Virus record (IMG/VR): IMGVR_UViG_3300025237_000001 | Coordinates: 64,001 to 128,000 of that record | DNA length: 64,000 bases | Source: a virus | Direction: 5' to 3' (one strand) | In this document: positions 1-64,000 of the stretch, piece by piece | Layout: each line of letters begins with the position of its first letter | Position numbering within the stretch: the first letter of the stretch is position 1 | Made by a program: the position numbers and the translations under genes | Notes under the pieces: model-generated | What the model was told of the DNA's origin: nothing | The model's input: the letters and a program-made list of their open reading frames with translations, nothing else | Databases searched by the model: none

Positions 1-988
1 GGTTTAAATGCATTATATCAAAATTAGCTGGTGCCATTTTATATAATTTATTTTCTACTGATTTTTCTAAAGTACCATCTGGTTTTTGGATTTGCCATTT
101 ACCATCACCTTTTTTAAAACCTAAAGGTTCTTCTATATTTGATAATTTGATTCCAGCTTGTTTAGCTTTAAACGCTAACTCACCACCTATTCTAGAACAT
201 ATGGTAACCTCACAACCTCTTTCAACTAACCCCTTAGCTAACTCATAATTATATAATTCAGAACCAGTTAAGCCATTAAAATTAAGGCAAGCAATCAATA
301 CTTTAAACTTATGATTATCCTTGAACACTTTATCTATTTTTAACGGTAAAGAATCTTTATACTTTTCAGCAAATAGAACTCTATTTTCTTCCCACTGCTC
401 GTTGGTTTCACCGATTGACATGTGGTTGATACTAATGTTAGTGTGAACACCAACTTTAACACCTTCTAAACGATTTCTTAAACAAAAATCTAGGTCATAG
501 AAATGAAAACCTTCAACAGATTCATCAAAATCTTTTTTAAGTCTAGACTTCATTACTGAAAAGAATACACCATCAACTACTGCGGTTTCTTCAATACCAG
601 TCCCTTGGTCATCACTATATTTAGATTGACGTTTTTTACCTAAATGTGTATGCCATACACGACCAATCATTTTTCTTGGGTCTGCCCACCATTTACCGCT
701 TTCATCTAAAACTTTAGTTCCAGCAACACCTAAAATACCATAATCGGTATTATCAAAATGTTTCTTGATTTTTCTAGCGAATTGTTTTGTTTGAACCTCA
801 ATATCGTCATGACAAAAAACCACGATATCGTGGTCTGCTTGTTTTAATAATTCATTGTAAGAAACTGTTAAAGATTCCCCATTATTAATTCGTTCAATAA
901 CTTGAACTTTAGGGTGTCCCGCCATTTTCTTTAAATGGTCAATATGTTTTTGATTATGTTCTCTTGTACAATATACGATTGTTATCAT
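1..988 (-). CDS. Two-domain glycosyltransferase (GT-A/GT2-like N-terminus, start of GT-B-like C-terminus); runs off the left edge
   Basis: Not in the ORF track; translated by hand from ATG 988 (TAATG overlap with upstream stop): MITIVYCTREHNQKH...YNELLKQADHDIVVFCHDDIE...VVDGVFF...FHFYDLDFCLR, then KVLIACLNFNGLTGSELYNYELAKGL. Confidence 0.8.
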   Translation of the reverse strand, partial: MITIVYCTREHNQKHIDHLKKMAGHPKVQVIERINNGESLTVSYNELLKQADHDIVVFCHDDIEVQTKQFARKIKKHFDNTDYGILGVAGTKVLDESGKWWADPRKMIGRVWHTHLGKKRQSKYSDDQGTGIEETAVVDGVFFSVMKSRLKKDFDESVEGFHFYDLDFCLRNRLEGVKVGVHTNISINHMSIGETNEQWEENRVLFAEKYKDSLPLKIDKVFKDNHKFKVLIACLNFNGLTGSELYNYELAKGLVERGCEVTICSRIGGELAFKAKQAGIKLSNIEEPLGFKKGDGKWQIQKPDGTLEKSVENKLYKMAPANFDIMHLN

Positions 989-1206
989 TATGCTTCTCTA
1001 ATTTTTCTAATTAATTCATTTCTACCATCATTGATTACTTTACCTATGTTAACCTCCGATTTAATTTTTGCGGCAGCTTCTTCATCACCATTTAAGGCTT
1101 TTTTCATATCCTTTGTTACTACACTAGGTGCGCCACCAGCCATCATTTGTGACATTGCTACTTCATTCCAAAAATTATTAATGAAATCACTACTATCTTT
1201 ACTCAT
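988..1206 (-). CDS. Hypothetical protein (72 aa)
   Basis: Track ORF 988..1275 trimmed to MSKDSS at 1206, just downstream of the dUTPase stop. Confidence 0.6.
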   Translation of the reverse strand: MSKDSSDFINNFWNEVAMSQMMAGGAPSVVTKDMKKALNGDEEAAAKIKSEVNIGKVINDGRNELIRKIREA

Positions 1207-1216
1207 AATATATATT

Positions 1217-1669
1217 TTATTTTCCTGTACTTCCAAAACCACCTGTACCTCTATCAGTCGTTGATAAATCATCAACTTCGTTAAATGTTATGTGGGGTCT
1301 TTCGATTATCATTATTTGTGCAACTCTTTCACCAACTATATATTCATTCCCATACTCAGATAAAACTACATTATCTGGGATAAATATTGGCGTTGGTTTG
1401 AATTTACAGATTATCTCACCTCTATAAGCAGCGTCAATAACTCCAACTGCATTAGCTAAAGATAATTTCTTTTTACTAACACTACTTCGTGGAAAAATTA
1501 ACCCTACGTAACCAATTGGGATTTCCATTGCTAAACCTGTACCATAAGACACATTCCCATAACCATCTTTGGTTATACTTGTTGCCGTCAAATCCATAGC
1601 CCCATCCCCTTCTATTGCATAGGTAGGGATAGTCGCTTCTGGTACTAATTTTTTTACATTAATGTTCAT
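1217..1669 (-). CDS. dut: Trimeric dUTPase
   Basis: Motifs GAMDL, PRSS, GVIDAAYRGEI, ERVAQ, RGTGGFGSTG. Confidence 0.95.
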   Translation of the reverse strand: MNINVKKLVPEATIPTYAIEGDGAMDLTATSITKDGYGNVSYGTGLAMEIPIGYVGLIFPRSSVSKKKLSLANAVGVIDAAYRGEIICKFKPTPIFIPDNVVLSEYGNEYIVGERVAQIMIIERPHITFNEVDDLSTTDRGTGGFGSTGK

Positions 1670-2234
1670 TTGCTATGTGTTTTTCTTCCATAATAGCTAA
1701 TCTTACAGCGATTTTAAGTAAATCACCACCAGTTGTATTATACCACTCAGCTTGTGCGTCATCTAATTTATCAAAATTAACGATAGCTGCATATTCTTCT
1801 TCATTTAATTCAACACCATTAGTTAAAGCATAATAAGCTGAACGCTCACCAACTCTAGCTGATACTAAATCTTCATTGAAGTTATACATTTTCCCTTGGT
1901 TTTTTCTATGCCATTCTGAATCGTTGTAAACGTAAAGTTTTGCTTTACCAATTGAATGTAATAGAACTACTTTGAATAAAGACGCTTCAGACATCTTTAA
2001 GCCAGCAACTAAGTTATTCTTATTAATTAGGTAAGCGTGTTTCATAACTCTTAAGATATGGTCTATTAAACCACCCTCAAATGCGTTATGTAATTTTGTT
2101 GTTGTTGATGCTGGCGCACCAACAAAATCTAATCCTAAAAATGCTTGTAATTCAGGTGTTGCGAAACCATGCTTTTCCGCTGTTTCAAAATACTTTATTG
2201 CATTTGCAACAATTTTCTCTTTTGTTAAACTCAT
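1659..2234 (-). CDS. HD-superfamily (YhaM-like) phosphohydrolase with HD changed to HS
   Basis: HNAFEGGLIDH...LLHSIGK pattern. Confidence 0.7.
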   Translation of the reverse strand: MSLTKEKIVANAIKYFETAEKHGFATPELQAFLGLDFVGAPASTTTKLHNAFEGGLIDHILRVMKHAYLINKNNLVAGLKMSEASLFKVVLLHSIGKAKLYVYNDSEWHRKNQGKMYNFNEDLVSARVGERSAYYALTNGVELNEEEYAAIVNFDKLDDAQAEWYNTTGGDLLKIAVRLAIMEEKHIANEH

Positions 2235-2638
2235 TTTGTTCTTTTTTTAATTTCTTCTAATACCTCTAATACTTTATCTCCAGAGTTAATTCCGCTAGTT
2301 GTCGTAAATCCATTTTCTAAAATTTTACTTTGCTCACGGTCTAATTTTACACCTTTGTTTAAAATACTACTTAATTTTTTACTAATTTTTATTGGTCTGA
2401 ATAACTTAAAACGTTTTTTTTTGTCCACAGCTAAAGCCTTTTCCTTTAAAGGCATTGCTGGGTCATTTGGTTTCCCATTAAACTCCATAAGGTATTTAAT
2501 CCTATCTTTGTTTTCTTCTAAAAAACTATAGAATTCTTCTTCCTTAGTTAAAAGGATTGATTCAGGGTCTTTAATATTAAAGAATGCTCTGTAAAGACCA
2601 ATAAAATAGTTTCCGATATTTCTAAAAATATTTTTCAT
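2231..2638 (-). CDS. Hypothetical protein
   Basis: 135 aa ORF overlapping the HD-like gene start by 4 nt. Confidence 0.6.
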   Translation of the reverse strand: MKNIFRNIGNYFIGLYRAFFNIKDPESILLTKEEEFYSFLEENKDRIKYLMEFNGKPNDPAMPLKEKALAVDKKKRFKLFRPIKISKKLSSILNKGVKLDREQSKILENGFTTTSGINSGDKVLEVLEEIKKRTK

Positions 2639-2650
2639 AATGTAATTATA

Positions 2651-3889
2651 CTACTTTTTAGTGTTAAATACAAGTTTTTTGTAATATTTAGCACGATTTT
2701 CTGTAACTGTATTCAAAGAATATTTATCAGAAACAGTATTATATAAGTTATCACCAAATGTTTTAATCAATTCTGGGTTTTGGATTAACTTCTTTAGGTA
2801 TTGATACCATGATTTGTGATTTCTACGTGAATCAACTAAAAACCCATTTTTAGTTGTATCTAGTTCACCACCTTTTTGGTATGCACTTTCAATATCGATT
2901 GTGTAAGGACCAAAATTTTGTGCAATAATAGGTTTCTTGAAGAATCCACTTTCAATGACCTTTAACTGACTTTTAACTTTATTAAATGTGTTTTCTCCCA
3001 ATGGAGCTAATGATATATCAAATAGATTATAGTTAGTTGCGTAACTACTAATTGGTTTAGTCCATACTCTACGGTAAGGTTCGTTTTCAACCCCTACAAA
3101 TTCTTGAGTAGTAAATCTATTTAAATGTTCTTTATATTCAGGTGAGATAATTGAATAGTTGTTGGTGAATATTTTCTCATATTCAACCCACACACTTTCT
3201 TCTGGTTTGATATCTCTTTGACTTTGTTCACCAGTATCTTTATTAATAGTATTAATTTTACCACGAATATCAAATCCACAAACCACAAATTGAATCTTAT
3301 CTAATAACCCATCATTTTTTAGTTTTGATGACACACCATTTAAAATTCTTAAATCATTTAGGTGAGAAGAACCTCCTAACCATCCGATTCTAATTCTATC
3401 TGATTTTTCTGGTTTTGCTATAAATTGTTTTTCGGTAGGGTCAATAGAATTAGGGAAAACTGTAACGTTTTTATTAAACTTTCTAATTTCATCCGCAAAG
3501 ATTGGTGTTGTTGTGGTTACGTTTTCAGCACCTTTAATATTATTTAATATTTTAGTGTTTAAATCGTTTGTTTTTATAATGTGATATGCTGGATGTGTCA
3601 TATCGGGTAACCAATAATCATCTAAATCCATTACCGTTACAATTCCTAAACCTTTAATTTTATCTATTAAAGCTTCCATTTTATCATAATCAGTTAACGT
3701 TCTATGGTAGTGAATTAAATCATATTGCTTTAACCATTCATCATCATCTAAATTTGGTTCGTATTCAATATCCACATGAAAATCATCTGGGTATAATTTC
3801 TCTAAGTGTAAGTGTGGTTTGGTTGAACGGAAGAAAGAAACTCCTGTTCTGTCGCTTGGAACGACTAATATTTTTATTTTTTTACTCAT
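2651..3889 (-). CDS. GT-B fold (GT4-like) glycosyltransferase
   Basis: VVPSDRTGVSFFR, VMDLDDYW, IGWLGGSSHLNDL, FDISLAPL...FNKVKSQLKVIESG. Confidence 0.85.
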   Translation of the reverse strand: MSKKIKILVVPSDRTGVSFFRSTKPHLHLEKLYPDDFHVDIEYEPNLDDDEWLKQYDLIHYHRTLTDYDKMEALIDKIKGLGIVTVMDLDDYWLPDMTHPAYHIIKTNDLNTKILNNIKGAENVTTTTPIFADEIRKFNKNVTVFPNSIDPTEKQFIAKPEKSDRIRIGWLGGSSHLNDLRILNGVSSKLKNDGLLDKIQFVVCGFDIRGKINTINKDTGEQSQRDIKPEESVWVEYEKIFTNNYSIISPEYKEHLNRFTTQEFVGVENEPYRRVWTKPISSYATNYNLFDISLAPLGENTFNKVKSQLKVIESGFFKKPIIAQNFGPYTIDIESAYQKGGELDTTKNGFLVDSRRNHKSWYQYLKKLIQNPELIKTFGDNLYNTVSDKYSLNTVTENRAKYYKKLVFNTKK

Positions 3890-3938
3890 TATTATTTAAT
3901 TTATACAAGTATAAAGAAAATTGTGATATAAGTAAATA

Positions 3939-3965
3939 TAAAATCCCACAAAAAGTGGGATTTTA
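3939..3965. terminator. Intrinsic terminator, probably bidirectional
   Basis: TAAAATCCCAC-AAAAA-GTGGGATTTTA inverted repeat just after the 3969 stop. Confidence 0.7.
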
Positions 3966-3968
3966 ATA

Positions 3969-4583
3969 TTATTTAGTTGTTTTTTTCGGGGAGACTTTAA
4001 TTTTACCTTCTTTTATTAAAGTAGTAATAGTTCTCTTAATCGTGTTCTCCGTTAAATTTTTAGTAAATGTTGTTGCCATAAACTGAAGTAACGCATCATT
4101 AATTTTTTTATCTAATTCAGCTTCAGTTAATGTGACTAACATCTTACCTTGTGAATTAACAAATGAATTTTCATTCATCTGTTGTTGTTGTGGGATTTGT
4201 TGAACCACTTGTCTAACTTGTTGTGCTTGTGGTTGTTGTTGATGTGCTTGAGGTCTAACTAAAGACTTAACATCTTCTAAATTAAACGTAGGTCCATTTC
4301 CACTAGCCATTTCAAATTGAGGCATTGGGTTTGAAGTCATTGCATCTTTGATAGCTTGAGGCATTTTACTAGTCTCTAAGTTTTTATATGAATTACCCAT
4401 TGGTCTAGTTGGGTTTCCTTGTGGTGCCGCACCATTTGGTACCGCATCTAATAGTTGCACATCTCCACCAGACATACCTTCTTGTATTCTAGCATGGTCC
4501 ACTTTGTAATTGGTATCACCTACCTTATCCATTACTTGTTTAGCACCACCAAGCATTGCCATTAATCTTTCGTTTTGGTCCAT
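3969..4583 (-). CDS. Hypothetical Q-rich protein
   Basis: 204 aa ORF with a QQQPQAQQVRQVVQQ tract, tightly packed in an operon. Confidence 0.7.
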   Translation of the reverse strand: MDQNERLMAMLGGAKQVMDKVGDTNYKVDHARIQEGMSGGDVQLLDAVPNGAAPQGNPTRPMGNSYKNLETSKMPQAIKDAMTSNPMPQFEMASGNGPTFNLEDVKSLVRPQAHQQQPQAQQVRQVVQQIPQQQQMNENSFVNSQGKMLVTLTEAELDKKINDALLQFMATTFTKNLTENTIKRTITTLIKEGKIKVSPKKTTK

Positions 4584-4585
4584 TT

Positions 4586-5293
4586 TTAATCTATTGTTTC
4601 TTCATCTTCAACCTCACTCCCTACTTTAGGATATTCGGTATATTGATATTCTTTATAATTAGGTTGTTCTTTTTCAACATCCCTTTTATTGTAATTACTG
4701 GTATATTCATGGTCTTGATTAGTTGGATAATTTGGTTGTTGTTTCTTAGTATTATCTTCATAATCTTGACTACTTGAGTTATAGGTCACCCTATTTCTCG
4801 CTAATGGTTCGTTAGATTGTTTAGTATCTATATTACTTTGCCATCCAGTTCTATTTTTAGTCATTGTACCTTTCTTATCGGTCAATTTAGCGATATTTGC
4901 ATCTCCATTACTATTAGGTAATCCCAATGTAATATCTTGAGTTGGTTTAAATAACTCATCTGGAGGTAAATTAAGTTTCATACTTGTTTCACTCCAATTT
5001 GTAATGTGGTTAATAATAAAAACTTTGTAACGTTGTTCTTTACCTTGCTTAGTTCTTATATTAGGTCCATTTATTTGATAAATTCTAACCGCATCATTAC
5101 CTTTACTTGTTTTACCAATTGAGATAACTTGTCCATACCTCTTTGCACCATCCTTGTAACTTAAATTTACAGCATGTTTATTGGTTAACGCTTGTTGTAC
5201 ATCAGACAATGACGGTGTACCACCTTCATTAAGTTCTAATTTAACGCCCGTTTCCTCAAATATAACATCTTTATATAAATTGTAAAGTTTCAT
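4586..5293 (-). CDS. Protein with a degenerate WYL-like domain and a low-complexity tail
   Basis: VNLSYKDGAKRYGQVISIG...AVRIYQ...YKVFIINHI resembles the WYL pattern Y..R.v.P...r.F.l..I. Confidence 0.45.
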   Translation of the reverse strand: MKLYNLYKDVIFEETGVKLELNEGGTPSLSDVQQALTNKHAVNLSYKDGAKRYGQVISIGKTSKGNDAVRIYQINGPNIRTKQGKEQRYKVFIINHITNWSETSMKLNLPPDELFKPTQDITLGLPNSNGDANIAKLTDKKGTMTKNRTGWQSNIDTKQSNEPLARNRVTYNSSSQDYEDNTKKQQPNYPTNQDHEYTSNYNKRDVEKEQPNYKEYQYTEYPKVGSEVEDEETID

Positions 5294-5309
5294 GAATAAA
5301 TATTTTTGT

Positions 5310-5636
5310 TTACTCTATTGTAACTTGTCCGATATTTCCAGATGTATCTGGGTGTCCATAACCATTACCATCATTATATTGATTGATGACCGTATTACCA
5401 ATTCTACCTGAACCAGCATAATTAGGGTTTCCATAAATATCTTGATGTGAACCACCGTTTGCGCTATCAAATGGCACGCCAGTACCTTTACCATGATTAG
5501 GTGTTGTTTCGTCACTCTTAGCATTTGTATGAGTAACTGAGTAATTATTAGCTGTCGCCTCATTGTTAAATGCATTATTAGTTAATAATTGTTGTCTTGC
5601 TGCAATTGCCGCTTCTTCTAATTTGTTAGATGCCAT
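5310..5636 (-). CDS. Hypothetical N/G-rich protein, possibly virion-associated
   Basis: 108 aa ORF in operon; product by composition only. Confidence 0.6.
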   Translation of the reverse strand: MASNKLEEAAIAARQQLLTNNAFNNEATANNYSVTHTNAKSDETTPNHGKGTGVPFDSANGGSHQDIYGNPNYAGSGRIGNTVINQYNDGNGYGHPDTSGNIGQVTIE

Positions 5637-5638
5637 TT

Positions 5639-6169
5639 TTATTTGTTTTTACTTTTATCCATATATTCTATCAAATATTTCATAGAATCTATTTCTTTCT
5701 TATAGTTTTCTTGATAAATAGCTGAGTTTGCCATAATGTTCTTAGCTTTACTACTTTTTGCTATATCTATCATCCCACCGTTAGCTCTGCTAAGGTTCGT
5801 ATTATCATTATCTTTTTCGTGGGTCTTAATAAATTGATTCTCTAACCCACCGTCCATTTTAGCTTTTTTAGATTGTAAAATACTATCTCTATTTGAACCA
5901 AGTGTTTTATCAACCCACATTCTAGTTACCTTACCACCAATTAACTTAAATTCTTCATCATTACCATCGCCTTTATAAGTATCGAAGTAATTCTTCAATC
6001 TCTTCATTTGTGAATATGATATTTTTCTATCTGCTACAATATCTTTAGCCCTCTTCAAACCCTTTGCTTGCTCAGTATCAGGATTGATAGCTGAAAGCCT
6101 TCGGTTGATTTGGTTAAATACATTATCAGGTACTTTAAAGTACTTATCGTTTAATTGACTATTAGGCAT
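5639..6169 (-). CDS. Hypothetical protein
   Basis: 176 aa ORF; GLKRAKDI...ISYSQMKRLKNYF pattern resembles phage head-associated proteins (weak). Confidence 0.6.
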   Translation of the reverse strand: MPNSQLNDKYFKVPDNVFNQINRRLSAINPDTEQAKGLKRAKDIVADRKISYSQMKRLKNYFDTYKGDGNDEEFKLIGGKVTRMWVDKTLGSNRDSILQSKKAKMDGGLENQFIKTHEKDNDNTNLSRANGGMIDIAKSSKAKNIMANSAIYQENYKKEIDSMKYLIEYMDKSKNK

Positions 6170-6671
6170 TTGGTTTTAAATTACTGTTAACAAAATTTAA
6201 TATTATATCTACCTTAGCTGGGTCTTTATCAAGCCCATTAGCTTTTACACTTTTCACTAAATCTAACATCTTTCTACTTACACCATCAGGTAATTCGTCT
6301 GTATCAATAACTGAATTATTATTATAATCAGACCCTAAATCCTCTAATAAAGCGATTGCTTTCTCTTTTGCAATCCTATTTTTGTTCTCAGAAGTGTTCC
6401 CAGACCTGTTCCCACCTACTGAATTTATATTATATAAATATCTATTTGGTTGAATAGCTTGTCTGGCAAAATCATCGGTAGTAGCTTGTGGTGAAGTCTT
6501 AATTTCACTGTTATTTACATTCTTTTCATCCCCAGATATAGGGGCACCCGTACCATTAACGAATTCATCCAACTCTTCCACCTCTTCAAGTTCAACTATT
6601 TCAGTTTCAACTTTCTTGGTTTTAACCTTTGGTTTATAGCTTTTTATGTCTTTCTTTTTTAAAGTTTGCAT
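6162..6671 (-). CDS. Hypothetical acidic protein
   Basis: 169 aa ORF downstream of a minus-strand TATTTATA box. Confidence 0.65.
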   Translation of the reverse strand: MQTLKKKDIKSYKPKVKTKKVETEIVELEEVEELDEFVNGTGAPISGDEKNVNNSEIKTSPQATTDDFARQAIQPNRYLYNINSVGGNRSGNTSENKNRIAKEKAIALLEDLGSDYNNNSVIDTDELPDGVSRKMLDLVKSVKANGLDKDPAKVDIILNFVNSNLKPNA

Positions 6672-6685
6672 ATATTACGTTTATA

Positions 6686-6717
6686 TATAAATATAACTGA
6701 AAAGATTAATATTTATA
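6686..6717. promoter_or_regulatory. Back-to-back putative late promoter boxes (TATTTATA)
   Basis: TATTTATA on the minus strand at 6686-6693 and on the plus strand at 6710-6717, between divergent genes. Confidence 0.55.
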
Positions 6718-6731
6718 TATAAACTGATTTT

Positions 6732-8717
6732 ATGTCATTTGTGACAAAACTAGATTATTCTGATAATAGACAAATAAAACAATTTGAACTCACTAATACA
6801 CAACTTTCTGGTACAACAGAGTTTGGTGTAACTTTTAGTGCGTTAACTGGTGTCTTAGATTCATCTATTGTTTTAACGAGTACTTTAACTGGAATCACTT
6901 CTACATTTTCTGGAAATTCAACAACTACAAATATCACATTTGGTGACCCTAGAATGGTTTCTGGGTCAGAAATGTTAGAGGTTATAACCGATATAACCTC
7001 AGGTTATACACAACAAGGTTATGGTTTTCTTGGGGTTGACCCATATGAATTAGATGGTAATACAATATACGGTAGCTATACAGGGTCTTCATATGATTTC
7101 TCAGTAACTTCAATTGAAGAAGTTGGAGTTGATATGTGGACTGGTGAAACCATTAGTAATGTGGTTGCTATTCTAAGCGGCACTTCAACTGATTTTACTG
7201 GTAGAACTATATGGGTGGATGTTTTAGGTATTGCAAGAACAAAGCGTTTAATACTAACCGATGAACCAGACGAGTATAGTGGTGCTACACATGTATTAAC
7301 AAGAGGTGTTAGTGGAGATGTATTAAATTTCCCTTTATCCAATCTAGTTGGGGCTGGTAATACAGATGATTATACAACTGGTGTAACCCTTAGTGGTGAA
7401 ACTCTAGAATTCACAAGATTATCAGGTGGTACATATTCTGTTATTTTAGATAGTTTTGAAAATAGTGGGCTTGAAAGAATCGATGAAGGAAATGGGGATG
7501 GATGGAGACTTATTGATAGAGACTCAGCATATTATGGTAATATAGGGGAAACTGCAATTGATTTTAGTCTTAGTACAGTCAGTGGTAGTACTACCATGGG
7601 TTCTACTGGATTTGGAGCGGTTACATTTGGGTTAAATAATATGAACCCATATGTTGAAACTCTAATGTTAGGTAGGTATATTGAAGGTTCTACGACAAAT
7701 GGTTATAGTGGTAGTAATATAATTGTTTCTGAAAACTTTGATGGTACACCAACCAACTTCTACAATAATATATACAATTGTATGTTTAATGTATTTTCAT
7801 CAACCATAGGTACTTCTGGTGCTGCACTTGGGACTGCTGTTGTATATGAATCAACCGCTTCAGGTAGGTATATTGATATGTATGCGGGGCAAAGTTCCGC
7901 TATGTTTGGTGGATGGTTAAAAGGTGGTTCTACTTGTACAACAATTGTTGGTATATCAAATGAAGATTTAACCACTACAACCGCCACAGCTAGTGGTGGT
8001 TCTTTTAATACATTCGGACCCAGATTTATTGTTGGTGTTGGTACAAACGGTGCTGCTATAAGACGAAATGGTTTTGTAGTAATGTCAGATGGTACATCAT
8101 TCTTTCCTTATTTATCAATCGCACAAATAACTGCGGCAACTGGTGATAGTGCAATCACAAAAGAATATCTTGAAAGTGTAACAAGTGGTTTTACTAGTAC
8201 AGATGATTACTTAACAGGGCATACTTTCAATACAACAACAGGGTTATTTGAATCTAATCTACAAGGTGGTTCAACCGTTTCAGTTAATCTTGATGGTAGG
8301 TATTCTCTTACAGGACATACACATACAGAATTTGGTGATTACTTACCTCTTTCAGGTGGAACACTTACGGGTGGGGTTACAGGAACAACATTTAATGTTG
8401 ATAAATCTCAACTAGATTATCAAGAAAATCTAACTGTTGATTCTGGAACAACTGAGACAATTGCAACTGTTTCAATATTAACACATAAAGCAGTATTTTT
8501 TGATTATGTTGTATCAGAAAGTACCAATATAAGGGCGGGTACAGTTATGACTACTCATATGGGTGGTTCGACAGTTTTTACTGACAACTCAACAACAGAT
8601 ATAGGTGATACGAGTGATGTTATCTTTAGTACAGATATTAGTGGTAGTGATTTAAGACTACTGGCAACAACAGCCACAGATGGCTGGGAAATAAAAGTAA
8701 TGATTAGAGCATTATAA
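6732..8717 (+). CDS. Tail fibre / virion appendage protein A
   Basis: 661 aa, G/T/S-rich; DDYxTG..F repeats, GHTH motif, C-terminal module shared with 8775. Confidence 0.7.
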   Translation: MSFVTKLDYSDNRQIKQFELTNTQLSGTTEFGVTFSALTGVLDSSIVLTSTLTGITSTFSGNSTTTNITFGDPRMVSGSEMLEVITDITSGYTQQGYGFLGVDPYELDGNTIYGSYTGSSYDFSVTSIEEVGVDMWTGETISNVVAILSGTSTDFTGRTIWVDVLGIARTKRLILTDEPDEYSGATHVLTRGVSGDVLNFPLSNLVGAGNTDDYTTGVTLSGETLEFTRLSGGTYSVILDSFENSGLERIDEGNGDGWRLIDRDSAYYGNIGETAIDFSLSTVSGSTTMGSTGFGAVTFGLNNMNPYVETLMLGRYIEGSTTNGYSGSNIIVSENFDGTPTNFYNNIYNCMFNVFSSTIGTSGAALGTAVVYESTASGRYIDMYAGQSSAMFGGWLKGGSTCTTIVGISNEDLTTTTATASGGSFNTFGPRFIVGVGTNGAAIRRNGFVVMSDGTSFFPYLSIAQITAATGDSAITKEYLESVTSGFTSTDDYLTGHTFNTTTGLFESNLQGGSTVSVNLDGRYSLTGHTHTEFGDYLPLSGGTLTGGVTGTTFNVDKSQLDYQENLTVDSGTTETIATVSILTHKAVFFDYVVSESTNIRAGTVMTTHMGGSTVFTDNSTTDIGDTSDVIFSTDISGSDLRLLATTATDGWEIKVMIRAL

Positions 8718-8774
8718 CAAATAAACTACATATTTATAAAATATAGGTATGTAAAAGATTAAAAAATAATAATT

Positions 8775-10250
8775 ATGGCAAACGAATACATTTTACGAAA
8801 AGGATTCATTTCAAAATCGGGTTCAACGGTACAAGATTTCTTAAACATTAGTGGTGATACAACTTCACCAGCTTTTGTAACGGTTGGTGGTGCGTCAACT
8901 GACTTTGTTAAGGGTGATGGTACTCTTGATTCAAATACATACCTTACATCAGCTGATTTAGTTGGTGTTAACACAGATGACTATGTAACCAGTGCATCAT
9001 TTAATACAGGTGACGGTGTTTTAACACTTAATATGTTATCAGGTGGTACTGTAACCCAAGACCTTGATGGGAGGTACTCATTACTTGCACATACACATCT
9101 TCTTGCTGATGGTGCTACTGACGTAACTGCTACAGCTGCTGAAGTAAATATATTAGATTTATCTGCAACCGCTCTTACCACTGGTTGGGGTTACTTCGCA
9201 GATGGTGCATCAGCCGCTAGTTGGAGACAACTATTAGGTTCAGAAATAAATAATGACCAAGGATGGACAAATAATGTTGGTACAGTAACCTCAGTAACCG
9301 CTGGTTCGGGTATGACTCAATCAGGTGTATCAACCGTTAACCCTACTTTAGATGTAGTTGGTGGAACAGGTATATTTGTTAATGCCAATGACGTTGAATT
9401 AGCTTTAGACCAATTACCAGTTGCAACAATGCTTACTAGTGATTGGATTGCATTCGATGATGCTGGTGTTTCAAGTAAAGCACTTATCTCAGCAATTCCC
9501 TTATCATTATTTGATAATGATTTATCAACTGTAACCAATACAGATGACTATGTAACTGGAGCAACATTTAATACTGGAACAGGTGTTTTAACACTTAATA
9601 TGTTATCAGGTGGAACCGTAACTGAAGACCTTGACGGTAGGTACTTAGAAAGTCTTAGTACTGGAACTGGATTAGCTGATACTGGTGGTCAAACCCCAGC
9701 AATTACACTTGACTTTCCTAGTTTGCCAGATGGGACAGCTGCAATTGTAGGTGCTACGGATGAAATTATATATTTAGATAATGGAGTTGAGAGTCGTAAG
9801 GCTTTCGATGAGTTAGATTTAGGTCAATTTAATAACGACCAAGGTTGGATTACTGGAGCTGATGTTGTAGGTGGTTACTTACCTCTTTCTGGTGGGACAC
9901 TTGTAGGGGAATTAACTACAACGGAAATTGTAGTTAAAAATGCGTTGGTTGATAACCAAGAAAATTTAGTGGTAACTACTGGTACTGAAGTTGTTGCGAC
10001 AATAAATAAAAACACATATGACGCTGGGTTTTTTGATTATGTGGTTAAAAATGGTACAAATTTAAGGTCTGGAACTGTAATGGCTTGTCACGATGGTACA
10101 TCAGTTGAATTTACTGATAACTCAACAAATGATTTAGGTGATACTGAACAAGTATTATTTGATGTTGATATTTCTGGAACTGATTTAAGATTACTAGCTG
10201 ATGTTACAAGTGGTACTTGGGAAATAAAAATATTTATTAGAGGTTTATAA
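8775..10250 (+). CDS. Tail fibre / virion appendage protein B
   Basis: Two copies of TDDYVT.A.FNTG.GVLTLNMLSGGTVT.DLDGRY; GTVTSVTAGSG; YLPLSGGTL. Confidence 0.7.
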   Translation: MANEYILRKGFISKSGSTVQDFLNISGDTTSPAFVTVGGASTDFVKGDGTLDSNTYLTSADLVGVNTDDYVTSASFNTGDGVLTLNMLSGGTVTQDLDGRYSLLAHTHLLADGATDVTATAAEVNILDLSATALTTGWGYFADGASAASWRQLLGSEINNDQGWTNNVGTVTSVTAGSGMTQSGVSTVNPTLDVVGGTGIFVNANDVELALDQLPVATMLTSDWIAFDDAGVSSKALISAIPLSLFDNDLSTVTNTDDYVTGATFNTGTGVLTLNMLSGGTVTEDLDGRYLESLSTGTGLADTGGQTPAITLDFPSLPDGTAAIVGATDEIIYLDNGVESRKAFDELDLGQFNNDQGWITGADVVGGYLPLSGGTLVGELTTTEIVVKNALVDNQENLVVTTGTEVVATINKNTYDAGFFDYVVKNGTNLRSGTVMACHDGTSVEFTDNSTNDLGDTEQVLFDVDISGTDLRLLADVTSGTWEIKIFIRGL

Positions 10251-10312
10251 TTAAAAAAAAAAGAATATATTAATAATACTCACCTTTTGGAAAGTGAAAA
10301 AAGTGTGCAACT

Positions 10313-12298
10313 ATGTCAAAACAATTTATAGCCCGTAAAGGGTTAATTTCAAAATCGGGTTCTACTATCGAATCCTACCTTAACGTTAGTGGTGATACAA
10401 CCGCTAATGCGCATATCACCGTTGGTGGTGTATCAACCCAATTTGTAAAGGGTGATGGTACGTTAGATTCTACAACATATAGTACTGGTACTATTGGTGG
10501 TTCTATTACTGACAATCAAATTGCTTTTGGAGCTACTACAGCAGATGAAATTGAAGGTGAATCTAATCTAACTTGGGATGGTTCAGTATTCAATGCTATT
10601 GGTAATACAAAACTTGATGGATTTGTGGCAATGGGTGGTACGGCTATTAATACAAATAACATATTACAAATTGCTGGTAATTCAACTGACCCTACTTCAA
10701 ATGTAACTGGTGCAAATGTTACAAGAACATTGGCAATGACTGCTGATAACGCAAAGAAGATTACTGGTGGTGCATTTGTTGCTTCAACCACTACTACTGC
10801 TTTTAATCAAACACAGAGACTAATTGGTGGTGACTTTACAGCACAAACTTCTGGAACTGGTACTTATAGTAGATTATTTGGTGGTTCATTTGTAGCATAT
10901 AATCAAAGTACAGGTACAGTTACAAATGCATATGGTGGTCAATTCAAAATTCAAAATCTTGTTTCGGGTGGGACTATTACAAATGCGTATGGTGTATATA
11001 TTGGTGGTGGTTTTAATAATGGTACTATTACTAATAAGTATGGGTTATATCAAAGTGATACAGATGCTAATAATTATTTTGGTGGGACATTAACATTTGA
11101 TAGTTATGATAATGTAAGGGATGATGGAACACCTAGTAGTATGTTAAGTACAGATGCTAGTGGAAATCTACAATCTGCACCAATTAGTACGATACCTTTA
11201 AGTATATTCGATGATGATTTAACATATGGTACTGGTGATGGTACTGTAACTAATGTTAATGATGGTAATGGTATGACCTTTACCGCTATTAGTACAACTG
11301 GTGATGTAACACTTGGAACGCCAAGTACTTTAACAAGTGTTTCAACAAATGCAGTAACAACGAATAGTCATACACACGCAATAACAACAGGTATTGCAAG
11401 TAGTAATATAGTCCAAATGAGTGCTCTTGGTGTTGATAATGAATATGCAAGATTCACCGCAACTGGACTTGAAAGTAGAAGTAATGCAGAAGTATTAAGT
11501 GATATTGGAGCGCAAGCATCTGGTAGTTATTTACTAGATACAACTGATAGTTTTATTGGAACATTATCAGTTGATGGTGAGGTTAGAGTGGATTCTGATG
11601 TTTATGGGGTTGGTTGGAATGGTGATTCTAGTGTTGCTACCAAGAATGATATTTATGATAAAATAGAAACATTAGGTGGAGGTGGAGACGTAACGAAAGT
11701 GGGTACGCCAGTGAATAATGAAATAGGTGTTTGGACTGGTGATGGTATGCTAGAAGGTGATACTAATTTACAATGGAATGGCACTTCATTAACAATAGAC
11801 GGTACTATAATACTTCAAGAAAGGTCTGACCCACCATCAACAGTGAGTGGTTACGGTCAAATATGGGTTCATAATACAGATACACCTTCGTTATGGTTCT
11901 CAGAAGAGGATGAAGAAGATATGGATTTACTTGGTGGGTTACACCATACATTTACATCTGCTGGTGTAACTGCGGGTGATTTATGTTTCATTAATTCTAG
12001 TGGTAGAATGGAAAGGGCTAACGCTGATAGTGTAACAACTTCTGATACACAATTAGGAATCGCAATGACAACTAGAAGTAATGGGCAACAATGTATGTTC
12101 AAATTATTTGGAGAGCATATAACAACTGGTTTATCTACTGGTGCAATATATTATGTTCACACAGTTGATGGTGATTGGTCAACAATAAAACCATCAACAG
12201 CTGACCATGTGGTTAGAACAATTGGAACTGCAATAAGTACTACTAAATTATTCTTTAATCCAAGTCAAGATTACATAACACGTATAGGTGACGTATAA
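10313..12298 (+). CDS. Tail fibre / virion appendage protein C
   Basis: N-terminus shared with 8775; FVKGDG; SHTH; distinct beta-rich C-terminal domain. Confidence 0.7.
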   Translation: MSKQFIARKGLISKSGSTIESYLNVSGDTTANAHITVGGVSTQFVKGDGTLDSTTYSTGTIGGSITDNQIAFGATTADEIEGESNLTWDGSVFNAIGNTKLDGFVAMGGTAINTNNILQIAGNSTDPTSNVTGANVTRTLAMTADNAKKITGGAFVASTTTTAFNQTQRLIGGDFTAQTSGTGTYSRLFGGSFVAYNQSTGTVTNAYGGQFKIQNLVSGGTITNAYGVYIGGGFNNGTITNKYGLYQSDTDANNYFGGTLTFDSYDNVRDDGTPSSMLSTDASGNLQSAPISTIPLSIFDDDLTYGTGDGTVTNVNDGNGMTFTAISTTGDVTLGTPSTLTSVSTNAVTTNSHTHAITTGIASSNIVQMSALGVDNEYARFTATGLESRSNAEVLSDIGAQASGSYLLDTTDSFIGTLSVDGEVRVDSDVYGVGWNGDSSVATKNDIYDKIETLGGGGDVTKVGTPVNNEIGVWTGDGMLEGDTNLQWNGTSLTIDGTIILQERSDPPSTVSGYGQIWVHNTDTPSLWFSEEDEEDMDLLGGLHHTFTSAGVTAGDLCFINSSGRMERANADSVTTSDTQLGIAMTTRSNGQQCMFKLFGEHITTGLSTGAIYYVHTVDGDWSTIKPSTADHVVRTIGTAISTTKLFFNPSQDYITRIGDV

Positions 12299-12310
12299 AT
12301 ATATATATAA

Positions 12311-13414
12311 ATGGCACATACTTTTTCAACAAAACTAGAAGCAGCGGGTTCTACTTCAAACCCACTAATCTTAACTAAAAACATTACTTCAACGGTCACC
12401 CTTTGTGTGCTTTCTATTATAACAACTGGGGGTGCTAGGTCTGGTGGTGCGCCAACACAAGAAGGTACTACTATGCTTTCTGGTGCGGGTTCAGCGGGTG
12501 ATGGGGAACAGAAGGTTGAAATATGGTATTTATTAAACGATGATATTTCAACTGGGGCTGGTCAACAAATATCCATACCTAATAGTGGGTCAGACGAAAT
12601 TAGTGTTGTAGCTTCTTTTTTTATTGCGGGTAGTGGTTCATCTGGTTTTGTGTCAGCAACAGTTAATGGAACTATTGGTGTGGGTACTTCATCAAATCCA
12701 AGTACGTCAGTTACTGGTGCTGCGGGTGGTGTAATAGTTGACGCTTTGGGAAGTGGATACCACATTACACCAACAGCAAACAATAGAACATTACTTTACA
12801 AGGGGGATACTGGTTCTGAATCATATGGTACACAATATACCTTACCAGTATTTTCCCTTCCCACAACATTTAATTATACTCAACCATCAGATGATTGGAC
12901 ACATGCCATTGTCATTTTTAGAGAAAATGAAAAACCAACTATAGTGTATGAGACTGCGGATAAAATTAATTTTGGTTATGACAGTACACCAACTCTTGAA
13001 TTTACGGGGTCGGATGAGGATGGTGATGACCTTACATATCATTTTAGGATAGATAATAATAGTAATATGTCATCACCAGAGATAGTTGTATATTCTAGTG
13101 GTTTAACTCAAGGATTTCTAAACACTGTAATTGGTGGAGATTTAGCTCCATTTACTGAAGCACAAAAAATTAGTTATACTGTACAAGCTGGTGATGCACT
13201 ATCCGCTGGTACATATTATTGGGATTGTGAGGCAACCGACTTAAAAGGTACAAAACTTTGGAGTACAAAACCAAAATTACGGAGTTTCACAACAAGTGGT
13301 GCCACAGCTAGTGGTGATATACTTGGTTGGGATACAGTTTCTGTAGCACAAATAAAAGTAATGAATGGGGTGTCTGAAAGTCAGATAAAAACTTGGAATG
13401 GGGTAGATTGGTAA
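12311..13414 (+). CDS. Virion structural protein with an Ig/Fn3-like domain
   Basis: TPTLEFTGSDEDGDDLTYHFRID...LSAGTYYWDCEA; terminal IK.xNGV repeat. Confidence 0.55.
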   Translation: MAHTFSTKLEAAGSTSNPLILTKNITSTVTLCVLSIITTGGARSGGAPTQEGTTMLSGAGSAGDGEQKVEIWYLLNDDISTGAGQQISIPNSGSDEISVVASFFIAGSGSSGFVSATVNGTIGVGTSSNPSTSVTGAAGGVIVDALGSGYHITPTANNRTLLYKGDTGSESYGTQYTLPVFSLPTTFNYTQPSDDWTHAIVIFRENEKPTIVYETADKINFGYDSTPTLEFTGSDEDGDDLTYHFRIDNNSNMSSPEIVVYSSGLTQGFLNTVIGGDLAPFTEAQKISYTVQAGDALSAGTYYWDCEATDLKGTKLWSTKPKLRSFTTSGATASGDILGWDTVSVAQIKVMNGVSESQIKTWNGVDW

Positions 13415-13454
13415 TTAAAAGTAATTAAAACATATTTATATATAAACCTATTTT

Positions 13455-14645
13455 ATGTCATTTTTAACTAAATTAGATTATTCCAATAATCGACAAATAA
13501 AACAATTTGAACTCACTAATACGCAACTTTCTGGTACAACAACATTTGGTGTACCAAACGAGTATATACCTGAAAATCTTTCAGGTAATACTATCAATAT
13601 TGACGCTTTACAACTTATTCAAACTAGGGGTATTATTTTCCCTGAAATAATACCCGTATTTACTGGTGTTACATATCAATTATTAGGTAGAGATAACACT
13701 AGTGGTAAATTAGTTGACGTTTCTAATGATGGTTACATACCATATTCTGGTGCTACAAACACGTTAGATTTAAATTCACAAAACTTAACACTAAGTGGTT
13801 CTGTAAGAGTTAACTCATCAGACACTTCAACTAATAAATTTGTGTTAGAAGATAATTTAGCTGTAGGTTCCAACAATAATTTATTTAAGATAGTTAATAG
13901 TGGAACTACAAGAACTTTTATAACCTCTAGGGGTCAGCAATTGTGGAAACTTAATGATGGTGCTGTAGAAGTGGGTGCTGTAGCTATGGGAACTCCTTTT
14001 AATGAACCAGGAATTGAATTTTCAAATTCTGTTAGTGCGGGGACTTCAATTATTAGATTAACGAATAGTGGTGGTGGATTAGATTTTGCTGCAAATAGTG
14101 GTGTAGGGTATCCTACTACTCAAATGCAATTAGATACTAGTGGTGATTTAACATTATTAGATGGTGATGTGACCGCTAGTGCGCATGTCACTTCTGGTGG
14201 GACCGCTTCACAGTTTGTAAAAGGAGATGGTAGCTTAGATTCATCAACTTATAGTTCATCAACAATAACAAAAACACTTCAAATAGAAGTGTTCGCAAGA
14301 GGAAGTTCAGTTAGTATTGGTTATAGTGTGGGTGATGTTATAATCCCAAGTTGTATGAATGGTATGTCATTGATTAATGTTGTTGCGACAGTAGAAAATA
14401 AAGGTAGTTCTAACACAACTAATATTCAAGTAGAAAGATTTAGAACTGGATTTCTTGCACAAATGTTATCAACTGAAGTGACTATTGGTGATGAATATTT
14501 TGCACAAGATGGTGTTGTAGAGTTAGGCGGTGAAAGTTTAGTTTTTACGGGGGATAAAATTAGGGTTGAAGTAACCGATATTCATTCATTAGTTGCACCA
14601 CAAGGGTTGGTGGTGGTAATGGAATTTGAATTTATTCCAATTTAA
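13455..14645 (+). CDS. Tail fibre / virion appendage protein E
   Basis: First ~29 aa near-identical to 6732; internal SQFVKGDGSLDS module shared with 8775 and 10313. Confidence 0.7.
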   Translation: MSFLTKLDYSNNRQIKQFELTNTQLSGTTTFGVPNEYIPENLSGNTINIDALQLIQTRGIIFPEIIPVFTGVTYQLLGRDNTSGKLVDVSNDGYIPYSGATNTLDLNSQNLTLSGSVRVNSSDTSTNKFVLEDNLAVGSNNNLFKIVNSGTTRTFITSRGQQLWKLNDGAVEVGAVAMGTPFNEPGIEFSNSVSAGTSIIRLTNSGGGLDFAANSGVGYPTTQMQLDTSGDLTLLDGDVTASAHVTSGGTASQFVKGDGSLDSSTYSSSTITKTLQIEVFARGSSVSIGYSVGDVIIPSCMNGMSLINVVATVENKGSSNTTNIQVERFRTGFLAQMLSTEVTIGDEYFAQDGVVELGGESLVFTGDKIRVEVTDIHSLVAPQGLVVVMEFEFIPI

Positions 14646-14709
14646 AATTAATTAAATAACATTTTAGTTGGTAATAGCTTTATTCATGACTATTTATTTA
14701 AAAACATCT

Positions 14710-15159
14710 ATGAAGAAACTTATCCTTACATTATTTATTCTCATAAACTTATCTTGTATTTCTGAGAGGGAAAGAGAAATTAATTTCCATGTATACAATA
14801 ATTTACCTATAATTAATGCCTATATTAATGGGGTTAGGGTTAAACTATTAATAGATACAGGTGCAAATGTTTCATTACTAGATACTTCTACCGAAACGTT
14901 TCTATTATTTAATAGAGATTATAGTGTTCCTATGATTATAGGTCAAGGTGTGGGTGGTGAAACTCATATTTATGGTATTAAAGACATTATTTTAGAATAT
15001 GAAGGTAAAGTTTTAAATGTTGACTTCAGAGGTGCTAATTTAAAGGAAATTAGAGAAATAAACGGAATTCATGGTATTATTGGTTCAGATTTCTTAATAA
15101 AACATAGTTTAGTTATTGATTACTATAATAGAACAATAAAAGAAGGTGTTTTAGAATAA
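14710..15159 (+). CDS. Retropepsin-like (clan AA) aspartic protease, predicted lipoprotein
   Basis: Start trimmed to MKKLILTLFILINLSC (signal peptide ending in Cys); LLIDTGANVSLL and GIIGSDFL motifs. Confidence 0.8.
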   Translation: MKKLILTLFILINLSCISEREREINFHVYNNLPIINAYINGVRVKLLIDTGANVSLLDTSTETFLLFNRDYSVPMIIGQGVGGETHIYGIKDIILEYEGKVLNVDFRGANLKEIREINGIHGIIGSDFLIKHSLVIDYYNRTIKEGVLE

Positions 15160-15186
15160 CTTTTTATATATTTATAAAAGAAACAA

Positions 15187-16905
15187 ATGACTAATATAAA
15201 GAATTATAACTTTTCAGGGCTTGATTACCACTTAAGTAATAGTGATTACTATGATTTTTACTTAAATACTGATGGTGTGTCCATATCTAATGAAAATACA
15301 GGTGATTGGAATGGTTCAGATTATGAAAATAATGATTGGTTTGTATCAGCGAACCCTATTGATTCTTTAATATCAGCTTTTGATTTTAATCATTATTATA
15401 CTAACCCAGTTAATCAAATAACAAGTTATGTTGATTGGGGGGAAGCTGTCTCAGGAAGTTTTTCAGCGAGTACATACGGTTTAACGGGTTTAGATAACGG
15501 TAGTGTTACATATTCACCAGAAACAGATAATTATGGTCACACAGGGCTTATAAATGCGTTAACGGGTACGACACTGATACATTCTTCAGGTGATACGACA
15601 CTTACACTTAATAAAGTGACTGGATATACTGGAAATTATGTTTATCCGACTGAATTAGTGTCTACAACTGCGGCTACTGGAAATTATATTAATTTTTGTG
15701 GTGGATTTTACCAAGGATATTATAAATTAGATGGTTATGACTATGAAGTTTTACCAAATAGATATCAAAAAGGTTGGACCATTGATACTTGGTTAGTTAA
15801 ATCTGATAGTGTTTGTAGTGGTACAACTGGTACAACATTAAATGATACTTATCCCGAAAATAAAGGGTTCTTTTATTATATTGGTGCTAGAGCTGAAAAT
15901 AAATTCTGGAATATATTCACAGGAAATACAACTGGTTGTACTAGTGGTTCAACAGATTTTTGTATGGAAGTTAAAGAAACTGATGTTAATATCAATAACG
16001 TTGAAGTGGATGGAAATGGAACTACATTAAGTGTTCCCTTAAGCCCACCACCAATTGACTTAAAAGAAATTAAGAATCAATTCTTAATTTTTGGTAGGTC
16101 AAACGGTATGGTATGTAGTAATCAACAATCAAAAGATGGTTACGGTCAAGTTAGAGCTGATAATAAGTTTGATAAAACTAATATATATTATTCAAGTATT
16201 GTTCGAGAAGAAATGGTGGATTTTACCAATCCATTTTTAATCTATGGTAGGTCAAACGGTATGGTATGTAGTAATCAACAATCCTCAGATGGTTACGGTC
16301 AAACTAGGGCTGATAGTAGGTGGACTGGGACAACAGCACCTATAATGGAATTAGATAAAGACGCTGATATAATCGATAATGCAATTGGGTTTAGAATTAA
16401 AGATGATGGTAGTATTGGTTATAGATTACTAACACTTTCTGCGGATTGTAAATCTGTTGAAGTGGTTGAAGAATATTCAATGAGTGGAATGGTAACATCC
16501 GACCAATGGCAACATATAGTTGTTAAATGGGTAAATAATGACACTTATAGTGGGTGTGACCTAGAAGTAGGTAAAGCTAGAAAAGGTAAATTAAAATTCT
16601 ATATAAATTCTATGTTAATATTTAGTTCTAAAACATTGGATGAATTTATTGGGAGAAGGTTAGATGACTTATTGGAGAAACAAGTTGGAGTTCCATACAA
16701 TGTTAGTATTGGTGGTGGTACACAAGGGTTATTAGATAGTATGACATTTGACGGGCAAGATAACGATGATATAGGTTTAATCATCGAACAAAATTTCGCT
16801 GGAACTTTTATAGGTTCGATTGCAACATTTAATATGTATGATTCGAATTTAAGTTGGTGTGAAATTAAATCTTTGTACAAAGAGAAATTAACAAAATATA
16901 ATTAA
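15187..16905 (+). CDS. Virion structural protein, LamG/concanavalin A-like
   Basis: GWTIDTW, QWQHIVVKW, LKFYIN, FIGSIATFNMYD...LSWCEIKSLY pattern. Confidence 0.65.
   Translation: MTNIKNYNFSGLDYHLSNSDYYDFYLNTDGVSISNENTGDWNGSDYENNDWFVSANPIDSLISAFDFNHYYTNPVNQITSYVDWGEAVSGSFSASTYGLTGLDNGSVTYSPETDNYGHTGLINALTGTTLIHSSGDTTLTLNKVTGYTGNYVYPTELVSTTAATGNYINFCGGFYQGYYKLDGYDYEVLPNRYQKGWTIDTWLVKSDSVCSGTTGTTLNDTYPENKGFFYYIGARAENKFWNIFTGNTTGCTSGSTDFCMEVKETDVNINNVEVDGNGTTLSVPLSPPPIDLKEIKNQFLIFGRSNGMVCSNQQSKDGYGQVRADNKFDKTNIYYSSIVREEMVDFTNPFLIYGRSNGMVCSNQQSSDGYGQTRADSRWTGTTAPIMELDKDADIIDNAIGFRIKDDGSIGYRLLTLSADCKSVEVVEEYSMSGMVTSDQWQHIVVKWVNNDTYSGCDLEVGKARKGKLKFYINSMLIFSSKTLDEFIGRRLDDLLEKQVGVPYNVSIGGGTQGLLDSMTFDGQDNDDIGLIIEQNFAGTFIGSIATFNMYDSNLSWCEIKSLYKEKLTKYN
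16092..16302 (+). repeat. Internal direct repeat in the LamG-like gene
   Basis: 39 bp identical at 16092-16130 and 16245-16283, each followed after 4 nt by GATGGTTACGGTCAA. Confidence 0.9.
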
Positions 16906-16921
16906 AACAAAACACCCTATT

Positions 16922-17263
16922 ATGACAGAACAACCAAAAGTGAGAGAATATGACAAGGTTAAGTATAGTGACAAAGATATGTGGTATGCTAGTAGTAAAA
17001 CAGCTATCGCAGTGTTTGTTATTGCTTTGATTTACGCTAGATTTTTAAGTGTGGAAACAACACAAGTTACGGTTACAGAACAACAAGTAGCTATAACAGA
17101 ACAAATGGTAACAGCTTTAGAGTTGTTGCATGATAATGATAAAATTAATATAGATTTCCTAAATGATAGGATTGATAAGAAAACATCACGAATTGAAGCT
17201 GATGTTAAAAAAATATGGGAGGAAATTGATTATTTAAGACTTCCTAACTCAGATAAGGAATAA
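16922..17263 (+). CDS. Small membrane protein with a coiled coil (holin/spanin-like candidate)
   Basis: One hydrophobic segment TAIAVFVIALIYARFL followed by a heptad-like region. Confidence 0.45.
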   Translation: MTEQPKVREYDKVKYSDKDMWYASSKTAIAVFVIALIYARFLSVETTQVTVTEQQVAITEQMVTALELLHDNDKINIDFLNDRIDKKTSRIEADVKKIWEEIDYLRLPNSDKE

Positions 17264-17287
17264 ATTAGATATTTATAATAAAAGATT

Positions 17288-18463
17288 ATGGCTGTATCAG
17301 AAACAGATAAAGATAGAATATTCAGACAATTTAAACATTCGTTAGGTGCGCCTATTAGAGATATTGAAGTGTTAGACGAAATGTTATGTACATTTTTAGA
17401 AATAGCAACAGAGGACTATGCAATGTATGTTCAACAATGGTTAATAGAACACCAATGGCAATCAGTCCTTGGTAAAAATGTAGATACCACAGATATGGCG
17501 TTTGCATTAAGTGTACGTGATTTTGATTTTACAACACAATACACCTACGCTTATTCTAAACAAGTAGGACTTCAAGCTAGAGGTCCTTGGGAGATGAAAA
17601 AAGATTTCGTTGAAGTTGAAGCTGGAAGACAAGTTTATGTAATACCAGCTGGTAGAGAAGTAAATGAAGTTTTATGGGTTACCCCACCAACTACAGATGC
17701 TGCATTATTCGCCAACTATGGTGGATTTGATGCTGGTTACGGTGGTGGTTTTGCTCAAATGGGTATTGGTGCTGGAGCAAATGGTGCTTCTGGTGCTGGA
17801 GCTGGTGGTGGTTACTATGTAGCACCCGCATTTGATGTATTATTAACAGCAGCAGATTTCAATTTAAAAAATAGATTATTAAGAAGTGAATTGGCATTTA
17901 AGATTACGGCTGGACCAGATGGTACAAGGTTATTACACCTTATGAGTACTCCAGGTTCTAGATTATCATTCGGTGGAGCTGGAGTTGGAGCTGGAGCGGG
18001 TGCTGGAGCGGGACCTACGGCTGTAGGTCTACAAGGTTGTAAGGTATGGTATCACTATTATGATACTGGAACAGACCCAGAAGATATTAAAGAATGTAGA
18101 AAATTAAACTCGGATATTATTACCATGCCAAATGAAGTGCCATTGGCTGAATTAGATTTTGAAGATTTTAATGCGCCAACCAAAATACTTGTTAGAAATT
18201 TATTTATGGCTGAAGCTAAAAAAGCTCTAGGTAGGACAAGAGGTAAATTCGGTGGAACAATAGGACCACCAGAAGCAGAAAGAACAATGGATTATGAGAC
18301 ATTAATTACCGAAGGTAATGATGAGAAAAAAGCAATCCTTGAAAGACTTGATGAAATGTTAGGTCGTCTATCTAGTGATAAACAATTAGAACGTGCAGCT
18401 AACGAAGCTGAAAATTTAAATAAACATTTAAAATTTCGACCACTAGGATTTTATTTCCATTAA
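17288..18463 (+). CDS. Neck / head-tail adaptor protein (T4 gp13-like)
   Basis: IFRQFKHSLGAPIRDIEV..EML N-terminal pattern; AKKALGRTRGKFGG; position before the head-closure and tail-terminator genes. Confidence 0.65.
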   Translation: MAVSETDKDRIFRQFKHSLGAPIRDIEVLDEMLCTFLEIATEDYAMYVQQWLIEHQWQSVLGKNVDTTDMAFALSVRDFDFTTQYTYAYSKQVGLQARGPWEMKKDFVEVEAGRQVYVIPAGREVNEVLWVTPPTTDAALFANYGGFDAGYGGGFAQMGIGAGANGASGAGAGGGYYVAPAFDVLLTAADFNLKNRLLRSELAFKITAGPDGTRLLHLMSTPGSRLSFGGAGVGAGAGAGAGPTAVGLQGCKVWYHYYDTGTDPEDIKECRKLNSDIITMPNEVPLAELDFEDFNAPTKILVRNLFMAEAKKALGRTRGKFGGTIGPPEAERTMDYETLITEGNDEKKAILERLDEMLGRLSSDKQLERAANEAENLNKHLKFRPLGFYFH

Positions 18464-18464
18464 C

Positions 18465-18494
18465 AAAAAGAGACTCAAATTTGAGTCTCTTTTT
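18465..18494. terminator. Bidirectional terminator (perfect 30-bp palindrome)
   Basis: AAAAAGAGACTCAAATTTGAGTCTCTTTTT between convergent neck and polymerase genes; contains the polymerase TGA. Confidence 0.8.
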
Positions 18495-21400
18495 CTTCTA
18501 GTACATGTTTGTAATCTTCGATATCTAATTCAATTCCAGCTAATTTTAATTCAGCTCTAATGAAACTAGCTTTAGCATCATCTTTAGCTTTCTTAGCTTC
18601 AACCCATATATGAGTTAACCAAGTCTCGAAAGTCTTATCTTTCTTATATTTAACTGTTGGGTAGAACGGTACTCGTTGCTTCGCCCAAGGTTCATACTTT
18701 AGTATATCAGTTACTTTACATAAATCAATATCCCAAAGTTTAGATTTAATATAAATATTTGGGGTTCCATTTTCATCATCGTGAACAACAAACTCACCCA
18801 TATTAGCGAATGGTTTAGGTATTTCACTACTTTCTTTCATCAATTGAATTTCATCCCATTCTAAACGCTTCATAATTTCAGTCGTTCTTTTTCTCTCATG
18901 AGCCATTCCTTCAATTCTAGCAATTCTCATACGCTCATGATAATCCGTTTGTATCCATTCCCAATTCATGTTTAATTCAACAAGGTTATTTGGTTCTTTA
19001 TTAACTCTAATCCAAAACTCAATTTCCTTATCTTCCATGTCCATTAACTCACTCATTGTATTTTGGTCACCATCTTTAAAAGCAGTACCTCTATCCATTT
19101 CAGTGTCTTTTTTTGTAAAGATTTTTCTTTCAGTTAATTCCATTTCTTTAGTTTCCTTGTTCTTAACCATGTCCATTAGAATTGCCTCCCTAATTTCAGG
19201 TTTGAAACAAACTAATAATGCGTGAATTCTATTATTGAAAGCCGCTAAATACTTTGGTACGTTATATTCGTCAGTTGTCAAATCAGGGTTATTCTCTATT
19301 TGGTCTGTTGGTATTACTTTACATTGAATCTTAACAGTTCTATCACCAGTTTCTTTATCAGTAATAACTTTAACATCACCATGAGATTTAACACTACCTA
19401 TGTTAACATAGTAAATTGTATCACCTAAATTAGATTTGATACCATCTTGCATTATCAATTCCATATGAGCTTTTCTAGCTTTAAATGAACCTGATTTTGT
19501 TTTGGTTTTCATATCTCTTAAATACGAAGACACTGTATCCTTAACATTAGACTTCGAAGCTATTTTAAGCAATGGAATTCTAAAATTGTAGATGTCATCT
19601 ACTGTCTTGTTATATAACTGAACGAACTTATCTCCTTCACCATTTAAAAGATGTTCAATTCCTATGGCTAAGAAGTCTTCAATATATCCTGGCATTTTAG
19701 ATGACTTAATCGTATTCCCAACCAATTTAATTTTACCATCAATTAAGTTAGCATAATTCTTTCTAGAGAAGTTGATGGTAGACTCACAGATATCATCAAT
19801 ATCTAGACCCATTCTATCAATCATAAATAATTCGTTGAACTCAGCAACAACTGCGTCTAATCCTACAAGAGTATTACCTTTATCAGGTTCAGTAAACCTA
19901 TGAGTACCAAGAGGCACATATGAGTTTTCATTGATATTATCGGGGATGGCAAAGTTAAATCCATCCGTATCCCCTACAAGAGGTCTGAAATCTAAATCCA
20001 TAAAGAATTTAACCATCAATCTCAAGTATTGTCTACCTCTACAGGTAGTTTCCTCAGCAATATTAGTATCTCCCCATGGAAATATATTGGGAGCACCCAT
20101 CGAACCAAAGAATGAATTCGCTAAAATCTTAATTGGTAATTGTTTCTTATCGTACATACTAACTAAAGCAGTCTCTTTTGCAATTTCCTCATTTAACATG
20201 TCTAAATCTTCTTTAGACATTGTATCACCAGTCTTTTCTTTCAATTCTTTTAAACCACTCAACACACCTTTATGTTTATTCATAAGGTTCTTGAATTTAT
20301 CCCTTGTATTTGCAATATACGTTAAGAAACCTTTCATCGCACCAGTAATATCAGTGTCAGGAAAAATATCGTGAGTAATCTTAATATTAGGGTATAAGGC
20401 AGCAAAATCCAATTTTGCGACATTTTTAGCATATCCAAGTTCTAATACTCTTGAGAGTCCACCTGTAAATGTTTTTCTTGGTTTTGTTGCTGGAACAGCT
20501 AATCTATTCTCGTATGACCAAGCTAACATAATTAATTTCCAAATACCAGCAGTACCCATCGTTGTTGAACGCATGTACGTTGTAGGAATAATCTTAGATA
20601 GTAAGAAAGATGCTTGATTGTAAACACCATCCACTTGTTCTGTTTCCCATAAATCATCTAATAAATAACGTCTGATAATAATATTACCTTTAACAACCTC
20701 ATAACCTTCTTTTAAGGGCTTTTCTTCACTTATTGGGTAGTAAGTACCATCAGTATCATTAAAAGCGTAATCAGTTACCTTATCGTTCCAAATTTCGAAT
20801 ATTTTATTACCTTCTACATACACACGATTGGCTTTGTTAAGTTTTGAGTATTTTGTAATATACTTTAACCCAGCACTTTTAATGTTTGAGTTAATCGCTT
20901 TGGCTCTACGTACTGCGTGCCAAACATCGATTATATTATAACCCCACATTGTAGTTTGCTTATAGAATTCACTTTCACCACCTAACTTGATGCTTTTGTC
21001 AACTCTTCTAATTTTAGAACCACCTTTCTTATCAAGTGTCTTTGCAGCAATTTCAATGTCTAATCCGATAATATCACATCTTGTGAATATGAAACTCCAG
21101 TCAAAGTTTTCAGAGTTATATCCAGCAATAGTGTCAGGTTTCAACGTATCTATAATGTCAAACATTTTAAGTATAGCGTAAGCTTCGAAATCTTTTAATT
21201 CTTGCTTAGTACCTTCTTGTGGAACTTCTATAATTTCTTCAAAACCTCTATTATCTTTAATTCCAATTTGGAATATCTTAGCATCTTTAAGTCTAATTGG
21301 TTCACCAGCAACATCAAACTCATATAATTTAGTTAAATCTTCTCCAGTTCCCATACGACTTTTAACCTCCAAAATATCTTCTTGTGATAGAAGTGTACCT

Positions 21401-21933
21401 TTAGGGTAAAGACCAGTTGTTTCTAAATCAAATTGTAATCTATGAATATCATTATAATCTTCCATTCCTTTGAACAAACGCTTTCCTGATGCGATTAAAT
21501 ATTGTTCCACTGGATTTATGGCTATGAACATACTTCTGTGACGTTCACCATAAACATCGATACCACCTTCTTTGAAGAAATTGAGTACTTTAGTATAAGA
21601 ACCTTTGGTTTTAGCCATGTATTTGTAACCCGAAGCCATTCTTTTAGGTTCGGCTTCATCTGGCATTGAAGATTTTAGTTTTGTAATTACGATGCCGTAT
21701 TTCTCAGCAGCTTTTTTGATAAGAGTTCGTTTACCGCCATACATTATTTTGGTAACTTCTTCTTTAAACCATATAAATGATGTAAGTGCATCTTTTGATA
21801 TGAACTTTCCTCTTTCAGGGTCATTGATTATAAGCGAAACTTCAGCACTCCCATAAGGAATCTCAACACCTACAATATATTTTTTTTGATTTCTACCTTC
21901 TAAAAACCTAGAAATTACATCCTCATTAATCAT
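18475..21933 (-). CDS. polB: Family B DNA polymerase with 3'-5' exonuclease
   Basis: FDLETTG (ExoI), YNSENFD (ExoII), DFAALYP (A), KILANSFFG (B), GDTDG (C). Confidence 0.93.
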   Translation of the reverse strand: MINEDVISRFLEGRNQKKYIVGVEIPYGSAEVSLIINDPERGKFISKDALTSFIWFKEEVTKIMYGGKRTLIKKAAEKYGIVITKLKSSMPDEAEPKRMASGYKYMAKTKGSYTKVLNFFKEGGIDVYGERHRSMFIAINPVEQYLIASGKRLFKGMEDYNDIHRLQFDLETTGLYPKGTLLSQEDILEVKSRMGTGEDLTKLYEFDVAGEPIRLKDAKIFQIGIKDNRGFEEIIEVPQEGTKQELKDFEAYAILKMFDIIDTLKPDTIAGYNSENFDWSFIFTRCDIIGLDIEIAAKTLDKKGGSKIRRVDKSIKLGGESEFYKQTTMWGYNIIDVWHAVRRAKAINSNIKSAGLKYITKYSKLNKANRVYVEGNKIFEIWNDKVTDYAFNDTDGTYYPISEEKPLKEGYEVVKGNIIIRRYLLDDLWETEQVDGVYNQASFLLSKIIPTTYMRSTTMGTAGIWKLIMLAWSYENRLAVPATKPRKTFTGGLSRVLELGYAKNVAKLDFAALYPNIKITHDIFPDTDITGAMKGFLTYIANTRDKFKNLMNKHKGVLSGLKELKEKTGDTMSKEDLDMLNEEIAKETALVSMYDKKQLPIKILANSFFGSMGAPNIFPWGDTNIAEETTCRGRQYLRLMVKFFMDLDFRPLVGDTDGFNFAIPDNINENSYVPLGTHRFTEPDKGNTLVGLDAVVAEFNELFMIDRMGLDIDDICESTINFSRKNYANLIDGKIKLVGNTIKSSKMPGYIEDFLAIGIEHLLNGEGDKFVQLYNKTVDDIYNFRIPLLKIASKSNVKDTVSSYLRDMKTKTKSGSFKARKAHMELIMQDGIKSNLGDTIYYVNIGSVKSHGDVKVITDKETGDRTVKIQCKVIPTDQIENNPDLTTDEYNVPKYLAAFNNRIHALLVCFKPEIREAILMDMVKNKETKEMELTERKIFTKKDTEMDRGTAFKDGDQNTMSELMDMEDKEIEFWIRVNKEPNNLVELNMNWEWIQTDYHERMRIARIEGMAHERKRTTEIMKRLEWDEIQLMKESSEIPKPFANMGEFVVHDDENGTPNIYIKSKLWDIDLCKVTDILKYEPWAKQRVPFYPTVKYKKDKTFETWLTHIWVEAKKAKDDAKASFIRAELKLAGIELDIEDYKHVLEEKETQI

Positions 21934-21950
21934 AATTATTATCTATTTTA

Positions 21951-21983
21951 TGCAATATAACTACATTTTGACCCAAAAAACAA
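21951..21983 (-). promoter_or_regulatory. Putative early/middle promoter of the DNA polymerase gene
   Basis: TTGTT-N23-TTGCA with AATGTAGT; same geometry as 53056 and 55157. Confidence 0.6.
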
Positions 21984-22044
21984 GGGTTTTGTCATATTTT
22001 TTAAAATAAATTACTGTAAGCCAGGTTATGTCATATTTATTTGT

Positions 22045-22899
22045 ATGACAAAAGATATAAAATGTAACACAAATAATATCCATGATTTCATGGAAAATTA
22101 TAAATCAGGTTTTAATAAAATTAAATCAGAATATGAAGTATTTGAATACTACGATTTTGAAAGAGAAATTGTAAATTTGATTAATGATAATCGTTTTTCG
22201 ATTATATTAAAAGGTAGACAAGTTTTTGTGAGTACGATTTTAGCTACTTATACTGCTTGGCAAGTTTTAAATGGTAAACAGATTGCTTATTATAGTCATA
22301 ATAGACATATGTCTAAACATTTTTTAACTAAAGTAAGAGCGATATTAATGAGTTATGGTGCAGAATTTGAATGTGATAATCAAATTTACATTAAATTGAA
22401 AGGTTTAGGTTCGATAAAAGGTTTATGCACCCCAACAGAGTTTTGTAGTCACACATTTGATGAAATAATCTATGATGAAGCCGCATATATTAATAGGTTT
22501 AATGAAGCTTTAAGTATTGGGACTTCAATTATTGCAACAGGTGGTAAAATTATTTTAGCTTCTACACCTAATGGTCTGGAAAAATTTTTTTATACATGGC
22601 AAGGTAGTGAAGTTGGTGATAATCCTTTTAAAAGGATTAAAGTCACTTATAAAGATGTTCCTATATATGATGAAGCGTGGGCTGAAGAAATGAAAAGGAT
22701 TATGAATTATAATAAAAGGTGGATTGACCAAGAACTTCATGCTGAATTTATACCAGCATTAAAAAATAATAAAAATAAATTAATTCAATTTAGAATTGAT
22801 AAAGATTTGAATTTAAAATTGTTAGAAAAATTAATAGAGAAAGATGTTAATATTTCAACCTATATGCGAGATTTAATTCTCAAGGATGTGAATAATTAA
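22045..22899 (+). CDS. Terminase large-subunit-like ATPase domain (no nuclease) fused to a C-terminal RHH domain
   Basis: IILKGRQVFVST, IIYDEAAYI, LASTPNG, DQELHAEF, then KLIQFRIDKDLNLKLLEKLIEKDVNISTYMRDLI. Confidence 0.75.
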   Translation: MTKDIKCNTNNIHDFMENYKSGFNKIKSEYEVFEYYDFEREIVNLINDNRFSIILKGRQVFVSTILATYTAWQVLNGKQIAYYSHNRHMSKHFLTKVRAILMSYGAEFECDNQIYIKLKGLGSIKGLCTPTEFCSHTFDEIIYDEAAYINRFNEALSIGTSIIATGGKIILASTPNGLEKFFYTWQGSEVGDNPFKRIKVTYKDVPIYDEAWAEEMKRIMNYNKRWIDQELHAEFIPALKNNKNKLIQFRIDKDLNLKLLEKLIEKDVNISTYMRDLILKDVNN

Positions 22900-23235
22900 T
22901 TCATCCCTTATTGGTACCAATAGGGTTCCCGAACCATCGTTAAAGATTATTTTGAATTCACCAACGAATGTGCCAGCTTTTCTAGTTTCTTTTGCTGAAA
23001 ATTGATATCCGATGAAATATTCTTCACCGTTACAATCACTTGAAGGGTCTTTAAGAATACATAAACCTTCCTTACCACCTATTCTTTTAACGCCAGTGCT
23101 AGTGTCGGTCATACAGAATGTAATTACAGAGTTTTGTATCATATCGTGGAACTTATCGTACTCATTTCTTCCATCGTTAATTAATTCCATCTTTAAGATA
23201 GGTAATGTTGCAGTTTTATTTATGTAAAAATCCAT
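22873..23235 (-). CDS. Small beta-rich structural protein (BppU N-terminal-like)
   Basis: FYINKTATLPILKMEL...YQFSAKETRKAGTFVGEFKIIF. Confidence 0.5.
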   Translation of the reverse strand: MDFYINKTATLPILKMELINDGRNEYDKFHDMIQNSVITFCMTDTSTGVKRIGGKEGLCILKDPSSDCNGEEYFIGYQFSAKETRKAGTFVGEFKIIFNDGSGTLLVPIRDELIIHILEN

Positions 23236-23264
23236 TTAATTTGTTTTATTATAAATATAAATTA

Positions 23265-23522
23265 TTACGAAATAATCGTGTTTTGTATTAAATCAATTGC
23301 ATTATCTATCGTCACAAAGCTCCTTTTTGGGACCAAGATGTGTGGTGGAATGACAATAATTGGTATTACAGCTTCACCCGCTTTTTCGAACATTAAACCA
23401 ACTGGTTCTTTATTCTTAGCATCATCCACATCAATCTCCACGAACTTTAATTCGAGTTTTGTTAGTTTTTCTGTTAACTCTACACAGTATGCACACTGTT
23501 TACTTGTATATATTTGTATCAT
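23265..23522 (-). CDS. Glutaredoxin/NrdH-like redoxin
   Basis: IYTSKQCAYC (CxxC), FVEIDV, VIPIIVI. Confidence 0.85.
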   Translation of the reverse strand: MIQIYTSKQCAYCVELTEKLTKLELKFVEIDVDDAKNKEPVGLMFEKAGEAVIPIIVIPPHILVPKRSFVTIDNAIDLIQNTIIS

Positions 23523-25372
23523 AATTCTAATCCATTTTCTTCTAAATCATCCATTAACATTTTCAATCTAACGCCATGTTCATCATTTTTACCGATGATT
23601 TTATTAATTACTTCTTGCTTACGCATAAGTGTGTACCACATCACTAGTGATACCGTACCTGTAAATAGTTGATAATATACTGATACGTTGTTTGTTTGAC
23701 CAATACGGTAACATCTATCTTCGGCTTGTTCATTATCACCTGGTACCCAACTAAATGAATTAAAGATAACAACTGTCCCTTCAGTCAATGTAATTCCCAC
23801 CCCAGCAGATGTTATGTTTCCAACGAAAACTTTACATTTATTGTTGGTTTGGAACCTATCCACAGATTTTTGCTTAGCATTAGCTGTCATCTTACCATTA
23901 TGTGTTACACACTCAGTATTGGTGAAGTTTTCTGCTATTTCGTCCAATTCATCGGTAAATGTCGTAAATATCACCACTTTTTGACCTTGTTCAATAGCAT
24001 CTTTAGCTAATTGTATCGTATTTGGGATAGTTTCCATGGCTATAAATTTCCTAAGAAGTCCTAATTCAACTATATCTTTAGATAAATCACTAATTTTACG
24101 TTTACCTTCCTCAGCTCTTTTCTCCATATATTCATCCCAAAGACTTTCATACTCTTTTTCACCACGTTTTGATAATGTATGATAGTTTGTTGAAATTGTT
24201 TTATCTGGCATATCTAACACTTCGGTCTTTAACCTTCTTAATAAAGAGTTTTTGGTCCTGATTGATAATTCATCTAGATTAGAATTACCATTGGTAATCC
24301 ATATTTGTCTTGATTGACCATTCTTAAGGGTTTTATAAAAACGCTTGGCATCACAATACCTTTGCGCAAAGAATTTCCAATTATCAGCTAGAGGTGATTT
24401 AATCATCTTTAGAATATTAAAGAAATCCATTGGTCTATTAGCAATAGGAGTACCCGTAAGTTCCCATACCCTATCAATGCCATGAGTTAACGCAAGTTCA
24501 TTACATATTTTACCCCTTTGAGTTTTATGGTCTTTAATTTTGTGAGCTTCATCGATGATTACTAAATCATATTCTTCATTAACAAGTTGTCTATTAAATG
24601 GATTAGGGTTCCCTTCTTTATCAAATGTTTGATTACCAATAGTGTGAAAATTTTTAAGAATATCAAAATTAATGATAGTAAAACGTCCTACGTGAGGAAA
24701 TTTCCTACCGCTAACAATCATAGCTTTTTGTCCAAAACTTTCGATTTCTCTTTGCCAAGAGATTTTAACACTCGCTGGACATATTACCAATACTTTCTTA
24801 GCATCAACCTCTAAAGCGGCTACAATTGACTGGTAAGTTTTACCCAAACCCATGTCATCAGCTAATATCGCACCTTTTCTACAAACTAGGAATTTAATAC
24901 CTTCTTTTTGGTGGTCATATGGATGTCTACCCATAAGGTCCATTTCTTCGTACTTAGCCCAATCAACTTCAATATCACATTCAGTGTAATAAGGGTCGTC
25001 CAAAACAAGTGTTTTTGGTAACCAATACATTTTAGAATGTTTTTGATTTTGTTTTAGTTTACCATATATGTGATAAGTTTTTTCTTGGTCGGCAAGCATT
25101 GCTTGAATAAGAATCTTCTCAGGTAAAAAGGATAATCTATCTTTAGCTTGTAAAGATTCACCCAATAAAGGGTTTATTGAAACTACACGATTTAACACTT
25201 GTGGTGGTACATCATGAAATTTATTTATGTATTCAACTTGCCCTTCAGTTAAAGATATTTTAGTATCTCTAAGCAATTTCTTGTTTAAGTCTTTTAAATA
25301 CGGGTTAACTCCGCTATATGTTTGTAGTAGGGTCACCGCACCTCTACTTTTAATGTCATCTAAATTTATCAA
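23519..25372 (-). CDS. SNF2/SWI2-family helicase (HARP-like)
   Basis: LADDMGLGKT, VIIDEAH, TGTPIANRP, QAEDRCYRIGQ; TTG start. Confidence 0.9.
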   Translation of the reverse strand: MINLDDIKSRGAVTLLQTYSGVNPYLKDLNKKLLRDTKISLTEGQVEYINKFHDVPPQVLNRVVSINPLLGESLQAKDRLSFLPEKILIQAMLADQEKTYHIYGKLKQNQKHSKMYWLPKTLVLDDPYYTECDIEVDWAKYEEMDLMGRHPYDHQKEGIKFLVCRKGAILADDMGLGKTYQSIVAALEVDAKKVLVICPASVKISWQREIESFGQKAMIVSGRKFPHVGRFTIINFDILKNFHTIGNQTFDKEGNPNPFNRQLVNEEYDLVIIDEAHKIKDHKTQRGKICNELALTHGIDRVWELTGTPIANRPMDFFNILKMIKSPLADNWKFFAQRYCDAKRFYKTLKNGQSRQIWITNGNSNLDELSIRTKNSLLRRLKTEVLDMPDKTISTNYHTLSKRGEKEYESLWDEYMEKRAEEGKRKISDLSKDIVELGLLRKFIAMETIPNTIQLAKDAIEQGQKVVIFTTFTDELDEIAENFTNTECVTHNGKMTANAKQKSVDRFQTNNKCKVFVGNITSAGVGITLTEGTVVIFNSFSWVPGDNEQAEDRCYRIGQTNNVSVYYQLFTGTVSLVMWYTLMRKQEVINKIIGKNDEHGVRLKMLMDDLEENGLEL

Positions 25373-25412
25373 AATATCTAATCTTTTTCTACTCTTTAAC
25401 TATATTATATAT

Positions 25413-25445
25413 CGTTAATATACTAAAAATTAATGAAAAAGTCAA
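25413..25445 (-). promoter_or_regulatory. Putative sigma70-like promoter of the SNF2 helicase gene
   Basis: TTGACT-17 nt-TATATT preceded by TAG, aligning with the other replication-gene promoters. Confidence 0.55.
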
Positions 25446-25501
25446 TAGCTTTCAACTATTTACCTAATATCAAATATTTATCAATATACACTTTAAAGAA
25501 T

Positions 25502-26020
25502 ATGAGTAATAAAAGAAAAATACCGATTAAAAGAATTAATAAATTCTTCTCTGGAAGAGACTTCGATTTGGAAGTTCAAATGGGTCGTGAGGCAATGGAA
25601 GGTGATGGTAATTTTACTGTCATACTATATCGAGTTGATAGAGCTACAACCCAAGTTGACGATTTATATGGTGAGGCTAGTGCGGATGAAATTAATTATT
25701 TAGCACCAGTTGAATTATATGTGATTCCTATCATAGACGAAGCAACCAATGAAACATATGCAAAAGGTTTCCTAAATAATTTAGAAGATGGAAATATGAC
25801 ATTTATAGTTTACGTTGAACATTTGTCTGAATTAGATGTTGATATTACTATGGGAGATTACGTAGCTTATCCTATCAATGAAACAGATGTTGTTTATTAT
25901 TCTGTGACCAATGCTGGTCAAAAAAATTACGACAATGCCCATACAATAATGGGGTATAAAGGTGCATACAGAAAGGTTACATGTACTTTTGCTAACGAAG
26001 ATGAATTTAAAGGAATATAA
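25502..26020 (+). CDS. Head closure / neck protein (T4 gp14-like)
   Basis: Start trimmed to MSNKRKIP after a TATTTAT box; VILYRVDR...DDLYGE, context. Confidence 0.6.
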   Translation: MSNKRKIPIKRINKFFSGRDFDLEVQMGREAMEGDGNFTVILYRVDRATTQVDDLYGEASADEINYLAPVELYVIPIIDEATNETYAKGFLNNLEDGNMTFIVYVEHLSELDVDITMGDYVAYPINETDVVYYSVTNAGQKNYDNAHTIMGYKGAYRKVTCTFANEDEFKGI

Positions 26021-26023
26021 ATT

Positions 26024-26767
26024 ATGCCACTACCAAAAGGTTTTAGAAAAAATGTAAAGTTTATTAATCAAAACATCGGTCCTGAAAAAAGACAAGACAT
26101 TCTTGATGATATAGATTATAAGGGTATGTACTTACCTAAAGGGGTTGATTACGAAGATATTGATAGAGGATTTCTTGATTTCACGGATGATGAATTATCT
26201 GTTGAAGTTGATGGTAATTCAGTACCAGTAAGATTTTTAACACTACAAAGATTTGCTGAATTCAGTAAAACTTGGACATTTTCAGATAAATTTAAAAATC
26301 TAAAGATGCCTTTCATTACCGTAGTTAGACAACCTGATATTCAAGTTGGTACTAACCAAGCGGGTATATGGAATATTCCAGGTCAACAGGTTTATACATA
26401 TATGAAAATACCTAACCTTGTAGGTGGTGTAAAGGGTATTGACACCTATAAGATTCCACAACCAACTTCAGTCGATATTACATATGATGTAAGATTCTTT
26501 TGTAATAGAATGAGGGATTTAAACATATTACACAAAGTAGTTCAAACGACATTTAATTCTAGACAATTTTACATTACAGTAAATGGACATCCAATGCCTA
26601 TTCACTTAGAGAAAATTGGTGATGAAAGTCAAGTTGATGACTTTGATAAAAGAAGATTTTACGTTCAACATTTCGAAATGAAGATATTGGGGTATATATT
26701 AGATGAGGACGATTTTGAATTTATACCAACCATTAATAGAGGTAATATAAAATTTACCGAACAATAA
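26024..26767 (+). CDS. Tail terminator / sheath stabiliser (T4 gp15-like), short paralogue
   Basis: QRFAEF, PFITVVR, PQPTSVDITYDVRFF; paralogous to 26775. Confidence 0.6.
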   Translation: MPLPKGFRKNVKFINQNIGPEKRQDILDDIDYKGMYLPKGVDYEDIDRGFLDFTDDELSVEVDGNSVPVRFLTLQRFAEFSKTWTFSDKFKNLKMPFITVVRQPDIQVGTNQAGIWNIPGQQVYTYMKIPNLVGGVKGIDTYKIPQPTSVDITYDVRFFCNRMRDLNILHKVVQTTFNSRQFYITVNGHPMPIHLEKIGDESQVDDFDKRRFYVQHFEMKILGYILDEDDFEFIPTINRGNIKFTEQ

Positions 26768-26774
26768 TTAAATT

Positions 26775-27806
26775 ATGCCACAAGGATATAAAAAAGATGT
26801 AAAGTTTATTAATCAAAATGTTGGTCCTGAAAAAAGACAAGACATTCTTGATGATATAGATTATAAAGGAAGTTACTTACCTAAAAGTATCTATTACGAA
26901 GATATTGATAAAACATTTCTTGATTTTATTGATAATATTCTAGAGATAGAGATTAATGGGGTGAAGGTGCCTGTCTATTTTTTTACAATACAAAGATTTG
27001 CTGAATTCAGTAAATTGTGGGATACTTCAGATAAATTTAAAAATGTTAAAATTCCATTCATTACCGTAGTTAGACAACCTGATATTCAAGTTGGTACTAA
27101 CCAAGCGGGTATATGGAATATTCCAGGTCATAAATTATACACCTATATGAAGGTACCTAATTTTGTTGGTGGTCGTGGTGGGGTTGATTTATACAAGATT
27201 CCACAACCAACTTCAGTCGATGTAACATATGATGTAAGATTCTTTTGTAATAGAATGAGGGATTTAAATATGTTTAATAGAAAGACACAATTTACTTTCC
27301 AATCAAGACAATATTATATAAACGTTGGTGGACATCCAATGCCTATTCACTTAGAGAAAATTGGTGACGAGAGTCAAGTTGATGATTTCGATAGAAGAAG
27401 ATTTTACGTTCAACACTTCGAAATGAAGGTTCTTGGATATATATTAGATGAAGACGATTTTGAATTTGTACCAACTGTAAATAGAATGATAGTGTTTACA
27501 GAATTAATGGATAAGACGATTAAACCTAAGATTGTAATTAGGTCATTTAAAGATATTGATGAAATATGTTTAAATGTTGTAATAAAAGCTGACCATTTTA
27601 GTGATGAGTTTATAATTACTATGATATATGATGCGGAGATAACTTCATTAACATTTGTTAAGAATGTTACAAACGTTAATATAGCAATAAATGGGGTTCA
27701 ACAAACATTCCCCTTTACTATCACAGCTAATCAACAAATGGTTTTAACCGTTGATAGAGACGAAAGTAATGAGTCTAAATTTCAAATAATTGGAATTGTT
27801 AAATAA
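26775..27806 (+). CDS. Tail terminator / sheath stabiliser (T4 gp15-like), long paralogue
   Basis: Same core as 26024 plus a ~100 aa beta-rich C-terminal extension. Confidence 0.6.
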   Translation: MPQGYKKDVKFINQNVGPEKRQDILDDIDYKGSYLPKSIYYEDIDKTFLDFIDNILEIEINGVKVPVYFFTIQRFAEFSKLWDTSDKFKNVKIPFITVVRQPDIQVGTNQAGIWNIPGHKLYTYMKVPNFVGGRGGVDLYKIPQPTSVDVTYDVRFFCNRMRDLNMFNRKTQFTFQSRQYYINVGGHPMPIHLEKIGDESQVDDFDRRRFYVQHFEMKVLGYILDEDDFEFVPTVNRMIVFTELMDKTIKPKIVIRSFKDIDEICLNVVIKADHFSDEFIITMIYDAEITSLTFVKNVTNVNIAINGVQQTFPFTITANQQMVLTVDRDESNESKFQIIGIVK

Positions 27807-27827
27807 AATTGATATAATAGAATAAAA

Positions 27828-28790
27828 ATGAGTGATGTTAATAAAACATATGTATTTGAGACAGTATTAATTAGTGGTACAACTGGTACTACTGCCGAGT
27901 ATATAACTGGTGCTACTTTTAATCCTACTACAGGTGATTTAAATTTAGAAACAGTTTCTGGAAATACAATTACTACTAATTTTGATGGTAGGTATTCCTT
28001 AACGGGGCATACTCATGATGATTTATATTCCTTAACAGGACATACTCATGATGATTTATATTCCTTAACAGGACATACTCATGATGATTTATATTCCTTA
28101 ACAGGACATACTCATACCATATCTGAAATAGTTGATTTTCCAACTTCCTTATCCGCATTTACTAATGATGAAGGTTTTATTACTGAAGATACTAACGATT
28201 TTGTAACAGGAGCAACATTTAACACATTAACTGGTGAATTTATTTTAACTACACTTTCAGGTAATACGGTAAGTGAAACTCTAGATGGTAGGTATTTATT
28301 ATCTGATGATTACACACCAAGTGATTCTAACACCGATGATTATGTAACTGGAGGTACATTTAATAATGAAATATTAGAATTTACTAGATTATCAGGTGCA
28401 ACATTTAATATTGATTTATCTAACACATATTCTCTTACAGGACATACTCATACCATGTCTGAAATAGTTGATTTTTCTGGTTCAACAGCTAATGATTACA
28501 CTACTACTGCTGAGCTTACTAGTGGTAACACTTTAAATTTCACAAGATTATCAGGTGGTACATATAATGTTGTTTTAACTGGTTTAACAGGTACTGTTGC
28601 TGGACCAATTACTTTTTCTGCGGAAACACTTAGTGGTACTACAACATATGTTGGTTATGGGGAGGTTAATGCTTGTAAAATTAGGAGAATTATTACTTCT
28701 TCTGGGACTACATATTCAGCATTTTGGTCCAATGGTGAAGAAACTTTAGATAAATTTTGGGCAAATAGATATAGTTATGGGTATTTTTAA
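27828..28790 (+). CDS. Tail fibre-like protein with HxH repeats
   Basis: YSLTGHTH x5 and DDYVTG.TF modules shared with 6732 and 8775. Confidence 0.7.
   Translation: MSDVNKTYVFETVLISGTTGTTAEYITGATFNPTTGDLNLETVSGNTITTNFDGRYSLTGHTHDDLYSLTGHTHDDLYSLTGHTHDDLYSLTGHTHTISEIVDFPTSLSAFTNDEGFITEDTNDFVTGATFNTLTGEFILTTLSGNTVSETLDGRYLLSDDYTPSDSNTDDYVTGGTFNNEILEFTRLSGATFNIDLSNTYSLTGHTHTMSEIVDFSGSTANDYTTTAELTSGNTLNFTRLSGGTYNVVLTGLTGTVAGPITFSAETLSGTTTYVGYGEVNACKIRRIITSSGTTYSAFWSNGEETLDKFWANRYSYGYF
27993..28115 (+). repeat. 33-nt in-frame tandem repeat (3 full copies and 1 partial)
   Basis: Unit TATTCCTTAACAGGACATACTCATGATGATTTA encoding YSLTGHTHDDL. Confidence 0.95.
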
Positions 28791-28829
28791 TTAAAATACC
28801 CATATTTATAAGAAAGTATAAATTATTAA

Positions 28830-29564
28830 ATGAAAGCATTTCCAATAAGTCAAGATTTAGATGTTATACAAGCAGAAGTTGACTTAAATACAGCTAAGGT
28901 AACTGATTTAGTTCATCCACTTGTAGAGACAGCAGTTCCGTTAGGGGCTTTGTTCACTGATACAATTTATGATGACTCCGCTATACAAGCGGAAGTTGAC
29001 TTAAATACAGATAAAGTGACTGATTTAGTTCATCCATTGGTTGAAACGGCAGTGCCTATTGGAGCCTTATTTACTGATACAGTTTATGATGATGCAACAA
29101 TACAAGCAGAAGTTGACTTAAATACAGCTAAAGTAACTGATTTAGTTCACCCATTGGTTGAAACAGCGGTGCCTATTGGCGCATTATTCACTGATACAGT
29201 TTACGATGACTCTAATACATTAGTTGATTCAGACGCAAAAACTTTAGTAACTCCTACTAATAAATTAATTACAGAGGATGATGTTATTTCGGTTGCATCT
29301 ATGTTTGAAGTTGAAATAGATGTGGGTGCTACACCAGTATCAGAAGCAAGTATTTCAGTAACAGATGCCTCTATAACAACTAGCTCTAAAATACTTGGTA
29401 GTGTGGCTTATTTAGCCCCTACTGGGAAAGATTTAGACGAGATAGAAATGGATACTTTTGATTTAAAATTTGAACCATTGGTGGGTAGTTTCAATCTTAA
29501 GATTAAAGGATTAGAAGGGTATATAGCAGATAAATTCAAAATTAACTATTCCGTTTCAGTATAA
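28830..29564 (+). CDS. Fibre/structural protein with 39-aa repeats
   Basis: IQAEVDLNT.KVTDLVHPLVETAVP.GALFTDT.YDD x3. Confidence 0.7.
   Translation: MKAFPISQDLDVIQAEVDLNTAKVTDLVHPLVETAVPLGALFTDTIYDDSAIQAEVDLNTDKVTDLVHPLVETAVPIGALFTDTVYDDATIQAEVDLNTAKVTDLVHPLVETAVPIGALFTDTVYDDSNTLVDSDAKTLVTPTNKLITEDDVISVASMFEVEIDVGATPVSEASISVTDASITTSSKILGSVAYLAPTGKDLDEIEMDTFDLKFEPLVGSFNLKIKGLEGYIADKFKINYSVSV
28866..29216 (+). repeat. 117-nt tandem repeat x3
   Basis: Units start at 28866, 28983 and 29100. Confidence 0.9.
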
Positions 29565-29576
29565 AATATAAAAAAT

Positions 29577-30473
29577 ATGGCAATTATAAAATCAGGTGAA
29601 TCAACCGACCAACTAACAATAGACCCAACAAGTAAGGCAGCTAGAGTAACACTTTATGACACTGCGGGAGATGTTGTGGACCGTTCTATACCAATTAGTA
29701 TTCCTGTAAATCCAGTAACAGTAGTGGATAACGACCTTGTTGCGTCATTCGATGCGGGTGCATACAAATTTGTGTCTATCCAATTAACAGGAACATGGGT
29801 TGGTACAGTTTCATTTCAAGGTTCAAATGATAATGGAACTTTTGAGGATATTGTAGTACAAAATACAGGTTCAGTCCTTACTCCATATACATTAAGTAGT
29901 TCCACTAACGGTGGGGTAAAAATTCCAATTCTTTTTAAATATTTAAGAATACGAGTTACTGCATATAGTTCTGGAACTGTTGAAGGTACTGCTTTTGGAT
30001 TAAAAGAAGATTCCAACACAGGACAGATTTCATCTACTGGTATAGTAGATATTGGAGCTGGTCAAACAGTAGGTTTGGATGTAGGTGATAATATTATAGG
30101 GTCTGTTCGTCTATTATCTCCAATTACAGCTTCCACAATATACACTAAATTTATTTCAGGTATTGGAACTAATGAAACTTTAGTTAAAGGGAGTACCGCT
30201 AATATGATGACACTACATATTATAAGTACGGCTGCAACACCACGTTATTTTAAACTTTATAATAAAGCAACTACACCAATCGTAGGTACTGATGTACCAA
30301 TGATAACCATTGGTATGGCTAGTGCTGGGGCTAGTAATTTTCAAGTACCTTTATTTACTGGTATAGATTTTTCACTTGGTCTAGGGTTTGCAATTACTTT
30401 AGGTGTTGACGATAGCGATACAACTTCATTCACTGTGATTGGGGAGGTAACAGGTATGATAGGGTATACTTAA
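29577..30473 (+). CDS. Virion structural protein, beta-rich
   Basis: 298 aa; VSIQLTGTWVGTVSFQGSND jelly-roll-like segment; fibre-cluster context. Confidence 0.55.
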   Translation: MAIIKSGESTDQLTIDPTSKAARVTLYDTAGDVVDRSIPISIPVNPVTVVDNDLVASFDAGAYKFVSIQLTGTWVGTVSFQGSNDNGTFEDIVVQNTGSVLTPYTLSSSTNGGVKIPILFKYLRIRVTAYSSGTVEGTAFGLKEDSNTGQISSTGIVDIGAGQTVGLDVGDNIIGSVRLLSPITASTIYTKFISGIGTNETLVKGSTANMMTLHIISTAATPRYFKLYNKATTPIVGTDVPMITIGMASAGASNFQVPLFTGIDFSLGLGFAITLGVDDSDTTSFTVIGEVTGMIGYT

Positions 30474-30689
30474 AAAATAATAATTAAACAAAAATAATTA
30501 ACATGGAAACTACTACAGATGAAGCTTTTATTATATTACAAGGGGCAAGGTTAATATACACACAACTTATCGTTGTGAAGCTAATTCATCAAACACAGTT
30601 AAGTTAACTTAACATTTTATTTATTTTTTAATTTACTTTTAACTATTTATATATATAATAAAAAAGTATTAAAATTTAACAATATAATT

Positions 30690-30896
30690 ATGACAGCAAC
30701 AGAAATAGCAATAAGTGACTTAACCGTTCAGACAACAGCATTACTTGCTGCGGTTAATTTTTCGAAAACAAATCTTGAAAATCAAATCGCTAACGCAGTT
30801 GTTATATCAGAAAACGCATCACAAATACCACTTGCTACAATAGCAGTGTCCATTATAGACACACAAACAATATTTGTTAACAATTTAACTAAATAA
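30690..30896 (+). CDS. Hypothetical helical protein
   Basis: N-terminus resembles 30898 (TEIA.L...TTALL.AV). Confidence 0.6.
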   Translation: MTATEIAISDLTVQTTALLAAVNFSKTNLENQIANAVVISENASQIPLATIAVSIIDTQTIFVNNLTK

Positions 30897-30897
30897 T

Positions 30898-31491
30898 ATG
30901 AGTATAGAAACAGAAATAGCGGCATTAACAACTTCAACAACAGCATTATTAAGTGCTGTCACAATACAACAAACAACTATTGAAGTTGCTGTATCAGGAT
31001 TTGCAACAACCACTACAAGAGTTGATGCTTTAAATTTAGTGGAGAATACGGCAGATGCAGATAAAGAAGTGAGTGGACCGCAAGCAACCGCAATTGGTTT
31101 AAAAGTTTCTGCAAGTGATTTAGCAAGTGTAAATGGTCAACCCTTAAATACAGGGTTAGCTTTAGTAATTGCGAGAGGTGCGATAGAAAAACCTGTATTA
31201 GTTTATGCAAGTAGAGCCACACTAAGAACACCTTCACTACCCGTTCCATTAGCGGGTGACATTCTAAATATTCCACACTTAGGGGAATTTCAATATGAAG
31301 TTAGTTTTAATTACGTTGATGATGATGAAACTGTATTTCAAGTAGTTGACCCATCTGATGGAGTAACTCCAATAGGTCAATGGGTTATGAGTTTAGAAGC
31401 TCATGAATTTACAGAGGTAAACAAGATGTTTGAAAATGCAGTATTATGGGAGTGGATGGAAGATGAACAATTAAGGTTTGCAACCTATTAA
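30898..31491 (+). CDS. Fibre-associated protein
   Basis: LNLVENTADADKEVSGPQATAI motif typical of fibre shafts. Confidence 0.55.
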   Translation: MSIETEIAALTTSTTALLSAVTIQQTTIEVAVSGFATTTTRVDALNLVENTADADKEVSGPQATAIGLKVSASDLASVNGQPLNTGLALVIARGAIEKPVLVYASRATLRTPSLPVPLAGDILNIPHLGEFQYEVSFNYVDDDETVFQVVDPSDGVTPIGQWVMSLEAHEFTEVNKMFENAVLWEWMEDEQLRFATY

Positions 31492-31529
31492 AAAATAAAA
31501 AAGATATTAAAAAAATATATTAAAAAATT

Positions 31530-32999
31530 ATGGGATTATTTAGAGCAGAAAATTTACTACGTGGTGTTGAAGCACAAACCACGTCAGGTGCTGAATTAGA
31601 AACAATATTATCAGGTTCTACAGCACAAAAAGCTGAGTTTGGGGCAATGTTGAGTACAAGACATATGGCACGTAGGATGGCGGGAAACCCTATCACTATG
31701 ACTGCTATTAATGCAAGTGATAAAGCAATTGAGACGGTTTTCACAAACACATCTACATATAACTTTAGACCAATAGAAGAAATTGCTAAAAACTCAGGGG
31801 CGATGGTAAACACTTCAACAACTTTAACTTCACTTAATGCAGTGACCGCAAATTCAATAGCTTTTGGTTATTTTAGTGCGTCAGAATTTTATGAAGGAGT
31901 TGCTGGAGTTAATATTTTAAACATCTTATCAACATTAATTGGGGATGCTCCAGGAACTCACGCAAGTTTAGCTGCAATGGTTGCAAATACAACAGCAATG
32001 AATGCAATCACAGTTAATACGGGGGCAGTAACAGCACTCGCATCAAGTGCTTTAGCAATGAATGAAGTTGTTTTAGTAGGTGCAGCAGTTGCAGACCTTG
32101 CTGGTAATACTGCCGCAATAACTATCATTGCTAATTCTGATATAGCAGTGACTATTGTTGGAGGTTCTACAATTGCAATTGATAATTTAACGACTGAAGC
32201 AAGAACAATAGTTACAGGTGTACCTTCAGCTTTAGCAATCCTTGGTGCTAATCATGATGGATGGCAATATATACTTGATACGTCTACAACATTGAATAAT
32301 AACATATTTAATTTACTTATTGCTTTTGGTGGGTTAGATGCTACTGTCTTTGGAGATGTAGCTTCAATATTTGCTGATGCAACTGCATCAGCAGCAGTTG
32401 CATCCAGTCACCCCGCAATGCAAGCAGTTGTAGCAGAGGCAAACAAAACTAAATATCCTGGAACAACAGGTGCAATGGATAAAATTATTGCTAGTGATAA
32501 CCTCGCAACAGTACTGGCTTCAAGTGTAGCTATAGCTCATATTACAGAAGATGAAGATATCATGGATGTATTAATAGCTAATGAAACTGCATTCCCACTA
32601 TTGTTAGATAGTTCAGCAGCAAAAGCAGCAATATTTACATCGTCAACATTAACAACAACTATGTTAACTGCTGAGTCTACATCTTTAGCAACTGTTCAAG
32701 GATTAGCACAATCTACAACGATTGTCAATGACGCTCTTATAGGTACATTTAAAACTTCTGGTGTAGCTGGAAATATGATACTTCTTACGGGAGTAATGGG
32801 GTCAATAGTTGCAACAACGTTGGCTAACACATTTAAAGGAGATACTCAAGCAGAATTTACTATTGGTATTCCAGGAACTTCTTTATCAAGTGGTCCAGTA
32901 AATATAAATCTACCGTTTACTAACATGGTTTGGGATATTGCGAGTATAGCGGCAACAGCCGCTGGTAATGTAACAATTACATATGTAGATTTTAATTAA
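31530..32999 (+). CDS. Ala-rich, helical-repeat hypothetical protein
   Basis: 489 aa; recurring A..A.A.SS.AM..V helices. Confidence 0.7.
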   Translation: MGLFRAENLLRGVEAQTTSGAELETILSGSTAQKAEFGAMLSTRHMARRMAGNPITMTAINASDKAIETVFTNTSTYNFRPIEEIAKNSGAMVNTSTTLTSLNAVTANSIAFGYFSASEFYEGVAGVNILNILSTLIGDAPGTHASLAAMVANTTAMNAITVNTGAVTALASSALAMNEVVLVGAAVADLAGNTAAITIIANSDIAVTIVGGSTIAIDNLTTEARTIVTGVPSALAILGANHDGWQYILDTSTTLNNNIFNLLIAFGGLDATVFGDVASIFADATASAAVASSHPAMQAVVAEANKTKYPGTTGAMDKIIASDNLATVLASSVAIAHITEDEDIMDVLIANETAFPLLLDSSAAKAAIFTSSTLTTTMLTAESTSLATVQGLAQSTTIVNDALIGTFKTSGVAGNMILLTGVMGSIVATTLANTFKGDTQAEFTIGIPGTSLSSGPVNINLPFTNMVWDIASIAATAAGNVTITYVDFN

Positions 33000-33007
33000 A
33001 ATTTTAA

Positions 33008-33385
33008 ATGTCACAAGAATTAAATTATTACGGACATTTAAATGAAACTGGATTAACTGTTATAGCTAAAGTCTATAACAAATCTGGGGTTCAAGTCGGT
33101 GGTGATGTTACTTGTAGTGAATCGGGTGTTTTATCAATTTATATTGGTGATATGCCCACATTAGCTTTAGGTGAGTATGGCGTTAGATTTTTTAACGGTA
33201 TTGTGTTATTGGGTCAAGGTAATATTTTTTGGAACGGAACTGAAGAAGTTGAAATTTTGGATATTGAGTCGAAAGTTGATGTACTTGATACTGAAATGGA
33301 AATTATTGATGGTAAATTAATAACGGTTCAACATTCAATAAATGTTAACACAGAACTTTTAAAGAATAAACCTAATAATCCATAA
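33008..33385 (+). CDS. Hypothetical structural protein
   Basis: 125 aa; beta-rich N-terminus and short coiled C-terminus. Confidence 0.55.
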   Translation: MSQELNYYGHLNETGLTVIAKVYNKSGVQVGGDVTCSESGVLSIYIGDMPTLALGEYGVRFFNGIVLLGQGNIFWNGTEEVEILDIESKVDVLDTEMEIIDGKLITVQHSINVNTELLKNKPNNP

Positions 33386-33389
33386 TAAA

Positions 33390-33545
33390 TTATGATTCCC
33401 CATATAGGTCTTTAGGTTTTAAACACGCTTCTTTTATTAGTTTCTCAACAAATCCAAACATTTTAAGTCCATTCTCATTACAATAATCTTTTAAAATTTT
33501 GTGAGTTGGTGGTGTTATTTTAAGGTTTTTACTACGTTTCATCAT
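33390..33545 (-). CDS. Small ribbon-helix-helix DNA-binding protein
   Basis: Start trimmed to MMKRSK; KNLKI beta strand, TPPTHKILKDYCNENG helix, LKMFGFVEKLI helix. Confidence 0.65.
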   Translation of the reverse strand: MMKRSKNLKITPPTHKILKDYCNENGLKMFGFVEKLIKEACLKPKDLYGES

Positions 33546-33554
33546 TCTTTTACT

Positions 33555-33615
33555 ATAAGTATGACAAAAGGTAGACAAAAGTCATACTTATTATGATGTA
33601 TTACATACATCATAA
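33555..33615. promoter_or_regulatory. Two inverted repeats in the RHH / sheath divergent region
   Basis: ATAAGTATGAC-N15-GTCATACTTAT (33555-33591) and TTATGATGTA-N5-TACATCATAA (33591-33615). Confidence 0.6.
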
Positions 33616-33681
33616 AAACTTTTGCTTTTATTTTTCATATTTATTTATAAATAAGCTATAACAAATTTAAAATATTAAAAT

Positions 33682-36105
33682 ATGAGTTCTAACAACAGAG
33701 TATTCGTAAGCCCAGGAGTTTACACTTCAGAAAAAGATTTATCATTCGTAACACGTCAAGTTGGAGTAACAACATTGGGGTTAGCTGGCGAAACTACAAA
33801 AGGTCCAGCATTCCAACCAATTTTTGTTTCTGACTTCGGTGAGTTTACAAATTTCTTTGGTGGGTTAAACGGTACAAAATTTTCCGACACAGGTTACCCA
33901 AAATATGAATTGCCATATATCGCAAAATCATACTTCACAAAATCAAATCAAATGTATGTAACAAGAGTGTTAGGTTTTTCAGGATATGACGCTGGAGATT
34001 CTTGGGCTGTAACAGGTGATAATAATCAAGTGGTTGCACTTTTAAGAAGTAGAGCAACATATGATGCTAGTGAAATATTAGCGTTTGAGGTTACTGGAAG
34101 TACTTTAGGGATGGGGAATACATCTGCTGTCGCTTTAGACGCAGAGGCAACATTCACTCTTTCTGGTACATCTTTAGTATCTGGAGCGTTTTCATACGAA
34201 GTTTCATTCGATTCAACTAAAAAGAATTTCATTTCTAGAGTATTAGGGACTAACACTCAAGTTGGTCAAGCCCCTATTTATGTTGAAGAGATTTATTCTG
34301 AAATGTTAGCTGATTTAATCACTACATCAGGAATTACGGGTCTTACAACGTCTTTAGTTGAAACTACATCTGTAGACACTGATTATAAAACAGAATACTT
34401 ACCAGCGATATCACCATATGTGGTTTCAGAGATAAACGGTAACGTTATTAAAAAATTATTCAGATTCATTACGATTTCTGATGGTAATACTGCTAATAAA
34501 GAGGTTAAAATCTCTATTGAAAACATTAAACCTGATTCTAGAGAATTTGATATTAGAGTTAGAGCATTTTATGATAAAGACGCTAGTGTTGTTACTCTTG
34601 AAAAATTTTCAAGGTGTACAATGGACCCAAATTCTGACAACTTCGTTGCTAGAAGAATTGGTACTTTAGATGGTTTTTACGCATCTAAATCTAATTACTT
34701 ATTACTAGAGTTAGATACTGATGAAGATACTTCTGAATCATTCCCAGCGGGTATGACAGGTGTACCAACTAGAGAGTATACACTTCCAACATTGGCACCA
34801 GAAATAGAATATAACTTAGCTTATGTTCCTTACTCTAAAGTTAGAAAAATATACTTAGGTGTATCTGATACTGTAGGTATTGACCAAAATTTCTTTAATT
34901 TCTTAGGAAAGCAAACAACAACTGGCATGACACAAGGTTTCCACATGGATGTAGATGCTAGTGGGGTAACTGTAAATGGTGTTGGGTTTGTAACTGGAGA
35001 TTCAAATTTCCAAACTGACGCTCAATTAGAATTATCTGGTAATAGTTATACAAAATTATACTCAAGAAAATTCACAATGGCACCTTACGGTGGTTTTGAT
35101 GGATGGGATATTTATAGAGCTAGTAGAACTATCACTGACACTTATTCTAAAGGTCAATTAAAAAGTGAAGCTGCTAAAGCTAGTGGAGCGATTGAAACAA
35201 AGATTACTTCAACTGGTGACGAAGGAACAACTTCTGATTACTACGCTTACTTTGAAGCAATTAATACGTTCAATAACCCTGAAGCGATTAACATTAATGT
35301 GTTCGCAACTCCAGGTATTGACTTATTAAACAACACAAATCTTGTTGAAGAAACTATTGAAATGATAGAAGAAAAGAGATGTGATTCAATTTATCTTGCA
35401 ACTACTCCAGATGTAAATGCTGGTGATGATGCGATTATTGATGTTGATGACTTAGTGGGTCAATTAGACAACACTGGAATCGATAGTAATTACACGGCAA
35501 CGTACTGGCCTTGGGTTCAAGTAAATGATACAGACAATAATGTATTGATTTTCTTACCACCAACAAGAGACGTTTGTAGAAACATCGCATTAACTGATAA
35601 CGTATCACATCCATGGTTCGCAGTAGCTGGTGTTCAAAGAGGTATTGTACAAGCTGAGAAAGCTAGAGTTAAATTAACCCTAGACCAAAGAGATGTATTA
35701 TATGAAGGTAGAGTTAACCCGATTGCGACATTCGCATCTGAAGGTCTTGTGATTTTTGGTAACAAAAACTTACAAGTTAAAGAAACTGCTTTAAATAGAC
35801 TTAACGTAAGAAGATTATTATTACAAGCAAGAAAATTAATCTCTGCTGTATCAATAAGATTATTATTCGAACAAAACGATGAAGTTGTAAGAAACCAATT
35901 CAAATCATTAGTTAACCCAATTCTAGAGAACATTAGAAGTGAAAGAGGTTTAGTAGATTTCCGTGTGGAAGTTGATAACACTCCAGAAGCAATTGATAGA
36001 GGTGAGTTAAATGGTAGAATTTTTATCAAACCAACAAGAGCTTTAGAGTTCATAACTGTAGAATTCGTAGTGATGAACACAGGTGCTTCATTCGAAGACG
36101 TATAA
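33682..36105 (+). CDS. Tail sheath protein
   Basis: FVSPGVYTSEKD, YTATYWPWV, PWFAVAG..RG, LNVRRLL, GRIFIKPTRALEFITVEF. Confidence 0.95.
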   Translation: MSSNNRVFVSPGVYTSEKDLSFVTRQVGVTTLGLAGETTKGPAFQPIFVSDFGEFTNFFGGLNGTKFSDTGYPKYELPYIAKSYFTKSNQMYVTRVLGFSGYDAGDSWAVTGDNNQVVALLRSRATYDASEILAFEVTGSTLGMGNTSAVALDAEATFTLSGTSLVSGAFSYEVSFDSTKKNFISRVLGTNTQVGQAPIYVEEIYSEMLADLITTSGITGLTTSLVETTSVDTDYKTEYLPAISPYVVSEINGNVIKKLFRFITISDGNTANKEVKISIENIKPDSREFDIRVRAFYDKDASVVTLEKFSRCTMDPNSDNFVARRIGTLDGFYASKSNYLLLELDTDEDTSESFPAGMTGVPTREYTLPTLAPEIEYNLAYVPYSKVRKIYLGVSDTVGIDQNFFNFLGKQTTTGMTQGFHMDVDASGVTVNGVGFVTGDSNFQTDAQLELSGNSYTKLYSRKFTMAPYGGFDGWDIYRASRTITDTYSKGQLKSEAAKASGAIETKITSTGDEGTTSDYYAYFEAINTFNNPEAININVFATPGIDLLNNTNLVEETIEMIEEKRCDSIYLATTPDVNAGDDAIIDVDDLVGQLDNTGIDSNYTATYWPWVQVNDTDNNVLIFLPPTRDVCRNIALTDNVSHPWFAVAGVQRGIVQAEKARVKLTLDQRDVLYEGRVNPIATFASEGLVIFGNKNLQVKETALNRLNVRRLLLQARKLISAVSIRLLFEQNDEVVRNQFKSLVNPILENIRSERGLVDFRVEVDNTPEAIDRGELNGRIFIKPTRALEFITVEFVVMNTGASFEDV

Positions 36106-36117
36106 AAAAAAATTAAT

Positions 36118-36149
36118 ATATGTGAGGAAATTTTTCTTTCCTCACATAT
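36118..36149 (+). other. 13-bp hairpin between the sheath and tube genes
   Basis: ATATGTGAGGAAA-N6-TTTCCTCACATAT; the 3' arm overlaps the TATTTATA box at 36147-36154. Confidence 0.6.
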
Positions 36150-36191
36150 TTATAATTAAATAAGATAAATTAAAATTAAAACAAATATATT

Positions 36192-36680
36192 ATGAGTGAT
36201 TTACTAATGAAAATGCCCGTACCTTACGAACCAAAGAAAAAAAATAGATGGTTAATGAGATTCCCAGCTGAATTGGGTATTCAACAATGGTGGTTACAAT
36301 CAGCATCACGTCCTTCAATCGAACAAAATGAAGTTGAGATTCCATTCTTAAACACTTCAACATGGGTGATTGGTAGATTTACATGGTCAACTATAGATGT
36401 TGTCTTTAGAGATGCTATAGGACCTTCATCTGCCCAAGCTATTATGGAATGGGTAAGATTACAATCAGAATCTGTAACAGGTAGACAAGGTTATGCTGCT
36501 GGTTACAAGAAAGACATCGAAATTGAGATGTTAGACCCAACTGGAGTTGTTGTTGAGAAATGGCAATTACAAGGTTCTATGTTAACTAACGTAGGATTTG
36601 GTGACCTAGCAATGGATGATGACGGTATCGCTGACATTACAACAACAATTAGATTTGACAGAGCAATCTTAATCTTCTAA
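36192..36680 (+). CDS. Tail tube protein (T4 gp19-like)
   Basis: PYEPKKKNRW, IEMLDPTGVVVEKWQLQG, follows the sheath gene. Confidence 0.9.
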   Translation: MSDLLMKMPVPYEPKKKNRWLMRFPAELGIQQWWLQSASRPSIEQNEVEIPFLNTSTWVIGRFTWSTIDVVFRDAIGPSSAQAIMEWVRLQSESVTGRQGYAAGYKKDIEIEMLDPTGVVVEKWQLQGSMLTNVGFGDLAMDDDGIADITTTIRFDRAILIF

Positions 36681-36706
36681 TACGGTTTTAGACCGAAATA
36701 AAACTT

Positions 36707-36736
36707 AAACCTTTATTTAATTATAAGGGTTTTTTT
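36707..36736 (+). terminator. Intrinsic terminator after the tube gene
   Basis: AAACCTTTAT-TTAATT-ATAAGGGTTT followed by a T run. Confidence 0.65.
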
Positions 36737-36753
36737 ATGAAATAATTTAAAAT

Positions 36754-37440
36754 ATGATGTATATAAAATTTATATTAGGACAATTAAAAGTATTTGGAAT
36801 GGTTATAATAACATTCTTTATATTTCCATTTGTAACCTATCCTAGAAGGAGAGAGATTTGGGGAATGAAAAATGAACCATTAAAGAAATGGTATTGGTGG
36901 TATTCCGATACTTCTGAAACTGGATTTGGTAATGATGAAACAGATAATTATAATTACCTTAATTCAACTTATGGTATTTACGAACTTGTTAAGAAAAGAA
37001 ATTCACTAGGACATTGGGTTCCTGATTATGAGAAATTCGAAACATTTGGAAAATTAAGGAAATGGTTTTTATCATTTCATTGGCTTGTGTTTAGAAATGG
37101 TGCTTGGAACTATATTAGTACAACTAAACCAAAAACCACCAACATAACTAATCTTAGGTGTGTTAAATTAGTAGGTGATGCTGATTGTGATGTGGTAAGA
37201 AACAAAATGATACATGGTGTTCAATCTCTTAAATGGGAAGCAGAAGGTAAACCACAATTTCTATATTCATTTACTAAGAAAGCTAAGTGGTATAATATAC
37301 AACGATTAGGGGCATTAATATTCTCTTTTAAGAATTATAAATATTATACATTTGTTTGGGGTTCATCAATATGGAATGAAAAAATAAGTGATAATAGGTT
37401 TATCGTAAAAACAAGAGTATTTAATCTAGAAGACGTTTAA
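36754..37440 (+). CDS. Trp-rich membrane-anchored hypothetical protein, paralogue 1
   Basis: N-terminal hydrophobic helix, WWYSDTSETG, WLVFRNGAWN. Confidence 0.7.
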   Translation: MMYIKFILGQLKVFGMVIITFFIFPFVTYPRRREIWGMKNEPLKKWYWWYSDTSETGFGNDETDNYNYLNSTYGIYELVKKRNSLGHWVPDYEKFETFGKLRKWFLSFHWLVFRNGAWNYISTTKPKTTNITNLRCVKLVGDADCDVVRNKMIHGVQSLKWEAEGKPQFLYSFTKKAKWYNIQRLGALIFSFKNYKYYTFVWGSSIWNEKISDNRFIVKTRVFNLEDV

Positions 37441-37441
37441 A

Positions 37442-38086
37442 ATGATGTACAATAAATTTATTTTATTACAAATACTAATGTTATTTATCTTTGTGATAAA
37501 TTTAGTGTTATACCCAATAAGTTATATATTTAGAAAATCAATTATGAATAAGCCAAATCTTTGGAAATGGTTAATATTGTATTGGTTCTCTAATGATTCT
37601 GAAACAGGTTCGTCAAACCCAGAAATTAATTTTATTAATAATTGGTATGGAGTTTACCAAATATATAATCGAGATTATATAAAATTTAAAACACTTAATT
37701 GGTTTCAAAAATTTAAATTATCGTATCGATGGAACGGATTAAGAAATCCAAATTGGAATTTACAAACTGAATTTAAACCAAAAGAGGGTGAAAAAACGAA
37801 TATAGTTGAATTAGAATTTGAAGGTGATAATAATATTTTCACTTGGAGAAATAAAACCACTTTTGGTAAACAATTTGTTATTTGGGAAATAGATGGTACT
37901 AAATATTTTAGATATTCCTATACAAGAAATTTAAAACAGTATTCACCCAACAGGTTAATCACTAGATTTATATCTTGGATAGGTAATAAAACAAATTTAT
38001 ACTCATATAAAGAAAATGAATACGTTAATTTCATGGCTGGTACTGGTAACAGTAGATTTATTCTAAAATATAGAACATTTAAATAA
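37442..38086 (+). CDS. Trp-rich membrane-anchored hypothetical protein, paralogue 2
   Basis: N-terminal hydrophobic helix, YWFSNDSETG, WNGLRNPNWN. Confidence 0.7.
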   Translation: MMYNKFILLQILMLFIFVINLVLYPISYIFRKSIMNKPNLWKWLILYWFSNDSETGSSNPEINFINNWYGVYQIYNRDYIKFKTLNWFQKFKLSYRWNGLRNPNWNLQTEFKPKEGEKTNIVELEFEGDNNIFTWRNKTTFGKQFVIWEIDGTKYFRYSYTRNLKQYSPNRLITRFISWIGNKTNLYSYKENEYVNFMAGTGNSRFILKYRTFK

Positions 38087-38098
38087 TATTAAAATAAA

Positions 38099-38165
38099 CG
38101 GTTAGGACCGCTTATAGTCAAACGGCTATTGAAAACCACTTAAGTTCGCTACTAAAGTGGTTTTC
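38099..38165 (+). ncRNA. Candidate three-hairpin structured RNA element
   Basis: CGGT-TAGG-ACCG; ATAGTC-AAAC-GGCTAT; GAAAACCACTT-N13-AAGTGGTTTTC. Confidence 0.35.
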
Positions 38166-38188
38166 CACTTTTATAAACTATTTATAAT

Positions 38189-38353
38189 ATGAGTAATGAT
38201 AAAAAAACACATATGGCTAAAGCTAATAAACTTTTCCAAGAAAGACTTAGAGCTGAAAGCGCAAATACTGAGGAACCTAAAGAAATGACGGTTGTACCTG
38301 ATATTAACCCAAGTTTAACCAATTTATTAAACCCCTTAATGAAGAACCAATAA
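38189..38353 (+). CDS. Small hypothetical protein (54 aa)
   Basis: Not in the track; MSNDKKTHMAKANKLFQERL... directly after the TATTTATA box at 38179, stop 2 nt before the next ATG. Confidence 0.55.
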   Translation: MSNDKKTHMAKANKLFQERLRAESANTEEPKEMTVVPDINPSLTNLLNPLMKNQ

Positions 38354-38355
38354 TT

Positions 38356-38724
38356 ATGAGAAGACAAGATAAATTAAAGAATATAGCAAAAATTAACAAA
38401 CGTTTAAATGAGAATAGATTTAGTTGGGATGGAACATATGCCAATGAAGTTAATGAAGATGAAGTTAATGAAGACGAAGTTGTAGAAGGTGATGTTGAAG
38501 ATTATAACCATTTATATGACGTTGAAGCATCTTCTAAAGATGATGATGTTGTTGACCCTTATACAATTAAAGAAAAACAAATGATTGCTTTAGGTAGTGA
38601 TATTGAAATGGTTGATGAAGATTGTGGATGTCCTTTAGACCAACCAGAACCAACTGACGTAGATAAAAGTCAATGGTTTTCACAAGAAGATGGGGAAAGA
38701 CTTACCGATAAAATATTTAATTAA
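38356..38724 (+). CDS. Acidic hypothetical protein
   Basis: 122 aa, D/E-rich, EVNEDEVNEDEV. Confidence 0.65.
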   Translation: MRRQDKLKNIAKINKRLNENRFSWDGTYANEVNEDEVNEDEVVEGDVEDYNHLYDVEASSKDDDVVDPYTIKEKQMIALGSDIEMVDEDCGCPLDQPEPTDVDKSQWFSQEDGERLTDKIFN

Positions 38725-38787
38725 ACTAAAAAACTTTACTTTAACTATTTATTATATATAATATAATTAAATTAATGTTTTTAACAA

Positions 38788-39897
38788 ATGGAAAATAAAC
38801 CACAAGTATTCGCATCTCCAAAGATGTCAGAAGCCATGAAAGAGGCTAATTCAATGGGTGATAAAATTGCCGCACAAGCTAATTTAGAAGATGGCGCAAT
38901 TATAAAAGAAAAAGGTAATGGTGAATTATCTGCTCAAGAACAAATGAATAAGGATAGTCTTGATAACTTAGAAGCGCAGTTAAAAGCGAGAGATGAGTTG
39001 ATTGCAAAAAAGAAAGCCGAAGCACAAGGTGTTGAGGTTGAATCTGTAATTCCTAACACTCCACTCGTAACTTACGCACAACCCGATACAAAATCACATG
39101 AAAAATTAGATTTTGATGATGATGAGAAATACGAGGCTTTAAGTAGACCTCAGATGAACGCACCTTATGACGTAATTAAATTACCAAGTGAAGGGTTATT
39201 ATATAAAAATTGTAAAAGTGCTTTAAAAGTAGCTTATTTGAACGCTACGGATGAAAATATCATCACTAACCCTAACCTTTTAAAATCAGGTAAGTTTCTA
39301 GAAGTATTAATCAATAGAAAAATATTAGACACTAACATTAGATATAAAGATTTACATGTTGGTGATAGAAATGCAATCATGATTTGGTTACGTTCTACTG
39401 GATTTGGTGCGATGTACAAAATTAGACTAGCCGACCCAGAAAACGATTATAAAGAATTCGAAACTGAAGTTGATTTATCTAAGTTACCAATAAAACATTT
39501 ATCCGAAAAACCTGATGAGAACGGTCACTTTACATTTAAACTACCTCTTGCTGAGAAAACGATAACATATAAATTGTTAACCGTTGGCGATGTAGATGAC
39601 ATTGAAAATCATGTTGAGAAGATTAGTGATGAAGTTGGACCTGAATTTGTTGATACTTCAACATATACACTTAAAAAACAAGTTGTAGCTGTTGATGGAG
39701 ATTATGATTCTGAAGTTGTTAAAAACTTTGTGGATTTAGGAATGAGATTAGGTGATGTGAGAGCATTTAGAAAGCATATAAATGAAGTTGAGTCAGGAAT
39801 TGATATGGCTATAACAGTCGAGACTCAGGGGGGTGGGTCTCTTGATACATTTCTTCCCCTTAACATCACATTTTTTTGGCCTGACCTTGGAGTATAA
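38788..39897 (+). CDS. Tail/baseplate-hub assembly chaperone (T4 gp26-like family)
   Basis: LPSEG..Y, DENIITNPNLL, GDRNAIMIWLRSTGFG; lies between tube and tape measure. Confidence 0.75.
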   Translation: MENKPQVFASPKMSEAMKEANSMGDKIAAQANLEDGAIIKEKGNGELSAQEQMNKDSLDNLEAQLKARDELIAKKKAEAQGVEVESVIPNTPLVTYAQPDTKSHEKLDFDDDEKYEALSRPQMNAPYDVIKLPSEGLLYKNCKSALKVAYLNATDENIITNPNLLKSGKFLEVLINRKILDTNIRYKDLHVGDRNAIMIWLRSTGFGAMYKIRLADPENDYKEFETEVDLSKLPIKHLSEKPDENGHFTFKLPLAEKTITYKLLTVGDVDDIENHVEKISDEVGPEFVDTSTYTLKKQVVAVDGDYDSEVVKNFVDLGMRLGDVRAFRKHINEVESGIDMAITVETQGGGSLDTFLPLNITFFWPDLGV

Positions 39898-40105
39898 GAG
39901 GTATTTGTTAGAGGAAGTATATATTTGTAGAAAACATCTTGGATTTACATATAGCGATATAATGAATATGCCAACTTATGAAAGGAGATTCTTTTTAGTT
40001 ACATTACAAAATGAAGTTATTGACGCAGAAGAGAAACGTACTACTGGTAGTACCGTTACGAAAACTGGAAAACATACTCAAACTAGAAAATTCTCACCAA
40101 AATAA
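39878..40105 (+). CDS. Probable frameshift extension of the tail chaperone (GT/E'-like)
   Basis: Overlapping +1 frame entered at the T7 run 39871-39877; KHLGFTYSDIMNMPTYERRFFL; the track start GTG 39833 has poor context. Confidence 0.6.
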   Translation, partial: GLTLEYKRYLLEEVYICRKHLGFTYSDIMNMPTYERRFFLVTLQNEVIDAEEKRTTGSTVTKTGKHTQTRKFSPK

Positions 40106-40106
40106 T

Positions 40107-40134
40107 AAAAAACCTCTATTTATAGGGGTTTTTT
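40107..40134 (+). terminator. Intrinsic terminator
   Basis: AAAAAACCTCTAT-TT-ATAGGGGTTTTTT. Confidence 0.65.
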
Positions 40135-40167
40135 ATTTATTAGATATTTATATAAAAACAATTAGTT

Positions 40168-41367
40168 ATGAATGATATAACATACGCAAATGAAATTATG
40201 AATTCACTTCTTATGGAAGCTGAATTAAAAGATAGTTTCGCTGAATTTGCTGAAGAGTCAATTATTAGGTTAGTTTTATCGAATGGTTCAGAAGAAACTT
40301 TTGAGGTCACTGAAAATCTTGCTGGTAGAATTGAAATGGTCGATAGAAAGAGTAAGATTAAATATACTTTTACCAAAGACGCAATAAATGATGGTACGAT
40401 GACATTACATAAAGTTGATTCATCTAAACCTAATTCTGAAGGTGCGAAGATAACTCTTAAATTAAAAGAGTTTATGACTAGTAAAAAAAATGGTGAATTA
40501 GTAAGTGTTGATATTGTTGACGATGAGATACATGAAAGACTTGGTGAGATTAATTCTCAATTGAAAAGTGCTTCGAAGGGTGATATTCTTTATATTTCAA
40601 CCGAAGAAAAGAATTCAAAGGGTGATATTGTAAATACTATTTTACTAAAGATTGTTGAATCTGAAGTGGAAATGTTAACTTGTGTTTTAGAAGGTATTGA
40701 ATCTGAGAATGATGGTGGTGAAACAAATAGTTATGCCATGGATAAATTAGTTAAAGTATTTAAGATGCATAACATTTATATTCGTAGTAATAATTTAGTT
40801 AAAATAGTTGACGGTTCTTTAACGTTAACATTAACGGTAGGTAAAAAACCTTTTGATATTCAAAATATAATATTCATTGAAACTCATCCGAATGAAGATA
40901 GTGATATTGATGTAGAAGATGCTAGAGAATTAGCAAAACAAGAATTTCTTCATCAACACGGAAACTCACCAGAATTTAAACAAGCACTTGCAAAAACTCC
41001 AACTTTTTGGGACACATTTATGGGTGCGACACCAAAAGGTCGTAAAGAAATTGAAAAGATTGTTAATAGAAGTGTAACGGATAATAGTTATTTAACCAAA
41101 GGGAATACAATAACATTTAAATTATTGTCAAATACTATATTCATTGACAGAGACTTTAAATTAACCCAAAATAAAAAAATATATGCTGGTACTATGGAAA
41201 AAAACAATGTTTTAAAACTTGGTACTAGGAGAAGAGGACATTTTGAACTTCAAATTACTAAAGAAGTGAGTCCGTCAATATACAACGTTAAAATAAGATT
41301 CTGTAACAAAGATTTAAATTGTGAATCTCAAGGTGAAGGTACAATAAAAGTGATAAGAAATGGCTAA
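40168..41367 (+). CDS. Hypothetical acidic protein
   Basis: 399 aa ORF after a TATTTATA box; overlaps the tape-measure start. Confidence 0.7.
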   Translation: MNDITYANEIMNSLLMEAELKDSFAEFAEESIIRLVLSNGSEETFEVTENLAGRIEMVDRKSKIKYTFTKDAINDGTMTLHKVDSSKPNSEGAKITLKLKEFMTSKKNGELVSVDIVDDEIHERLGEINSQLKSASKGDILYISTEEKNSKGDIVNTILLKIVESEVEMLTCVLEGIESENDGGETNSYAMDKLVKVFKMHNIYIRSNNLVKIVDGSLTLTLTVGKKPFDIQNIIFIETHPNEDSDIDVEDARELAKQEFLHQHGNSPEFKQALAKTPTFWDTFMGATPKGRKEIEKIVNRSVTDNSYLTKGNTITFKLLSNTIFIDRDFKLTQNKKIYAGTMEKNNVLKLGTRRRGHFELQITKEVSPSIYNVKIRFCNKDLNCESQGEGTIKVIRNG

Positions 41368-43954
41368 GAAAAATAATTCTTCAAATAAAAAATTATCGGA
41401 CCACGAAATAAAGGTTGATTTAATCCGTGAGGCTTCACAAAGCTTAAAGGATTATAATAAACTTTTACAAGAAACTAGGGAGTTGGAAATTAATATTCAA
41501 CACCAGAAAATTCAACGTGATAAAATCAAAGCTATATTAGCTGAAAATAAATTAAAAGCTATTGGTTTAGGGTTATCACAAGCTCAAGTTGATGTATATC
41601 AAGATGAATTAGATGAAATAGAAAAAATTATTAAAGTTGGTGAGAAGTATAATAAAATTCAAAGAGAAGCTGTTAGTGAAGTTAAATTATTAGCCCTTTC
41701 TTGGAAAGAAGCTGGGAGACAAGTTAAGAATTTAGGAAAATACATTTACCAACAAGGTCCTTGGTTATTAGAACAACAAAAAGCCGTTAAAGGAACCGAG
41801 CTTTCAATGGGTATTCTTTCTAATCAAGCAAAAGGTTTTAGAAATAATATTTACAAAAGTTCATTAACAACAACCCAAATGGGTGTTGATACCAAAGACT
41901 TAGCTAAATTACATGGTACTTATTCAGATAAAATAGGACGTAGTGTTCAATTATCTGAGGAACAAATGGAATCTATGGCTGAATTAGCTAAAGGTACTGT
42001 TTTAGGTATTGAGGGTGCCGCAGAATTTGCTGCTGAGATGGAACACTTCAACGTATCAGTTAAGGGAAGTACCGCATTGGTTGAAGGTATGCTTAAACAA
42101 TCCCATAAAATGGGTGTTAATAGTGGTAAGGTAATTAAAAATGTTCAAAAGAACATTAAAATGCTCCACAAATACAATTTTAAGGATGGTGTTAAAGGTT
42201 TAACCAAAATGGCAGCTCTAGCTACCAAATTTAAATTTGAGATGGAATCAATAGCTGGTTTCGCTGATAATTTAATGACACCTGAAGGTGCTGTAGAAGC
42301 GGCTTCTAAATTACAAGTATTAGGTGGTGCGTGGGCTAAAATGGGTGACCCGTTTGAACTTATGTATAGAAGTAGAAATGATTTAACTGGTTTAACCGAA
42401 GATATTCTTGACGCTACAACTGCAACAGCTAGATTTGATAAAGATAGTGGGGAGATTACTATTGACCCAATGGAATTACATAGATTACGTGAGGTAGCTA
42501 AGGTAACTGGAATTAGTGCTGAAGAACTTAGTAAAATGGCTAAAGCAAAAGCGAGGTTCAACGCCATTACTAGTAATGTATCAAGTGCTTTTAGTGAAGA
42601 AGATAAACAATATATTGAAGGTTTAGCCACTTGGGACGATAAAAAGAAAGAGTTTGTAATTACAACTCAAGTAGGTGATGAAAGTGTAACTGAAAGTGTT
42701 AACGCTCTTAGACAAATAACACCTCAAATTATTAAATCTCAAGTAGATTTCCAACAAACACTTAAGAAAAATGCTACTCAAGCAATGACTTTTGCTGATA
42801 AATGGGAAGGTCTAGAAAATATGTTTAAATCCATGTTATTACCTGGTTTCGAATCCTTCGCAAAAGCAATGGAAGATACTATTGGAGACTTTCACGCATG
42901 GGCTAGTGACGCTAAACTTACTGAAAATTTAATAGATTTTGGTAAAAGTGTTGGTGAATTAGCTGGTAGTATAGTTAAATTTGCAGCTAATAACCCTTTT
43001 ACCGCTGGAATATTAGCATTGGTTGGTTCAGCTGCTGTATGGGTAGCCAGAGGTATGCAATTAGGTATGGGGTTCAATATGACAGCTAGTAAAATGGGTC
43101 TTGGTGGAGGCGGTGGTATGAACAAAGGTGGTATGTTTAAAAATGGTGCATTTAACTTAGGTAAAAATGGTTCAATGGCAATGGGTAAAAATGGTGGAAG
43201 ATTAGGTATGCTCGGTAAAATGGGTAGAGCTGGTCGTTCTGGTATGGGTATTGGTGCTGGTGTTATCGGTGGTGTAGCCGCTGGTTATGATGAATGGAGT
43301 GAAAACTCAGCCGCTGGAATGGATAATGGTGAAAATGCTAGTAGAACTGCTATGCGTGGAATTGGTGGTGGTCTTGGTGGTTGGGGTGGTGCCGCTGCTG
43401 GTGCTGCAATAGGTTCAGTTATACCAGTGATTGGAACTCTAGTTGGTGGAATTATTGGTGGTGCTCTTGGTGCTTGGGGTGGTAGTGAAATTGGTGATGT
43501 TGCTGGTGATTTTTCTCATGGTAAATCTGGAAGGAAATTGAATGATTTTATTTCAAGAGGTGGTGAAAGTCCTGTACCATTTAGTAAAGATGATACAGTA
43601 CTTGGGGCTAAGAAAGGTGGTCCGATTGATAATCTTTTAAATCAAAGTATGCCAGGTGATAATGACAGTAGTTTTAACACTAAAGCTATATTATCATCTA
43701 ATATTGGAAAAGCTTCTAGAGGTAATGCGATTGAAGAAGGAAAGTCTGTTATCCCTACTACACAAAAGGTTTCGGTTGAATTTAAACAACCTTTACGAGT
43801 TGAAGGTACACTAACTTTAGAGTCTAATGGACAAGAAATTAAATTAGATTTAAATGACCCAATATTGATGAGAGAGTTAAGTAAAGAAATGCAAATACAA
43901 TTAACTAAAGCGATTGGTGGTGGTAAGACTGCATCTACTCCTAACGCTGTATAA
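41360..43954 (+). CDS. Tape measure protein
   Basis: 864 aa helical/coiled-coil protein with a Gly-zipper segment GGWGGAAAGAAIGSVIPVIGTLVGG; position after the chaperone. Confidence 0.8.
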   Translation: MAKKNNSSNKKLSDHEIKVDLIREASQSLKDYNKLLQETRELEINIQHQKIQRDKIKAILAENKLKAIGLGLSQAQVDVYQDELDEIEKIIKVGEKYNKIQREAVSEVKLLALSWKEAGRQVKNLGKYIYQQGPWLLEQQKAVKGTELSMGILSNQAKGFRNNIYKSSLTTTQMGVDTKDLAKLHGTYSDKIGRSVQLSEEQMESMAELAKGTVLGIEGAAEFAAEMEHFNVSVKGSTALVEGMLKQSHKMGVNSGKVIKNVQKNIKMLHKYNFKDGVKGLTKMAALATKFKFEMESIAGFADNLMTPEGAVEAASKLQVLGGAWAKMGDPFELMYRSRNDLTGLTEDILDATTATARFDKDSGEITIDPMELHRLREVAKVTGISAEELSKMAKAKARFNAITSNVSSAFSEEDKQYIEGLATWDDKKKEFVITTQVGDESVTESVNALRQITPQIIKSQVDFQQTLKKNATQAMTFADKWEGLENMFKSMLLPGFESFAKAMEDTIGDFHAWASDAKLTENLIDFGKSVGELAGSIVKFAANNPFTAGILALVGSAAVWVARGMQLGMGFNMTASKMGLGGGGGMNKGGMFKNGAFNLGKNGSMAMGKNGGRLGMLGKMGRAGRSGMGIGAGVIGGVAAGYDEWSENSAAGMDNGENASRTAMRGIGGGLGGWGGAAAGAAIGSVIPVIGTLVGGIIGGALGAWGGSEIGDVAGDFSHGKSGRKLNDFISRGGESPVPFSKDDTVLGAKKGGPIDNLLNQSMPGDNDSSFNTKAILSSNIGKASRGNAIEEGKSVIPTTQKVSVEFKQPLRVEGTLTLESNGQEIKLDLNDPILMRELSKEMQIQLTKAIGGGKTASTPNAV

Positions 43955-44194
43955 TAAATAACTCTTGAAACCCCTATAAAATAAGGGTAATTGAAGATTT
44001 ATTAAAAATAAATCAATTTTTACTTGCATTTTCTTTAAATATTTTGTTTTTTTTATATTATTAATAGAACTTAATAACTAATAACTAATAAGAATAATAT
44101 ATATAATTAATACTACTATTATACTAATATTGCGTAATTTAAATTTTAAGTTAAAATTTACTTCAATAGCAATATTTATAATAAAAGAAAAGCT

Positions 44195-47100
44195 ATGGCT
44201 AATTCAATAAATGATGATTCACCCGAAATAAGAGATTCCTTATTAAGTAAAAACTTAATATTATCTGACACAGTGACAGATAATAGTTTAAGTGGAATAG
44301 CTAATGGATTAGGTTTACCTTCAAGCAACACATTACTTACTCACGTACCAGCCTCCGAAAATTTAGAGGTAACTGGTGAAGATGTACGTAGTGGTCTAGT
44401 AAGTAGAAATAGATATACTTCAACCGAAGATATGGTTTCTGCAACTATAATAGATAATAACTTCAATTATGACCAACAAGACGGTGGGTATATCACAGAA
44501 AACAATGAATTAAATTTTGGTGGTGCTGGCACTTCAGGATTAGATACACTTGACGCAATCACATCTCAACAAGGATTTGGATTAGATGGTGGTGGTTTAT
44601 ACCCACAAGGGGATATTAGAACTACTGTCGCTGGTAGGGTTTTAGGAGCCACTGGAGCTATTAATGATACTCCATTGGGGATTATTGGTGGTGAACAATT
44701 ATTATTAGCTCTAGGACAAAGAGCCACTTTCAATGCACAAAGAGAATTATTTGGTCAAGTTAATCTTAGTCCGTTTAGTTTATTGAGTGGTTCGGATTTT
44801 ATAGTACCTGACAATAGTATTACCGTAAGAAGCACAACTTTAGGTAGAATCGGGGATATCGCTTTAGATGTCACTGGATTTAATCTACCAATTCAAATTA
44901 TTGACGATGAAGCTTCAATCGAAAACCAAGATAGTATCGAAAGAAACAATGCGTTAATTAGATATACAGGCAAAGGGCAATTAATGCGTCTTTTCGATAA
45001 TTTAAATCAAAATAAATATAAACCTAATTATGTATCTGATGGCTCAGGTAGAAGTAAATTAGGTGTTAATCCAGAAGTTACTGAATATAGCCCAATAAGT
45101 AGTGGAACAACATTAGCTGAAAGAACTCAAACCGAACTTGGTATTGGTCTTAGTGAATTTGATGGTTCCGATAAAATATGGGACCCAAATGTGTTCCTTA
45201 GTGAATCAGGAACTTTGTTAGCTAAAACCAAAGAAATGTTCAATGATAGGATTAGTTACATGGTTCATTTTGGTGAACAAGGAACTCCAAGTGTTGATTT
45301 TTCACAATTAAATACACCTTCAGGTGGTAAATTATCTAAGGGTAGTGGTGTTTTAAGTGAAGCTTTCTTGAAAGAAGGTGATAAAGAAAATGTGTTTTGT
45401 AGAACTTGGACTTCAACGAAGACTTACTCTACCGTAGCAGATTTACAAAAAAATACAGGGTTATATAATTATAAAAATAAAATCAGACAGGATATTGAAG
45501 ATTCTGTATTGGGTGATAATGGATTTGTTAAAATATCTCCATATAAAGTACCTCAAGGTGAAGAAGATTCATATGATGCTAAGAAATTCATGTTTTCAAT
45601 TGAAAACCTTGCGTGGAATGATGATTTAATTAACTTACCAAAATTTGAAATTGGTAATGGTGACCCACAAACGGGTACCAAAGGAAGAATTATGTGGTTT
45701 CCACCATACGATATTAAATTCACTGATACAACATCGGTAGATTGGGATACAACTAAATTTATTGGTAGAGGTGAACCTATCTATACGTACAATTCTACTG
45801 AAAGAAGTGGAACTTTATCTTTCAAGGTGATTATAGATTACCCTGATTATATGAACGATAGTAAGATTAATACAAATGAGTTAATGTCTAGTTTGGCAGC
45901 TGGTTGTTTGGATTATAACAAATATTTCTCAACGAATGAAGAAAGAATGTTACAAGAGGAAATTAATAAAGATATTGTTACACCTAAAACAACTATAGGA
46001 ACTCAAGTTGTGAAGTATGATAATTTCAAATTCTTTTTTGATAATGATATTTCTATAATAGATTCAGGATATGAAACAATTGGTTTAAATGCGGATTGGC
46101 AAGGTCCTACATTTATTAGTGATTTGAAAAATCTATTTACACAAAATAAAGGAATTAAAGTTAAATTAAGTGGTTACGCTAGTAAACGTGGTAATACAAC
46201 AACAAATAAAATATTAAGTGATGATAGAATTACCTCAGTTAAAGCGTGGTTTGATACTAATATTGGAAGTGATTTAACATTCGGTGCAACTACTTCAGAA
46301 GGTGATACCAAAGCAGACCAAGCAATCGATGCAGATATTAATGCGGTAAGTGTTAAAAAAGAGAGATTTGTACTTGTGGATTTTGTATATAACCCTAGTA
46401 CTGATGAACAAGTAACTAATACAACTGATGTTAAAAAAGAAACAACTAATAATGAAAAGGAAGTTTTAGAAAAAGTTAAAAGAAGATTCCATAGAGAAGA
46501 CCAATATTTTGAAGAATTAAAGAAGAGTGATGTTAATAGTGATAAAATCATTTATGATAATATTAGGGAAAAGATTAAATTCTTTCACCCAGCGTTCCAT
46601 TCAACTACACCTGAAGGTTTTAACTCTAGATTAACATTTTTACACCAATGTACTAGACAAGGTTCTACAAAACTTAATAATAAAAGTTTTAATCTAGCGT
46701 TTGGTTCACCACCAGTATGTATACTTAGGATTGGTGATTTTTATAACACTAAAATAATTATAAATAATCTAGGTATTAATTACGAACCTCTAGTTTGGGA
46801 TTTAAACCCAGAAGGTGTTGGAGTCCAACCAATGATTGCAAATGTTGAAATAGCATTCAAATTTATAGGTGGTAGTGCATTAAATGGTCCAATTAATAAA
46901 TTACAAAATGCGGTATCATTTAATTACTTTGCAAATACAGGTGTTTATGACCCTAGAGCTGATAGGTTGGTTAGAAAAGATAATATTGACCCTGAAAATC
47001 CAGATGATTCAATATATGAATTTTCAGGTGGAGAAAAAGAATTTGGCGCAAAGGTTGACAGTGATACTGTTCAACCTAATAATAAACAAGCAAGTGATTT

Positions 47101-47581
47101 AGGGGTTCCTAATGATGCTAATGTAGTTGCGGAAAATGAAGCTCAAAAACAAGAAGAGGTGCTTTATGATGATAAATCAGAAGTTTCTAATATATCAGTT
47201 GTAGGTCATGACAGTTATGTTGCAGACCAAGATTACTTATATGTTGATTTCTCATACACACATAAGTCAACATCAATTTATAAATTAGAGAATTCTAATA
47301 GAGGTAATATATCATTAACTTCAAGTAGTGACCCAACATTGAATATTCAATTAGGTTATGTTCTTGCAGACCCAAATGATGCGACTAGTTTTATATTTGG
47401 GAGTTCAGATGGTTTAGAACAAATTATAATTAGTGAGAGTACTGGGACTACAGATTTCACAATATCATTCGTTGATTTCAATAGTGATATAGTATTATTA
47501 ATGAACCAAGTGCTTGCAGCTGGTGATGGGACATTAAAATTGGCTTGGACAAGTGGTTCAAGAAGTAATGTAAATTTTTAA
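44195..47581 (+). CDS. Baseplate / tube-initiator protein with an OmpA-like domain
   Basis: MWFPPYDIKF, IGRGEPIYTYNSTERSGTLSF, PPVCILRIGDFY; OmpA-like KLSGYAS...NKILSDDR..SV. Confidence 0.7.
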   Translation: MANSINDDSPEIRDSLLSKNLILSDTVTDNSLSGIANGLGLPSSNTLLTHVPASENLEVTGEDVRSGLVSRNRYTSTEDMVSATIIDNNFNYDQQDGGYITENNELNFGGAGTSGLDTLDAITSQQGFGLDGGGLYPQGDIRTTVAGRVLGATGAINDTPLGIIGGEQLLLALGQRATFNAQRELFGQVNLSPFSLLSGSDFIVPDNSITVRSTTLGRIGDIALDVTGFNLPIQIIDDEASIENQDSIERNNALIRYTGKGQLMRLFDNLNQNKYKPNYVSDGSGRSKLGVNPEVTEYSPISSGTTLAERTQTELGIGLSEFDGSDKIWDPNVFLSESGTLLAKTKEMFNDRISYMVHFGEQGTPSVDFSQLNTPSGGKLSKGSGVLSEAFLKEGDKENVFCRTWTSTKTYSTVADLQKNTGLYNYKNKIRQDIEDSVLGDNGFVKISPYKVPQGEEDSYDAKKFMFSIENLAWNDDLINLPKFEIGNGDPQTGTKGRIMWFPPYDIKFTDTTSVDWDTTKFIGRGEPIYTYNSTERSGTLSFKVIIDYPDYMNDSKINTNELMSSLAAGCLDYNKYFSTNEERMLQEEINKDIVTPKTTIGTQVVKYDNFKFFFDNDISIIDSGYETIGLNADWQGPTFISDLKNLFTQNKGIKVKLSGYASKRGNTTTNKILSDDRITSVKAWFDTNIGSDLTFGATTSEGDTKADQAIDADINAVSVKKERFVLVDFVYNPSTDEQVTNTTDVKKETTNNEKEVLEKVKRRFHREDQYFEELKKSDVNSDKIIYDNIREKIKFFHPAFHSTTPEGFNSRLTFLHQCTRQGSTKLNNKSFNLAFGSPPVCILRIGDFYNTKIIINNLGINYEPLVWDLNPEGVGVQPMIANVEIAFKFIGGSALNGPINKLQNAVSFNYFANTGVYDPRADRLVRKDNIDPENPDDSIYEFSGGEKEFGAKVDSDTVQPNNKQASDLGVPNDANVVAENEAQKQEEVLYDDKSEVSNISVVGHDSYVADQDYLYVDFSYTHKSTSIYKLENSNRGNISLTSSSDPTLNIQLGYVLADPNDATSFIFGSSDGLEQIIISESTGTTDFTISFVDFNSDIVLLMNQVLAAGDGTLKLAWTSGSRSNVNF

Positions 47582-47584
47582 GAT

Positions 47585-47905
47585 ATGGCACAAAAATATT
47601 TAGATAGATACAATAGGTTTAAAAGTGATGATAATTACAAACCAGTTCCTGGAATTAAGATATCCGAAAAAAAGAGTGATAAATTCTTGACTTATAAGGG
47701 TGGAAGCACTAGATTTGATATACTTAGTCAAAAATATTATGATTCACCGTATTACGGTTGGTTAATAATGTTGGCTAACCCAGAATTTGGTGGATTAGAA
47801 TTTAATATACCAAATAATAAAACGATAAGAGTACCTTTCCCGTTAACCACTTCTATAAATGATTATATCGAAGAAGTGGATAAATATTTTAGATTATATG
47901 GCTAA
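47585..47905 (+). CDS. Baseplate wedge protein, LysM/gpX/gp53-like
   Basis: RFDILSQKYYDSPYYGWLIMLANP...IRVP. Confidence 0.75.
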   Translation: MAQKYLDRYNRFKSDDNYKPVPGIKISEKKSDKFLTYKGGSTRFDILSQKYYDSPYYGWLIMLANPEFGGLEFNIPNNKTIRVPFPLTTSINDYIEEVDKYFRLYG

Positions 47906-50900
47906 TTCAAATTCAATTGTACAAGCAGAACAAATACAAAACCTATTAGTAATTGACCCATCCGCAAAGGGTATGTCTAATGTTAATGTTGAGGACTTAA
48001 GTATTTCTGTTGAGTTAGAAGTTTACAAGAGGGATGAAAACCCAATTATTTTTAGTAATGGTGAAGTGACCACAGGGAATAAAACCAATCCAGAAGCAAC
48101 AAGAATTAGTTTTATTGATGGGGTTGGTGAAGAAGACCATTTAACAACACATTACACTGAATTAACAACCGATTTTGGAAAAGATAATGATGTTGGTTCA
48201 TTAGGTATTGAGAGTATCGACATAAGCTTTAATACATCATATGTTCCAATTGTTAAGATTAGATTTAAAGATATTAGAGCTAGGTTATTTGAAATGGGTG
48301 ATGAATCACCGTACAGTTTCTTATTTAAGATGCCATACCCAATCTTTTACCTAACAGTGAAGGGTTATTATGGAAAACCAGTTAAATATGCCTTACACCT
48401 TACTAAATTCAATGGACAATTAGATAATGATACAGGTAGTTTTATAATTACATGTGATTTCATAGGATATACATATGCGTTCTTAGCTGATTTATTAATG
48501 GGTATTTTGAAAGGAATCCCTTATACAAAACGTGGTATAGATTTAATGAAACCAGATTTTGTTTCATTTGATGAGTTAACCGCTGTAGTTAGTCAATTAG
48601 AAAAAAATATAACTAAATTTAATAAAAAAAATAAACCATTAAGAGCGTTATCAATATTCGGTGATTTAATTATAAAACTAAATGCTATTAGAGATAATTT
48701 AATTACATCCATAGCGTCCAATTCTTATAACGTTGTTGATAATACGAACCTTGTTGGTGCCGAATTCGTTTCTTGGGGTAGTCACATTAATATTGGACCT
48801 TCAAGTTCATTACCAAGTAGTGACCAAGATATTTATCAGAGAGAGGTTTTAGATTTCGTAGAACAATATAATAACCTTAATGATAAAAAAGGCGTACCTA
48901 GTTATAAATTAAATAAGGAAGATTTTCTATTAGACAATGATGGTGTTTGGATTAATAACTATAACACAAATGATTTCATAGTACCAGATGGAATTCTTAA
49001 TGGTATACCCAAAACATTTGAAGAATTTCAAAATTCTAGTTTAGATAAGTATCCAAATTATGCAACAACTGACGATAAAGAATTAAGAGCAAAATATAAT
49101 AACTTCATTAAAATAGTTGATTATAAATCTAAAAACATTAGCAACTTCACCTATAATTTTAAAGAAAATATGACTCTTTTTGATATTAGATTTGCAATAG
49201 CTAAAATAGATAAATTAAATTTATTAATAACTAACGATTATAAAGAAGCTAAAAAAGATGTTACTGAAACATTTATAGATGGTATAACAGAATATTTAGA
49301 AAAGGATGGAAGCGTTTTTGATGCTTCAATAGGTTCTTTGTTTAAAATCTTATGTAGTCATGTTGATTTATTTGTTGATGTAATAAAAGACCTTGAGAAA
49401 GATATTAAAGAAGATGTTATTAGTGGTCAAAGAAATGTCAGTGAAGCGGATAAAACTAATTTTAGTCAATACACTGATGGTACAGGATTAACTGAAATTC
49501 CAGTTAATGCTTTCCCTGAATATATCGAAAAAGAAATTATCACTGATAGTGATGGTAAGAGTAATAGTGCTTTAGTTGAAAAATGGTTAGGTTCAGCTAT
49601 TAACCCTGATATTAGGAAATATAAAGAAGTATTGTTTATTGATGATTTATATGATTCAATGATAAAAGCGGCTAAAAAAGATAGTGAAAATTTACTAAAT
49701 TTAGTCCAACTTCCAAAGGGTTGGTACCCAGTAAACCCGTTAGAGACTAAAGCGTTTAATAGTAATAATACAAACCCATGGGAGGTTGCGGAAAACTTAA
49801 CGAGTGGACCTATTTTAAAATTAATGCATCAAAGAATGTCATTATTTTTAGGTTATAGTAACGATTTTAGCGATACTGATAAAAATTATGATAGAGAGAT
49901 TATAAATATGGCTAAAATTGAAGCTAATCAATTAAATGAAAGTATATTAGACTCAGGGGTTAAAAAACAAATAATATGGCAAGATGCAAATTCAAGTGAA
50001 TGGGCAAAAAGGGTAGAGACAACGTTAGGTGACGGTGATGAGTCCTTTGGGTCAATGGGTAAAGACTTTGATTTAAGATTATATTATGACGATTCATTTT
50101 TTAGCTCTAATGATGAGTATGTATATAGACATGGATTAGAAACCTCAAATGATGTTGCCCTTCTAGATTCAGAACAAAACATTTCAATTACACAAACAGA
50201 AGGTAATTTAACAAAAGGGATTAATACCACAAATACACCGACTTTATTTGGTACTTCGGTAGTTTCAAATATAGATACACCAAGTACGGAGATAGTTGAG
50301 AATTTTATTAAGATAATACCTTATGACACATATAGTCAGGATTATAAATATGAATCATGGTTAGGTGATTCACCTAGTAGGGACACTAAAAAAACAACTA
50401 GACTTACTAAAAATATAAATGAGGTAAATGATTTCCATAGTGGTCTTTATAAAACCCACGAATTTTCTACGTATATAGATGATGAAATAGGTTTTGACAA
50501 CTATAATTTATCTTATGAATTTTATGATAAAGAACTTAAACTTAACCTTCTGCAAAACGCAAAAGGTGTTAATAAACCATTCTCTTTTCAATCGAAATTT
50601 ATTAGTAATGGTAAGGAATTTTCACTTTTTGGTAGTGAATGGTATTATGCTCAAACTGATATAAGTAAAGCGTTATTATTCTTACACTCAATTCCTTTTG
50701 ATGGGACTAACTTAGAATCAAAAGGTAGTACTGAACTTATGCATGGTATGTTAAGTGATAAAAATTTAAAATTCTTTAATGAAAGAGCTGGCTTCGTTTT
50801 AGTACCAGATTCTTGGTTATTATTACTTGGCGGTCTATTATATAGAGAATCATTAAATAATGAAATGATTATGTTTAGTGACGCTAATGGTTCATTAGTT

Positions 50901-53054
50901 CCTAATATTGATGATATTGATTTAAATAAAAATGATTATTTAATTAATAATAGTATATCAGTTGGTACATTTGGTAGTAGTTCCACTTATAGATATAGTA
51001 ATGGGGCGATTAACTTTATAAACATTAATGTTCCTAGAGAATATACGAAAATTCCTGATGTAATATTAAGATTACCAGAATCAGTTAAAACTATTTTAAA
51101 GAGTTATTTTGCTGCTTGGGTTGATAATAGTGAAGGTTGGATAAAATTGAAAAATGTGTTAGAACTTGAATTTACACCTAATGGAATAATAGGTGATAAT
51201 TACGAAACAGTTACGGAAAATAACACATTTGAGGGTAATTACGACTTAAAATTAGAAGATGGTTCAGATGGTTCAGACGCTTTAAATATTTTTTTAGGGA
51301 GTAAAAAAATATTAATGAATAGTACTTATAGAATTTGGAAAGGTGAAACTAAAAGATATAAAAAAATTGTAATTAAAGAAGCTCATTATAATTTATATTT
51401 AAAAACATTTTACAACGAACTTAGTGTTTTAAATGGTAAGGTGGCACTTGACGCTAAATCTAAAATTAATAGACAGTTGTTTAATACGGACAATGTTGAT
51501 GATATTAAATTAAGTTTATATAAAAATATAAAATCTGTTTATAATAAATGGATAGTTGGTGTTAACCCTAGTGTTGACCCAGTTATTTTACATGACTTAT
51601 ATAAAAGTTTTAACTTTTTAGATAGGGCACATATTGATATTTCAAATAATTTTAAAATTTCCCCAACTAAGTTTGTTGAATTCTTATCAACGAGTTCCAA
51701 TATGAATTTTTATAGCTTTATTGCTAGAATTCTTAGTGAAAATAATTTCGATTTTATTCCGTTACCAACATTTCTTGATTATTCATCAGCGGAGAAGGTT
51801 AAAGGTGTTTTTGAACCTCAAAGATTTAAAGATATGGCTGCGACAAACGGACCAACATTTGTTTGTATGTATTTTGGTGAGCAATCTAATAAATTAAATG
51901 TTAGTAAAAAAGATGATAGGGGTGATAGTTTTAGTATACCTACTAAGTACAATAAAGATGGTGATTTAATTATAAGTGATTTTGATGATTTACCAGATGA
52001 TTTTAAAACTGGTAATAGAACAATACCATACTTCTTAGTGAACTATGCTGACCAAAACCAATCTATATTTAAGAATATAACTTTAAATCAAGCTGAATTT
52101 ACGGAAACCAATGAGAGCCTTGAAATAATCGAGAGTCTTTCAAGGAGAAATAGAAATAATTCACTTGGTCAAAATTTATTTGACATTTATAGTAATAGAG
52201 CATATTCAGCTGAAGTTGAGATGTTAGGGAATGCACAAATACAACCATTTATGTTCTTCCAAATTAATAATATTCCTATGTTTGATGGTGCTTATACAAT
52301 TATAAACACTAGTCATCACATCAAGGCGAATCATATGACAACAACCTTTAAGGGTGTTAGGATTAGAAAGGTTAAAACCAAAATGATTGATAACGAAACG
52401 TTATATGCCCATTTACTTGCTAACTTAAACGAAGTTGATAATGATGACGCTAATTTAGGTGATATAGGTACTTCAAATAATGCAAATCCTAGAGAAGAAC
52501 TAACCCCTGAAGATAAAGAAAGAATTACAAATTCTAGAGAAGATATTCCAAATGATATTAAAGGGACTTGGGCTAATCCATTAGGTAATATGAATGTTAC
52601 TAGTGACTTTGGACGTAGAAGTATTGGATTTCATAATGGTATGGACTTCACCGCTGCTATTGGAACAGATGTTAGTACCGTTGATGAGTTAATAATTAGA
52701 AGAGTTAGATGGAACCCAACAGCGGGTGGTCTATACGTTGATTTTAGAGTTAAAGATAGAGATATATATATTAGATATATGCACTTATCTACTTTAACTC
52801 ACCCAGCTTTTGCTGGTATAACACCAGTACCTAATATGGATATCACACAAGGTGGACCAATTGGTACCGTTATAAAAAAAGATGTTATATTTGCCAAATC
52901 AGGTGATTCGGGTGAAGTACCTAAACATTTACATATAGACATTAGGAATACAGTTGGTGTAACTGGTGGTAACCAATTTAAAGAACCTCAATATTTCTTT
53001 AACATGGAAGGGTGGACTTGGAATTCAAACCAATCTAAATTAGATGACCTATAA
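47898..53054 (+). CDS. Large baseplate hub protein with a C-terminal M23 peptidase
   Basis: Start trimmed to MANSNS; hub-like N-terminus (GIESIDI..NTSYVP.V.I.F.D); HNGMD (HxxxD), YMHL, HLH. Confidence 0.75.
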   Translation: MANSNSIVQAEQIQNLLVIDPSAKGMSNVNVEDLSISVELEVYKRDENPIIFSNGEVTTGNKTNPEATRISFIDGVGEEDHLTTHYTELTTDFGKDNDVGSLGIESIDISFNTSYVPIVKIRFKDIRARLFEMGDESPYSFLFKMPYPIFYLTVKGYYGKPVKYALHLTKFNGQLDNDTGSFIITCDFIGYTYAFLADLLMGILKGIPYTKRGIDLMKPDFVSFDELTAVVSQLEKNITKFNKKNKPLRALSIFGDLIIKLNAIRDNLITSIASNSYNVVDNTNLVGAEFVSWGSHINIGPSSSLPSSDQDIYQREVLDFVEQYNNLNDKKGVPSYKLNKEDFLLDNDGVWINNYNTNDFIVPDGILNGIPKTFEEFQNSSLDKYPNYATTDDKELRAKYNNFIKIVDYKSKNISNFTYNFKENMTLFDIRFAIAKIDKLNLLITNDYKEAKKDVTETFIDGITEYLEKDGSVFDASIGSLFKILCSHVDLFVDVIKDLEKDIKEDVISGQRNVSEADKTNFSQYTDGTGLTEIPVNAFPEYIEKEIITDSDGKSNSALVEKWLGSAINPDIRKYKEVLFIDDLYDSMIKAAKKDSENLLNLVQLPKGWYPVNPLETKAFNSNNTNPWEVAENLTSGPILKLMHQRMSLFLGYSNDFSDTDKNYDREIINMAKIEANQLNESILDSGVKKQIIWQDANSSEWAKRVETTLGDGDESFGSMGKDFDLRLYYDDSFFSSNDEYVYRHGLETSNDVALLDSEQNISITQTEGNLTKGINTTNTPTLFGTSVVSNIDTPSTEIVENFIKIIPYDTYSQDYKYESWLGDSPSRDTKKTTRLTKNINEVNDFHSGLYKTHEFSTYIDDEIGFDNYNLSYEFYDKELKLNLLQNAKGVNKPFSFQSKFISNGKEFSLFGSEWYYAQTDISKALLFLHSIPFDGTNLESKGSTELMHGMLSDKNLKFFNERAGFVLVPDSWLLLLGGLLYRESLNNEMIMFSDANGSLVPNIDDIDLNKNDYLINNSISVGTFGSSSTYRYSNGAINFININVPREYTKIPDVILRLPESVKTILKSYFAAWVDNSEGWIKLKNVLELEFTPNGIIGDNYETVTENNTFEGNYDLKLEDGSDGSDALNIFLGSKKILMNSTYRIWKGETKRYKKIVIKEAHYNLYLKTFYNELSVLNGKVALDAKSKINRQLFNTDNVDDIKLSLYKNIKSVYNKWIVGVNPSVDPVILHDLYKSFNFLDRAHIDISNNFKISPTKFVEFLSTSSNMNFYSFIARILSENNFDFIPLPTFLDYSSAEKVKGVFEPQRFKDMAATNGPTFVCMYFGEQSNKLNVSKKDDRGDSFSIPTKYNKDGDLIISDFDDLPDDFKTGNRTIPYFLVNYADQNQSIFKNITLNQAEFTETNESLEIIESLSRRNRNNSLGQNLFDIYSNRAYSAEVEMLGNAQIQPFMFFQINNIPMFDGAYTIINTSHHIKANHMTTTFKGVRIRKVKTKMIDNETLYAHLLANLNEVDNDDANLGDIGTSNNANPREELTPEDKERITNSREDIPNDIKGTWANPLGNMNVTSDFGRRSIGFHNGMDFTAAIGTDVSTVDELIIRRVRWNPTAGGLYVDFRVKDRDIYIRYMHLSTLTHPAFAGITPVPNMDITQGGPIGTVIKKDVIFAKSGDSGEVPKHLHIDIRNTVGVTGGNQFKEPQYFFNMEGWTWNSNQSKLDDL

Positions 53055-53055
53055 T

Positions 53056-53088
53056 TTGTTATTTTAGATATAATTTAGTATATTTGCA
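53056..53088 (+). promoter_or_regulatory. Putative host-sigma (Bacteroidota-type) promoter
   Basis: TTG-N20-TATATTTG(CA), matching the -33 TTG / -7 TAnnTTTG consensus. Confidence 0.65.
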
Positions 53089-53090
53089 AA

Positions 53091-53705
53091 ATGGAGATAG
53101 CTAACATCGTATGTAAAGACGTTATAAATATTGGTCCAGAGTTCAACGTTGTTGATTCTGTGGATGATATTATCTATACAAATTTACCAACATTAATTAT
53201 TGGCTACGAAGATGCTATCAATCTATATGGTGTTGATAACATCAATGTTTTAAAGCGTAATATTAAGAGAAATCTGTTTTGGACATTTAGAAGAACAGTA
53301 GAACGTAAAGTCTATGAACCCGATATAGAAGCCTTTATAAAATATTCCTACAAAAAAGCTATTGAGAATATAAATTATGTGGATATTGACATTATTCAAT
53401 TTTCACCCAATAAATTATATAAAATTACCAAGAAAATACTAGGATTAAAACAACCACTATCCTATAAGTCAGCGAATAACGTAATTTATGTTTATTCTGA
53501 AAATTTAATTTTTGGAGTTGATATGAATTTACTAGAGTACGTTGGAGTTGATGTTGAAAAAGTGGAGAAAAAAATAATTGATAAAAGTGTGGTGTTTCTG
53601 GAAGGTTCGGAGATACTTATAGAATATAATAACCAATTGGAGCGTTTGAAATATGATTACAAATTTCTTCCTTTTTTATATTCCATAAAAAACCCACATG
53701 ACTAA
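53091..53705 (+). CDS. Hypothetical protein
   Basis: 204 aa ORF immediately after the promoter. Confidence 0.7.
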   Translation: MEIANIVCKDVINIGPEFNVVDSVDDIIYTNLPTLIIGYEDAINLYGVDNINVLKRNIKRNLFWTFRRTVERKVYEPDIEAFIKYSYKKAIENINYVDIDIIQFSPNKLYKITKKILGLKQPLSYKSANNVIYVYSENLIFGVDMNLLEYVGVDVEKVEKKIIDKSVVFLEGSEILIEYNNQLERLKYDYKFLPFLYSIKNPHD

Positions 53706-54102
53706 AAAATTATTGATAGCTGCATTTATTTCTCGAAATGAATTAGAGCAGTTCTTAAAACAAATATATACAGAATTTGACGTTGAAAGTAACAAGGTTT
53801 TCATCTACGAAAACTTAGAAGATGACTCTCAATATGTAGCTACGTTTTATATCAACCTGAATATAGGAGAAAAGGTATTCCTACAAAATTACTTCAAAAA
53901 CGCCTTAATTGTCCATAAGAAAAAGAAAACATTCTACACCATTAATGCCCTTAATAAATTAATCGAAAAGGAACATAATTTAGATAAAGGTAATATTGAT
54001 TATAAAAATTGGAAAATAGATTGGTCTAAGTTCCAAAACAAAATAATTATCAATAGTAATAATAAATTGGTTTTAATAGGCTTAAAACGGTTTTTTTCAT
54101 AA
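53698..54102 (+). CDS. Hypothetical protein
   Basis: 134 aa, overlaps the upstream ORF; IVHKKKKTFYTINALN. Confidence 0.7.
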   Translation: MTKKLLIAAFISRNELEQFLKQIYTEFDVESNKVFIYENLEDDSQYVATFYINLNIGEKVFLQNYFKNALIVHKKKKTFYTINALNKLIEKEHNLDKGNIDYKNWKIDWSKFQNKIIINSNNKLVLIGLKRFFS

Positions 54103-54141
54103 TTTCTATCTATTTATATTAACTGATAAATATTTAATATT

Positions 54142-54318
54142 ATGAAAAATACCAAAATAGACGAATTAAATAAGTTTTTGGAAGAGAATGAAGAGGAAGG
54201 TACCGTTTGTGACATCGATGGTAACTGTAGACCAAAGCTTATCAAACCAGATAAGAGTATTGTTGAGAGAATTAGCAAGAAAATAATAATCGAAGACGGA
54301 AGACAATTATTAATGTAA
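54142..54318 (+). CDS. Small hypothetical protein (58 aa)
   Basis: Not in the track; MKNTKIDEL...VCDIDGNC...EDGRQLLM, after a TATTTATA box, TAATG-coupled to the next gene. Confidence 0.65.
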   Translation: MKNTKIDELNKFLEENEEEGTVCDIDGNCRPKLIKPDKSIVERISKKIIIEDGRQLLM

Positions 54319-55073
54319 TGAAAAGATACACAAACGAAGATAACAAAAACGATAAAGATAGATTTAGATTACTTTTAGAGTATGATTTCTATATTGGTGA
54401 AGAAGAAGAAGTTGAACCAGAAGGTGAATTAGTAACTGAAGAACCACCAGAAGGTGAAGCTCCAGATGAAATGGCTCCTGATGATGAAATGGCTCCTGAC
54501 GCTGAAATGGGTGGTGAAGAAGAATTGGCTCCTGACGCTGAAATGGGTGATGAAGAAGGTTTTGACGCTCCTGAAGAAGAAATGATGGGTGGAGAACCAG
54601 AAGGTTTTGACGAACCATTACCTGAACCAGAACCAATGGAAGATGAAGTTGAATTAGATGTTACTGAATTAGTTCAAGGAACAGAAGCTGCAAAACAATC
54701 ATCTGATAGAGCAAACCAACAAATCGATGTGTTAATGAATAAATTTGATAGTTTGAATGCGTCATTAGAAAAAATGGCTGCAATCAATACTAAGATAGAT
54801 GATTTAGAACATGAAATCGAAAAAAGAAACCCAACACCTCAAGAACAATTAGAAATGCGTTCATTAGATTCATATCCTTATAGTCTTAAACTTACAGACT
54901 ATTGGTCTGAGAAGGAAGGTAATTATGATGCGATGGGTGGAGACAAGGCAAAAGACCAAGAATATGTACTTACACAAGACGAAGTAGATAGAGATTACAA
55001 TGCAATTGAAGTAAAAGATTCATTTATCCATGACCCAGAAGAGGATGAGGTAGATGATTTTAAAACGTTTTAA
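54318..55073 (+). CDS. Very acidic hypothetical protein with APD.EM repeats
   Basis: 251 aa; APDEM APDDEM APDAEM repeats and a coiled-coil C-terminal half. Confidence 0.7.
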   Translation: MKRYTNEDNKNDKDRFRLLLEYDFYIGEEEEVEPEGELVTEEPPEGEAPDEMAPDDEMAPDAEMGGEEELAPDAEMGDEEGFDAPEEEMMGGEPEGFDEPLPEPEPMEDEVELDVTELVQGTEAAKQSSDRANQQIDVLMNKFDSLNASLEKMAAINTKIDDLEHEIEKRNPTPQEQLEMRSLDSYPYSLKLTDYWSEKEGNYDAMGGDKAKDQEYVLTQDEVDRDYNAIEVKDSFIHDPEEDEVDDFKTF

Positions 55074-55104
55074 AAAATTAACTAACTGAAACTAATAGAT
55101 ATAG

Positions 55105-55134
55105 AGCACGACCTACCAGGTTGTGCTTTTTTTT
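55105..55134 (+). terminator. Intrinsic terminator
   Basis: AGCACGACCT-ACC-AGGTTGTGCT followed by a T run. Confidence 0.8.
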
Positions 55135-55156
55135 CCGAAAATAAATACAATTTTAC

Positions 55157-55189
55157 TTGTTATGGGGAACATAATGTAGTATAATTGCA
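55157..55189 (+). promoter_or_regulatory. Putative promoter of the SSB/replication operon
   Basis: TTGTTA-17 nt-TATAAT-TGCA; matches the 21951 and 53056 motif. Confidence 0.65.
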
Positions 55190-55320
55190 TCATGTTATAC
55201 AGAGATACTGTTTCTGTTTTAACCAAACCATTACCATTGACAAATTATTACAGATGGTAATGTAATAACGACCCCGACACTAAAAAACGAAGTCGGGCAA
55301 CTTAAAAACAATTATTTATT

Positions 55321-56277
55321 ATGAGTAAAGAAAACTCGGCATTACAAGCGATGTTAGCCCAATATGAGCAAGCATCAACATTCTCAAGTGAAAATTCATT
55401 TGACATTAAAAATTACTTCTCAACATTTTTACCTGATGGAGTAGACAATAAAATGGTAGCGATTAGAATTCTACCAATTGAAGGAACAACTCCTTTTCAA
55501 GAAGTTCAAGTACACTCTGCTAAGGTAGATGGAAAAAACCGTAAGTTTACATGTATCGCACATCTTAATGATGAGCCATGTCCTTTCTGTGAAGCAAGGG
55601 AACAATTATTAGCCACTGGTGAAAAAAGTGACGAAGAATTAGCAAAATCTTACAAGCCAAGATTGATGTATATCGTTAAAGTTATCGATAGAGACAACGA
55701 AGCTGATGGACCAAAATTCTGGAGATTCCCAATCAACTATAAGAAAGATGGTATCATGGACAAAATCATGGCTACAATTACAATGTTAAAGGAGGATGTA
55801 ACAGACCCTGTAACAGGTAGAGATTTAGTTCTTAACATCGTTAGAGTGAAAAACCCTAGAGGTGGAACTTATCCAGCAGTTAATTCTGTACAAGGAATGG
55901 ATAAAAAAGCTTTAAGCACTGACGCTGAATTATCAGCTAAATGGTTGAATGACAAAAAAACATGGCAAGATGTTTATTCACTTAAAGATTATGATTACTT
56001 GAAAATAATCGTAATGGGTGAAGTTCCAGCATGGAACAAAAGACTTGAAAAATTTGTTGCTAAGTCTTCATTGACTGAAGCTGACAATGAATCAACAACT
56101 GAAAGTTTAGATTCTCAAGTTAACAGTCCAGATTCTTCAATAGCCGTAGGTGCTAACGCATCTGAAGCTAAGACAGAAACGAAAGTTGAAACGAAAGTGG
56201 AAACTAAAGCTGAAACTACTTACACCGCTCCAGTTGATGAGCCTATTGCACAAGTAGAAGACGACTTACCGTTTTAA
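55321..56277 (+). CDS. Single-stranded DNA-binding protein (T4 gp32-like)
   Basis: IRILP, FTC...PCPFCE, VKVIDRDNEADGPKFWRF, DPVTGRDL, acidic tail EDDLPF. Confidence 0.85.
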   Translation: MSKENSALQAMLAQYEQASTFSSENSFDIKNYFSTFLPDGVDNKMVAIRILPIEGTTPFQEVQVHSAKVDGKNRKFTCIAHLNDEPCPFCEAREQLLATGEKSDEELAKSYKPRLMYIVKVIDRDNEADGPKFWRFPINYKKDGIMDKIMATITMLKEDVTDPVTGRDLVLNIVRVKNPRGGTYPAVNSVQGMDKKALSTDAELSAKWLNDKKTWQDVYSLKDYDYLKIIVMGEVPAWNKRLEKFVAKSSLTEADNESTTESLDSQVNSPDSSIAVGANASEAKTETKVETKVETKAETTYTAPVDEPIAQVEDDLPF

Positions 56278-56298
56278 TAAGTAAGTCCAAACAATAAT

Positions 56299-56337
56299 GG
56301 TTTGGTAGTGAGGGATTCCACTACCAGACCTTTTTTT
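56299..56337 (+). terminator. Intrinsic terminator after the SSB gene
   Basis: GGTTTGGTAGTG-N8-CACTACCAGACC followed by T7. Confidence 0.85.
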
Positions 56338-56395
56338 AGCTCTAAGAGTTAAAAATAAACATAAAAAACATATGTTTCCCTAATTATTAACTAAA

Positions 56396-57502
56396 ATGGC
56401 TAAAAAACCAACAAAAACCACTGTAGCAAAAACCAGTTACAGCTTAGATGACTTTAAAGCGTCACAAGGTATCACTAAAACAATAAAAGATAAAGAATTA
56501 TCATGGGTACCACTATCCAAAGCATGGCACGATGCAATTAAACTGCCAGGATTTGCAAGAGGGTATGTAAACTCAGTAAGAGGATATTCAAACACTGGAA
56601 AATCAACAGCTTTTTACGAAGCGATTGCTGGAGCACAAAGAATAGGTGACTTACCAGTAATATTTGAAACAGAAGGTAATTTCAATTGGGAACATGCAAA
56701 GATGTGTGGGATGCAATTTGAAGAGTTGGTAGATGAAGATACTGGCGAGATTACATATGGAGGTAAATTCCTTTATATGAGTAACAAAGATTTACTAGAT
56801 AGGTATCAAAATTATGACCACCAACATAGTAAGGAAATGACCAAACCATTAAGGTTTGAACCAGTTTTAGAAGACGTAGCAAGGTATATGACCGAGTTAT
56901 TGGATATGCAAGCTGAAGGTAAGTTGAAGGAACATTTATGTTTCCTATGGGATTCAATTGGAACATTGAATGGATTTAAATCAGCGATGTCTAAAACAAC
57001 TAACAATATGTGGAATGCTGGCTCAATGAAAGTATTTCAAGCGATTGTTAATTACAGAATACCAGCTTCTAGAAGAGAAGATAGTGAATTTACAAATACA
57101 TTTATTTGTGTTCAAAAGATTTGGTATGACAGTATGAATATGAAGATTAAGCACAGTTGTGGTGAGTTCATGTTCTTCAATTCAAGATTAATAGTTCATT
57201 TAGGTGGTATTATATCACATGGAACTAAAAAATTAAAAGCTACTGCATTAGGTAATGATTATCAATACGGTACCGAATGTAAGATTAACTGTGAGAAGAA
57301 TCACGTTAATGGTCTTGAAAAGAAAGGTATTATAGCGTCAACCCCACATGGGTATTGGAATCCATTGGATTTAGATAGTTATAAAAAAGAGAAGAGAGAT
57401 TTCATTCATGAAAAATTGAATGTAGAATATAGTACTGATTTAGAAATAGATTACTCTGTAGAAGAAGGTGAAAAGTCGAATGACGATTTTTCAGGAAATT
57501 AA
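56396..57502 (+). CDS. uvsX: RecA/UvsX-like recombinase
   Basis: Walker A GYSNTGKS, FETEG, FLWDSIG; follows the SSB gene. Confidence 0.75.
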   Translation: MAKKPTKTTVAKTSYSLDDFKASQGITKTIKDKELSWVPLSKAWHDAIKLPGFARGYVNSVRGYSNTGKSTAFYEAIAGAQRIGDLPVIFETEGNFNWEHAKMCGMQFEELVDEDTGEITYGGKFLYMSNKDLLDRYQNYDHQHSKEMTKPLRFEPVLEDVARYMTELLDMQAEGKLKEHLCFLWDSIGTLNGFKSAMSKTTNNMWNAGSMKVFQAIVNYRIPASRREDSEFTNTFICVQKIWYDSMNMKIKHSCGEFMFFNSRLIVHLGGIISHGTKKLKATALGNDYQYGTECKINCEKNHVNGLEKKGIIASTPHGYWNPLDLDSYKKEKRDFIHEKLNVEYSTDLEIDYSVEEGEKSNDDFSGN

Positions 57503-57527
57503 TATTAACCCTTTAAATTAAAAGGAT

Positions 57528-58595
57528 ATGGCAAATAAGCCAAGAAAATATGGTGTAGTTAAAAATGTTAAAAACACCTTACTTGTTGATGGAAACGCTC
57601 TATTTAAATTGGGATTTTTCGGAGCGAAAGATTTGTTTACTAGGGATGGTGACCATATAGGAGGACTATATGTATTTATTACCATCCTTAGAAAACTCCT
57701 TCAAGAGAATTTATACCACAAAGTATTCGTATTTTGGGATGGAAAATTCAGCGGCAAGCAAAGATGGAAACTATACTCAGATTACAAAGGTGACCGAAAT
57801 AAAGATTTTGTCAATGGAACACATCCCATTGATATTCAAGAGAAAACTGAAGTCTTTATTATACGTCAATACTTAGAAGAACTATGTATTAGACAATTGG
57901 TTGATGAAACCGATTCAGGTGTTGAAGCAGATGACTTTATCGCTCAATACTGTCTAACTAAAGCTGATAATGAACATGTAACAATCTGTACTACAGATAG
58001 AGACTTAGCGCAATTAATAGCTGAAGATGTACGAATATACTTCTGCGACTTAAAAGAGTATATATCCTTAAAGAATTATAACGATTTCTTTAAGCATCAC
58101 CAGAGTAATAGTAAATTGATAAAAATCATAGGAGGTGATTCCAGTGATAGTATCAAAGGGATTAAAGGGGTTAAAGAAACCACTTTACTAAAATATTTCC
58201 CAATACTAAAAGAAAGACCAGTAACACTAAACGAGATTATTCAATCAGCTAAGGACCAACTAGAGCTTCGGGCAGAAGAGAAAAAGAAACCACTTAAAGC
58301 ATTAACAAACATAGTAGAATCAATTACAGAAGGTATCCAAGGAAAGGATATCTATAAGATAAATGAGACCATTATTGATTTAAGCAAACCGTTAGTTGAC
58401 GAACCTAATAAGACCTTACTAGAATATATTAAAGGTCCGATGGGTGACTTCGATGAACGAGGAATCAAAAACGTTTACACTTACATGAAACGTGATGGTA
58501 TGGATAAAGAAATCGAATCATTTAGTACCAATTACTTATTACCATTTAAAAAACTAATAGAACGAGAAAAAATACAAACATTAATTAATAAATAA
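57528..58595 (+). CDS. 5'-3' exonuclease / flap nuclease (T4 RNase H-like)
   Basis: LLVDGN, EADD, TDRDLAQL, GGDSSDSIKGIKGV. Confidence 0.9.
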   Translation: MANKPRKYGVVKNVKNTLLVDGNALFKLGFFGAKDLFTRDGDHIGGLYVFITILRKLLQENLYHKVFVFWDGKFSGKQRWKLYSDYKGDRNKDFVNGTHPIDIQEKTEVFIIRQYLEELCIRQLVDETDSGVEADDFIAQYCLTKADNEHVTICTTDRDLAQLIAEDVRIYFCDLKEYISLKNYNDFFKHHQSNSKLIKIIGGDSSDSIKGIKGVKETTLLKYFPILKERPVTLNEIIQSAKDQLELRAEEKKKPLKALTNIVESITEGIQGKDIYKINETIIDLSKPLVDEPNKTLLEYIKGPMGDFDERGIKNVYTYMKRDGMDKEIESFSTNYLLPFKKLIEREKIQTLINK

Positions 58596-58603
58596 ACAAA
58601 ATT

Positions 58604-59167
58604 ATGAGTAACAGAAAAACAGAAATTGTAAAGCCTTTTGAATTCTCTTTGAGAATTAACAACCACATTATTTGTCAACGATACTTTAGTATCAAAAACT
58701 ATAATAATGACAGTAGAGAGTCTATGGAAGTTAAAGAAATGATGGATGATATCATAGGTGTTAATCAACACATACAACTAGGATTAATTCCAGAGTTCTT
58801 CAAGCAACAATGCATTGCAAATTCGTATAAACCTTATTATTCACAAAATAATCATTTAAACGATAAAGTTGATATTTTCACTTTAGAAATTTCTAAGAAT
58901 AATGTGAACCAATTAAAGGGTAAAGATGGTCAGTTTGACATCGAAGATTTACAAAAAGAACTGATTAGTTCTGGAAGCTTTGATGGTAGAGTGTTTCACC
59001 CTAATATCCGATACGAAATCGATATTAGAAGTATAATATCTGACATTATCAGAATAATCCAAGGACATTTAAGCCAGAGAGAATATATCACGGCTTATGG
59101 TGACGTTAAATTAAAACGTTTCAATAAATTAACTTCACAAGAAATGAAGTATGTAAACCAATATTAA
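58604..59167 (+). CDS. Hypothetical protein in the replication operon
   Basis: 187 aa ORF directly upstream of the helicase. Confidence 0.7.
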   Translation: MSNRKTEIVKPFEFSLRINNHIICQRYFSIKNYNNDSRESMEVKEMMDDIIGVNQHIQLGLIPEFFKQQCIANSYKPYYSQNNHLNDKVDIFTLEISKNNVNQLKGKDGQFDIEDLQKELISSGSFDGRVFHPNIRYEIDIRSIISDIIRIIQGHLSQREYITAYGDVKLKRFNKLTSQEMKYVNQY

Positions 59168-59170
59168 AAA

Positions 59171-60595
59171 ATGAGTGACATCAACAAGGACACTGGATTT
59201 GGATTTTTAGGAATTCCCTACCAAAGAAGGTTGATTACTCAATTTATTACAGACCACAAATTTGCTACAAATATAATGAGTATCGTAGACCCAAACTACT
59301 TTACTGATTTATATTTGAGAATTATAGCATCGGAAATTAAAAATGCGTTTGAAGTAGATGAAGTAATTCCAGATATGGATAGTCTAAGATTTAGACTTAA
59401 CAGTAGGAGTGATAATGATACTACTAAATTATATATAAAAGCACAAATTGATGAAATAGAAGATAGTTCATTGAATGACTCAGAGTTTGTCCAAAGTATG
59501 GCAATGAAATTCTGTAAGCAACAAGAACTAAAGAAATCAGTTCACGATATCCAAGAAATAATCGATAAGGGAGATTTAGACTCTTTTGATGAGTGTGAAG
59601 AAATACTTAAAAGAGCGTTAGAAATTGGAAGTGATAAAGACGCTGGTATTGACGTTTTCTATGATATTGAAGATGTGTTAAGAGAAGATTTCAGAAAACC
59701 AATACCAACTGGTATTGATGGATTGGATGATAAGATGAACGGTGGTTTATCTAAGGGTGAATTAGGAGTGATATTAGCACCATTCGGTGTTGGTAAAACA
59801 ACTATGATAACAAAAATTGCAAACGAAGCTTATAATCTAGGTTATAATGTTTTACAAGTGTTTTTCGAAGACATTCCGAAAGTAATTCAAAGAAAACATT
59901 TGTCATGTTGGACTGGTATTGCGTTGAATGATTTAGCAATTGAAGCACATAGACCTTTGATTGATGAAACAATCAAAGCAAAAGCTGATGCTAAAGGTTA
60001 TTTAGAATTAAAGAAATTCCCAAGTGATGGTACTACAATACCAATGATTAAAAATTACGTTAGAAAATTAACTGCCTCTGGTAGAAAACCTGATATTATT
60101 TTAATTGATTACATTGATTGTGTAACATCAACTAAACATTTCGATAAAGGTTATGAAGCTGAAGGACCAATAATGAGACAATTTGAATCATTATTATCCG
60201 AATTTGACATGGCTGGATGGACTGCTATTCAAGGTAATAGAAGTTCTATAAACGCTGATACAGTTGACTCTACCATGATAGGTGGTTCAATCAAGAAAGG
60301 TCAAATTGGACATTTTATTGTATCAATAGCAAAAGATTTAGACCAAAAAGAAGGTGGTAGGGCAAATATGGCAATACTAAAATCTAGATTTGGGGTAGAT
60401 GGGATAGTATTTACAGATATAGTATTTGATAATGCTAGAATTCAAATTGTAATTGAAGAAGGTAAGGCTTTAAAAGCTTCTGAAATGGAAGAATATAAAG
60501 CGGGACAAAATCAAGATAGGATTAATGAATTAATGAATAAAATGAATAATAAGGAAGAGGATTTAATCAAATCAGAAACCGAATTGAATAAATAA
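59171..60595 (+). CDS. dnaB: DnaB/gp41-like replicative helicase
   Basis: IPTG..GLD....GGL..GELGVILAPFGVGKT, ILIDYID, AIQGNR, ILKSRFG. Confidence 0.88.
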   Translation: MSDINKDTGFGFLGIPYQRRLITQFITDHKFATNIMSIVDPNYFTDLYLRIIASEIKNAFEVDEVIPDMDSLRFRLNSRSDNDTTKLYIKAQIDEIEDSSLNDSEFVQSMAMKFCKQQELKKSVHDIQEIIDKGDLDSFDECEEILKRALEIGSDKDAGIDVFYDIEDVLREDFRKPIPTGIDGLDDKMNGGLSKGELGVILAPFGVGKTTMITKIANEAYNLGYNVLQVFFEDIPKVIQRKHLSCWTGIALNDLAIEAHRPLIDETIKAKADAKGYLELKKFPSDGTTIPMIKNYVRKLTASGRKPDIILIDYIDCVTSTKHFDKGYEAEGPIMRQFESLLSEFDMAGWTAIQGNRSSINADTVDSTMIGGSIKKGQIGHFIVSIAKDLDQKEGGRANMAILKSRFGVDGIVFTDIVFDNARIQIVIEEGKALKASEMEEYKAGQNQDRINELMNKMNNKEEDLIKSETELNK

Positions 60596-60621
60596 TAATA
60601 AATAAAAAGAATTAAACACAC

Positions 60622-61581
60622 ATGAGTAAATATTTAAATATAGATAACGGTAACAGAGATACAAAATTCCCAATAATTCATGGTGAACTTTGGGAATTTT
60701 ATAAAAAGCAACAATCCAAAATATGGACAGCTGAAGAATTAGACTTATCAAAAGATACATTGGAGGGTATTCCCGAAGGTGAAGTCATTATACTAAAAAA
60801 CCTCTTAGCGTTTTTTGGGGTTTCAGATACATTGGTACAAGATAACTTGGCTGATGAAATAGTATCAGAATTTTCAGAAATTGAGGAAATGAAGTCTAAT
60901 TACGTGTATCAAGCGTACATTGAAGATGTACATAGTGAAACTTATTCATTAATGATTGAGCAATTAATAAATAATGAGGAAGAAAAACAAGCTATGTTTA
61001 AAGCTATTCAAACTAATCCAGTAGTCGCTGCTAAAGTAAAGTGGGCTAAAAAATGGTTAGAAGAAGGTACTTTAGTTCAAAGAGTAGTTGCGTTTTCCTT
61101 ATTAGAAGGTATGGGTTTTTCAAGTACTTTCGCTGTACTTATGTTCTTTAGATTACGATATCCTCAATTAGCTGGTTTAGGTCAAGCAAATGAATTAATT
61201 CTTCAAGATGAAGTGTTACATATGCATCTAGGAATAAACGTCTATAACAAGTATATCAAAGAAGAATATAAATTACCAGCTGAAGAAATAAAAGAAATGA
61301 TTTTGGAATGTTATGAAACAGAAAAGATTTTTGTAGAGTCAATTTATAGTGGTAGCTTTGTATTAGGCTTACCTAAAGAAAAATTAATCCAATACATTCA
61401 ATATGTAACGGATAGTTTATTAATATACTATAATATAGAAACGGTATTCAAAGTAGAACAACCATTTGACTTTATGGCATCATTTTCAATTGTAGAACGT
61501 CAAAATTTCTTTGAAACTAAAGGTGGTGAATATAATAGATTAACCAATATCGGTGGGGATTTAACAATCGAAGATTTTTAA
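60622..61581 (+). CDS. nrdB: Ribonucleotide reductase class Ia, beta subunit
   Basis: IWTAEELDLSKD, EDVHSETY (radical Tyr), LLEG, DEVLH. Confidence 0.93.
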   Translation: MSKYLNIDNGNRDTKFPIIHGELWEFYKKQQSKIWTAEELDLSKDTLEGIPEGEVIILKNLLAFFGVSDTLVQDNLADEIVSEFSEIEEMKSNYVYQAYIEDVHSETYSLMIEQLINNEEEKQAMFKAIQTNPVVAAKVKWAKKWLEEGTLVQRVVAFSLLEGMGFSSTFAVLMFFRLRYPQLAGLGQANELILQDEVLHMHLGINVYNKYIKEEYKLPAEEIKEMILECYETEKIFVESIYSGSFVLGLPKEKLIQYIQYVTDSLLIYYNIETVFKVEQPFDFMASFSIVERQNFFETKGGEYNRLTNIGGDLTIEDF

Positions 61582-61595
61582 AAAAAAAACAATTA

Positions 61596-63767
61596 ATGAA
61601 AATTATTAAAAAAGATGGTTCTAGTCAGAATTTTAACCCAAATAAGGTTCTGACCAGAATAAAAAGAACTGCTAAAAGCTTGAGTTTAAAAATTGACTCA
61701 GACAAATTATCACAAAAAGTAATACCACAAATTCAAGATGGTATGACCACAGATGATATTGATAACTTAGTTGTTATCGAATCACTAGGTTCAGTATACC
61801 TACACCCAGATTATTCAATGATGGCATCAGCTATTGAAATTGATATAACTCAGAAGAACCATATTTTTAAAAAATATGATATCGAGTTAGATTACTCAAG
61901 AGATTATACTTATGATTATCTAGCATGGGCAACATTCAAGAAATCGTATAGAAATGGTGATGAATTACCTCAAGAAATGTACGCTAGAATAGCCTTGGAA
62001 ATGGCTGAAACTAAAGAAGATGCACAATACTTATACGAGATGTTATCTACTAAACAATTAAACTTTGCAACGCCAATCAACTTAACTGCTGGAACTGGTG
62101 AAGGGAGTAATAGGTTCATATCCTGTGATATAAACTTTTTAAAAGAAGATAGTCTTGAGGGAATTATTGACACATTAGGTGAATTAGCTAAATCATCCAA
62201 AGATGGTTCTGGTATTGGAATTTATATTGGAAACCTTAGAAGTTCTAAAAGTAAAGTAGGTGATTTTAACGGTAATGCCGCTGGAATACCTAGGTTCGCT
62301 GATTTAGCTCAAGGAATCGCTAGATTCTTCAATCAAAGAGGTAGAAGGAATGGTGCCTTTGCACTATATGCCCCAATTTGGCATAAAGATATTATCGCTC
62401 ATTTAGAATTAAGATTAAATGAAGGTGATGAAAGATTAAGAACTAGAGATATTTTTAATGGTGTTTGTATTGATGACTTATTTATGGAAGCTCTAATAGA
62501 AGAAAAAGACTATTACTTATTCTGCCCTAACGATATACTTAAAGCGGGGTTAAAACCGTTCTTTGAGTGTTCTCCTGATGAATTCAGAGATGTATACCAA
62601 GAGGCAGTAGATATGGGAATAGGTGAAAAGATTAATCCAAGAACAATTTGGAATAAAATTCTAATGTCACAAGCATCAACTGGAACCCCATATATTGTTT
62701 ATATTGATACCATTAATAGAATGAACATGCAAGAACATTTTGGTAATATTAAAAGTTCTAATTTATGTGTAGAAACTCTTTTATATGCAGATAAAGATGA
62801 AGTAGGGCAATGTGCCTTAGGTTCAATCCCACTAATGACTTGTAAGGATATTAGAGAAGCCTCTAGATTATTAAGTTATAATATTAATAGAGTAATTGAT
62901 ATTAACGTTTATTCTACTGAAAGAGCTAAGAAAGGTGGTTTAGGTCAAAGAACTATAGGTATTGGTGTTGCTGGATTAGCTGAGTATCTTTATTCAAGAG
63001 GAATGAATTTTGAAAGTGAAGAAGGTAAAGAAGCTTTCAAAAATATAATGAGAGAAATATACTTAGGGGCGGTAATTGGTTCACAAGAATATTACGCTAA
63101 ACATAAAAAGACTTTTAGAGATTATGATAAATCATTATATGCTAAAGGTGTATTTAACCCACAAAAATGGGGTGTTCATGAAAATGAAATTGATATTACT
63201 AAACCAGTAGCTAATAGTTTATTCACAGCTCTTATGCCAACAGCCTCATCATCTAATTTATTAGGTTGTACTGAAATGTTTGAAGTACCACAAGGTATGG
63301 TTTATAGAAGAAAATTAGATAAGGGAGAATTTGTAGTAGTACAAAGAAATTTAGTTGAAGATTTAGAAGCGTTAAACCTATGGAATGACGATTTAGCTAA
63401 ACGTATTGTTATGGCTGGTGGAACAATTCAAGGTTTATTTGATATTCCAGAAGAAATTAGAGTTAAATATAAAACGGCTTATGAAGTTTCTCAGAAAAAG
63501 AGAATTGATATGATAAGAGAAGCATTTCCATATATTGACCAATCAACATCATTAAATTTATATTACCCAGATGCTAACTCTGCGAGATTATCATCTGCAT
63601 TAATACATGGGTGGAAGATAGGTAATAAAACTGGTGTGTACTACACTAGGGTACTTAAAAAAGATGCGGAAACAACTGGTGATTTATTTAAAAGAAAAGA
63701 TTCACCAACAACCACTTTAAATAAACCTGATGATTCAGATTTTGAATGTATTGGTTGCTCAGCTTAA
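61596..63767 (+). CDS. nrdA: Ribonucleotide reductase class Ia, alpha subunit with ATP cone
   Basis: IIKKDG ATP cone, SC, SNLCVE, QCALG, MPTASS, GVYY, C-terminal CIGCSA. Confidence 0.95.
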   Translation: MKIIKKDGSSQNFNPNKVLTRIKRTAKSLSLKIDSDKLSQKVIPQIQDGMTTDDIDNLVVIESLGSVYLHPDYSMMASAIEIDITQKNHIFKKYDIELDYSRDYTYDYLAWATFKKSYRNGDELPQEMYARIALEMAETKEDAQYLYEMLSTKQLNFATPINLTAGTGEGSNRFISCDINFLKEDSLEGIIDTLGELAKSSKDGSGIGIYIGNLRSSKSKVGDFNGNAAGIPRFADLAQGIARFFNQRGRRNGAFALYAPIWHKDIIAHLELRLNEGDERLRTRDIFNGVCIDDLFMEALIEEKDYYLFCPNDILKAGLKPFFECSPDEFRDVYQEAVDMGIGEKINPRTIWNKILMSQASTGTPYIVYIDTINRMNMQEHFGNIKSSNLCVETLLYADKDEVGQCALGSIPLMTCKDIREASRLLSYNINRVIDINVYSTERAKKGGLGQRTIGIGVAGLAEYLYSRGMNFESEEGKEAFKNIMREIYLGAVIGSQEYYAKHKKTFRDYDKSLYAKGVFNPQKWGVHENEIDITKPVANSLFTALMPTASSSNLLGCTEMFEVPQGMVYRRKLDKGEFVVVQRNLVEDLEALNLWNDDLAKRIVMAGGTIQGLFDIPEEIRVKYKTAYEVSQKKRIDMIREAFPYIDQSTSLNLYYPDANSARLSSALIHGWKIGNKTGVYYTRVLKKDAETTGDLFKRKDSPTTTLNKPDDSDFECIGCSA

Positions 63768-63778
63768 AAAAAAATAAT

Positions 63779-63925
63779 ATGGAAGATAGGTATTATTTTA
63801 ATGAAGAGTGGAACTCACCAATACCAAAAGAACAATTAAAAGAAAAGGGTAGTTGTTGTGCGTTAGGATGTAAAAATTGTCCGTATACCAAACCAATAGT
63901 GAAAGGTAATGGTAAATTAGAATAA
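63779..63925 (+). CDS. Small Cys-rich protein (DUF5522-like)
   Basis: Not in the track; 48 aa with KGSCCALGCKNCPY. Confidence 0.6.
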   Translation: MEDRYYFNEEWNSPIPKEQLKEKGSCCALGCKNCPYTKPIVKGNGKLE

Positions 63926-63952
63926 AAAAGGTGGGCGTTGCCCACCTTTTTT
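63924..63952 (+). terminator. Intrinsic terminator
   Basis: AAAAAAGGTGGGC-GTT-GCCCACCTTTTTT. Confidence 0.85.
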
Positions 63953-64000
63953 TGTTATAAACTTTATTTTTAGATATTTATTAGTAAAATAATACCATGG

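Follow-up and report, generated by a model that had tools for sequence, protein, structure and literature searches.

A terminase ATPase-like domain joined to a ribbon-helix-helix tail in a marine jumbo myovirus: a probable pseudo-ATPase with a putative autoregulatory operator

Why would a phage carry, in addition to its own terminase, a short protein that joins a terminase-type ATPase domain to a ribbon-helix-helix (RHH) tail? The question is raised by an open reading frame encoding 284 aa (22045..22899, + strand, ATG start) in the window that we analyzed, i.e., 64,000 nucleotides (bases 64001-128000) of an IMG/VR viral record of 197 kb. A first-pass annotation, made from the letters of the DNA, had described this reading frame, which we found as described, and a protein 100% identical to its product is present in a public protein collection. 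The completeness of the record is estimated by CheckV at 56%, and its relatives with terminal repeats, which are complete, span 353 kb and 360 kb. Hence, the record is a fragment of the genome of a marine jumbo myovirus, distant kin of T4, with genes for a tail sheath, a gp13-like neck protein, a family B polymerase, and an SNF2 helicase.

The fusion gene lies between two genes of the opposite strand. It is divergent from the family B DNA polymerase gene (18475..21933, - strand), and its final 27 nt are overlapped by a convergent gene of 120 aa with no assigned function (22873..23235, - strand). The spacer between the polymerase and the fusion gene (21934..22044) has two blocks conserved with relatives, TGCAATATAACTACATTTT and CAAAAAACAAGGGTTTT, and an 18-nt direct repeat (21985-22002 and 22024-22041) that is specific to this window. 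We considered the motifs of the spacer as general promoter elements and rejected them, because each is single-copy within the window. The divergent arrangement, to which the first-pass annotation had drawn attention, holds here but is confined to this lineage. Elsewhere the neighbors are glutaredoxin/SNF2, primase, or RNA-ligase genes, and in most other lineages the gene is solitary, on the strand opposite to its neighbors, amid early or replication genes.

We are confident that residues 1-236 (22045..22752, + strand) have the ATPase fold of T4 gp17-type terminases. Residues 26-236 match the PHROG family phrog_2 'terminase large subunit' (E = 3.1e-16), and residues 33-223 match T4 gp17 in a sequence search of the PDB (E = 4e-10). 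The AlphaFold2 model of the protein (pLDDT 95) has as best Foldseek match the ATPase domain of T4 gp17 (2o0j; E = 8e-17, TM 0.72), on which it superposes with an rmsd of 2.7 Å over 243 columns. This is an ASCE P-loop ATPase domain of the terminase type, and the motifs proposed from the sequence alone all align at the places where they had been named: KGRQVFVST on the P-loop of T4 (SRQLGKTT), IIYDEAAYI on Walker B (MIYIDECAFI), ASTPNG on motif C (TTTPNG), and QELHAEF on QELDVSF of the terminase of the same phage. Searches of Pfam with the whole protein gave chance-level matches only, and the ESM Atlas gave only automatic cluster names ('terminase N-terminal domain'). The protein shares with gp17-type terminases (Terminase_6N; 2o0j, 3cpe) the fold, the Arg-Gln of the P-loop, the Walker B Asp, the Ser-Thr of motif C, and the QE..F hinge. 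Unlike them, it has no RNase H-like nuclease domain and stops at residue 284 with the RHH tail, it has lost the P-loop Gly and the adenine-binding Gln, and it is dispensable.

The comparison of catalytic positions 39, 56, 61, and 145 between 81 family members and the 52 nearest full-length terminases suggests that the fold has outlived its catalysis. The adenine-binding Gln at position 39 (T4 DYQ) is present in 52/52 terminases and is replaced by Glu in the YDFE of the fusion protein (E39), as had been suspected. The P-loop Gly at position 61 is also found in all 52 and is Phe here (F61), so the Walker A motif is not intact, contrary to the first reading of the sequence. The protein retains the Lys at the start of the P-loop (K56; K in 51/52 terminases), which we take to be a lambda-like deviant Walker A, the Asp-Glu of Walker B (E145; E in 50/52), and the Ser-Thr of motif C. 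The full set Q39/K56/G61/E145 occurs in 50 of the 52 terminases and in none of the 81 family members, among which two patterns of erosion dominate: E-K-[HYFN]-E, that of the protein studied here, and Q-[HSQ]-G-N. Because no family member holds the full catalytic set, the fusion protein is, judging from these alignments, probably a pseudo-ATPase that would lack ATPase activity. Residual nucleotide binding, even slow hydrolysis, is possible. The suggestion that the protein is a regulator sensing ATP is weakened by the loss of the P-loop Gly and the adenine-binding Gln, and by the family-wide absence of the full set. Five residues of this part are near-invariant in the family (R58, Q59, D144, S173, and E230) and a His is conserved at the former P-loop Gly position in half of it; the fold and some of its surfaces are presumably under continuing selection.

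The C-terminal tail (residues 243-284, ~42 aa; 22771..22896, + strand) had been proposed to be an RHH domain, and several lines of evidence bear this out. In the model it forms an extended strand (residues 243-252, with KNKLIQFRI) followed by helix A (253-266) and helix B (270-282). No other block of the protein is as conserved (R250, S271, Y273, R275, L277, I278, and D281), R250 being retained in 80 of 81 members and S271/Y273/R275/L277/D281 being near-invariant in helix B. Pfam RHH families match other members of the family, namely CopG_antitoxin (n = 15, best 3.4e-5), NikA-like (n = 12, best 5.8e-6), and RHH_1 (n = 3, best 2.1e-5); the tail of the protein itself falls short of the cut-off (CopG_antitoxin, E = 0.063). 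The C-terminal profile had weak matches in the PDB (best E = 0.034 for 2kke; 0.29 for HP0222), and Foldseek with the isolated RHH model returned nothing with E below 3.8. VIA-align with the isolated tail gave named RHH proteins throughout its 50 listed matches (Z 5.6-3.3, rmsd 1.0-3.9 Å), starting with NikR (Z 5.6, rmsd 1.4 Å, 43 residues) and including DinJ, CopA, RelB, PutA, omega, Arc, ParG, and NikA. According to the tool, Z values up to ~8 are common for unrelated arrangements and those of the tail fall below this level, so the match rests on the uniformity of the list, the rmsd, and the coverage, not on Z.

The tail is also predicted to dimerize. When two copies of residues 238-284 were modeled together, they formed a symmetric dimer around an antiparallel ribbon, scoring 0.73 against 0.06 for the best control, with contacts 247-249, 247-247, 248-248, and 277-277; at least 95% of contacts agree between runs, and pLDDT is at least 84. 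That mark is attained by 20 of 30 solved homodimers and, among 23 proteins whose solved structure is a single chain, by 1, but RHH dimers are familiar to the model, so that part of this success may come from resemblance to known structures. The protein has thus the strand-helix-helix topology and structural matches of the RHH fold and, in the model, its antiparallel-ribbon homodimer. The possibility that the tail would not model as a dimeric RHH, which would have undone the first-pass annotation, did not materialize. We conclude that the tail would dimerize through the ribbon as RHH domains do, which is a likeness and not a proof of binding. In RHH structures such as Arc and MetJ the ribbon face reads DNA, and here this face is predicted to expose the invariant Arg250 and a Gln, Ser, or Asn at position 248. 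The fold is that of NikR, PutA, RelB, DinJ, CopA, and omega/ParG; the domain is C-terminal in our protein and N-terminal in fused regulators of the NikR/PutA type. We found no described RHH protein having a terminase-ATPase relic as partner.

Is this architecture a local accident? A word-indexed search found nine short relatives, and a search for related loci with a small alignment returned mostly full-length terminases. An exhaustive profile search uncovered ~90 clusters (at 50% identity) of proteins of 255-335 aa that span the profile from end to end, RHH tail included; full-length terminases enter only at about E = 1e-38 and cover positions 1-228 alone. In a maximum likelihood tree, one branch (SH-aLRT 99) separates 81 short proteins from the ATPase domains of 52 full-length terminases. 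The few relatives in which the RHH is lost or replaced are nested within the clade in at least three places, which makes the RHH ancestral to the family. On the evidence of these searches and of the tree, the family is old, of single origin, sizeable, and not previously described. The same fusion, with the ATPase-like domain and the C-terminal RHH and without the nuclease, is thus found in relatives, and a recent truncation or a pseudogene is excluded by this large conserved clade of short proteins; that all homologs would be full-length terminases, the other outcome fatal to the first reading, is contradicted by the ~90 short clusters forming one clade. Among 50,697 records of cultured phages we found no short form, the matches ending at about residue 240, and we found neither a description of the fusion in the literature nor a family model.

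The first-pass annotation knew of no described system with this architecture. This stands for the fusion, but not for the stand-alone terminase-ATPase-like proteins, which have been described, and the architecture is therefore not wholly without precedent. T4 vs.8, Ksap1, and Ksap2 are phage proteins of this kind, with no known function, that activate Avs2 (PMC13601566; PMC11564622). All three fit into the pocket of Avs2, and a possible anti-defense role has been suggested for them by the authors (PMC13601566; PMC11564622). Of the proteins described so far, vs.8 comes closest to ours. Like the fusion protein, vs.8 is short, has the terminase ATPase fold without the nuclease, is additional to the real terminase, and is restricted to a lineage, that of T4-like phages. 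Unlike it, vs.8 has 219 aa, conserved Walker A and B motifs (PMC13601566) of canonical sequence (GGRQSGKS and IIDE, where our protein has KGRQVFVST as P-loop), and no RHH, and it sits within an early operon. The profiles of the two align over 114 columns (hhalign probability 43%, E = 2.4e-4), and in a tree with the family vs.8 has a branch of length 3.56 and no supported position.

The fusion protein is not the packaging terminase of this phage. As the first-pass annotation advised, we searched the genome for a full-length terminase, and found one: a separate complete protein of 621 aa (G000:C1:30344-32209), encoded directly upstream of the gene for the 669-aa portal protein. It has a P-loop (KPRQAGVST), a Walker B motif (MDEAAF), and, by eye, what we take to be nuclease-type motifs (ILASDVARGDGEDSS and HDDLLMAL); its Pfam match covers the N-terminal ATPase part only. 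Its identity with the fusion protein is 29% across the ATPase domain. A split terminase with the nuclease encoded elsewhere is excluded by this intact two-domain protein. A third 'terminase' match (G000:C1:55663-56118) is a PhoH-like ATPase instead. The fusion gene is ~54 kb away from the terminase and portal genes. It is thus neither essential, nor one per genome, nor beside portal or head genes, as large terminases are, and it does not fit the definition of a small terminase as a required DNA-recognition subunit, usually encoded next to the large terminase gene.

Natural deletions show that the gene is dispensable and repeatedly lost. In close relatives, whose gp13-like protein is 87-88% identical, the polymerase and 120-aa genes nearly abut, and the scars have at least three different left-hand breakpoints. 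The region corresponding to window positions 22053-22869 is replaced by 39 bp in four loci (L101-103 and L129), positions 22101-22871 are lost in three (L105-107), and positions 22027-22868 are lost in another (L104). On the right, all three deletions end where the overlapping 120-aa gene has its stop codon. The complete 353-kb relative has the real terminase only, with a spacer of 81 bp at the place of the fusion gene, and the complete 360-kb relative has only an RHH-less copy, inside an SNF2 operon. Repeated loss and absence from a complete relative disfavor an essential role in packaging, and an optional gene fits a role in conflict or another accessory role.

What, then, would the RHH tail bind? 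The start of the gene has a conserved layout: a TATTTAT promoter-like box, 1 nt, TGTAnnACA, N10-15, and TGTAnnACA. In the window the box (22034..22040, + strand) is 1 nt ahead of putative operator site 1 and 4 nt ahead of the ATG; site 1, TGTATGACA, contains the start codon (22042..22050, + strand), and site 2, TGTAACACA, covers codons 7-9 (22063..22071, + strand). The 21 bp from one site to the other make about two helical turns. This layout is at the gene start in 12 of 12 RHH-bearing loci, which are all those that we obtained, with identities to our protein down to 25-30% and with different flanking genes. Ten loci have two exact copies of TGTAnnACA, at a spacing of 19-24 bp, and the two others have one exact copy and one with a single mismatch; the TATTTAT box is exact in 10/12. 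Among four RHH-less relatives, the paired sites are missing in three and present as a decaying copy in one. The TGTA and ACA arms do not vary, in keeping with Arg250 and residue 248 being on the predicted reading face of the ribbon.

Within the 197 kb of the record, the start of the fusion gene is the only place with the paired element, and for this reason it is probably, as far as sequence can tell, the autoregulatory operator of this gene. The palindromic paired sites over the own promoter make the classic layout of RHH autorepressors, and negative autoregulation is the simplest reading of them; binding at these sites and repression by the protein would follow from it. We rejected a genome-wide regulon as a role for single TGTAnnACA motifs, which are not enriched (43 observed versus 48 expected). 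The record being ~56% complete, the rest of the genome may hold further binding sites. The first-pass annotation had singled out positions 21940-22050 for DNA binding. The spacer as a whole did not hold up as the target, which is likely narrowed to the two sites at 22042-22050 and 22063-22071. The sites overlap the start codon and codons 7-9, and the N-terminal peptide MTK..KCNTN, conserved yet disordered, may thus be kept for its DNA and not for the protein. The box itself is widespread: TATTTAT is found within 40 nt upstream of 45 of 220 genes of the record, against ~4.5 expected, including the terminase, neck, and large structural genes, and not the polymerase or helicase genes.

A weaker alternative is that the paired sites act at the mRNA level as an RNA hairpin. 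They can indeed pair with each other, significantly so in two of four loci (z = -3.2 and -3.5), but at the gene studied here the hairpin is no better than shuffles (z = -1.25). Each site is also palindromic by itself and the central bases vary without compensation, so that we do not favor the hairpin over DNA sites.

We propose, with a probability of roughly 0.55, that the fusion protein is a self-repressed accessory protein, in which the RHH would dimerize and control the dose, and the terminase-ATPase relic would act by mimicry toward a partner of the terminase. Most likely, the RHH dimer binds the two TGTAnnACA sites, 1 nt past the TATTTAT box and over the start codon, and such negative autoregulation would hold the protein at a low, fixed level. 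The N-terminal domain would be the working part. Since the catalytic set and the nuclease are lost, the protein probably neither pumps nor cuts DNA. It is more likely to act by molecular mimicry, binding a usual partner of the terminase ATPase domain. Possible partners are the packaging motor or portal, be it that of the same phage, of a competitor, or of a satellite, or, on the host side, an immune protein that senses the terminase. The RHH-less forms in SNF2 operons, which have no operator, suggest that the payload is the ATPase-like domain, with the RHH providing control and dimerization. Aca-type repressors and anti-defense proteins offer an analogy, since they combine a DNA-binding autorepressor with an accessory payload in a sporadic single gene with its own promoter. 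For example, AcrIIA1 is a self-repressing anti-defense protein made by an HTH-Acr fusion. These proteins differ from ours in the type of payload, and the likeness is one of analogy only. RHH and HTH domains also occur in anti-defense candidates of archaeal viruses (PMC11065993).

The mimicry could be directed at the immune system of the host, which we consider possible but improbable. The fusion protein would occupy or blind sensors of the terminase (Avs1-3, Upx) without activating them, and the real terminase would go undetected. EcAvs2 recognizes the terminase ATPase domain via the terminase-bound ATP and a bridging ATP, and the residues lost in the fusion protein are those of the ATP site, the fold being kept. 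With this site eroded, recognition through ATP, by which Avs2 is triggered, would fail. The protein has also hallmarks of accessory functions: sporadic loss, self-regulation, and a single gene. Ksap1, Ksap2, and T4 vs.8 bind the same pocket and were suggested to be anti-defense proteins (PMC13601566; PMC11564622), but these known look-alikes activate Avs2 instead of blocking it. Furthermore, a sponge is expected at high dose and the design of this gene looks self-limiting, and searches of PADLOC, NCBIfam, and anti-defense families with the protein gave no match. The argument is wholly inferential. If it were true, erosion in two independent patterns would be the trace of an escape from recognition mediated by ATP, and this would be the first anti-defense protein derived from the very protein that its sensor detects.

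It is equally doubtful, in our view, that the protein is a dominant-negative inhibitor of packaging, a role raised in the first-pass annotation. During co-infection, it would join the terminase ring of a relative or a satellite, or occupy its portal, and stall its packaging, autorepression keeping it below the dose that harms its own phage. An ATPase fold with near-invariant R58, Q59, D144, S173, and E230, with an incomplete catalytic set and without nuclease, is what one would expect from such a protein; tight autoregulation suits a product that is harmful in excess, and an optional distribution is typical of competition genes. Yet, it is hard to explain how the own motor would be spared, the own terminase being only 29% identical to the fusion protein, and the RHH is needless for this role, save for dose control and dimerization.

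An involvement in the packaging of the phage itself is less probable still. The protein could be an adaptor, a new kind of small terminase that binds the unique paired site, recruits the real terminase, and marks the start of packaging. Sites of this kind (pac) are often inside small-terminase genes, as in P22 and SPP1, and here the only paired site in 197 kb lies within the protein's own gene, which shares the TATTTAT box with the terminase and structural genes. We found in the record no match to the T4 gp16-type small terminase (Pfam PF11053), and candidates of 134, 154, and 409 aa encoded upstream of the terminase match no PHROG or other family, but small terminases are hard to detect and this apparent absence weighs little. 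Against an adaptor are the deletion of the gene at least three separate times in close relatives, its absence from the complete 353-kb relative, the existence of RHH-less relatives, and the distance of ~54 kb to the terminase and portal genes. Finally, that the protein is an ordinary transcription factor, whose RHH controls other genes such as the divergent polymerase and whose ATPase-like domain senses nucleotides, has the lowest standing of all: the conserved spacer blocks, the RHH being the most conserved part of the protein, and a TGTATTACA site and a 12-mer shared with the start of the fusion gene, both close to another small RHH gene and to the sheath promoter (33557-33605), speak for it, but the 197 kb contain no second copy of the paired site, single sites show no enrichment, the polymerase neighbor is lineage-specific, the nucleotide-binding residues are those decaying, and RHH-less forms persist.

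Overall, the fusion protein combines two known kinds of proteins, terminase-ATPase look-alikes and RHH autorepressors. What is new is the apparent pseudo-enzyme twist and a defined putative operator, with a function that we infer. The gene for the terminase large subunit is regarded as a hallmark of tailed phages that occurs in single copy, and members of the present family are annotated by automatic pipelines as terminases or fragments of terminases, which can mislead phylogenies based on terminases and estimates of completeness. The ATPase domain of a motor seems to have been turned into an accessory protein that is no motor and has a DNA switch of its own, and this recycling is widespread: the ~90 clusters come from environmental, largely marine metagenomes. 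The family also bears on a question of the years 2024-2026, namely what the vs.8 and Ksap1/2 look-alikes do and why immune sensors see them. To this end, it supplies a natural series of eroded variants, natural deletion alleles, and a precise candidate operator.

Across the whole 197-kb viral record, 45 of the 220 genes carry the promoter-like box TATTTAT within 40 nt upstream of their start, against about 4.5 expected; examples in the window lie at 6715-6721, 13438-13444, 17270-17276 and 22034-22040. Genes preceded by the box include those for the terminase and the neck as well as the large structural genes, but not those for the polymerase and SNF2. Two classes of spacing between TATTTAT and the ATG predominate in the record, 1-4 nt and about 11-17 nt; mRNAs of the short class would be leaderless. 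Reverse-complemented, TATTTAT reads as the core of the T4 late promoter.

Upstream of the pseudo-terminase-RHH gene X there is an 18-nt direct repeat (GGTTTTGTCATATTTTTT at 21985-22002 and GGTTATGTCATATTTATT at 22024-22041 in the window), whose copies are 39 bp apart; L004, a locus from a relative, has a similar repeat of 24 nt, with copies 41 bp apart. The repeat before X may represent a duplicated promoter region. The start of X also has a 12-mer, GTATGACAAAAG, in common with the start region of another short, RHH-like ORF of about 52-62 aa, which lies on the minus strand in the region 33390-33610 of the window and is divergent from the sheath gene. This start region contains the inverted repeat AAGTATGAC-N15-GTCATACTT, and the palindrome ATGATGTATTACATACATCAT, at about 33593-33613, includes a TGTATTACA site. 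At its other end, X overlaps by its last 27 nt a convergent gene (window 22873-23235, minus strand), whose conserved 120-aa product matches no protein family. This convergent gene is kept in every relative, including those where X is deleted.

The SNF2 helicase adjoining X has 617 aa here, versus 978-988 aa in some relatives (L013:10888-13824, L007:12181-15144 and L108:16169-19135). The long form probably results from an intein or homing-endonuclease insertion, because one relative's helicase shows a faint LAGLIDADG match.

The virus's own terminase (G000:C1:30344-32209, outside the window) and the 52 nearest full-length terminases have the P-loop K-x-R-Q-x-G-x-S-T, in which the lysine stands at the start of the loop and not within a G-K-[ST] motif; the lysine is found in 51 of these 52 terminases and the glycine in all 52. 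The terminase profile also cross-matches weakly a 249-aa PhoH-like P-loop ATPase (G000:C1:55484-56233, equivalent to L003:1321-2070, minus strand). Many related full-length terminases have 900-990 aa (P0069, P0076, P0090, P0092, P0096, P0099, P0108, P0110, P0122 and others), and the two nearest relatives of the virus's own terminase have 961 and 969 aa. Some of these long proteins show two matched stretches, which suggests that inteins or other large insertions interrupt their ATPase domain.
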